This document shows positions 1 to 34,091 of a DNA stretch of 34,091 nt, piece by piece. This stretch comes from Candidatus Firestoneibacteriota bacterium (lineage in GTDB: Bacteria; Oederibacteriota; D2-FULL-39-29; JBDRBU01). The notes beneath the pieces were generated by a model. The model had not been told where the DNA came from and ran no database searches. It saw nothing but the letters and a program-made list of their open reading frames with translations. Made by a program: the position numbers and the translations under genes. The stretch is taken from positions 1 through 34,091 of the forward strand of contig JBDRBU010000048.1 of the NCBI GenBank assembly GCA_043822305.1, read 5' to 3'. Every line of letters starts with the position of its first letter. Position 1 is the first letter of the stretch.

Positions 1-142
1 GCAGACTTGATCATCTCAAACTCTATCAAATTATTCATTACTTATCCCCAAAATAGCCTTAAACGAGTCAAATTCAAAAAACTCTCTCATATATTTAGAC
101 TTACATCATTTCTCTGCATTAAACTTGAGGAAGTTTCTAAAT

Positions 143-237
143 GTAAGTATTCAGTAAAAGCCGTCCAATTTTTAATTCCCCCTTAACAAAGGGGGAATAT
201 GGGAATATAATTCTCACGGCTTTCACTGACTATTTAC
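143..237. mobile_element. MITE-like element with GTAA-starting terminal inverted repeats
   Basis: GTAAGTATTCAGTAAAAGCCGT (143-164) matches the reverse complement of 216-237 (GTAAATAGTCAGTGAAAGCCGT) at 19/22; internal hairpin CCCCCTTAACAAAGGGGG; AAAT on both flanks. Confidence 0.6.
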
Positions 238-305
238 AAATAAATAATTAGGAATGCACCGCGAAGCGGGTGCGAGCCTGCGTATTATTTGCCACCATAT
301 TACAT

Positions 306-328
306 CGCAACCTAAAGGTTGCGGCTAC
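306..328 (-). repeat. GTAG-type REP palindrome
   Basis: Minus strand GTAGC-CGCAACC-TTTA-GGTTGCG, just downstream of the 336..1499 stop. Confidence 0.75.
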
Positions 329-335
329 CCTATTT

Positions 336-1499
336 TTAATAACTATATGATACGCCCACGCTAACATTTAATATTCTGTAGTTATATTTTATATATTCCT
401 GATATTTCATGTTAGAGTCTGAAACTAGATAACTTATGCCTGCTACGGCATTAAGTTGCTGCATTATTGGATATTTTAAACTTAACCCGAGAGTATTTTC
501 CATATCTTTTTGGCTATCGGCTAAATAACTTCCATCAGATTCGCTTGCTTTTCTATCCTTATAACTTCTTATAAGAATTGAATAGAAAACTCCCAGATTT
601 AAATCTCCCATAGTAAATGTAATATATGGTTTAAAACTAATACTTAAATAAGTATAGTAATTTGGTAAGGGTATTAATTTATTTGTATCATAAAGGTCAA
701 CATTTGAACTATAATATGTTAGATTAGAATCCAATCCAGCTGTTGTTGTCTCAGATAAGGGAGTTCCTAAACTTAAATCTAGATAATGGGCAATATCTTT
801 TCTTTTTGTATCGGAAATTAGTCCCTGATCAGTTCTTGAATAACTATCTAAATAATCTTTAATTAACAGATTGTAAGATAAATCTGAATAAATCTCAGAG
901 AATTTATATTTCCAACCACTTGAAATATTAATAGCATTAAAATCCTTTGGTTTTTCTTCTTTCCCTTCTACTACGGTAGAATCTAAGGATTTATAATTTG
1001 GATATTTTCTTTGATAATACTTTACTCCAAGACTTATTGGAAATGGTTTTTCGTCCAAAAAGAGATTGTAAGCAGAAGAAACAGAGCCACCTATATCATA
1101 AAGGTCATATAAGCCCTTCCCAAAAGATTCATCTTTTGTTTCAACATTTAAATTATATCTGCCATCTAAACTTACCTTTGTTTCAATTTCTTTGCTAAAT
1201 TTATGTTTATATCCAGTTGAAAGTAAATTATTCATTCTTCTTAAAAACAAGGTCTCTTCTTCTATTACAAACTCACTTGCACTGAAATTAAAACTATATA
1301 TTGGAAGTAAATAATCAGATTCATCAAATTTAAATGCTGGCATTAAAAATAAAGAGCCAACACCAGATGCGCTTCCATTACTTCCAGTTACTGATGAATA
1401 CCCTACCCTTAAATCAGCATCAATTATAGGGATGAATTTTATGTCACAATACGCAGAGATTGAAAGTGCTATTAGAAAAATTAAAACAATTTTTTTCAT
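336..1499 (-). CDS. Putative outer-membrane beta-barrel protein
   Basis: Signal peptide MKKIVLIFLIALSISAYC; many alternating hydrophobic/aromatic strands; C-terminal VSVGVSYSY resembles a BamA beta-signal; AGGAGG SD. Confidence 0.65.
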   Translation of the reverse strand: MKKIVLIFLIALSISAYCDIKFIPIIDADLRVGYSSVTGSNGSASGVGSLFLMPAFKFDESDYLLPIYSFNFSASEFVIEEETLFLRRMNNLLSTGYKHKFSKEIETKVSLDGRYNLNVETKDESFGKGLYDLYDIGGSVSSAYNLFLDEKPFPISLGVKYYQRKYPNYKSLDSTVVEGKEEKPKDFNAINISSGWKYKFSEIYSDLSYNLLIKDYLDSYSRTDQGLISDTKRKDIAHYLDLSLGTPLSETTTAGLDSNLTYYSSNVDLYDTNKLIPLPNYYTYLSISFKPYITFTMGDLNLGVFYSILIRSYKDRKASESDGSYLADSQKDMENTLGLSLKYPIMQQLNAVAGISYLVSDSNMKYQEYIKYNYRILNVSVGVSYSY

Positions 1500-1514
1500 T
1501 TTGTCTCCTCCTTT

Positions 1515-3068
1515 TTAATATAATTCGTTAAATATTTTTGGTAGAACTATTAAATCTATTGTTCTACCATCAAATTCTGTTGCTTCATAAACCAATTCCC
1601 AGTTATATTTTAATAAAGTATTTTGAAATTCATAAAAATTTACTGAATTAAACACATCAAGTACACTGTGTACGGTGCCACTGTCATCCACCAGATAAAG
1701 TCCGGTTTTAAAATATGTTTCATCAGGATATATATGTGTTATCATAAACCCACCTTCTTTCGTTAAAGAAAGTTCAACATCAAACGGTAAATTTGGGTTC
1801 CCTGATGTGTTCTGCCCCATATGGACGCCATTTAAGTCAATATATTCTGCTTTGTTGAATGTTTCTGCGATATTGTTATATGTTAATTTAAACTCCCATT
1901 TTTCAACATCATTTATTTTAAAAGTTTCTATAAATGGCTGTCTATAAAAACCAAAATCTCCGGAATTATCAAATATCGGGTCGTCAAAATTTACAATATT
2001 TTTTATAGTATCTCCAAAAGGATTTCTTAAGACAGATATTTCTTTGGTAAGATAGTATTCTAATGGTTTATCCGGATTAAACCAATCATCTCCATATAAA
2101 GCAATTTTTACATCCATAAAATTCTTTGGCAGGTCTTTATTAAAAATATCACTTATTTCAAGTGATGATACGCCTGCATTTGGGCCGCCTTCTCTTTTTG
2201 TAATATTTAACATCATAATAGTATTTGGTTTTGGTCTTAAAACATAATTATCGGTTCTTACTCTATATCCATGCATATCCATGGCTGATTTACCAAGCTG
2301 GACATCAGAGATTCGCTCTAATAAATCCTGTTTATCTTCTAAATTTGACCTATCTTTTATTTCAAGTAAATCTGACCTTAACTCGCGGATTTCTCTTTGT
2401 AGATTTTTAGAATCGTCTTCTATTCCAATAGTTTGGGCTGTTGTAGGTTTTTCTAATTTCATCCCAGTTTCGAATATTTCTTTAATCGTTTTTTGTTCTT
2501 CAGGAGAGAGTTCTCTTGGATTATTCAACAGCCCTTCTTTAAAATACGCTTTCTCATTTTCTTTTATGAAAATTTCTTTTTCTCTTAATATATCTGATAA
2601 AGCAACAATACCTTCCAAAACTAATACTTCTGTTTCTTCATTTGTTGTTTCCATTACAAATTCAGTTCCTTTTACGGCGGCAATAACTTTTGGCGAATGA
2701 ATTTCAAATGAATCATCCTGGTTTAATTTACTTACTTTTGCTTTTATCTTGCCAAAGAAGAGTTTTAGTATTGAGTTTTGAGAATTATTAGTAGATTTAA
2801 TCTGAACTAAATCTAAATTTGAATTTTCTCTTAAATTCAAAGTTGTACCATTAGAAAATTTTAATTCTGCTTTCCCGTTTTTTGTTCTTATCTTGTCGGC
2901 TGTATTTAGGTTTTGATTTAAGTTTACTTGTTGCCATTCACCTCCGGCTATAGATACCTCAACTTCGCCACTTAACTCCGTGATTGTAACAAAAGAACTT
3001 TGTTCTGCCATAGTAGTAATGGCAAAAACAAAACACAAGAACATCCCAATAAGAAAATTTTTATACAT
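1515..3068 (-). CDS. Exported FecR-domain protein with unknown C-terminal domain
   Basis: Signal peptide; FecR-like motifs DKIRTKNGKAELKFSNGTTLNLRENS and FEIHSPKVIAAVKGTEF...VLVLEGIV; AGGAGGT SD. Confidence 0.75.
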   Translation of the reverse strand: MYKNFLIGMFLCFVFAITTMAEQSSFVTITELSGEVEVSIAGGEWQQVNLNQNLNTADKIRTKNGKAELKFSNGTTLNLRENSNLDLVQIKSTNNSQNSILKLFFGKIKAKVSKLNQDDSFEIHSPKVIAAVKGTEFVMETTNEETEVLVLEGIVALSDILREKEIFIKENEKAYFKEGLLNNPRELSPEEQKTIKEIFETGMKLEKPTTAQTIGIEDDSKNLQREIRELRSDLLEIKDRSNLEDKQDLLERISDVQLGKSAMDMHGYRVRTDNYVLRPKPNTIMMLNITKREGGPNAGVSSLEISDIFNKDLPKNFMDVKIALYGDDWFNPDKPLEYYLTKEISVLRNPFGDTIKNIVNFDDPIFDNSGDFGFYRQPFIETFKINDVEKWEFKLTYNNIAETFNKAEYIDLNGVHMGQNTSGNPNLPFDVELSLTKEGGFMITHIYPDETYFKTGLYLVDDSGTVHSVLDVFNSVNFYEFQNTLLKYNWELVYEATEFDGRTIDLIVLPKIFNELY

Positions 3069-3090
3069 AATTCACCTCCTGTTTAATTTA

Positions 3091-3119
3091 ATTATACCAT
3101 AAAAAAAAATATTTTTCAA
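3091..3119 (-). promoter_or_regulatory. Sigma70-type promoter for the FecR/beta-barrel operon
   Basis: Minus strand TTGAAA-17 bp-TATAAT with TG extended -10. Confidence 0.65.
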
Positions 3120-3137
3120 CCAAAAAAGATAAATTCT

Positions 3138-3189
3138 GGGGTCAGAATCAAGATCTTCCTCTTTTCCTTTTAAAAATGACTCTGACCCC
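3138..3189. repeat. Inverted repeat GGGGTCAGAATCA...TGACTCTGACCCC
   Basis: 12/13 inverted match; 3177-3194 is the exact reverse complement of 20864-20881. Confidence 0.7.
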
Positions 3190-3207
3190 TTTTTCTCTTT
3201 TTTTCTC

Positions 3208-3236
3208 TTGACAGGTGTTGGTAATTATTATATACT
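3208..3236 (+). promoter_or_regulatory. Sigma70-type promoter for smc
   Basis: TTGACA-17 bp-TATACT. Confidence 0.75.
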
Positions 3237-3291
3237 ACATATAGATATTTTTTTGAATGTAAACACAATGTAAAGTATTGAGAGGGTCTAA

Positions 3292-6282
3292 TTGAGATTA
3301 AAGAAGTTAGAACTTTATAGTTTTAAATCTTTTGCCAACAAAACCGAGATAGTATTTGAGCCTGGTATTACTTGTATTGTAGGCCCAAATGGTGTAGGAA
3401 AATCAAATATTGTTGATGCTATTCGTTGGGTTCTGGGTGAACAAAGTGCAAAGTCTCTTCGCACAAATTTAATGGAGCATTGTATCTTTGATGGAACTGA
3501 TTATAGAAAACCTCTTGGGATGGCAGAGGTTTCTTTAGAATTTTCAGAATTAAAAGGTCAACTCGCCTTAAATTTTGAAGAAGTTAGAATCACTCGCCGA
3601 ATCTTCCGTAATGCCGAATGTGAATATTTTATAAATAACTCACCATCGCGGTTAAAAGATATAACCGAATTTTTATTAGATTCTGGAATTGGAGCAGATA
3701 CTTATTTTATAATGGAACAAGGCAAAATGGATGCGATTTTAAGTTCTAAACCTGTTGATCGAAGAGCTATATTTGAAGAAGCAGCAGGAATATCAAAATA
3801 TAAATTAAAAAAGGAAGAAGCACTTAGAAAATTAGAACAAGCGGAACAAAACTCAGTCAGAGTAAAAGATATAATTGCTGAAGTAAAAAGACAGGTTAAT
3901 AGTCTAGAGAGATACGCAAAAAAAGCAGAAAAATATAAAAAATTAACAGAGGAATTAAAAGAAATCGAAATTAGTTTAAAGGGTTGCGAATATAATAAAT
4001 TTTCTGAAGGACTCAATAATTTAACGAAAATAGAAGAATCTTTAAAAAAAGAGGTAACTGATTTACAGAATAATATAAGTAGTGAAGAAATTAGACTAAA
4101 AGATGGTAGAATCCAACTTTTGGAAGAAGAGAAAAATTTAAACTTAAAACAAGAGGAATTTTATAAATTAGCCAATGAGATAAATAATATTTTTAACAAA
4201 ATTAATTTACTTGATGAAAAGAAAGAAGGTTTAGTTAAAAATATTGATGATATTAATTTTAAAGTATTAGAACTTGATAAAAAAGAACAAAATATAATTT
4301 TTCAGATTGAAAATACAAAAAAAGAGTATGATGAAACAGTAAAATCCTTATCTTTCGAAAAAGAGAATATTAATAAACAAACAGAAATAACGAAAGTAGT
4401 TAAAGAAAAATTTAAAGATAACGAGAAAGCATTAAAAGAATTAAGAATAGAAATCTTCGATATTATAAATCAAGGGCTTCATCTGAAAAATGAGATAAAA
4501 AATTTTGAAAACAAAGAAAATGAACTAAAATATAAAACAGAAAAGATTACTAAAAAAATAGAAGAGTTAATAATCTCTAAAAATGCAAACGAAAGCAAAC
4601 TTTTAGAGTTTAAAAAAGTCTTTCCAGGTATAGGAGAAACTGGTAATTTTACTTCAGTCAAGGGGATTTATGAATATACTAGTCATGAAATAAAAAATAT
4701 AGAAGGTATTGAAAAAGAAATAAATTCTCATTTTAAAGAAGTAGAAAAAGGGGAAGATTTAAGTTTTATAAGAAGCGTTTTAAATAAAATAAGAGAAAAA
4801 TGGGGAAATTATGTTAGTAAAATCAAGCCTTTATTTTTAATACTACAGGATGTTGAAGGAGTAGTGGCTAAGAAGCAAGAAGAACAGAATGTATCTGATG
4901 AGATGGAGAGGATTGATAAAGAGATAAAATTACAAAATCTAGAAGGACAACAAATACAAGAAGAATTAAAAGATATAAAAGGTGGTAAAGAAACTGCTAT
5001 TCCAAAACTTAATGAGGTTCAAAATAAACAAAAAGAAAATGAAGAAAAAATAAAAAGATTAGAAGATGAAATAAATAGTGCCAGAAAAAGTGAAGAGGAA
5101 GACAACACAAAATGGACAGACTTTAAGGTAAGATTAACATTTCTTGAACAAAAAGACATAAATTTAAATAACGAAATTAGCAGACTTAAACTTAATCTTG
5201 AAGAAATCGAAGTTAATAAAAAATCGTTTTATAAGGAAATACAGGATAAGAGTCAACAAAAAAACTATGTAGAAATAGAAATTGAAACATTAAATAAGTT
5301 TTTAAAAGAAACAAATCCGAAAAAGGCTGAATTAGAAAATAATCTTGCTGAAGAAAAGAAAAATAATGAAGAAATTAGAAAGGCATTTTATAAAGATGAA
5401 GAAAATCTTAGAGAATACAGAAAAGCATACGAAGAAAAGCAAAGAACATCATACGAAACCAGTATTAAAATAAATGAGTTGTCACTTAAATCTAAGAACT
5501 GTAAAGAACAAATTTTAAGAGATTATAATATAGATTTAACAAATTATAAATCAGAAAAAGATTATCTTAAGGATAATAATATAAGCATTGAATCTGCTTT
5601 AGTAAAAACAGAAGAGATAAAACATTCCATAGAAGAAATTGGTCCAGTTAATCTTGTGGCCATGGAGGAGTTTGAAGAATTGCAGCATAGATTATCTTAT
5701 TTAACAAATCAAGAGAAAGACCTTGTAGAATCAAAGCAGTCCCTGATAAAAACGATACACTCACTTAATCAAATTAGTAAAGAACTATTTTTGGAAACAT
5801 TTACAAAGGTAAAAAATAATTTTAATGAAGTATTTAGAAAATTATTTAATGGAGGGCATGCCGATTTAATACTTATTGATGAAAATAATTTATTAGAAAC
5901 AGGAATAGAAATAATTGCCTGGCCACAAGGTAAAAGACCAAAAGATGTATCTTTACTTTCAGGAGGAGAAAAAGCCTTAACGGCTATAGGGCTGCTTTTT
6001 GCTGTGTTTATGGTAAAACCTTCCCCATTCTGTATATTAGATGAAATAGATGCTCCCTTAGATGATTCAAATGTTATTAGATTCAGAGATATGCTAAAAA
6101 ACACATTTAGTAATGTGCAATTCTTAATAGTCACACATAATAAACTTACCATGGAAATCGCAGATGTTTTATATGGTGTTACCCAAGCAGAACCAGGAGT
6201 ATCACAGGTATTGTCTTATAAACTTAAAGAAGAATCTTTAGCCTCTAAACCCGCCCAGATAAAAGAACAAACTGCTGTTTAA
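3292..6282 (+). CDS. smc: Chromosome segregation protein SMC, short and lacking a recognisable hinge
   Basis: FKSFA, Walker A GPNGVGKSN, Q-loop EQG, FEEAAG, GPVNL, signature LSGGEK, Walker B/D-loop LDEIDAPLDD, VTH; long coiled coils; TTG start. Confidence 0.9.
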   Translation: MRLKKLELYSFKSFANKTEIVFEPGITCIVGPNGVGKSNIVDAIRWVLGEQSAKSLRTNLMEHCIFDGTDYRKPLGMAEVSLEFSELKGQLALNFEEVRITRRIFRNAECEYFINNSPSRLKDITEFLLDSGIGADTYFIMEQGKMDAILSSKPVDRRAIFEEAAGISKYKLKKEEALRKLEQAEQNSVRVKDIIAEVKRQVNSLERYAKKAEKYKKLTEELKEIEISLKGCEYNKFSEGLNNLTKIEESLKKEVTDLQNNISSEEIRLKDGRIQLLEEEKNLNLKQEEFYKLANEINNIFNKINLLDEKKEGLVKNIDDINFKVLELDKKEQNIIFQIENTKKEYDETVKSLSFEKENINKQTEITKVVKEKFKDNEKALKELRIEIFDIINQGLHLKNEIKNFENKENELKYKTEKITKKIEELIISKNANESKLLEFKKVFPGIGETGNFTSVKGIYEYTSHEIKNIEGIEKEINSHFKEVEKGEDLSFIRSVLNKIREKWGNYVSKIKPLFLILQDVEGVVAKKQEEQNVSDEMERIDKEIKLQNLEGQQIQEELKDIKGGKETAIPKLNEVQNKQKENEEKIKRLEDEINSARKSEEEDNTKWTDFKVRLTFLEQKDINLNNEISRLKLNLEEIEVNKKSFYKEIQDKSQQKNYVEIEIETLNKFLKETNPKKAELENNLAEEKKNNEEIRKAFYKDEENLREYRKAYEEKQRTSYETSIKINELSLKSKNCKEQILRDYNIDLTNYKSEKDYLKDNNISIESALVKTEEIKHSIEEIGPVNLVAMEEFEELQHRLSYLTNQEKDLVESKQSLIKTIHSLNQISKELFLETFTKVKNNFNEVFRKLFNGGHADLILIDENNLLETGIEIIAWPQGKRPKDVSLLSGGEKALTAIGLLFAVFMVKPSPFCILDEIDAPLDDSNVIRFRDMLKNTFSNVQFLIVTHNKLTMEIADVLYGVTQAEPGVSQVLSYKLKEESLASKPAQIKEQTAV

Positions 6283-6427
6283 AGGGGACAGCGACTATTA
6301 AAACTGTTTCGTTCTTTCACATACACATATTACCAGATCAGAAGTCATAGCAAACAGCCACATTTTTTTGGATTTTCTCAAATTTTGAAAGTTTGACTTC
6401 CCATAATGTAAATAATATTAGGAATAG

Positions 6428-6445
6428 TTGTTCGCCAAAGCGAAC
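6428..6445. terminator. Hairpin between convergent smc and arsM
   Basis: TGTTCGC-CAAA-GCGAACA perfect 7-bp stem; no strong U tract. Confidence 0.3.
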
Positions 6446-6456
6446 AGACTATGACC

Positions 6457-7263
6457 CTATTTCACACCCGAAATTTTTATGCTAACTATTGAATCTGTTA
6501 TTTCTTTTAATATTTTTTTAGATATCTTCAAATCTTTTATAATGGCTTTTACTGTTGGAGCATTAGCCATACAATTAATTGGCAAAAATGTTTCTTCTAT
6601 TGTATCAATTTTCCGGAATCCTGTCTTTTTTATTATACATAAATACTTATCTTTCATCATTGCTCCTGAAAGACAACCGATATAAGCATCTACTGATTTC
6701 TTCACTACATCAGGAAGTTTTTTTAATAAAACAATATCCGAAATCATCAGTCTGCCTCCTGGTTTTAAAACCCTGTATGCTTCACTAAAAACTTTCTTTT
6801 TATCAGGTGAAAGGTTAATCACACAATTGGAGATAATTACATCAACAGAATTATCATCTACTGGCAAATTTTCAATCTCTGCAAGTCTAAATTCTACATT
6901 TTTGTAGCCCACTTTTTTAGCGTTTTTTTGTGCTTTTTTTATCATTTCAGGTGTCATGTCTACACCAATAACTTTTCCATTATTTCCAACTTTATTAGCA
7001 GCAAGAAAACAGTCAAAACCTGCACCTGAACCTAAATCGAGCACAATCTCTCCTTTCTTTAAAGAAGCAAGAGCCACAGGATTTCCACAGCCAAGACCTA
7101 AATTTGTACCTTCAGGAACTGCTTCAATCTCTTCGTCTTTATAACCCATCTTCTTGCTGATATTTTTTGATAAATCAGAACCTCCACAGCAAGAAGGACT
7201 TTCATTTTTAGCTATTTTACTATATTCTTCTTTTACCAATTTTTTTATTTTAGCATTATTCAT
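6457..7263 (-). CDS. arsM: Arsenite S-adenosylmethionine methyltransferase
   Basis: N-terminal [36 protein letters not shown]: the conserved ArsM cysteines plus the SAM motif. Confidence 0.92.
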
Positions 7264-7362
7264 TTTATTCCCCTCCTATTTTTGTAATACTGTTGTCCTG
7301 TATAAAATAGGCGATGCAAAAAGCACCATCAGGTAACTACAACCACTAAAAATAGTTACTGT

Positions 7363-7460
7363 GGGACCGTCCGATAATTAGTATTTTTGAAGTTTTGGAT
7401 TCTAAAAAACCTTATTTTACAATGCCTAATTTTTTAAAAAGTGAATTGTTGGACAATCCC
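7363..7460. mobile_element. 98-bp MITE-like element with 4-bp target duplication
   Basis: GGGACCGTCCGATAATT vs reverse-complement end GGGATTGTCCAACAATT (13/17); CTGT directly flanks both ends (7359-7362, 7461-7464). Confidence 0.7.
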
Positions 7461-7465
7461 CTGTC

Positions 7466-8251
7466 CTATTTTTTTCCAACATATATTCCATAACCAAAAT
7501 ATTCTTTTTTGGCTTTTTCAACAAAATTATCTAGTTCATTCATCCTATCTCTTATCTTTTTATTGAATAACTGTTTACAGAAAATCTTAATGGCTTTTAA
7601 TAGCCCAAGGTCACTTAAACCACAGGGACATTCCATATCATAACTTTTTGACGCTATCTCTGTTAAACCACTGCCAAAAATCAATTTTCTCCAGTTATCA
7701 AATGTTTTAGCATTTTGGAAAAATCCACAGATATTCTCTGCTTCTTTAAAAAACTCTTTTGGTGGTTGTTCCTTCCATGTTATTTCTAATATACCAACAT
7801 ACCCATGAGGTTTTGTCACCCTAATTGCTTCTTTAATTGCTTTTTCTTGATTGCTTACCATAATCAAGACTGCCTGAAATATAACAACATCAAATTCATT
7901 ATCAGGAAGTGGAATATTTTCTGCATTTGCTACTTTGAAAGTTAATTTATCTTCCAATCCTTTCTTTTTTGCAAGGTCCTTCGCTTGATTGATTAAATTT
8001 TCATCAAGGTCAATCCCTACTACTGAACATCCAAATTTTTCAACTAAATAGCAATCATTTGTTCCTTTCGCACAGGCAATATCCAAAACCTTTGTATCTT
8101 TATTGATATCGCATAGGTTAGCCATTTCATTAGTTGCCTTAAAACCACCTGGATGGAGAACAGGCAATTCCATAACATTTGCCATAAAATCAAATGTATC
8201 ACATTTTTCAATATCAACTGCACAATATTTATTTTTATCTTGATATGTCAT
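7466..8251 (-). CDS. Class I SAM-dependent methyltransferase
   Basis: LHPGG, VLDIACAKG, VGIDLD, AENIPLPDNEFDVV, RVTKPHG; several additional Cys (CPC). Confidence 0.88.
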   Translation of the reverse strand: MTYQDKNKYCAVDIEKCDTFDFMANVMELPVLHPGGFKATNEMANLCDINKDTKVLDIACAKGTNDCYLVEKFGCSVVGIDLDENLINQAKDLAKKKGLEDKLTFKVANAENIPLPDNEFDVVIFQAVLIMVSNQEKAIKEAIRVTKPHGYVGILEITWKEQPPKEFFKEAENICGFFQNAKTFDNWRKLIFGSGLTEIASKSYDMECPCGLSDLGLLKAIKIFCKQLFNKKIRDRMNELDNFVEKAKKEYFGYGIYVGKK

Positions 8252-8526
8252 TTTTTATCACCTCCTTTGTTTTCTTCTTTAAACATAGGACCAAGAAAAC
8301 TTTTTGCCATCTGTGCAAGATATTCCTCTTTAATTAAAGCAATACAACATACCTTGCCATCCTCTTCCCAATTTACAACTGCAAGTTTATCCCCCGGCTT
8401 AATCTTTGCTTTATTTCTTAAATCCTTTGGAAGCACTAACTGTCCCCTCTCATCTATAGTTGCCATTGCCTCAACCTTACAACAACATCCAGTACTACAA
8501 CTTTTAATATTTCTTTTTCTTACCAT
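8248..8526 (-). CDS. Cys-rich AbrB/MazE/SpoVT-fold protein, HgcC-like (HgcAB-associated family)
   Basis: AbrB motif TIDERGQLVLPKDLRNKAKIKPGDKL; CSTGCCC and GKVCC clusters; overlaps the next gene by 4 nt. Confidence 0.8.
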   Translation of the reverse strand: MVRKRNIKSCSTGCCCKVEAMATIDERGQLVLPKDLRNKAKIKPGDKLAVVNWEEDGKVCCIALIKEEYLAQMAKSFLGPMFKEENKGGDKK

Positions 8527-8545
8527 TTTTGTTCCCTCCTTATTT

Positions 8546-8570
8546 ATCAGAATAATCAGATTATTCTGAT
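8546..8570. promoter_or_regulatory. Perfect 12-1-12 palindrome, candidate operator
   Basis: ATCAGAATAATC-A-GATTATTCTGAT between the -10 box and SD of the AbrB-like gene. Confidence 0.7.
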
Positions 8571-8577
8571 TTATCTG

Positions 8578-8606
8578 ATTATATAAAATTTACAGAGAGT
8601 TGTCAA
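8578..8606 (-). promoter_or_regulatory. Consensus sigma70 promoter for the AbrB-like/methyltransferase/arsM operon
   Basis: Minus strand TTGACA-17 bp-TATAAT, exact consensus. Confidence 0.85.
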
Positions 8607-8681
8607 GTGGTTTTTGAAAAAATATGTTGATTTTATACATTTCCTTTGATAAAATCATTAAGTAAGAAACATATGTAAATC

Positions 8682-8899
8682 GTAAATATTCAGTGGTTAT
8701 GTTAAGAGATGAAAAAAGTCTATTTGTAAATCCTTACTGAATACCATCATTGCGAATGGATTAATCAAATGTAGTTAAGCATCTTTAGATGCTGTTCAAT
8801 TGTTTTTGAAGAGATTGTCACGGAGCTCCCTACTGTCGCCTTGCAATGACAAGCAGGAATTTATTAAAATGTAGTGTAATGAGTTCAGTGAATACTTAC
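8682..8899. mobile_element. Degenerate GTAA-ended MITE-like element with nested repeats
   Basis: GTAAATATTCAGTG vs reverse-complement end GTAAGTATTCACTG (12/14), similar to the ends at 143-237; no clear target duplication. Confidence 0.5.
8771..8793 (+). repeat. GTAG-type REP palindrome
   Basis: GTAGTTA-AGCATC-TTTA-GATGCT. Confidence 0.7.
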
Positions 8900-9016
8900 A
8901 TAACAAGTGAGTATTTACTGTAAATCTTTACTGAATACCGTTATTGTGAACGGAGATTGAAGCAATTTCAATGATTTATAGAGATTGGATTACTTGCTAA
9001 CATGGTTTAAAGAAAC

Positions 9017-9039
9017 ATGGTCTAAAGACCATTAACTAC
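9017..9039 (-). repeat. GTAG-type REP palindrome
   Basis: Minus strand GTAGTTA-ATGGTC-TTTA-GACCAT. Confidence 0.7.
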
Positions 9040-9083
9040 ATTGAATGGACAATGATGTAGTTGATAAATTCTGCGGAGGGAAT

Positions 9084-9614
9084 ATGAGAAGCCAGATAGT
9101 TGCTATAATTTTAGGAAGTGACTCTGATTTACCTGTAATGCAGGATGCTATTAGTATTTTTAACAAAGCAGGTGTTTCTTATGAAATTATTATTGCTTCG
9201 GCTCACAGGAGTTTAAGATATTTACAAAAAACTATTAAAGTAATGGAAAAAAGAGGGACAAAAATTTTTATAGCAGGAGCAGGTCATTCTGCTGCACTTC
9301 CTGGAGTTATTGCCGCCGAAACTACAATACCTGTAATTGGAGTTCCAATAGATTCATCTAATTTAAAGGGGATTGATTCTCTTTATTCTATTGTGCAGAT
9401 GCCATCTGGTATTCCAGTAGCTACTATGGCCATAGGTAAATCTGGAGCAACTAATTCGGCTATACTTGCTATTGAGATTCTATCTATTAATAATAATAAA
9501 CTAAAAAAATGGCTTCTAAGGTACAGGCAAAAACTTTATCAGGACGTTATTACTAAATCAAAATTATTAAAGCAAAAGGGTTATAAGAAATATCTTGAAG
9601 GGATGAGAAAATAA
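9084..9614 (+). CDS. purE: N5-carboxyaminoimidazole ribonucleotide mutase
   Basis: ILGSDSDL, SAHR, AGAGHSAALPG, SIVQMPSGIPVATMAIG; start moved to ATG 9084 after GGAGG. Confidence 0.95.
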   Translation: MRSQIVAIILGSDSDLPVMQDAISIFNKAGVSYEIIIASAHRSLRYLQKTIKVMEKRGTKIFIAGAGHSAALPGVIAAETTIPVIGVPIDSSNLKGIDSLYSIVQMPSGIPVATMAIGKSGATNSAILAIEILSINNNKLKKWLLRYRQKLYQDVITKSKLLKQKGYKKYLEGMRK

Positions 9615-9625
9615 TTTTTTATAAG

Positions 9626-10258
9626 ATGAGTTTAAATAAAATTTTAACATTAAACAGGATAAACTTTTTTGCAGAAAAGATAAAACAAGGTAGTGTTGTT
9701 GGTATACCAACAGATACAGTTTATGGAATTGCAGGAAGTGTTTATAACAAAAATGCAATAAACAGAATTTACGAGATTAAAAATAGACCTAAAAACAAAC
9801 CATTAGTTATTTTTGTTAGTGATTCAAAAGAAATAGAAAACTTAGTAGAAAAGATACCATCATTTGCTCTAAAACTTATGGATAATTTTTGGCCAGGATC
9901 TTTAACTTTAATATTTAAATCTTCTAAGTTCGCACCAAAAAATGTAGTATCAAGTGTAAATACTGTGGGTATTAGAGTGCCTGATTGTAAAGTTATACTT
10001 GATTTACTTAAAATTTTAAGAGAGCCATTAGCTGTAACAAGTGCTAATATATCAGGCAAAAGAGAACTTTCAAGTGCATGTGAGGTTAAAAAAGAATTAG
10101 GGACTAAGTTAGACTTTATATTAGATGGTGGAGTTATAAAACATAAATGTGTTTCAACTATTGTAGATGTTTCGGGAGATTCTCCTGTAATTTTAAGAGA
10201 CGGCAAATTAAAGAAGGAACAAATAGAAGAAGTAGTTATGAATGTAAAAAGAATATGA
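9626..10258 (+). CDS. tsaC: Threonylcarbamoyl-AMP synthase (TsaC/YrdC, no Sua5 C-terminal domain)
   Basis: PTDTVYG, IYEIKNRPKNKPL, FWPGSLT, TSANISG, STIVD. Confidence 0.92.
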   Translation: MSLNKILTLNRINFFAEKIKQGSVVGIPTDTVYGIAGSVYNKNAINRIYEIKNRPKNKPLVIFVSDSKEIENLVEKIPSFALKLMDNFWPGSLTLIFKSSKFAPKNVVSSVNTVGIRVPDCKVILDLLKILREPLAVTSANISGKRELSSACEVKKELGTKLDFILDGGVIKHKCVSTIVDVSGDSPVILRDGKLKKEQIEEVVMNVKRI

Positions 10259-10707
10259 AAATATTATTTGTATGTACCGGAAATAGTTGTAGAAGTGTAA
10301 TGGCTTCTTATTATTTAAAAAAAAGATTATTAGATTTAAAAATAAATAATAATATAGAAGTTCTATCAGCAGGAGTAAGCACAATTGCTGGAATGTTTGC
10401 TTCTTCGGAAGTAATAGAAATTTTAAAGAAAGAAGGAATAGATGCTACTTTTCATTATTCTAAAGGTTTAAGTAAAGATATGATAGAGAGTTCTAATTTA
10501 ATATTTGTAATGTCGCATAATCATCTAAATGAAATAATAAGACGGGTTCCAACTTCAAAAAATAAAGTTTTTTTATTAGATAAAGAAGATATATCAGATC
10601 CTATAAATGGTGCTATGGAAGATTATGAAAAATGTTTTAATTTAATTAAAAAAGCAATAGAGAATAATGTGATTCCTAAAATAGAAAAATCATTAATGGT
10701 ATCTTAA
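10255..10707 (+). CDS. Low-molecular-weight protein tyrosine/arginine phosphatase (YwlE-like)
   Basis: ILFVCTGNSCRS P-loop, DISDP; located between tsaC and rpiB; start ATG 10255 overlaps the tsaC stop. Confidence 0.88.
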   Translation: MKILFVCTGNSCRSVMASYYLKKRLLDLKINNNIEVLSAGVSTIAGMFASSEVIEILKKEGIDATFHYSKGLSKDMIESSNLIFVMSHNHLNEIIRRVPTSKNKVFLLDKEDISDPINGAMEDYEKCFNLIKKAIENNVIPKIEKSLMVS

Positions 10708-10708
10708 T

Positions 10709-10951
10709 ATGGATAAAATATTAGAAGAACAGATATTTTCTGCTGTTTGGAGTTTTAAGTTCATGGGAAATTGGGCAACTCATGATGGTAATTATCGTAG
10801 TAATTGGGCACCATATATTCCACGAAATGTAATATTAAAGTTTTCTAAAGAAAACGAGCTGGTACTAGATTGTTTCTGTGGTGTTGGGACTACTGGTGTT
10901 GAATGTAAATTAGCTAACAAATTTGCAGAACATTTAGATAATTTTAAATAA
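10709..10951 (+). pseudogene. N-terminal fragment of an N4/N6 DNA methyltransferase-like gene
   Basis: VWSF...GNWATHDGNYRSNWAPYIPRNVILKFSKENELVLDCFCGVGTT SAM motif, then ends after about 80 aa with no catalytic PPY motif. Confidence 0.7.
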
Positions 10952-11003
10952 AAGCAAAAGAACTATTATAAAATTATAAGATAGCAAAAGTGGAGGTTGT
11001 CAA

Positions 11004-11462
11004 ATGTCAAGAGCTGACCCCATAGTAGGATTGGGAAGTGACCATGCAGGATTTGAACTTAAAGAGTATATAAAACAAAAATTAAAAAATATGAAGATAG
11101 ATTTTGTTGATTATGGAACAAATTCTACTAAAAAAGTTGATTATCCAGACTATGGTAAATTAGTAGCAAAAGATGTTGCAAAAGGCAAATTAGATAAAGG
11201 AATACTTTTTTGTGGCTCTGGTATAGGAATGAATATAGTTGCAAATAAAATAAAAGGAATTCGTGCTGCTTCATGTTACGATCTTTATACCGCTAAAGCA
11301 AGCAGAAGTCATAATGATGCTAATATATTGACTTTAGGTGGAAGAATTACAGGTAAGAAATTAGCATTAGAAATAGTTAAAGTCTGGTTAAATACTTCTT
11401 TCACAGGTGGAAGGCATTTGGATAGAATTAAAAAAGTTCATGAGTTAGAAAAAGAATGGTAA
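11004..11462 (+). CDS. rpiB: Ribose-5-phosphate isomerase B
   Basis: GSDHAG, DYPD, CGSGIG, ANKIKGIRAA, HNDAN, GGRH. Confidence 0.96.
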   Translation: MSRADPIVGLGSDHAGFELKEYIKQKLKNMKIDFVDYGTNSTKKVDYPDYGKLVAKDVAKGKLDKGILFCGSGIGMNIVANKIKGIRAASCYDLYTAKASRSHNDANILTLGGRITGKKLALEIVKVWLNTSFTGGRHLDRIKKVHELEKEW

Positions 11463-11538
11463 AGAAAGACACAAAAGCGTAGACACTTATGCACCACAGT
11501 TGTGTCAAATGTCAAGACATGACCCTAAGGAAGGTAAA

Positions 11539-12792
11539 ATGTTTAAGGGATACTTTGAAAATTTTTTAAAGGAAGATGATCCGGTAATAGAAAAATATAT
11601 AAGAAAAGAGTTTGAAAGACAGGATACAAAATTACAGATGATAGCCTCTGAAAATTATACGAGTAAGGCCATCATGGCGGTTCAAGGTTCTGTTTTAACA
11701 AATAAATACGCAGAAGGATATCCAGGAAAAAGATTTTATGAAGGTTGTGAATTTTTAGATGAGATAGAATCAGTAGCAATTAATAGATTAAAAAAAATAT
11801 TTCATTCCGAACATGCAAATGTACAGCCTCATTCTGGCTCTTCGGCCAATATGGCCATATATTTTTCAATACTTAATCCAGGAGATGTCTTAATGGGAAT
11901 GGATATAACTTGTGGTGGTCATCTTACTCATGGAACAGAAGTAAGTTTTTCAGGGAAGATATATAAAGCCGTTTCATATGGTGTGAATAAAAATACATAT
12001 TTACTTGATTATGAAGAAATAAGAAGGTTGGCTTTAAAGTATAAACCAAAGTTAATCATATGTGGTGCAAGTGCTTATCCAAGACAGATTGATTTCAAAA
12101 AATTTAAAGAAATTGCAGAAGAAGTAAAAGCATATTTAATGGCAGACATTGCTCATATTACAGGGTTGATAGTCGGGAAAGTTCATCCCGATCCTGTCCC
12201 TTATTGTGATTTTATTGGAGGCACTACCCATAAAACATTAAGGGGTCCAAGAGGTGGATTTATATTAACAAAGAAAGAATTTGCTAAAAGAGTTGATGCT
12301 GCTGTTTTCCCGGGTTTACAGGGAGGTCCCTTAATGCATATTATTGCTGCAAAGGCAGTTGCTTTTAAAGAAGCAATGACTTCTAAATTTAAAAAATATC
12401 AGGTTAATATAATAAGAAATTGTAAAGTTTTAGCCGACGAACTTATTAAAGGGGGATTTAATTTAATAACAGGCGGAACTGATAATCATTTAATATTGAT
12501 TGATTTAAGAAATAAACGAATAACAGGAAGGGAATCTGCTTTGTCTCTTGATGAAGCAGGAATTACGGCCAATAAAAATAGAATCCCATATGACCCTTTA
12601 AGTAGTTGGAATACAAGTGGGATTAGACTTGGAACTCCAGCAATTACAACAAGGGGTATGGGAGTAGACGAGATGAAAGAAATAGCCGAGTTAATTAGTA
12701 ATGTCTTAAATGATAGCCAAAGCCATAAAGTTATAAAAGCAGTCAGAGAAAAAGTAAAAATTTTGTGCAAAAAATTTCCCGTGGAGATATAA
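11539..12792 (+). CDS. glyA: Serine hydroxymethyltransferase
   Basis: IASEN, NKYAEGYPG, NVQPHSG, GGHLTHG, TTHKTLRGPRGG, GGTDNH; start moved to ATG 11539 after AAGGAAGG. Confidence 0.97.
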   Translation: MFKGYFENFLKEDDPVIEKYIRKEFERQDTKLQMIASENYTSKAIMAVQGSVLTNKYAEGYPGKRFYEGCEFLDEIESVAINRLKKIFHSEHANVQPHSGSSANMAIYFSILNPGDVLMGMDITCGGHLTHGTEVSFSGKIYKAVSYGVNKNTYLLDYEEIRRLALKYKPKLIICGASAYPRQIDFKKFKEIAEEVKAYLMADIAHITGLIVGKVHPDPVPYCDFIGGTTHKTLRGPRGGFILTKKEFAKRVDAAVFPGLQGGPLMHIIAAKAVAFKEAMTSKFKKYQVNIIRNCKVLADELIKGGFNLITGGTDNHLILIDLRNKRITGRESALSLDEAGITANKNRIPYDPLSSWNTSGIRLGTPAITTRGMGVDEMKEIAELISNVLNDSQSHKVIKAVREKVKILCKKFPVEI

Positions 12793-12819
12793 TGGGTCAA
12801 ACCTTTTATTTTTTTTTAC

Positions 12820-12848
12820 TTGACTTCTATTGATCAATAATATATAAT
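12820..12848 (+). promoter_or_regulatory. Promoter of the AbiE pair with a palindromic spacer
   Basis: TTGACT-17 bp-TATAAT; spacer contains perfect palindrome TATTGATCAATA (12828-12839). Confidence 0.7.
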
Positions 12849-12890
12849 GGAAATAAGAATTATTATCAATTCCATCAAACATTATTAAAT

Positions 12891-13460
12891 ATGGACAGTT
12901 TAATTGTTAAATTATACCAATATTCCAAAACAATTATAACTAATAAGGAGATATCTTTAATTTGGGAGGAAAACGATAAAGATAAACTGAATGCCAAAAC
13001 TGCTTATTATGTAAAGCGAAAAACTTTGATTCGGCTAATTAGAGGAATTTTTGCTAAAAACAAAGATTATAATCCAAAAGAATTAGCTACCAGCATTTAT
13101 ATTCCTTCTTACATCAGTTTTGAAACAGTGCTTCGGGAAGCCGGAACTATTTTTCAGCATTACGATACAATATTTGTTGTTAGCAAATGGCCGAAAACTA
13201 TGGTAATAGATAAATACACTTTCACTTTTAGAAAGTTGAAAGATACTGTTTTGTATAATCCAACCGGTATCATAAATAAAGATAATTACAGCATCGCTAC
13301 TGTGGAAAGGGCGTTCTTGGATATGATATATTTATTTCCGAATTATTATTTTGATAACTTAAAATCAATCAATTGGGAAAAATGCTTTGAAATTGTCAAA
13401 ATCTACAACAACAAACAATTGATTAAACGATTGAATAAATATCACAAAAACTATGTTTAA
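12891..13460 (+). CDS. Type IV TA antitoxin, AbiEi-like
   Basis: LIRLIRGIF, PSYISFETVL, IATVERAFLDMIY; overlaps the downstream nucleotidyltransferase. Confidence 0.8.
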   Translation: MDSLIVKLYQYSKTIITNKEISLIWEENDKDKLNAKTAYYVKRKTLIRLIRGIFAKNKDYNPKELATSIYIPSYISFETVLREAGTIFQHYDTIFVVSKWPKTMVIDKYTFTFRKLKDTVLYNPTGIINKDNYSIATVERAFLDMIYLFPNYYFDNLKSINWEKCFEIVKIYNNKQLIKRLNKYHKNYV

Positions 13461-14166
13461 TAAAGAAAAACATCAGTTAATAATGGGACAGGTTTTGAAA
13501 GATATTTATACCGATGTTTCTATTGCTCCGCTTTTAGGTTTTAAAGGTGGTACTTGTACCTACTTTTTTTACAGTCTACCTCGTTTCTCGGTGGATTTGG
13601 ATTTTGATTTGCTGGTAATCAACGAGGAAAATCAAAAACTGGTTTTTGAAAAGATTGTAAGTATTTTACAGAAATACGGAAAAATAAAAGATCAATACAT
13701 TAAGAGATTTACTATTTTTGCTTTACTCTCATATGGAGACGAGGATCACAACATCAAAGTAGAAATTAACATCCGAAAACTGGTTGACAATATTAAAAAT
13801 CACTACGAGATTAAAAAATATCTTGGGATTTCAATGTTTGTCGCCAAAAAGGATTATTTGTTCGCCAGTAAATTGGCGGCTTTAACTTTAAGAACGGAAA
13901 CAGCTACGAGAGACATTTATGATATTCACTATTTTGCCAAAAACAATTGGGATATCAACACCGAAGTAATCAAAAAAAGAACAGGCAAAAGTATCAAAGA
14001 ATATTTGGCCGATTGTGTTACATTTATTGAAAAAATTAAAGACAACCAAATTTTGCAAGGGCTTGGTGAATTAGTAGATAAGAAAGAAAAGGCGTGGGCT
14101 AAAAATCACTTAAAAACCGATGCTATGTTTATGCTTAAAAATTATATGTCCGTTTTAAAAAGGTGA
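13453..14166 (+). CDS. Type IV TA toxin, AbiEii/AbiGii nucleotidyltransferase
   Basis: FKGGT, RFSVDLDF, KVEI, KLAAL...RDIYD. Confidence 0.9.
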   Translation: MFNKEKHQLIMGQVLKDIYTDVSIAPLLGFKGGTCTYFFYSLPRFSVDLDFDLLVINEENQKLVFEKIVSILQKYGKIKDQYIKRFTIFALLSYGDEDHNIKVEINIRKLVDNIKNHYEIKKYLGISMFVAKKDYLFASKLAALTLRTETATRDIYDIHYFAKNNWDINTEVIKKRTGKSIKEYLADCVTFIEKIKDNQILQGLGELVDKKEKAWAKNHLKTDAMFMLKNYMSVLKR

Positions 14167-14197
14167 ATAAAATTATTGAAAATAAATGAGGTGAAAA

Positions 14198-14644
14198 ATG
14201 AAAAGACCTTCTTGGAATGAATATTTTATGAAAATAGCAAAACTTCTGGCTACTCGTTCAACTTGTATAAGAAGAAATGTAGGAGCTGTGATAGTTAAAG
14301 ACAAAAGAATCCTGGCTACGGGCTATAATGGTGCTCCATCCGGAGTTCCTCACTGTTTAGATGTTGGTTGTTTAAGAGAAAAATTAAAGATTCCATCCGG
14401 AGAAAGACAGGAGATTTGTAGAGGATTGCATGCCGAACAAAATGCTATTATCCAATCAGCCAGGTTTGGGATAAGTATAAAAGATTCAATTATGTATTGC
14501 ACTCACCAGCCCTGTATAACCTGTGCTAAGATGATTATCAATGCCGGCATTAATGAAGTTATTTTTTCGGGTGATTATCCAGATAAACTCGCCTTAAATA
14601 TGCTAAAACAAGGGAAGATAAAACTATCTAAATTTAAATGTTAA
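14198..14644 (+). CDS. dCMP deaminase family protein (ComEB-like)
   Basis: [28 protein letters not shown] zinc motifs. Confidence 0.92.
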
Positions 14645-15639
14645 AGTATATATTTCTTTTCTTTATTAGTTTTATTATTAGTGCCTTTTTCATTCCCAAA
14701 ATTATAAGATTTGCGATAAAACATGATGCCGTAGATAAGCCAGCTCACAGAAAGATTCATAAAAAAATTACTCCTCTCTTTGGCGGAATTGCAATTTATT
14801 TAGCCCTTTTTTTAACTATAGGTATTTATTTTTTGTTTAGTAACTATTTCAGGGCTTCGCTTTTTATGGATAATTTTTTTCTCGGTAAAAAATTATTAGG
14901 TTTATTTTTAGGTTCAACTTTCTTATTATCAACAGGTATTATAGATGATAAATGGGGACTTCCGCCGAAGTTAAAATTATTCGGTCAAATCATGGCCGTA
15001 GTAATTATTTTGCTTTTTGGAGTAAGAATGATTGGAGTAACAATTCCATTTTTCAATAAATATATTGTTTTCCCTTACTTAATTTCAGTATCCATAACAT
15101 TAATATGGGTTATAGCCATTATAAATTCAGTGAACTTTGTAGATGGACTTGATGGTTTAGCCGCAGGGATTGTCTTTATATCAAGTATGGCTTTTTTTAT
15201 AATTGCGTTCTTTAAACCGCCTCAAAGTAGTTTTCTTTTTGCAAGTAAAGTTTCTTATTTTATTTGTATTCTTTCTGTGATTGTAGCCGGAGGAATATTA
15301 GCGTTTTTAAAATTTAATTTTAATCCTGCCAAAATATTTATGGGTGACTGTGGTAGTCAGTTTCTTGGATTAATGTTAGCCTCGATTTCTATCATAGGTT
15401 CATTTAAAGGAATAACTGCTTTTACTTTATTTACTCCGGTTTTAATATTAACTGTCCCTATATTTGATATAATTTTTGCAGTTTATAGAAGGTTAAAAAA
15501 ACATGTCCCGATATCAAAAGCCGATAAATCTCACCTTCATCATAGACTACTGGCACTTGGACTTACCCCTAGGCAAGCAGTGATTATTCTGTATATTGTA
15601 AGCATTTTGTTTAGTAGTGTAGCAATTATATTGTCTTGA
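14638..15639 (+). CDS. Undecaprenyl-phosphate GlcNAc-1-phosphate transferase (WecA/TagO, MraY family)
   Basis: Multi-pass membrane protein; [35 protein letters not shown]. Confidence 0.92.
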
Positions 15640-15664
15640 AAAAATAAGTTAAAAATGTTATTAT
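15636..15664 (+). promoter_or_regulatory. Promoter for xseA, probably leaderless transcript
   Basis: TTGAAA-17 bp-TATTAT with TG extension, 7 nt before the ATG; no SD. Confidence 0.5.
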
Positions 15665-15671
15665 ATTTCTT

Positions 15672-16934
15672 ATGGAAAAACCTGCAAATGTATATACAGT
15701 AACAGAAATTACACGCGAAATAAAATCTTTACTTATTTCTAAATTTGATGATGTTTGGGTGGAAGGAGAATTATCCAATGTTAAAGTTAATTCTTCCGGT
15801 CATATATATCCTTCGCTAAAAGATGAAAACAGTTTAATAAAGATGGCTTTATTTAAATCAACGGTTAAGTCAATCGGTTTCAATCTTGAAGACGGAATGA
15901 AGGTTAGAGTGCATGGCTATGTCAATGTCTATGAAAATAGCGGTAGTTATCAAATAGTTGTTGATTTGGTGGAACCGCTGGGCATTGGTGCATTACAAAT
16001 AAAGTTTGAACAATTAAAACAGAAATTACTCAAAGAGGGACTGTTTAATGAATCCCATAAAAGAAAAATTCCTTTTTTTCCTCAAAAAATAGGAATAATT
16101 ACATCACCAACAGGAGCGGCTATAAGAGATATTTTAAATATCATCAATAGAAGATTTTCTAATGTTCATATTGTCATTAATCCTGTTAGAGTTCAGGGAG
16201 CGGAAGCAGCAAAAGAGATTGCGAATGCGATTTACGAAATGAATGAAATCGGAGATTTTGATGTCTTGATTGTTGGAAGAGGCGGTGGCTCATTAGAAGA
16301 CCTATGGGCTTTTAATGAAGAGATAGTGGCCAGAGCAATATACTCATCAAAAATTCCAATCGTATCAGCCGTTGGCCATGAAATTGATTATACTATTTCT
16401 GATTTTGTTGCAGATAAAAGAGCTTCAACTCCATCTACGGCGGCCGAACTTGTGGTCAGGGAGAAAAAAAGCGTAATAGAAGAATTAGAAAGTTACAAGA
16501 TAAGATTAAAACAAGATTTATATAAAAGATATGAAACTTATAAAGAAAAGGTAAATGGAACTAAAAAAGGATTAATCGCTGGATTAAAAAGAACTTTTGA
16601 AGTTTATAAAGAAAGACTATCTGGTTTAAAAAAGACTTCAGTGTTTTTAAGACCCAAAGACAGGATTTTAGAACTTAAACAGGAGTTGGATGATGCAATA
16701 AATAATTTAAAAAAAGCATTTAAACATTTTACTGGAGTAAAAAATAATGAAGTGAAAATTTTAGAAGGTAAGATTTATAATTTAAATCCTTTAAAAATTC
16801 TTGAAAGAGGTTATAGTGTCTGCACAAAATTACCGGAAAATACTATTGTCAAGGATTCTTCTGTTTTAAAACCAGAAGATGAAATCAAAATTAAATTCCA
16901 TAAAGGAGATATAAAAAGCAAAGTAGTTGCCTGA
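15672..16934 (+). CDS. xseA: Exodeoxyribonuclease VII large subunit
   Basis: VWVEGELSN, ITSPTGAAIRD, GRGGGSLEDLWAFNEE, SAVGHEID, LERGYS. Confidence 0.97.
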   Translation: MEKPANVYTVTEITREIKSLLISKFDDVWVEGELSNVKVNSSGHIYPSLKDENSLIKMALFKSTVKSIGFNLEDGMKVRVHGYVNVYENSGSYQIVVDLVEPLGIGALQIKFEQLKQKLLKEGLFNESHKRKIPFFPQKIGIITSPTGAAIRDILNIINRRFSNVHIVINPVRVQGAEAAKEIANAIYEMNEIGDFDVLIVGRGGGSLEDLWAFNEEIVARAIYSSKIPIVSAVGHEIDYTISDFVADKRASTPSTAAELVVREKKSVIEELESYKIRLKQDLYKRYETYKEKVNGTKKGLIAGLKRTFEVYKERLSGLKKTSVFLRPKDRILELKQELDDAINNLKKAFKHFTGVKNNEVKILEGKIYNLNPLKILERGYSVCTKLPENTIVKDSSVLKPEDEIKIKFHKGDIKSKVVA

Positions 16935-16957
16935 TTTATACAGGATGGGAGGTTTTT

Positions 16958-17212
16958 ATGGTTTCTGAAATGAAATTTGAAACAGGGTTAAAAAGATTGG
17001 AAGAGATTGTTGAGAAATTAGAAAGTGGTGATATTGGTTTGGATGAGTCGTTAAAGTTATACGAAGAAGGTGTGAAACTACTTAAGTTTTGCACTGTCAA
17101 ATTAGATGAAGTTGAAAAGAAAATAGAGATGCTTGTAAAAGACAAAGATGGTAAAATTTCAACAAAACCATTTAAAGCAGAAGAAAAAGAAGATAGTAAT
17201 CTTTTTAAGTAA
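16958..17212 (+). CDS. xseB: Exodeoxyribonuclease VII small subunit
   Basis: FETGLKRLEEIVEKLESGDIGLDESLKLYEEG. Confidence 0.95.
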   Translation: MVSEMKFETGLKRLEEIVEKLESGDIGLDESLKLYEEGVKLLKFCTVKLDEVEKKIEMLVKDKDGKISTKPFKAEEKEDSNLFK

Positions 17213-17219
17213 GAAATAT

Positions 17220-18110
17220 ATGAATATTCGAGAATATTTAAATATTAGAAAAAAAATAATAGATAATGCTTTGGAGAAATTTTTGCCAAAAGAGAAAGAA
17301 TATCTAGGCATAATTCATAAATCAATGAGATACAGTATTTTTGCTGGTGGAAAAAGGATAAGACCGATACTTGTCGTGCTTTCTGCGGAAATACTTGGCA
17401 AAAACTATAAATTGGTTTTACCAACCGCGTGTGCTCTTGAACTAATTCATACTTATTCTTTAATTCATGATGACCTGCCTTGTATGGATAATGATGACTT
17501 TAGAAGAGGAAGATTAACAAACCATAAAGTTTTTGGTGAAGGTCTGGCCACATTATCCGGAGATGCATTACTTACATATGCGTTTGAATTAATCTCTAGA
17601 AATGTGAAAGTTAAAGGAGTTAAGCCGGAAAATGTTTTAAAAATAATAAATATAGTATCAAAAGCCTGCGGAACATCTGGATTGATTGGTGGACAGGTTG
17701 TTGATATTCTCTCTGAAGGCAAAAAAGTATCTAAATCAGAATTAAAGTATATACACACACATAAAACAGGTGCTTTAATATGTGCTTCTCTTCAAGCCGG
17801 TGCAATTTTGTCAGATGCAAAAGATAAAGAGTATGATGCCTTAACTACATATGGCGAAAATTTAGGATTGCTCTTTCAGATAGTTGATGATATGTTAAAT
17901 GTGGTTGGTGATGCAAAAAAACTTGGCAAGAGTGTTGGCAGTGATGCAAAAAGAAAGAAAATAACATATCCATCGCTTTTTGGGATTGAAAAGTCAAAAG
18001 AAGAAATAGAAAAACTCAGAAAAAAAGCAAAGAATTCTGTTAAGATTTTTAAAAACAAGGCTGGACTTTTAAACGAATTAGTAGATTTTGTAATACAAAG
18101 GGGATATTAA
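17220..18110 (+). CDS. ispA: Farnesyl/geranylgeranyl diphosphate synthase
   Basis: GGKRIRP, HDDLPCMDNDDFRRG, GQVVD, KTG, FQIVDD; start moved to ATG 17220. Confidence 0.92.
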   Translation: MNIREYLNIRKKIIDNALEKFLPKEKEYLGIIHKSMRYSIFAGGKRIRPILVVLSAEILGKNYKLVLPTACALELIHTYSLIHDDLPCMDNDDFRRGRLTNHKVFGEGLATLSGDALLTYAFELISRNVKVKGVKPENVLKIINIVSKACGTSGLIGGQVVDILSEGKKVSKSELKYIHTHKTGALICASLQAGAILSDAKDKEYDALTTYGENLGLLFQIVDDMLNVVGDAKKLGKSVGSDAKRKKITYPSLFGIEKSKEEIEKLRKKAKNSVKIFKNKAGLLNELVDFVIQRGY

Positions 18111-20000
18111 ATGGGAGTACTTGATAAAATAAATTTTCCATCTGATTTAAAAAAATTAAATGAGCTGGAGTTAAAAAACCTGTGTAAAGAGTTAAGGGAG
18201 TTTGTTATAGGTGTTGTTTCAAAGACAGGTGGTCATTTAGCCTCTAATTTAGGGGTAGTTGAACTAACAGTTGCATTACATTACATATTTGATTTACCAA
18301 AAGATAAAATAATCTGGGATGTCGGTCATCAATCTTATGTTCATAAAATCCTAACAGGGAGAAAAGACAGATTTCATACTTTAAGACAATTCGGTGGAAT
18401 TAGTGGATTTCCCAAAAGGGCTGAAAGTGAATACGACTGTTTTAATACGGGTCATAGTGGAACATCAATTTCGGCTGCGCTTGGTCTGGCTACGGCCAGA
18501 GATTTAAAAAAGGAAGATTTTAAAGTTATAGCCGTAGTTGGAGATGCAAGTTTAAGTAATGGATTATCTTTAGAAGCAATTAATAATGCCGGTCACTTAA
18601 AAAAAGATTTAATAGTAATACTTAATGATAATGAAATGTCTATTTCGCCTAATGTTGGAGCGTTATCTTCATATCTTAACAAAGTAATTACAGGTGAGTT
18701 TTATAATCGCACAAAGGAAAAGGTAAAAAATTTAGTTTCCAAATATAATGTTTTAGGTGTCCCAGTTATTAGAGTAATGAAAGTAATAGAAGAAGGTGTA
18801 AAAGGATTAATTTCACCAGGAATATTATTTGAAGAATTAGGATTTAGATATATTGGGCCTGTTGATGGTCATAATATTAATTTATTGATGGAGACTCTGA
18901 AAAGTATAAAAAAGTTTAAAGAGCCAATTCTTTTGCATATATTAACAAAAAAAGGGAAAGGGTATGACCCGGCAGAAAGTGACCCTACTTCTTTTCATGG
19001 TACCCCTGCTTTTGAAATAGAAAGTGGAGAAGTAAATTCTAAGAAGATTAAAACATATACAGATGCTTTTTCCGAAGAGATTATTAGAATTGCTAAAAAG
19101 AATAAAAAAATCATAGCCATAACAGCCGCCATGTCTACTGGAACCGGGCTTGATAAATTTCGAGCGAGTTTTCCAGACAGGTTTTTTGATGTGGGGATTG
19201 CCGAAGAACATGCCGTAACATTTGCGGCCGGACTAGCTATCTCAGGATTTAAGCCAGTTGTAGCCATATATTCTACATTTTTACAAAGAGCATATGATGA
19301 AATAATTCATGATGTCTGCCTGCAAAATTTACCAGTAATATTTATAATTGATAGAGCCGGGATAGTAGGTGAAGATGGCGAGACACATCAAGGGACTTTT
19401 GATTTATCTTACTTAAGACACATGCCAAATATGATAATTATGTCTCCAGCTGATGAGTCTGAGTTTAAAAATATGCTTAAATTTGCAGTTAAATTAAATT
19501 CTCCTGTGGCTATAAGATATCCAAGATGTAAAATTGTAGTTAAGAGAATAAGTGGAAAAAGTAGTTTAAGTCTTGGAAAATCTGCCTTTGTAAAAGATGG
19601 GAAAAAAATTTGCATCCTTGTCGTTGGTAGTTTATTAAACGAAGTATTAGAGGGAGCAGAGGAATTAGAAAAAGAAGGAATAAATATTGGTATTATTAAT
19701 GTGAGGTTCATCAAACCTTTAGATGAAAAGTTATTAAGAAATTTGCAATTAAAATTTAAAAAAATTATTATCATGGAAGAAAATGTAATAGCCGGAGGAT
19801 ACGGTAGTAGTGTGCTTGAGTTTGTGAACAAAGAAGGGTTGGATTTGGATATAAAAATTATAGGATTTCCCGATAAATTTATTGAGAATGGTAATAGAAA
19901 CTTGCTTTTAGATAAATATGGTTTAAGTAAAAGAAATATAATTAAAATAGTAAAGGAGGCGACCGAAGGAAGTCCCCGTGGGACGACCAAAAAAATATGA
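18111..20000 (+). CDS. dxs: 1-deoxy-D-xylulose-5-phosphate synthase
   Basis: GGHLASNLG, WDVGHQ, GDASL, NDNEMSI, DVGIAEEHAV, YSTFLQRAYD, DRAG. Confidence 0.97.
   Translation: MGVLDKINFPSDLKKLNELELKNLCKELREFVIGVVSKTGGHLASNLGVVELTVALHYIFDLPKDKIIWDVGHQSYVHKILTGRKDRFHTLRQFGGISGFPKRAESEYDCFNTGHSGTSISAALGLATARDLKKEDFKVIAVVGDASLSNGLSLEAINNAGHLKKDLIVILNDNEMSISPNVGALSSYLNKVITGEFYNRTKEKVKNLVSKYNVLGVPVIRVMKVIEEGVKGLISPGILFEELGFRYIGPVDGHNINLLMETLKSIKKFKEPILLHILTKKGKGYDPAESDPTSFHGTPAFEIESGEVNSKKIKTYTDAFSEEIIRIAKKNKKIIAITAAMSTGTGLDKFRASFPDRFFDVGIAEEHAVTFAAGLAISGFKPVVAIYSTFLQRAYDEIIHDVCLQNLPVIFIIDRAGIVGEDGETHQGTFDLSYLRHMPNMIIMSPADESEFKNMLKFAVKLNSPVAIRYPRCKIVVKRISGKSSLSLGKSAFVKDGKKICILVVGSLLNEVLEGAEELEKEGINIGIINVRFIKPLDEKLLRNLQLKFKKIIIMEENVIAGGYGSSVLEFVNKEGLDLDIKIIGFPDKFIENGNRNLLLDKYGLSKRNIIKIVKEATEGSPRGTTKKI
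19960..19988. repeat. 24-bp GC-rich insertion in the dxs 3' end
   Basis: CGACC-GAAGGAAGTCCCCGTGGGA-CGACC; direct repeats 24 bp apart; GTCCC/GGGAC hairpin. Confidence 0.55.
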
Positions 20001-20860
20001 AATCAGTATTTATTATGGCCAATATAAATAAACCCAAAGTGAAAGAAGTTGCAAACAAACTAATTAAGTGGTTTAATAAAAGAAAAATAAAAGTATATCT
20101 TGATCATAGTCTTGCAAAATTGTTAAAGAAAAAAAGAAAAGAAAAAGTATGTTTTGATAAAAGCATTTCATATCGAAATTTAAAAGTTGACCTTTATATT
20201 GCCTTAGGAGGAGATGGAACATTTCTTAATCTAATTAGAACTCAATATCCAACTTCTACACCAATTCTTGGTATTAATTTAGGATCCTTAGGATTTTTAA
20301 CAGAAGTAAAATTAGAAAATATGGAAAGAGTTTTAGAAAATCTGATTAAAGAGAACTATAATATAGAAGAAAGAATGATTTTAGAAGGCGTGATAAATAA
20401 TAAAAAAGTAGCAGCCTTAAACGAGATAGTCATCTCAGGTCTAAAAGGAAGATTAATAAAATTAAGGATGCAGATTTTAAATTATGAGTATGAAACTACT
20501 TACAATGCAGATGGTTTAATAATCTCCACGCCAACTGGTTCTACGGCATATTCATTATCAGCCGGAGGTCCTATTGTTAATCCTAAAGTAAATGGGATCA
20601 TAATAACTCCAATATGTCCACACACATTAACCAATAGACCGGTTGTTGTCTCGGATGATAGTAAAATAAAAATAACTATACGCAGGCTAAAGCCTGCGAC
20701 TACAAATGAGAAAGCAAAGATTGTTGCAGACGGGGAACAGAAAAATTATTATTTAAAAGGAAATAATTCTATTATAATAAAAAAATCAAATTATCCTGTA
20801 AAATTAGTAATACCTTTTAAAAACAGTTATTACAAAATCTTAAGAGAAAAACTCTACTGA
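19997..20860 (+). CDS. nadK: NAD kinase
   Basis: GGDGT, GINLGSLGFL, LNE, DGLIISTPTGSTAYSLSAGGP, PICPH. Confidence 0.96.
   Translation: MKSVFIMANINKPKVKEVANKLIKWFNKRKIKVYLDHSLAKLLKKKRKEKVCFDKSISYRNLKVDLYIALGGDGTFLNLIRTQYPTSTPILGINLGSLGFLTEVKLENMERVLENLIKENYNIEERMILEGVINNKKVAALNEIVISGLKGRLIKLRMQILNYEYETTYNADGLIISTPTGSTAYSLSAGGPIVNPKVNGIIITPICPHTLTNRPVVVSDDSKIKITIRRLKPATTNEKAKIVADGEQKNYYLKGNNSIIIKKSNYPVKLVIPFKNSYYKILREKLY
20681..20703 (-). repeat. GTAG-type REP palindrome inside nadK
   Basis: Minus strand GTAGT-CGCAGGC-TTTA-GCCTGCG; 20680-20706 is identical to intergenic 26384-26410. Confidence 0.85.
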
Positions 20861-21006
20861 GAAAAAAAGGGGTCAGAGTCAATTATGAACTAAAATCCAA
20901 AAATCTCTTTCTTTATCATTTTTACCTGTACCCGTAAGGGTATACTTTCCTGTACAGCAAATGAAGTAAAGAAAGAAAAGAAAAATAAACAAGGAGAAAT
21001 ATTATA

Positions 21007-22560
21007 GTGAATAAAACGATATCAGAACTTGAAAAGCGTTTATGGGATGTGGCAGATGAGTTAAGGGCGAATTCAGATTTAAAACCTGCTGAATATTCTT
21101 CACCTGTATTAGGGCTTATATTCTTGCGGTATGCTGATTATCGGTTTTCAAAACAGGAGAAAATCATAAAAGAAAAGAGTGCTGGTCGTAGAAAGATAGG
21201 TAAAACTGATTATCAGGCAACCGGGGTTATGTTTCTACCAGGAGAAGCCAGATTTCAGTATCTTTTAGGGCTTCCGGAAGACAAGGATATAGGCAAAGCC
21301 ATAAATGAAGCGATGAATGCTATTGAAAAGGAAAATGAAGAATTAAAAGGGATACTTCCTAAAACATATAATCGATTTCCTAATAGTTTACTTGTTGAGT
21401 TACTTAAAGTAATGTCTTCTATCCCGACAGATATTGAAGGTGATACGTTTGGTAAAATATACGAATATTTTCTTGGGAATTTTGCTATGACTGAAGGCCA
21501 AAAGGGTGGTGAATATTTTACTCCAACATCCGTAGTTAAACTTATTGTATCCGTTATAGAACCATTTCATGGAAAAATATTTGACCCGGCAAGTGGAAGT
21601 GGTGGTATGTTTGTTCAGAGTGCTGAATTTGTAGAAGAACACAAGAAAAAAGCAATAGAAGAAATAAGTATCTATGGACAGGAAAATGTAAGGGAAACTG
21701 TAAATTTATGTAAAATGAACCTTGCTGTTCATGGACTTTCTGGAGACATTCTAAAAGGAAATTCATATTATGAAGATTTGCATGATTTGGTTGGCAAATT
21801 TGACTTTGTAATGGCTAATCCTCCGTTTAATGTTGACAGGATTGACAAGGACAGAATAAAGAATGATAAAAAGCGGTTTCCTTTTGGGATGCCGAATGTA
21901 GATAACGGTAATTACATTTGGATACAACTTTTTTGTAGTGCTCTTAACGAAAAGGGTAGAGCGGGTTTTGTTATGGCAAATTCTGCTGCTGATGCAAGGG
22001 CATCTGAACTAGAAATACGAAAGAAACTAATAAACGATAATGCAGTTGATGTAATGATTGCTGTTGGATCAAACTTTTTTTATACTGTTACACTACCTTG
22101 TACTTTGTGGTTTTTGGATAGAGGTAAGAAAAAGAGTGATAGAAAAGACAAGGTTTTATTCATTGATGCAAGAAAAATATTCAATCAGATAGACAGGGCT
22201 CATAGAGAATTTTTACCCGAACAAATAGAGTTTATAGCAAATATAGTTCGTTTGTACCATAATGAAAAAGTTGAAACAATTCATGGTAGCGAAAAAGAAA
22301 CAAAAGAAAAGTTTCCAAAAGGCAAGTATCAAGATATAATGGGGTTGTGTAAAGTAGCAACGATAAAAAATATTGAAGAACAGGGTTGGAGTTTAAATCC
22401 AGGTAGATATGTGGGAGTTTCAGAAAGAGAAAAAGACGACTTTAATTTTAAAGAAAAACTGGAAGAGTTGAATGAAGAATTGAAAAAGTTAAATACGGAA
22501 GCAAAGAAATTAGAAAAGCAAGTATCAGAAAATGCTGCAAAGATATTGGAGATAAAATGA
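21007..22560 (+). CDS. hsdM: Type I restriction-modification methyltransferase subunit M
   Basis: [45 protein letters not shown]. Confidence 0.95.
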
Positions 22561-23582
22561 CTAAAAAGTTAATGGCTATCCAATCTTATGTAACTGTTCT
22601 TGAAGAATTAAAAACAAAAATCAGACAGGCACAGCAAAAGGCATCTCTTTCAGTCAATAAAGAACTTATACTTTTGTATTGGGACATTGGTAATACAATA
22701 TTAGAGCAACAAAAAAATCAGGGATGGGGTGCTAAGGTAATAGACCATTTATCAAAAGATTTAACCATGAGTTTTTCAAATATGAAAGGATTTTCTCCTC
22801 GCAATCTAAAATATATGAGGAAATTTGCTGAATCTTATTCCAATAAATCATTTGTGCAACAGCTTGTTGCACAAATTCCATGGGGACATAATGTACGAAT
22901 ACTTGATTATGTGGAAAACCATAAGGAAAGAATTTGGTACATCAATCAGACCATAAAAAACGGATGGTCACGCAATGTCCTTGTTCATCAGATTGAAAGT
23001 AGATTATATCAAAGACAAAAAGGTGATCATAAAATAACTAACTTCAAGAGAACATTACCTTTACCACAATCAGATCTTGCACAACAGACAATCAAAGACC
23101 CTTATGTTTTTGATTTCCTTAATATTACTCAGGATGTAAAAGAATTGGAATTACATAAAGGATTGGTGCAACATATAACTAAGTTCTTGTTAGAACTTGG
23201 TGCCGGGTTTGCTTTTGTAGGAAGTCAACACCATATAGAAGTTTCAGGGAAGGATTTTTATATAGACCTTCTTTTTTATCACTTGAAACTACGATGTTAT
23301 GTGATTGTTGAACTCAAAACAGGGGAATTTAAACCAGAATATGCTGGACAGTTAAATTTTTATCTTTCTGCAGTAGATAGCCAGATAAAAAGTAAAAACG
23401 ACAATCCAACTATTGGTATAATACTATGTAAAAAGAAAGATAAAATTATTGTTGAATATGCCTTGAGAAGTATGGCAAAACCAATGGGTGTTTCAGAATA
23501 TAAACTTTCTCGTACTATACCGGAAAAGTTACGCAAAGCACTGCCGACAGCAAAGGAAATTGAAGTAGAATTAAGTTCATAA
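22557..23582 (+). CDS. YhcG/DUF1016 PD-(D/E)XK nuclease-family protein
   Basis: [61 protein letters not shown]. Confidence 0.93.
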
Positions 23583-23589
23583 AAATTAG

Positions 23590-23721
23590 AAACTACAAGA
23601 GTTAAATGAGGAGATGAAAAGATTATTTGAAAGATTTCCAACTTGTAATTGGGTTGATAATGATGGGTATAATAATATTGGTGATTGGATTGAATCAGCA
23701 GCAAAAAAATCAGAAAGGTAA
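23590..23721 (+). pseudogene. Chimeric remnant: HsdM-like tail joined to a TIR/DUF1863 (ThsB-like) C-terminus
   Basis: Translates KLQELNEEMKRL-FERFPTCNWVDNDGYNNIGDWIESAAKKSER*; the first part resembles [12 protein letters not shown] of the upstream HsdM, the second resembles the W..DGYNN.GDWIE.AA C-terminus of ThsB-like TIR proteins as I recall it. Confidence 0.55.
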
Positions 23722-23743
23722 AGCATAAAAGGAAAAAGTATAA

Positions 23744-23821
23744 ATGGAAAATAAGTGGAAAATCACAAAATTAGGTGACATTTGCAAATTTAATTACGGG
23801 AAGGGATTACCTAAGAAATAA
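23744..23821 (+). pseudogene. hsdS: N-terminal remnant of type I RM specificity subunit
   Basis: MENKWKITKLGDICKFNYGKGLPKK*: W...LGD...YGK.L start typical of HsdS, downstream of hsdM. Confidence 0.7.
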
Positions 23822-23854
23822 TATAGGTAAGGGTTGTAAAACTTGGAGGTTGTC

Positions 23855-25564
23855 TTGTCTCTTAGAGAACTACACATAAAAAATTTTGCACTTATAGATG
23901 ATTTAATAGTTGAATTTAAAAATGGATTTAATGTTTTAACAGGCGAGACCGGTGCAGGTAAATCAATTATAATAGATGCTGTTAATGCTATATTAGGGGA
24001 AAGAGTTAATTCTGATTTTGTAAAAACAGGGGAGAATTTAGCCATCGTCGAGGGTTTATTTGATAATGTGAGCAAGGAAGTCTTAGTAAAGTTAGAAGAA
24101 TCAGGTATTTATTCAGAAGAAGATTTAATTGTTAAAAGGGAGATACAAAGAGAAGGGAAAAGTAAAGGCTACATTAACAACAGTCTTGTTACTTTAGCCA
24201 CTTTAAAAAATATCGGGGAATATCTTGTTGATGTGCACGGTCAGCATGAACATCAAACACTTCTTAATCCAATTAATCAGCTTAATTTGTTGGATAGTTT
24301 TGCGAAATTAGAAAAAATGAAAGAGAACTATAAGGTAATTTATGTAAGATTTATGGAATTGATTAAGAAAAAAGATTCGTTAGTGATGAGCGAGCAGGAA
24401 AAACAAAGAAGAATGGACATTATAAATTTTCAGATTAAAGAGATAGAAACTGCTAAATTAAAAATTGGAGAAGATGAGGAGTTAGAGAACACAAGAAATA
24501 TTCTGGTTAATTCTGAAAAAATAGCAACAAATGTAAATGATATTTATAATCTGATTTATGGGGATGAGGCCACGGGCACATTAGGGCCATCTTCATTAAG
24601 TAATTTACAGGAGGCGTTAAAAAAACTGCAAAATTTAGTAAGTATTGATAAGTCGCTTGAAGGTGTTTTGAAAAATTTGGCTGGTGTAGTGTTAGAACTT
24701 GAAGAAGCAGCAAAAGGGATTTCAGATTATAAAGAAAAGATGGATTTTAACCCGGCTAAATTAGAGGAGATAGAAGACAGAAGAGATATAATCATCAGAC
24801 TAAAGAAAAAATACGGAGATAGTATAAATAGTATTCTGGAATACTATGAAAAATTAAAAAATGAATTAAAAGAAATAATTAGAAATGAAGAAGAAATTCA
24901 AAAAATAGAAAAAGATATTTTGGAATACAAGAAAGAACTAAAAAAGATTGGATTGGAATTGTCTGAAAAACGAAACAATGCCTCAAAAGATTTCGAGAAA
25001 AAAGTTATTAAAGAATTGGATGATCTGGGAATGCAAAAGACCCGATTTAAAGTTGAAATAAAACAATTTGAAAAAGAAGATGGATTGATAGAGATAAGTG
25101 GTAAGAGGTATGAGGTGTATAAAGACGGTCTTGATAAAATAACATTTTTAATATCTCCAAATGTAGGAGAAGAGTTAAAGCCATTAACGGAGATTGCCTC
25201 TGGTGGAGAACTCTCAAGGATCATGCTTGCTTTAAAAATAATTCTGGGTAGTTCTGATAAAATTCCAACCCTGATATTTGACGAGATAGATACAGGTCTA
25301 GGCGGGAACATGGGAAATGTAGTTGGAGAGAAGTTGTTAGAAGTTTCGAAACTCCATCAGGTAGTTTGTATAACGCATTTGCCACAAATTGCTGGATTTG
25401 CAGATGCTCATTTATTTGTTAAAAAAGAAGTAAAAGGAAATAAAACAGAAGTAACTCTTGAAACATTAGAAAAAGAGGGTAAAATAAAAGAAATTGCCCG
25501 AATGCTTGGCGGAGAAGATAAAGAAATAACTATAAAACACGCAAAAGAGTTGTTGAAAAAGTAA
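23855..25564 (+). CDS. recN: DNA repair protein RecN
   Basis: LTGETGAGKS, VHGQHE, ASGGELSR, FDEIDTG, ITHLPQIA, EIARML; likely start TTG 23855 after GGAGG. Confidence 0.96.
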   Translation: MSLRELHIKNFALIDDLIVEFKNGFNVLTGETGAGKSIIIDAVNAILGERVNSDFVKTGENLAIVEGLFDNVSKEVLVKLEESGIYSEEDLIVKREIQREGKSKGYINNSLVTLATLKNIGEYLVDVHGQHEHQTLLNPINQLNLLDSFAKLEKMKENYKVIYVRFMELIKKKDSLVMSEQEKQRRMDIINFQIKEIETAKLKIGEDEELENTRNILVNSEKIATNVNDIYNLIYGDEATGTLGPSSLSNLQEALKKLQNLVSIDKSLEGVLKNLAGVVLELEEAAKGISDYKEKMDFNPAKLEEIEDRRDIIIRLKKKYGDSINSILEYYEKLKNELKEIIRNEEEIQKIEKDILEYKKELKKIGLELSEKRNNASKDFEKKVIKELDDLGMQKTRFKVEIKQFEKEDGLIEISGKRYEVYKDGLDKITFLISPNVGEELKPLTEIASGGELSRIMLALKIILGSSDKIPTLIFDEIDTGLGGNMGNVVGEKLLEVSKLHQVVCITHLPQIAGFADAHLFVKKEVKGNKTEVTLETLEKEGKIKEIARMLGGEDKEITIKHAKELLKK

Positions 25565-25569
25565 TTTAG

Positions 25570-25598
25570 TTGACATTTATTACAGTAAATTATAAAAT
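25570..25598 (+). promoter_or_regulatory. Promoter for the type II TA pair
   Basis: TTGACA-17 bp-TAAAAT. Confidence 0.6.
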
Positions 25599-25660
25599 TA
25601 TAAATGAGGAAAGGTTATTATATAATTTTAAACTTTTCAGATTAAAAAAAAGGGGGTATC

Positions 25661-25849
25661 ATGATTATAGCTAAACAGCAAATTTTTGAACTGATAAAAG
25701 ATTTACCCAAGAAAATAGATATTGATGAGGTTATGTATCGGCTTTATCTCAAACAAAAACTTGAAACTGCTGAAAAAGATGTTAGAGAAGGTCGTCTTAT
25801 TTCACATGAGAAAGTTGTAAAGGAGACCTCTAAGTGGTTCGAAAAATAA
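25661..25849 (+). CDS. Putative antitoxin
   Basis: 62 aa, LIKDLP...DEVMYRLY...DVREGRLISHEKV, overlapping a RelE/ParE toxin. Confidence 0.75.
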   Translation: MIIAKQQIFELIKDLPKKIDIDEVMYRLYLKQKLETAEKDVREGRLISHEKVVKETSKWFEK

Positions 25850-26130
25850 ATTGGACAATACGAGCGCTTAACGATTTACAAGATATTTATGGGTTTATTG
25901 CAAAAGATTCAAAGCGATATGCTCAAATACAGATTGAAAATATTCAAAATGCAGTTTTGAACCTTATTAGTTTTCCATTGATGGGACATAACTTGCCTGA
26001 ATTTTCACATTTGCCATATAGAGAAATTTTAGTTGATAACTATAGAATTATTTATAGACTTGAAAAAGATATTGTAATCATAATGCTTGTAGTACATGGT
26101 CGCCGTTTAATCAAAAAGATATTAAAATAA
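25834..26130 (+). CDS. RelE/ParE family toxin
   Basis: WTIRALNDLQDIYGFIAKDS, FPLMG, YREILVDNYRIIYR, VVHGRR. Confidence 0.88.
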   Translation: MVRKINWTIRALNDLQDIYGFIAKDSKRYAQIQIENIQNAVLNLISFPLMGHNLPEFSHLPYREILVDNYRIIYRLEKDIVIIMLVVHGRRLIKKILK

Positions 26131-26202
26131 GAATTAAAAAATCTTGTTCAGGCAATATTTTTAATATCTGCAAATTAAAACATGTAAAGGAGTTATTTAA
26201 AA

Positions 26203-26340
26203 ATGGAAAATAGTCAGAAAATAAAAGATTTGCCAAAAGTTGAAAGGCCTAGAGAAAAATTAATTCAATATGGACCAGAAAAAATTTTAAAAAATTTCAA
26301 AATATTTAAGGTGGCGGATTACCTTGAAGAAAAAGTATAA
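26203..26340 (+). pseudogene. radC: RadC N-terminal fragment
   Basis: AAGGAG SD then MENSQKIKDLPKVERPREKLIQYGPEK..., ends at 45 aa; no JAB domain. Confidence 0.75.
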
Positions 26341-26384
26341 GTATGATAAAATAGCATTCTGTAAAGAGTTAGATTGATAAATCA

Positions 26385-26407
26385 CGCAGGCTAAAGCCTG
26401 CGACTAC
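26385..26407 (-). repeat. GTAG-type REP palindrome
   Basis: Identical to the copy inside nadK. Confidence 0.85.
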
Positions 26408-26432
26408 AAAAATAAGAAATTATACGAAAAAT

Positions 26433-27434
26433 ATGAAATACAGTATTCACAAAAAACTTTTTCTGACAATAGAAGAATTATTTAAAATTAAACCATGGGA
26501 ATTATTAGATAATGACGATATATTTGGTTTATCCTTAGAAGGTGAGATTTACTTTGTCTCCGTTATGGGTGGTGGTGGGATGGAGTATGGAGTGTTCTTA
26601 ATAAAAGGTTGGGAAGGTTATAAAACTTTTACCGATATGTTAAACAGAGAGATGGATGATGATACATTGATGAACAGGGCTCATATTCTTTCTGTAAATT
26701 TATCACGGAAAAAGGATGTTCCTCCAGAGTTTATTAATTATTATAAGAGATATATCAATAATAATTTTTTTATAAATCCAATTTTTATGGTTATGGTAAA
26801 AGAATCACTAAAAGTAGCCAGACTACCTCAAGATAATGAAGCTATAATACTTTATCTTTGTATAAAAACCATTATTACCCTATTTAACCAAAATCTTCTT
26901 GACCCTAAAACCCTTAAAGAAGATAATAAGATAAAAGTATTTGAAATAACTGAAGAAGGTTCAAATATTAACATTATTTCTAAATATGAGAATATTGTAA
27001 GTTTAAAGACAGAATCAGACGCTTTAGAGGTTGATGAAAAAACGCTAAACCAGATTAAAGCTCTTCCAAGATTACAGACGATCTATAATATGTCGGCTCC
27101 TATGGGTATAATGTCGATTAAAGATAAAATACCTCGCGTATTCTTTATTCACGATGATGTAAAAGATATTATCCTTGTTTCACAGGTTTTTTATGAAAAA
27201 GATTTAAAGAAAGGAGCATTTAATCTTTTAAAAGATGTATTCTTAGGTAAAAATTTTCTTCAACAGAAAGGATTACCACAAGAGATTAGAACAGATTCAA
27301 GATATCTATATGAAAATTTTAAACAAATATTAGGTTGTCTTGGTCTAGAAATAATTTGCGCTAGTTCTATTCCAAAAATAAAAGGGATAGTTGAGGAGAT
27401 GATACAATTTTTTTCTAAAACAAAACCCGATTAA
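26433..27434 (+). CDS. Hypothetical protein
   Basis: 333-aa ORF; PW...DDIFG...YFVSVMG...EYG N-terminus resembles an uncharacterised DUF family; function unknown. Confidence 0.7.
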   Translation: MKYSIHKKLFLTIEELFKIKPWELLDNDDIFGLSLEGEIYFVSVMGGGGMEYGVFLIKGWEGYKTFTDMLNREMDDDTLMNRAHILSVNLSRKKDVPPEFINYYKRYINNNFFINPIFMVMVKESLKVARLPQDNEAIILYLCIKTIITLFNQNLLDPKTLKEDNKIKVFEITEEGSNINIISKYENIVSLKTESDALEVDEKTLNQIKALPRLQTIYNMSAPMGIMSIKDKIPRVFFIHDDVKDIILVSQVFYEKDLKKGAFNLLKDVFLGKNFLQQKGLPQEIRTDSRYLYENFKQILGCLGLEIICASSIPKIKGIVEEMIQFFSKTKPD

Positions 27435-27466
27435 ATTTGACAGAGTTTTTAAAATGAGGAGGGGAT

Positions 27467-27916
27467 ATGGAAATTAAATTTACAGAAGAGCAGTATGAAA
27501 GTTTGATAAAGATAATATATTTAGGTGATTGGTTAGTTGATGCCATCCGTTTGGAGAAGGATCGTGTTAAAGAATTTGAAGAGATTGAACAATATGTTTA
27601 TTCGTTTCATGAAAAAGCTAAGTTGCAGAAATATATTAAATATGATCGCGAGATGAAAAAGTTTCATCCTACGAGTAAATTAGAAGAGGATTTAAATAAA
27701 TATATAGATGAATATGATGATGAAATTTTTCATGATGAATTAGTTAGCCGTTTATCAAGGCGTGATTTTATCAAAAAATACGGAATAGATAAAGTAAAAA
27801 AGATGAATTGGGAAAAACGCATAGAGGAAGAGGAACAATTTATTGAAAAATATGAAAAAGAATTTGAGAAAAACGGAGTTGAAAATTTAGAGATAAAACA
27901 TAGTGAAAAATCTTAA
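27467..27916 (+). CDS. Hypothetical acidic protein
   Basis: 149-aa ORF with strong GAGGAGG SD. Confidence 0.75.
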   Translation: MEIKFTEEQYESLIKIIYLGDWLVDAIRLEKDRVKEFEEIEQYVYSFHEKAKLQKYIKYDREMKKFHPTSKLEEDLNKYIDEYDDEIFHDELVSRLSRRDFIKKYGIDKVKKMNWEKRIEEEEQFIEKYEKEFEKNGVENLEIKHSEKS

Positions 27917-27973
27917 AACAAGATGTTCCCCGCTTTAAGCGGGTTAACATAACACGAGGAAGGAGTATGAGTT

Positions 27974-29134
27974 ATGAAGCGAATTTATTTAGATTATGCG
28001 GCGACAACACCTGTTCATCATGAGGTAATTACGGCCATGCTTCCTTATTTTAACGAAAAATTCGGGAATGCATCTACTATATATTATTATGGCCGGGAGG
28101 CAAAGTCAGAGATAGAAGCATCAAGAGAAATTTTTGCCAAGGCAATAGGAGCAGATATTTCTGAGGTTGTTTGGACAAGTGGTGGAACAGAATCCGATAA
28201 TTTCGCCATAAAAGGAGTTGCTTTTGCCAATAAAAACAAAGGGAATCATATTATTACATCTGCTTTAGAGCATCATGCAGTTTTAGAAACATGTCATTTT
28301 TTAGAAAAACAAGGATTTAATATTACATATCTACCTGTTGATAAAGATGGACTAATTAACCTGGCTGATGTGAAAAAGGCGATTACACCCAAGACAATTC
28401 TAATAACTATAATGTATTCCAATAATGAAATTGGTGTCATAGAACCGATAACTGAAATTGGCAAGATAGCGAAAGAACATAGTATATTTTTTCATACTGA
28501 TGCCGTACAGTCATTTGGGCAGGTACCTTTTAATGTAAATGATTTAAATATAGACTTACTATCTGTTTCTTCTCATAAGATATACGGGCCAAAAGGAGTA
28601 GGGGCTATTTATATAAGAAAAGGAACTAAGATGGTTTCATTTATGCATGGTGGAGAGCAAGAAAGAAATAGAAGAGCCGGAACAGAAAATGTCTCTGGAA
28701 TTGTTGGTTTTGGAAAAGCAGTAGAAATTGCCATGAGAGATATTTCAAAAGAATCCGAAAGATTAACTAAGCTAAGAGATAAATTAATTAAAGGAATTAT
28801 GGAAAAAATTTCAGATGTTAGATTAAATGGTCATCCAACTAAAAGACTACCAAACAATGTAAATTTATCTATCCAGTATATTGAAGGAGAATCCATGGTG
28901 CTTAATTTAGATATGGAAGGGATATGTGCTTCTACGGGTTCAGCCTGTACTTCTGGCTCATTGGAGCCTTCTCATGTTATAATGGCTCTGGGAGTGTCTC
29001 ATGAAATTGCTCATGGCTCTTTAAGATTTACCCTTGGGAAATATACAACAGAAGAAGATATAGATAAAGTTTTAAAAGTTTTATCCGAAATAGTCTCCCG
29101 TCTTAGGAAACTTTCACCATTATATAAAAAATAA
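27974..29134 (+). CDS. iscS: Cysteine desulfurase (IscS/NifS, group I)
   Basis: YLDYAATTP, TSGGTESDN, HTDAVQ, SSHKIYGPKG, STGSACTS. Confidence 0.93.
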   Translation: MKRIYLDYAATTPVHHEVITAMLPYFNEKFGNASTIYYYGREAKSEIEASREIFAKAIGADISEVVWTSGGTESDNFAIKGVAFANKNKGNHIITSALEHHAVLETCHFLEKQGFNITYLPVDKDGLINLADVKKAITPKTILITIMYSNNEIGVIEPITEIGKIAKEHSIFFHTDAVQSFGQVPFNVNDLNIDLLSVSSHKIYGPKGVGAIYIRKGTKMVSFMHGGEQERNRRAGTENVSGIVGFGKAVEIAMRDISKESERLTKLRDKLIKGIMEKISDVRLNGHPTKRLPNNVNLSIQYIEGESMVLNLDMEGICASTGSACTSGSLEPSHVIMALGVSHEIAHGSLRFTLGKYTTEEDIDKVLKVLSEIVSRLRKLSPLYKK

Positions 29135-29150
29135 AAAGTGTAAAAGGTTA

Positions 29151-29423
29151 TTAATATATTTCATCATGTGAACCTACATCAATTGGTATAATTCTGTTTT
29201 CTTCAATTAAAAAATCTAAACTTATTCGGTAAAATATATTTATAGAAGCTGAATATAAATCTGAAAGTTTACCTTTTAATTTATGTAAATGCAAAGAAGG
29301 GTGAGATGGGTTAAGTTCAAGTAGTTTTAAAGTCTTTTCATATTGTTTTAAAATTTCTGGATGCCGCTTTATAAATTTCTTTGCTCGTTTTATATAACTT
29401 TCGGTATATAATATTTTAAACAC
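29151..29423 (-). CDS. RelE/YafQ-superfamily toxin
   Basis: PSHPSLHLHKLKGKL...YSASIN..YRI...DVGSHDEIY. Confidence 0.85.
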   Translation of the reverse strand: MFKILYTESYIKRAKKFIKRHPEILKQYEKTLKLLELNPSHPSLHLHKLKGKLSDLYSASINIFYRISLDFLIEENRIIPIDVGSHDEIY

Positions 29424-29673
29424 GTATTATTTTCTTAATATGTTTTTCTACAGATTCTTCTATATATTTACCATTTTTTATATTATTTCGGGATTCTAGA
29501 AGTGCTACTTCCAACTCGCATTCTCTAAGATGATTATAAGTTTTAATTGGCAATATAGCATATTCAGTTTTACCTTTAACGGTAACAAGTACTTCTGTTT
29601 CATCAGAAATTACTTTATTTATAACAGATATTCCTTTGTTTTTTAATTCGTTAGCAGTTATTAAATTATTCAT
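29416..29673 (-). CDS. Phd/YefM-like antitoxin
   Basis: ITANELKNKG...VLVTVKGKTEYAIL; overlaps the toxin start. Confidence 0.8.
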   Translation of the reverse strand: MNNLITANELKNKGISVINKVISDETEVLVTVKGKTEYAILPIKTYNHLRECELEVALLESRNNIKNGKYIEESVEKHIKKIIRV

Positions 29674-29708
29674 AGTTAAAATCTCTCCTTCATTTTAGAA
29701 TGTTATTA

Positions 29709-29737
29709 ATAATACTAAAAATAATACTATTTGTCAA
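29709..29737 (-). promoter_or_regulatory. Promoter of the minus-strand TA pair with direct repeats
   Basis: Minus strand TTGACA-17 bp-TATTAT; ATAATACTA repeated at 29709 and 29721. Confidence 0.6.
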
Positions 29738-29820
29738 GGGCAAATTCGCCAAAATTTCACTTGATATTGTTGCTAAATTTTAATAGTATAATTAGAGTAC
29801 CTTTCAAAAAGGAGGAAGAT

Positions 29821-30624
29821 ATGTTTATAGATGTTCATCATCATTTAGGTAAAGAAAAAAATTACAAGCATTTACTTTACAATGAAGCCAAAAAATTAAA
29901 ATTAGATAAAGTGTGTCTTATGGGTTTGCCCGATTTTTATAACTGGTCTACAAATAAAGAAATATATTCTGCTCTGAAAACATATCCCGATATGTTTATT
30001 GGATTTGCATGTTTTAATCTGGGGAGAGGAGATAAAGTTGATGATTTAAAAAGATTTAAAGATAAAGGATTTAAAGGAATAAAGTTTATTGTCCCAAAAA
30101 AGGATTATGATGATAGAAGTTTTTATCCTATTTATAAAAAGATGGAAAAATTAAACTTAATTGCATTATTTCATACGGGTATTGTTTTAAGAAAAGATGA
30201 AGATAAAAAATATGATATAGATAACGACAGAATGCGACCTATTTATTTAGATACTATAGCTAGAGCATTTCCGAATTTAACTATAATATGTGCGCACCTT
30301 GGAAATCCATGGTATGAAGAGGCGAGTATGTCTCTTAGATGGAATCCAAATTTATACGCTGATTTAACAGGTTCTACTTTGAAAAGATTAAGCCCTGATC
30401 AAATAGAAAGTTTGCTCTGGTGGAAGAAAACTTCAAGATATAAAGACCCGCTTGGAAGAGGAGCATGGGAAAAAATAGTTTTTGGTAGTGATGTTCCTTA
30501 TTATGAAATTTATGATGTGTATAATGATTATAAAAAAATCATGAATATGCTGGATGTAAAGAAAAACAAACAGGAAAAAGTATTTGGAAATACAATGGCT
30601 AATTTATTGAAATTAAATGATTAA
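29821..30624 (+). CDS. Amidohydrolase_2 family metallo-hydrolase
   Basis: IDVHHH, GFKGIK, FHTG, ICAHLG, VFGSD; start ATG 29821 after AGGAGG. Confidence 0.85.
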   Translation: MFIDVHHHLGKEKNYKHLLYNEAKKLKLDKVCLMGLPDFYNWSTNKEIYSALKTYPDMFIGFACFNLGRGDKVDDLKRFKDKGFKGIKFIVPKKDYDDRSFYPIYKKMEKLNLIALFHTGIVLRKDEDKKYDIDNDRMRPIYLDTIARAFPNLTIICAHLGNPWYEEASMSLRWNPNLYADLTGSTLKRLSPDQIESLLWWKKTSRYKDPLGRGAWEKIVFGSDVPYYEIYDVYNDYKKIMNMLDVKKNKQEKVFGNTMANLLKLND

Positions 30625-32269
30625 ACATAAAAAAAAGATAATAATTGTAGCTTTATTTACAGTGATTTTTTGTGTAAGTTTTTTAGTTTTAAGTAATAAA
30701 TCAAGCAAGGAAGAGAATTTAATTTGCGGAAAACTAAATAATTCAATAGAGAATTATCTAATAAAAAGTTTTTTTGATGAGAATGGAGAAGAAATTAATT
30801 TAAACTCTTTAAAAACGGACTTTTTCAAAAGGGTTGTTTTTTCTTTTTCTGAAGATGAAGGATGGCCAAAAGAAATTTATACTGCTAAAATAAAAATAAA
30901 TGAAAAAGGTAAGATAACAAAAGTAAAAAATTTAATAAATCTTTCACAAACAGCAGATGGTGAAGAAGATATTTTTAAAATAAAAAATAACCGGGTTGCA
31001 TTTGCAACTTCAGTTCATGGCCGGTATCAATCAATAACAATTGTTAAAACTTCAAATAAAATTAGAAAACTTTTTGTATTTAACCCTGTGGCCAGAAAAA
31101 TATCATTAAACTGGGATGGAAAATTTTTGGTTGTTAAATATAAAATTGATGGGAAAGAAAATGAAGTTAAAATAAATCAAACTAATGGAATGATTACTCC
31201 TTTTATTAAAGAGTTAACATATTATCCGGAAATTAAAGGAGGAGAAAGTCTAATAAGTACTTTAGTAAATTTCAGCAGAGATATATTTGGCGGTGAATTT
31301 ATTGGTAATGTAGAAGCAGATTTTTTTATTGTAAAAGATTGGTTTGATAGTAAAATATATACTATAAAAAGATTTTTTACTTTTAAAGAAGCAAAAAAGG
31401 GAACTCAAACTTTTAAAAATATTTCAGAAATTTTACCGAATATTAATCCAGTTATAAAAGATGAGAATATTATTGGAGAAGGATTATGGATATCAGAGGA
31501 CATCGCCAAGACAGATATAGATAAAACACCTGTAATGGCACATACATTTATAAGACCAGATATGGATAAACCATATGCTGTGGTTGATTTACTTTATATT
31601 GATTCTACTGAAGTAAAAATAGTTCCTGTTTGTGGAACAGTTCATCCAGTATCGACAACAGGTTTAAAAGGGAAGGGAGTGATACCATATGATAATGATC
31701 TTAGAAGAAGGGTACTTTGTGCATTTAATGGTGGATTTCAAACGATCCATGGTGCATATGGAATGATGGTGGATGGAGATATTATTTTACCACCAAAAGA
31801 TGGAATGGCAACATTTTGTTTATATGCAGATGGTGGGATGAAAATGGGTGTCTGGGGAAAGGATATTTTTGATTCACCTTCATTAGTTTCATTCAGGCAG
31901 AATTTACCACCATTAATTTATGATGGGAAATTTAATAAAGAAAATAAATTCTGGGGTTTTTCTGCTAATAAGAGTAAAAGTATCTATGTCTGGAGGTCTG
32001 GAATTGGGTTTAGAAAAGATAAAAAAGTCATATTTGCCATTGGAAATTCTTTATCGCCTAACTCATTAGCCAAGGCAATGATATCTGCTGGTGTTGTCAT
32101 GGGAATGCATTTAGATATGAATTTTGTAAATGTTGCTTGTGAGTTTTATACTATTTCAGAGGATAAATTAATACCAAAAAATCTTTCAGAGAGATTGTTT
32201 TGTAAACCAGGTCGGTACTTAAAACCGCATACGAGAGATTTTTTTTATGTAGTAAGAAAAATAATATGA
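30617..32269 (+). CDS. Membrane-anchored phosphodiester glycosidase (NAGPA/DUF2233-like) domain protein
   Basis: N-terminal TM helix; AFNGGF, RQNLPPL, WRSGIG, MHLDMN motifs. Confidence 0.7.
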   Translation: MIKHKKKIIIVALFTVIFCVSFLVLSNKSSKEENLICGKLNNSIENYLIKSFFDENGEEINLNSLKTDFFKRVVFSFSEDEGWPKEIYTAKIKINEKGKITKVKNLINLSQTADGEEDIFKIKNNRVAFATSVHGRYQSITIVKTSNKIRKLFVFNPVARKISLNWDGKFLVVKYKIDGKENEVKINQTNGMITPFIKELTYYPEIKGGESLISTLVNFSRDIFGGEFIGNVEADFFIVKDWFDSKIYTIKRFFTFKEAKKGTQTFKNISEILPNINPVIKDENIIGEGLWISEDIAKTDIDKTPVMAHTFIRPDMDKPYAVVDLLYIDSTEVKIVPVCGTVHPVSTTGLKGKGVIPYDNDLRRRVLCAFNGGFQTIHGAYGMMVDGDIILPPKDGMATFCLYADGGMKMGVWGKDIFDSPSLVSFRQNLPPLIYDGKFNKENKFWGFSANKSKSIYVWRSGIGFRKDKKVIFAIGNSLSPNSLAKAMISAGVVMGMHLDMNFVNVACEFYTISEDKLIPKNLSERLFCKPGRYLKPHTRDFFYVVRKII

Positions 32270-32316
32270 AACCACAGCGATTACTTTGTATGTTCTGTGG
32301 TTAAAGGAGAAAAGTC

Positions 32317-33471
32317 ATGAAACAAGTTAAAATAGGTATTATAGGAGTAAGTGGCCGGGGAGGGATAGCCAGACACTGGCATAATCCAAAAGGGAATTCT
32401 GTTGTCCTTGCTGGTACTGATATAAAAGATGAAGCATTGCAGGGATTCAAAGAAAAAATCAATAAAGATGCATTTGTTACAAAAGATTATAGAGAACTTT
32501 TAAAAAGGAAGGATATAGATGCCGTGGCTATCACCTCTCCAGATTTTACTCATGAAGAATATGCAATGGCAGCACTAAAAGCAGGAAAACATGTATTTTG
32601 TGAAAAGCCACTGGCTATAACAGTTAAAGGATGTGATAGCATACTTAGTGAGTGGAAAAAATCAGGAAAGAAACTTATGGTAGGATTTAATATGAGATAT
32701 ATGAGAATATTTAGAGTGATGAAAGATATAGTGGATTCTGGTGCAATTGGAAAAGTAAAAGCAGTCTGGATAAGACATTTTGTAGGGGGAGGAGGTAACT
32801 GGTACTATCATGATTGGCATGCAAATCGTAAAAATACAACAAGTTTACTATTACAAAAAGCATCACATGATATTGATATGATGCACTGGATTACAGGAAG
32901 ATACACTAAAAAAGTTGCTGCCTTTGGAAGTTTGGATTATTATGGTGGAAATAAACCAAATGATTTAACATGTCCAAAGTGTTCTAAAAAAGACACTTGT
33001 ATTGAAGTTCAATTAGAAGACATGATTCAATGTGTTTTTAGAAAAGAAGTAAATGTGGAAGATAATAATGTTGTCATGATGGAATTAGAAGATGGAATAA
33101 AAGCAAGTTATACCCAATGCCATTTTACGCCTGATTATTTTAGAAACTATACATTTATTGGCACAGAAGGCAGGATAGAAAATTTAGACGACAATAATAA
33201 AGTAATGTTACTTAGTCGAAGCCGTTCAAATAAATGGAAGAATTATGCCAATAGAGTGTACGAGATAAAACCATCGGAAGGTGGACATTGTGGGGCCGAC
33301 CCTGTGATATGTAAAGATTTTATTGATATGATTCTTACAGGGAAAGAACCGCTTTCTACACCAATAGCAGGAAGAATGAGTGTTGCCGTTGGATGTGCTG
33401 CCACAGAATCACTCAGGGCGGGTGGAAAAATTGTACATATAAAATCATTACCCAGAGGATTGAAAAATTAA
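32317..33471 (+). CDS. Gfo/Idh/MocA family oxidoreductase
   Basis: IGIIGVSGRG, CEKP, VGFNMRY, LLQKASHDID, Cys cluster CPKC...C...C, GGHCGAD. Confidence 0.92.
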   Translation: MKQVKIGIIGVSGRGGIARHWHNPKGNSVVLAGTDIKDEALQGFKEKINKDAFVTKDYRELLKRKDIDAVAITSPDFTHEEYAMAALKAGKHVFCEKPLAITVKGCDSILSEWKKSGKKLMVGFNMRYMRIFRVMKDIVDSGAIGKVKAVWIRHFVGGGGNWYYHDWHANRKNTTSLLLQKASHDIDMMHWITGRYTKKVAAFGSLDYYGGNKPNDLTCPKCSKKDTCIEVQLEDMIQCVFRKEVNVEDNNVVMMELEDGIKASYTQCHFTPDYFRNYTFIGTEGRIENLDDNNKVMLLSRSRSNKWKNYANRVYEIKPSEGGHCGADPVICKDFIDMILTGKEPLSTPIAGRMSVAVGCAATESLRAGGKIVHIKSLPRGLKN

Positions 33472-33494
33472 GTATAATTGAAATTTAGGATAGT

Positions 33495-33951
33495 GTGATT
33501 TATATGAAAAACGATACCCCGAATATCATATTTAATGACAAAAATTTGCTGGTATTTAATAAACCATCTGGTTTACTTTCAATAAGGGACCATAGACATC
33601 CAGACGAAAAGACTATAATAGATATTGCCTGTGAATATTTAAAAGTAAGGGAGGTCTATCCTGTCCATAGGATTGATAAAGGTGCAAGCGGAATTCTTAT
33701 AATTACTAAAACTCCATATGCTCAAAAAAAGATGAGTGATATAATATATAGAAGGCAAATGAGGAAAATCTATTTAGCTTTAGTTACTGGTGAAGTTGAA
33801 AAAGATGGGAAGATAGATCTGCCGATTTTAAGAACAAAGTCTGGAAAAGTAAGGATAGATCAAAAAGGCAAACCAGCGTTTACTATATATAGAGTTAGGG
33901 AGAGATACAAAGGATATACATTATTAGAAGTTGAGCCAAAAACAGGCAGAA
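33495..33951 (+). pseudogene. RluA-family pseudouridine synthase truncated by an IS
   Basis: NKPSGL, VHRIDKGASG, KIYLALV, PKTGR; the expected THQIRVH is replaced by unrelated sequence from 33952. Confidence 0.85.
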
Positions 33952-34091
33952 TGATCAACGACAATTATAATTCCCTATTGACGACAATTATTTTTCCCTG
34001 TTTTTCTGTTCAATATTACTGCTGTTTTTGATGCTTTTTAAAGAGCGTTTTTTTGCTTCTTCCAGCCTGTAGCTTGAAAGATTCAGCTCAA
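33952..34091 (-). mobile_element. IS21-family element, right end (continues beyond the window)
   Basis: Starts TG; ACGACAATTAT..TTCCC repeated at 33958 and 33981 (multiple transposase sites); IstB-like tail on the minus strand. Confidence 0.75.
33988..34089 (-). CDS. istB: C-terminus of IS21 helper ATPase IstB (partial)
   Basis: ELNLSSYRLEEAKKRSLKSIKNSSNIEQKNREK*; the ELN..SYR motif is typical of IstB ends. Confidence 0.65.
   Translation of the reverse strand, partial: ELNLSSYRLEEAKKRSLKSIKNSSNIEQKNREK

Follow-up and report, generated by a model that had tools for sequence, protein, structure and literature searches.

A hinge-free Smc protein of Firestonebacteria with a predicted helical dimerisation apex

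The smc locus and the layout of its product

The window analysed here is a stretch of 34,091 nucleotides (contig JBDRBU010000048.1) from a Candidatus Firestoneibacteriota genome. At 3292..6282 on the + strand, it carries a hinge-less smc gene, recognised as an open reading frame and by Pfam and TIGR profiles, which runs intact for 996 aa from a TTG start that lines up with the Met start of orthologues in an alignment. A GAGAGGG stretch upstream of smc (3280-3286) resembles, by its letters, a ribosome-binding site. A promoter-like site, TTGACA-17-TATACT (3208..3236, +), lies 56 nt upstream of the start and matches 11/12 consensus positions. A preliminary description had called this a strong promoter; the consensus match stands but the claim of strength does not, since the smc region holds 19 such sites versus 17.9 expected by chance. 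The neighbours of smc, a FecR/LipL45-like protein and methyltransferases, are unrelated to it. As described earlier, RecN is encoded separately: recN (23843..25564, +; 573 aa), for an SMC-like repair ATPase, scores 536.2 bits against TIGR00634 (cut-off 407.85). RecN resembles a hinge-less Smc in that its SMC-like head is joined to a short coiled coil and a hinge is missing. The smc product itself is not RecN, with 34.6 bits against the TIGR00634 cut-off of 407.85, nor is it Rad50/SbcC, the best Rad50 model giving 79.1 bits against a cut-off of 1087 and the apex having no CxxC.

The product scores 807.8 bits against TIGR02168 (SMC_prok_B; curated cut-off 567.35), in two matching stretches, of which the better covers aa 2-439 (profile 1-439). 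The best TIGR02169 stretch covers aa 527-978 (profile 715-1165). Because these stretches leave a gap between them, about 275 profile positions, comprising the hinge and the hinge-proximal coil, correspond to only about 87 residues of the protein. Pfam SMC_N spans residues 3-971 (169.7 bits). All the head motifs of true Smc listed in the preliminary description are present, namely FEEAAG (161-166), GPVNL (784-788), LSGGEK (889-894) and PSPFCILDEIDAPLD (910-924), and the ABC-type head is invariant in 12/12 sequences at G31-K37, L889-E893, L916, D917, E918, I919, D920 and H949. We class the gene product as an orthologue of Smc by descent, but one of variant architecture rather than a canonical Smc.

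The segments of the protein follow one another on the + strand. The N-terminal half of the ATPase head (aa 1-167, 3292..3792) belongs to the SMC_N match and holds the Walker A motif GPNGxGKS (aa 31-38), with G31, P32, N33, G34, G36 and K37 invariant. It leads into the 276-aa N-arm (aa 168-443, 3793..4620), a single helix in the full-length AF2 model, with block pLDDT mostly 70-88, to which the TIGR02168 match extends as far as aa 439. At the junction of N-arm and apex is a non-helical loop, FPGIGETGNFTS (aa 444-455, 4621..4656), the block of lowest pLDDT in the apex model (71-78). There follow helix H2 (aa 456-486, 4657..4749), which has invariant Y460, Y462, T463, E466 and F481 and lies in the predicted dimer interface; a tip turn (aa 487-489, 4750..4758), present in both the apex and the full-length AlphaFold models; and helix H3 (aa 490-519, 4759..4848), predicted to run parallel and in register with its counterpart at the core of the dimer, with invariant W504, Y507, K512, P513, L514, F515, L518 and Q519. 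In the models, a kink at D520 opens the C-arm helix (aa 521-745; kink and helix at 4849..5526), where V521, G523, V525, K527, K528, E530, E531 and Q532 are invariant. Between aa 746 and 787 (5527..5652) the C-arm is interrupted in a joint-like manner, with helix breaks at 746-765 and 784-787 (GPVN; G784, V786 and N787 invariant). The last segment (aa 788-996, 5653..6279) comprises the head-proximal C-arm and the C-terminal half of the head and contains LSGGE (889-893), Walker B ILDEID (915-920) and H949. The full-length model thus has a long antiparallel arm, formed by helices 168-443 and 521-745 plus 788-851. We used that model (mean pLDDT 65.3, pTM 0.29) for helix boundaries only, because the heads are poorly modelled (below 50 at aa 1-157 and 847-930).

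The apex and its predicted dimer

The hinge is regarded as a defining part of SMC complexes and as important for their mechanism: it is where they dimerise, it binds DNA, and it has been proposed as a gate for DNA. The preliminary description had stated that the apex, placed at 4600-4870 (aa 437-526) and exemplified by FPGIGETGNFTSVKGIYEY...LFLILQDVEG (aa 444-523), is short and mostly helical and has neither a canonical hinge nor a CxxC zinc hook, and each of these points is borne out. SMC_hinge (PF06470) gives no match in Smc at E<=10, a level at which 11 Pfam families are listed, and none was found in six frames anywhere in the 96.8%-complete genome, in a search whose control was positive in 10/14 known genomes. 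There is no Cys in aa 437-526, and hence no CxxC hook. AlphaFold models aa 444-520 with a pLDDT of 89.3 as loop, helix, turn and helix, an all-helical hairpin that prolongs the arms and contains no hinge fold; the full-length model shows the same apex helices.

The nearest solved shapes are coiled-coil hairpins of Smc and Rad50, 5xg2 (Z 12.5, rmsd 10.2, 163 aligned) and 6zff (Z 11.3, rmsd 3.4, 115 aligned). The wide VIA-align search returned generic helical hairpins only, and we claim no specific fold relative because Z values up to 12.5 lie in the range that the tool gives for helical models. A Foldseek search of the PDB with the apex model found nothing at E<=0.001, and the best match in a sequence-profile search of the PDB with the apex (E 0.038) was among unrelated proteins.

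When two copies of the apex are modelled together, AlphaFold predicts a homodimer, in line with the alternative dimerisation apex proposed earlier. Three runs within a single prediction job gave ipSAE values of 0.67, 0.64 and 0.68, versus 0.01 for the best of three controls, which were unrelated proteins swapped in rather than other helical hairpins, so that a bias of amphipathic hairpins toward bundles may contribute. In calibration of the method, the mark used to call a dimer was reached by 20/30 proteins solved as pairs and by 1/23 solved as single chains. The runs share at least 75% of their contacts, with a partner pLDDT of 75-76. Self-contacts fall at construct residues 94, 97, 101, 104, 108, 115, 118 and 122, and this 3-4 heptad spacing indicates parallel, in-register H3/H3' pairing. 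In the two-copy model, the third helices accordingly run parallel and in register, within a four-helix bundle made of invariant residues. H3 is 50% hydrophobic, compared with 29-33% in H1, H2 and H4. Interface columns are more conserved than other apex columns (0.81 vs 0.62, permutation p ~0.001), although some interface residues also form the intrachain core of the hairpin, where conservation is expected with or without a dimer. Homodimerisation of the apex through a four-helix bundle is thus predicted by the model.

A different reading of the same hairpin is that it caps each arm without dimerising. The chains would then be joined at the heads only, through ATP engagement and ScpA bridging, or would work as single-armed motors, and the apex residues would be conserved for packing within the chain or for DNA contact. 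The monomer model is indeed already a well-packed hairpin at its pLDDT of 89.3, some of the conserved residues occupy a/d positions within the chain, and the hinge-less SMC clade reported from the ocean is likewise described, in the available part of that report, only as a coiled coil without an end hinge (PMC12153180). But the two-copy model clears the mark by a wide distance (0.67 vs 0.01), the hydrophobicity of H3 exceeds what a two-helix hairpin needs, and conservation in the apex is far above that in the flanking arms. A closed, non-dimerising tip therefore seems unlikely.

The conserved surface could also serve something other than self-pairing: H2, H3 and the invariant VAKKQEEQ may bind another protein or DNA, and the bound partner would join the arms or recruit the complex. 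Such a role would account for the invariant polar residues K527, K528, E530, E531 and Q532, which lie past the bundle and are not explained by a hydrophobic core, and a lineage-specific interaction would fit an apex profile that has no relatives outside the Smc of this lineage. Yet no candidate partner was found, the neighbours of smc being unrelated, and self-pairing would, on the model, already explain the hydrophobic face. We regard a partner-bridged apex as quite improbable and favour direct pairing of the hairpins. The canonical hinge also binds DNA, an activity that the bundle may lack and that may still be needed in this organism.

Conservation across the order and origin of hinge loss

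The architecture, which the preliminary description had proposed to look for in homologues, is found throughout the order. Each of the 11/11 other genomes of the order has one collinear Smc orthologue, 56-59% identical and in an open frame of 999-1048 aa, and additional metagenome proteins share the architecture at 56-78% identity. PF06470 was found in 0/12 genomes of the order (Candidatus Firestonebacteria by the name that five database rows bear) versus 25/41 relatives; the hinge is kept by G012, a sister from the same class (PF06470, 95 bits), and by 24 further relatives. In a tree of 46 rows, the hinge-free clade (SH-aLRT 100) is sister to the hinge-bearing G012 (SH-aLRT 96) and nested among hinge-bearing Smc proteins. 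The smc gene is therefore intact, conserved and hinge-free across the order, and derives from a hinge-bearing ancestor.

The 12-sequence alignment has 22 invariant apex columns between aa 460 and 532, and conservation is far stronger here than in the flanking arms, within a shallow family of 10-12 sequences from a single order. Searched against 1.84 billion representatives, the apex profile gave two hits at E<=0.001, its own family and a repetitive 1499-aa protein, whose match we take as coiled-coil noise. By this profile comparison, the apex is without relatives outside the Smc of Firestonebacteria.

The genome also encodes the partners of Smc. The scpA and scpB genes, whose presence elsewhere had been left to be checked, are both there, next to each other, in ORFs of 221 and 194 aa (ScpA 61.7 bits, ScpB 186.1 bits), together with ParB (125.4 bits). 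ScpB occurs in 11/12 genomes of the order, the exception being an 80%-complete genome. No other SMC_N protein of SMC size was found in the genome, and no SbcC/Mks-type Walker B module, in a search with PF13558 whose control was positive in 12/14 genomes.

These observations bear on whether the gene represents a real condensin at all. In principle, it could owe its form to a deletion in one strain or to an error of assembly, or be an Smc paralogue that is decaying or has been repurposed; some other system would then organise the chromosome. Beyond the missing hinge itself, and a genome that is a draft of 125 contigs, nothing points this way. Public sequencing runs containing positions 4300-5300 of the window, which would give coverage over the apex, were looked for and none was listed. 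The frame is intact and the ATPase motifs are invariant; the same architecture recurs in the 11/11 other genomes and in the metagenome proteins, which argues against misassembly or a deletion confined to one strain; no second SMC-size SMC_N protein, SMC_hinge or SbcC/Mks-type module is present to take over; and ScpAB is retained. We consider this explanation very improbable, and we infer that the hinge-less Smc has normal condensin activity.

The explanation we think probable is thus a working Smc-ScpAB in which the hinge has been replaced by a lineage-specific helical dimerisation module. The organism's one Smc would drive an Smc-ScpAB condensin that ParB loads. The toroidal alpha/beta hinge would have given way, in the order's ancestor, to the loop, H2, turn and H3, some 77 residues. 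In a single chain, H2 and H3 would carry the antiparallel arm on to a closed tip, and in the dimer two H2-H3 hairpins would pack as a four-helix bundle around a parallel, in-register H3/H3' core. With such a core, both arms would emerge side by side from one end of the bundle, as they do when an Smc dimer is rod-shaped, and the loop at 444-455 and the kink at D520-G523 may be flexible junctions that allow them to open.

Relation to known SMC systems

The protein resembles the canonical Smc of Smc-ScpAB (B. subtilis type) in its orthology by TIGR02168 score and tree, its head motifs, its antiparallel arms, which break in a joint-like way close to GPVN, and the presence of ScpA, ScpB and ParB in the genome. 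It differs in having no SMC_hinge, with a helix-turn-helix in the place of the hinge and hinge-proximal coil. A closer parallel at the apex is the engineered B. subtilis Smc(Zh), in which the hinge was replaced by a Pyrococcus Rad50 zinc hook and growth was normal (Burmann et al. 2017, PMC5344682); that paper concludes that, for segregation in B. subtilis, it does not matter which fold the dimerisation domain has. In both proteins, a small unrelated dimerisation element, here a predicted one, sits at the tip of a helical hairpin in exchange for the hinge. Smc(Zh), however, is a laboratory chimera joined by CxxC and zinc, whereas the Firestonebacteria Smc is natural and its apex has no Cys and would pair through a hydrophobic four-helix bundle. 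The rod configuration of the Rad50/SbcC zinc hook (PDB 6zff) similarly combines a helical hairpin apex with arms side by side, which are predicted to be parallel in our protein; here, in contrast, the partner genes are ScpAB and not Mre11/SbcD, and CxxC is missing.

A hinge-free SMC is already known. Ocean metagenomes contain a "hinge-less" SMC clade of uncultured bacteria with heads and a coiled coil and neither hinge nor CxxC (Environ Microbiome 2025, PMC12153180). In the excerpts available, the clade is placed near Actinomycetes, and its dimerisation mode and ScpAB partners go unmentioned. This was the only earlier report of a hinge-free prokaryotic SMC in the literature searched, which covered few subscription journals, and no Firestonebacteria paper in that search had SMC in its title. 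The Firestonebacteria apex is a further variant. Other hinge-free Smc groups, in database rows named Omnitrophica, in further rows and in G018 of the same phylum, likewise have matching head and arm regions and no PF06470. No common apex was found with G018 or other hinge-free Smc proteins, the apex sequences failing to align. These groups lie elsewhere in the 46-row tree; because their placement differs and at least three changes of hinge state are needed, we treat them as independent events. Considered together with these groups, the Firestonebacteria suggest that the hinge has been lost repeatedly among uncultured bacteria.

In its full form, the proposal is that Firestonebacteria have a complete ParB/Smc-ScpAB system whose Smc dimerises by a lineage-specific parallel four-helix bundle, and that bacterial Smc proteins have replaced their hinge independently in nature at least three times, this being one case; we give the proposal slightly better than even odds. 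If true, nature too, and not engineered B. subtilis alone, would be able to do without the hinge fold, which binds DNA and has been proposed as a gate, and condensins lacking a hinge would be a recurrent class that has gone unrecognised. A natural, order-wide Smc-ScpAB, hinge-free but otherwise complete, beside a hinge-bearing sister lineage would offer a ready test of which hinge functions are essential.

A last point concerns the length of the rod. The arms had been described as shorter than usual, and this holds in part: the N-arm helix has 276 aa, compared with 344 aa quoted for B. subtilis in the consulted portion of PMC5344682, but the two additional 30-aa helices of the apex lengthen the rod. 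At about 276-298 aa, and with H2 and H3 left out of the count, the arm is longer than one of the two natural modes given there and shorter than the other (238 and 341 aa; PMC5344682).

An Smc without a hinge, in one genome and across its order

The smc gene (window 3292–6282, + strand) is a single uninterrupted 996-aa ORF, as the preliminary description had it. Its TTG start is aligned with the Met start of orthologues in the family alignment, and a GAGAGGG stretch lies immediately 5′ of it. In Pfam, SMC_N matches residues 3–971 (169.7 bits) and general AAA families match too, but the 11 families that appear at E ≤ 10 do not include SMC_hinge (PF06470). With the NCBIfam model TIGR02168 (SMC_prok_B; cut-off 567.35) the protein reaches 807.8 bits in two stretches, of which the best sets residues 2–439 on profile positions 1–439; the best stretch of TIGR02169 sets residues 527–978 on positions 715–1165. 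Both heads and the greater part of each arm are thus those of a canonical Smc, and ∼275 profile positions, the hinge and its adjoining coil, correspond to ∼87 residues (aa 440–526, window 4600–4870), which we call the apex. The expectation that a CxxC zinc hook is also lacking holds, as the apex contains no cysteine. We considered Rad50 and RecN as identities for the protein; both models score far under their cut-offs, and RecN is encoded separately, as had been noted, at window 23843–25564. By descent it is an orthologue of Smc that lacks the hinge expected of the family, and we have very little doubt that the gene is a real, functional smc. The strong promoter once assigned to it fares less well. 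A TTGACA-17-TATACT match is present (window 3208–3236, + strand), but we regard it as a consensus match only, because promoter-like sites around smc are not in excess (19 observed versus 17.9 in shuffles).

The hinge-less Smc is neither an artefact nor specific to one strain. Each of the 11 other genomes of the order gives a single collinear match, from query residue 1–2 to 982–993 at 56–59% identity, in open frames of 999–1048 aa. A six-frame search finds PF06470 in none of the order's 12 genomes, the window's own (96.8% complete) included, versus 25 of the 41 relatives searched, among them the sole same-class genome, G012 (95 bits). The G012 Smc (L021:378–3281, − strand) is truncated near residue 60, where its contig ends, leaving 967 of ∼1027 aa; its hinge (91.1 bits, residues 378–490 of the fragment) faces the window apex in a pairwise alignment with 38% identity overall. 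A database search with the window Smc adds, among the matches listed, 12 more hinge-free clusters at 53–77% identity, five of them named Candidatus Firestonebacteria by NCBI; 23 of the 120 matches listed have no precomputed PF06470.

A predicted helical dimerisation apex

Within the family, conservation of the arms is no more than moderate, but 22 columns of the apex, from 460 to 532, are invariant (Y460, Y462, T463, E466, F481, W504, Y507, K512, P513, L514, F515, L518, Q519, D520, V521, G523, V525, K527, K528, E530, E531, and Q532). In an AlphaFold2 model of aa 397–576 built on a 10-sequence alignment (pLDDT 89.3), the N-arm helix H1 ends at 443 and is followed by a loop (444–455), H2 (456–486), a turn (487–489), H3 (490–519), a kink at 520, and the C-arm helix H4 from 521. 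A full-length model has identical apex elements, arm helices at 168–443 and 521–745, and joint-like breaks at 746–765 and 784–787, with poorly modelled heads and a mean pLDDT of 65.3. Neither β structure nor a hinge fold appears in the predicted apex. Foldseek returned nothing at E ≤ 0.001, its weak top rows being Smc5/6 and Smc arm fragments. In an all-against-representatives structural alignment, the Pyrococcus Smc coiled coil 5xg2 came first (Z 12.5, rmsd 10.2, 163 aligned) and the rod form of the Rad50 coiled coil, 6zff, next (Z 11.3, rmsd 3.4, 115 aligned), both among many generic helical hairpins and in a Z range common for helical models.

The proposal of a functional condensin variant with an alternative dimerisation apex gains support from two-copy predictions of the apex construct. 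Three runs gave ipSAE values of 0.67, 0.64, and 0.68, versus 0.00–0.01 for three controls, which were unrelated proteins rather than other helical hairpins; in calibration, 20 of 30 proteins solved as pairs reached the two-copy mark, versus one of 23 known as single chains. At least 75% of contacts recur between the runs, with a partner pLDDT of 75–76, and the confident interface is limited to H2 and H3 (aa 460–521). The contacts with the lowest error join identical positions of the two chains, construct residues 94, 97, 101, 104, 108, 115, 118, and 122 (aa 490–518), whose spacing of 3–4 places H3 and H3′ parallel and in register in the prediction, with H2 packed antiparallel on H3′ of the partner chain. 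The dimer would then be a four-helix bundle from which both arms exit at the same end. Conservation, as the majority fraction, is 0.81 for interface columns versus 0.62 for other apex columns (permutation p ∼ 0.001), and nine of 24 predicted interface residues are invariant, part of this conserved set being also the intrachain core of the hairpin. H3 is 50% hydrophobic versus 29–33% for the other three helices.

ScpA (61.7 bits, 221 aa) and ScpB (186.1 bits, 194 aa) are encoded by adjacent ORFs on another contig of the genome, which also encodes ParB (125.4 bits). Of the order's 12 genomes, 11 have ScpB, and the exception is an 80%-complete assembly. Neither another SMC_N protein of SMC size nor an SbcC/Mks-type Walker B module was found in the genome. 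Our preferred reading, which we hold with moderate confidence, is that the window protein is the Smc of Smc–ScpAB with a helical-bundle dimerisation apex.

Read in this way, it is a natural counterpart of an engineered protein. In the part of Burmann et al. 2017 (PMC5344682) considered here, exchange of the Bacillus subtilis hinge for a Pyrococcus Rad50 zinc hook left growth normal; in the authors' conclusion, segregation in that organism does not depend on which fold the dimerisation domain has. According to the same text, natural arm lengths have modes at 238, 341, and 515 aa, and the arm of wild-type B. subtilis measures 344 aa. In the window Smc the N side of the arm has ∼276 aa and the C side roughly 298 aa (an estimate, because the head boundary is poorly modelled); these lengths fall between the modes, or reach ∼320 aa with H2 and H3 taken as part of the arm. 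In the literature on hinge-free SMC and on Firestonebacteria we found one report, a 2025 survey (PMC12153180) of a "hinge-less" SMC clade from ocean metagenomes, positioned close to Actinomycetes and described without a dimerisation mode in the text covered, and nothing on Firestonebacteria Smc. The Firestonebacteria apex, as predicted, offers a small, testable dimerisation module.

Descent of the hinge-free apex

A quick maximum-likelihood tree without bootstraps was built from 46 Smc proteins: eight of the 12 Firestonebacteria sequences, 10 other hinge-free database rows, three proteins from relatives' genomes, and 25 of 97 hinge-bearing rows, hand-picked down the ranking. Columns filled in less than 70% of rows were removed, and most hinge columns with them; 18 rows were flagged for composition heterogeneity, and two relatives, G018 and G021, have long branches. 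The hinge-free Firestonebacteria Smc form one branch (SH-aLRT 100), nested among hinge-bearing Smc and sister to that of G012 (SH-aLRT 96), and the hinge state requires at least three changes. The clade has a long stem (0.62 changes per column; the sister's end branch is 0.59), which suggests that the rest of Smc changed faster at about the time the hinge was replaced. Two relatives' Smc are short and hinge-bearing, that of G012 and that of G021 (L022:334–3270, + strand, 978 aa); thus, short arms are common in the phylum independently of hinge loss.

Ten Smc-like database proteins of 821–1085 aa without PF06470 (P0056, P0071, P0074, P0079, P0098, P0103, P0104, and P0120; P0101 and P0119) make up at least two further hinge-free groups, two rows being named Omnitrophica. 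They form separate clades beside hinge-bearing Smc, and a Pfam re-scan found no hinge in six of them. Within the phylum, G018 of a second family, f10, has a 1029-aa Smc without a Pfam hinge (L023:314–3403, − strand), and PF06470 is found in neither genome of that family (89% and 83% complete). The apexes of the other hinge-free groups do not align with that of Firestonebacteria, and a profile comparison with G018 gave 0.6% probability; from these sequence comparisons, hinge loss looks recurrent and the Firestonebacteria apex a lineage-specific solution. A search of 1.84 billion representatives with the apex profile brought up nothing but its own family; of two matches at E ≤ 0.001, the second is a repetitive 1499-aa protein.

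Neighbours of smc

The genes on either side of smc have no relation to it. Upstream, on the opposite strand, lies a 517-aa protein (window 1515–3068, −) with weak FecR and Leptospira LipL45/Lsa33 similarity, far under cut-offs, and next after it a 387-aa ORF (window 336–1499, −) without an NCBIfam match. Directly downstream, also on the opposite strand, are an arsenite-methyltransferase-like gene (window 6457–7263, −; PRK11873, 345.7 bits, cut-off 263) and another SAM-dependent methyltransferase (window 7466–8251, −). Elsewhere in the window, a 193-aa antisense ORF (19409–19990, −) lies wholly within a 629-aa ORF (18111–20000, +) and probably stands open by chance, the DNA being AT-rich.
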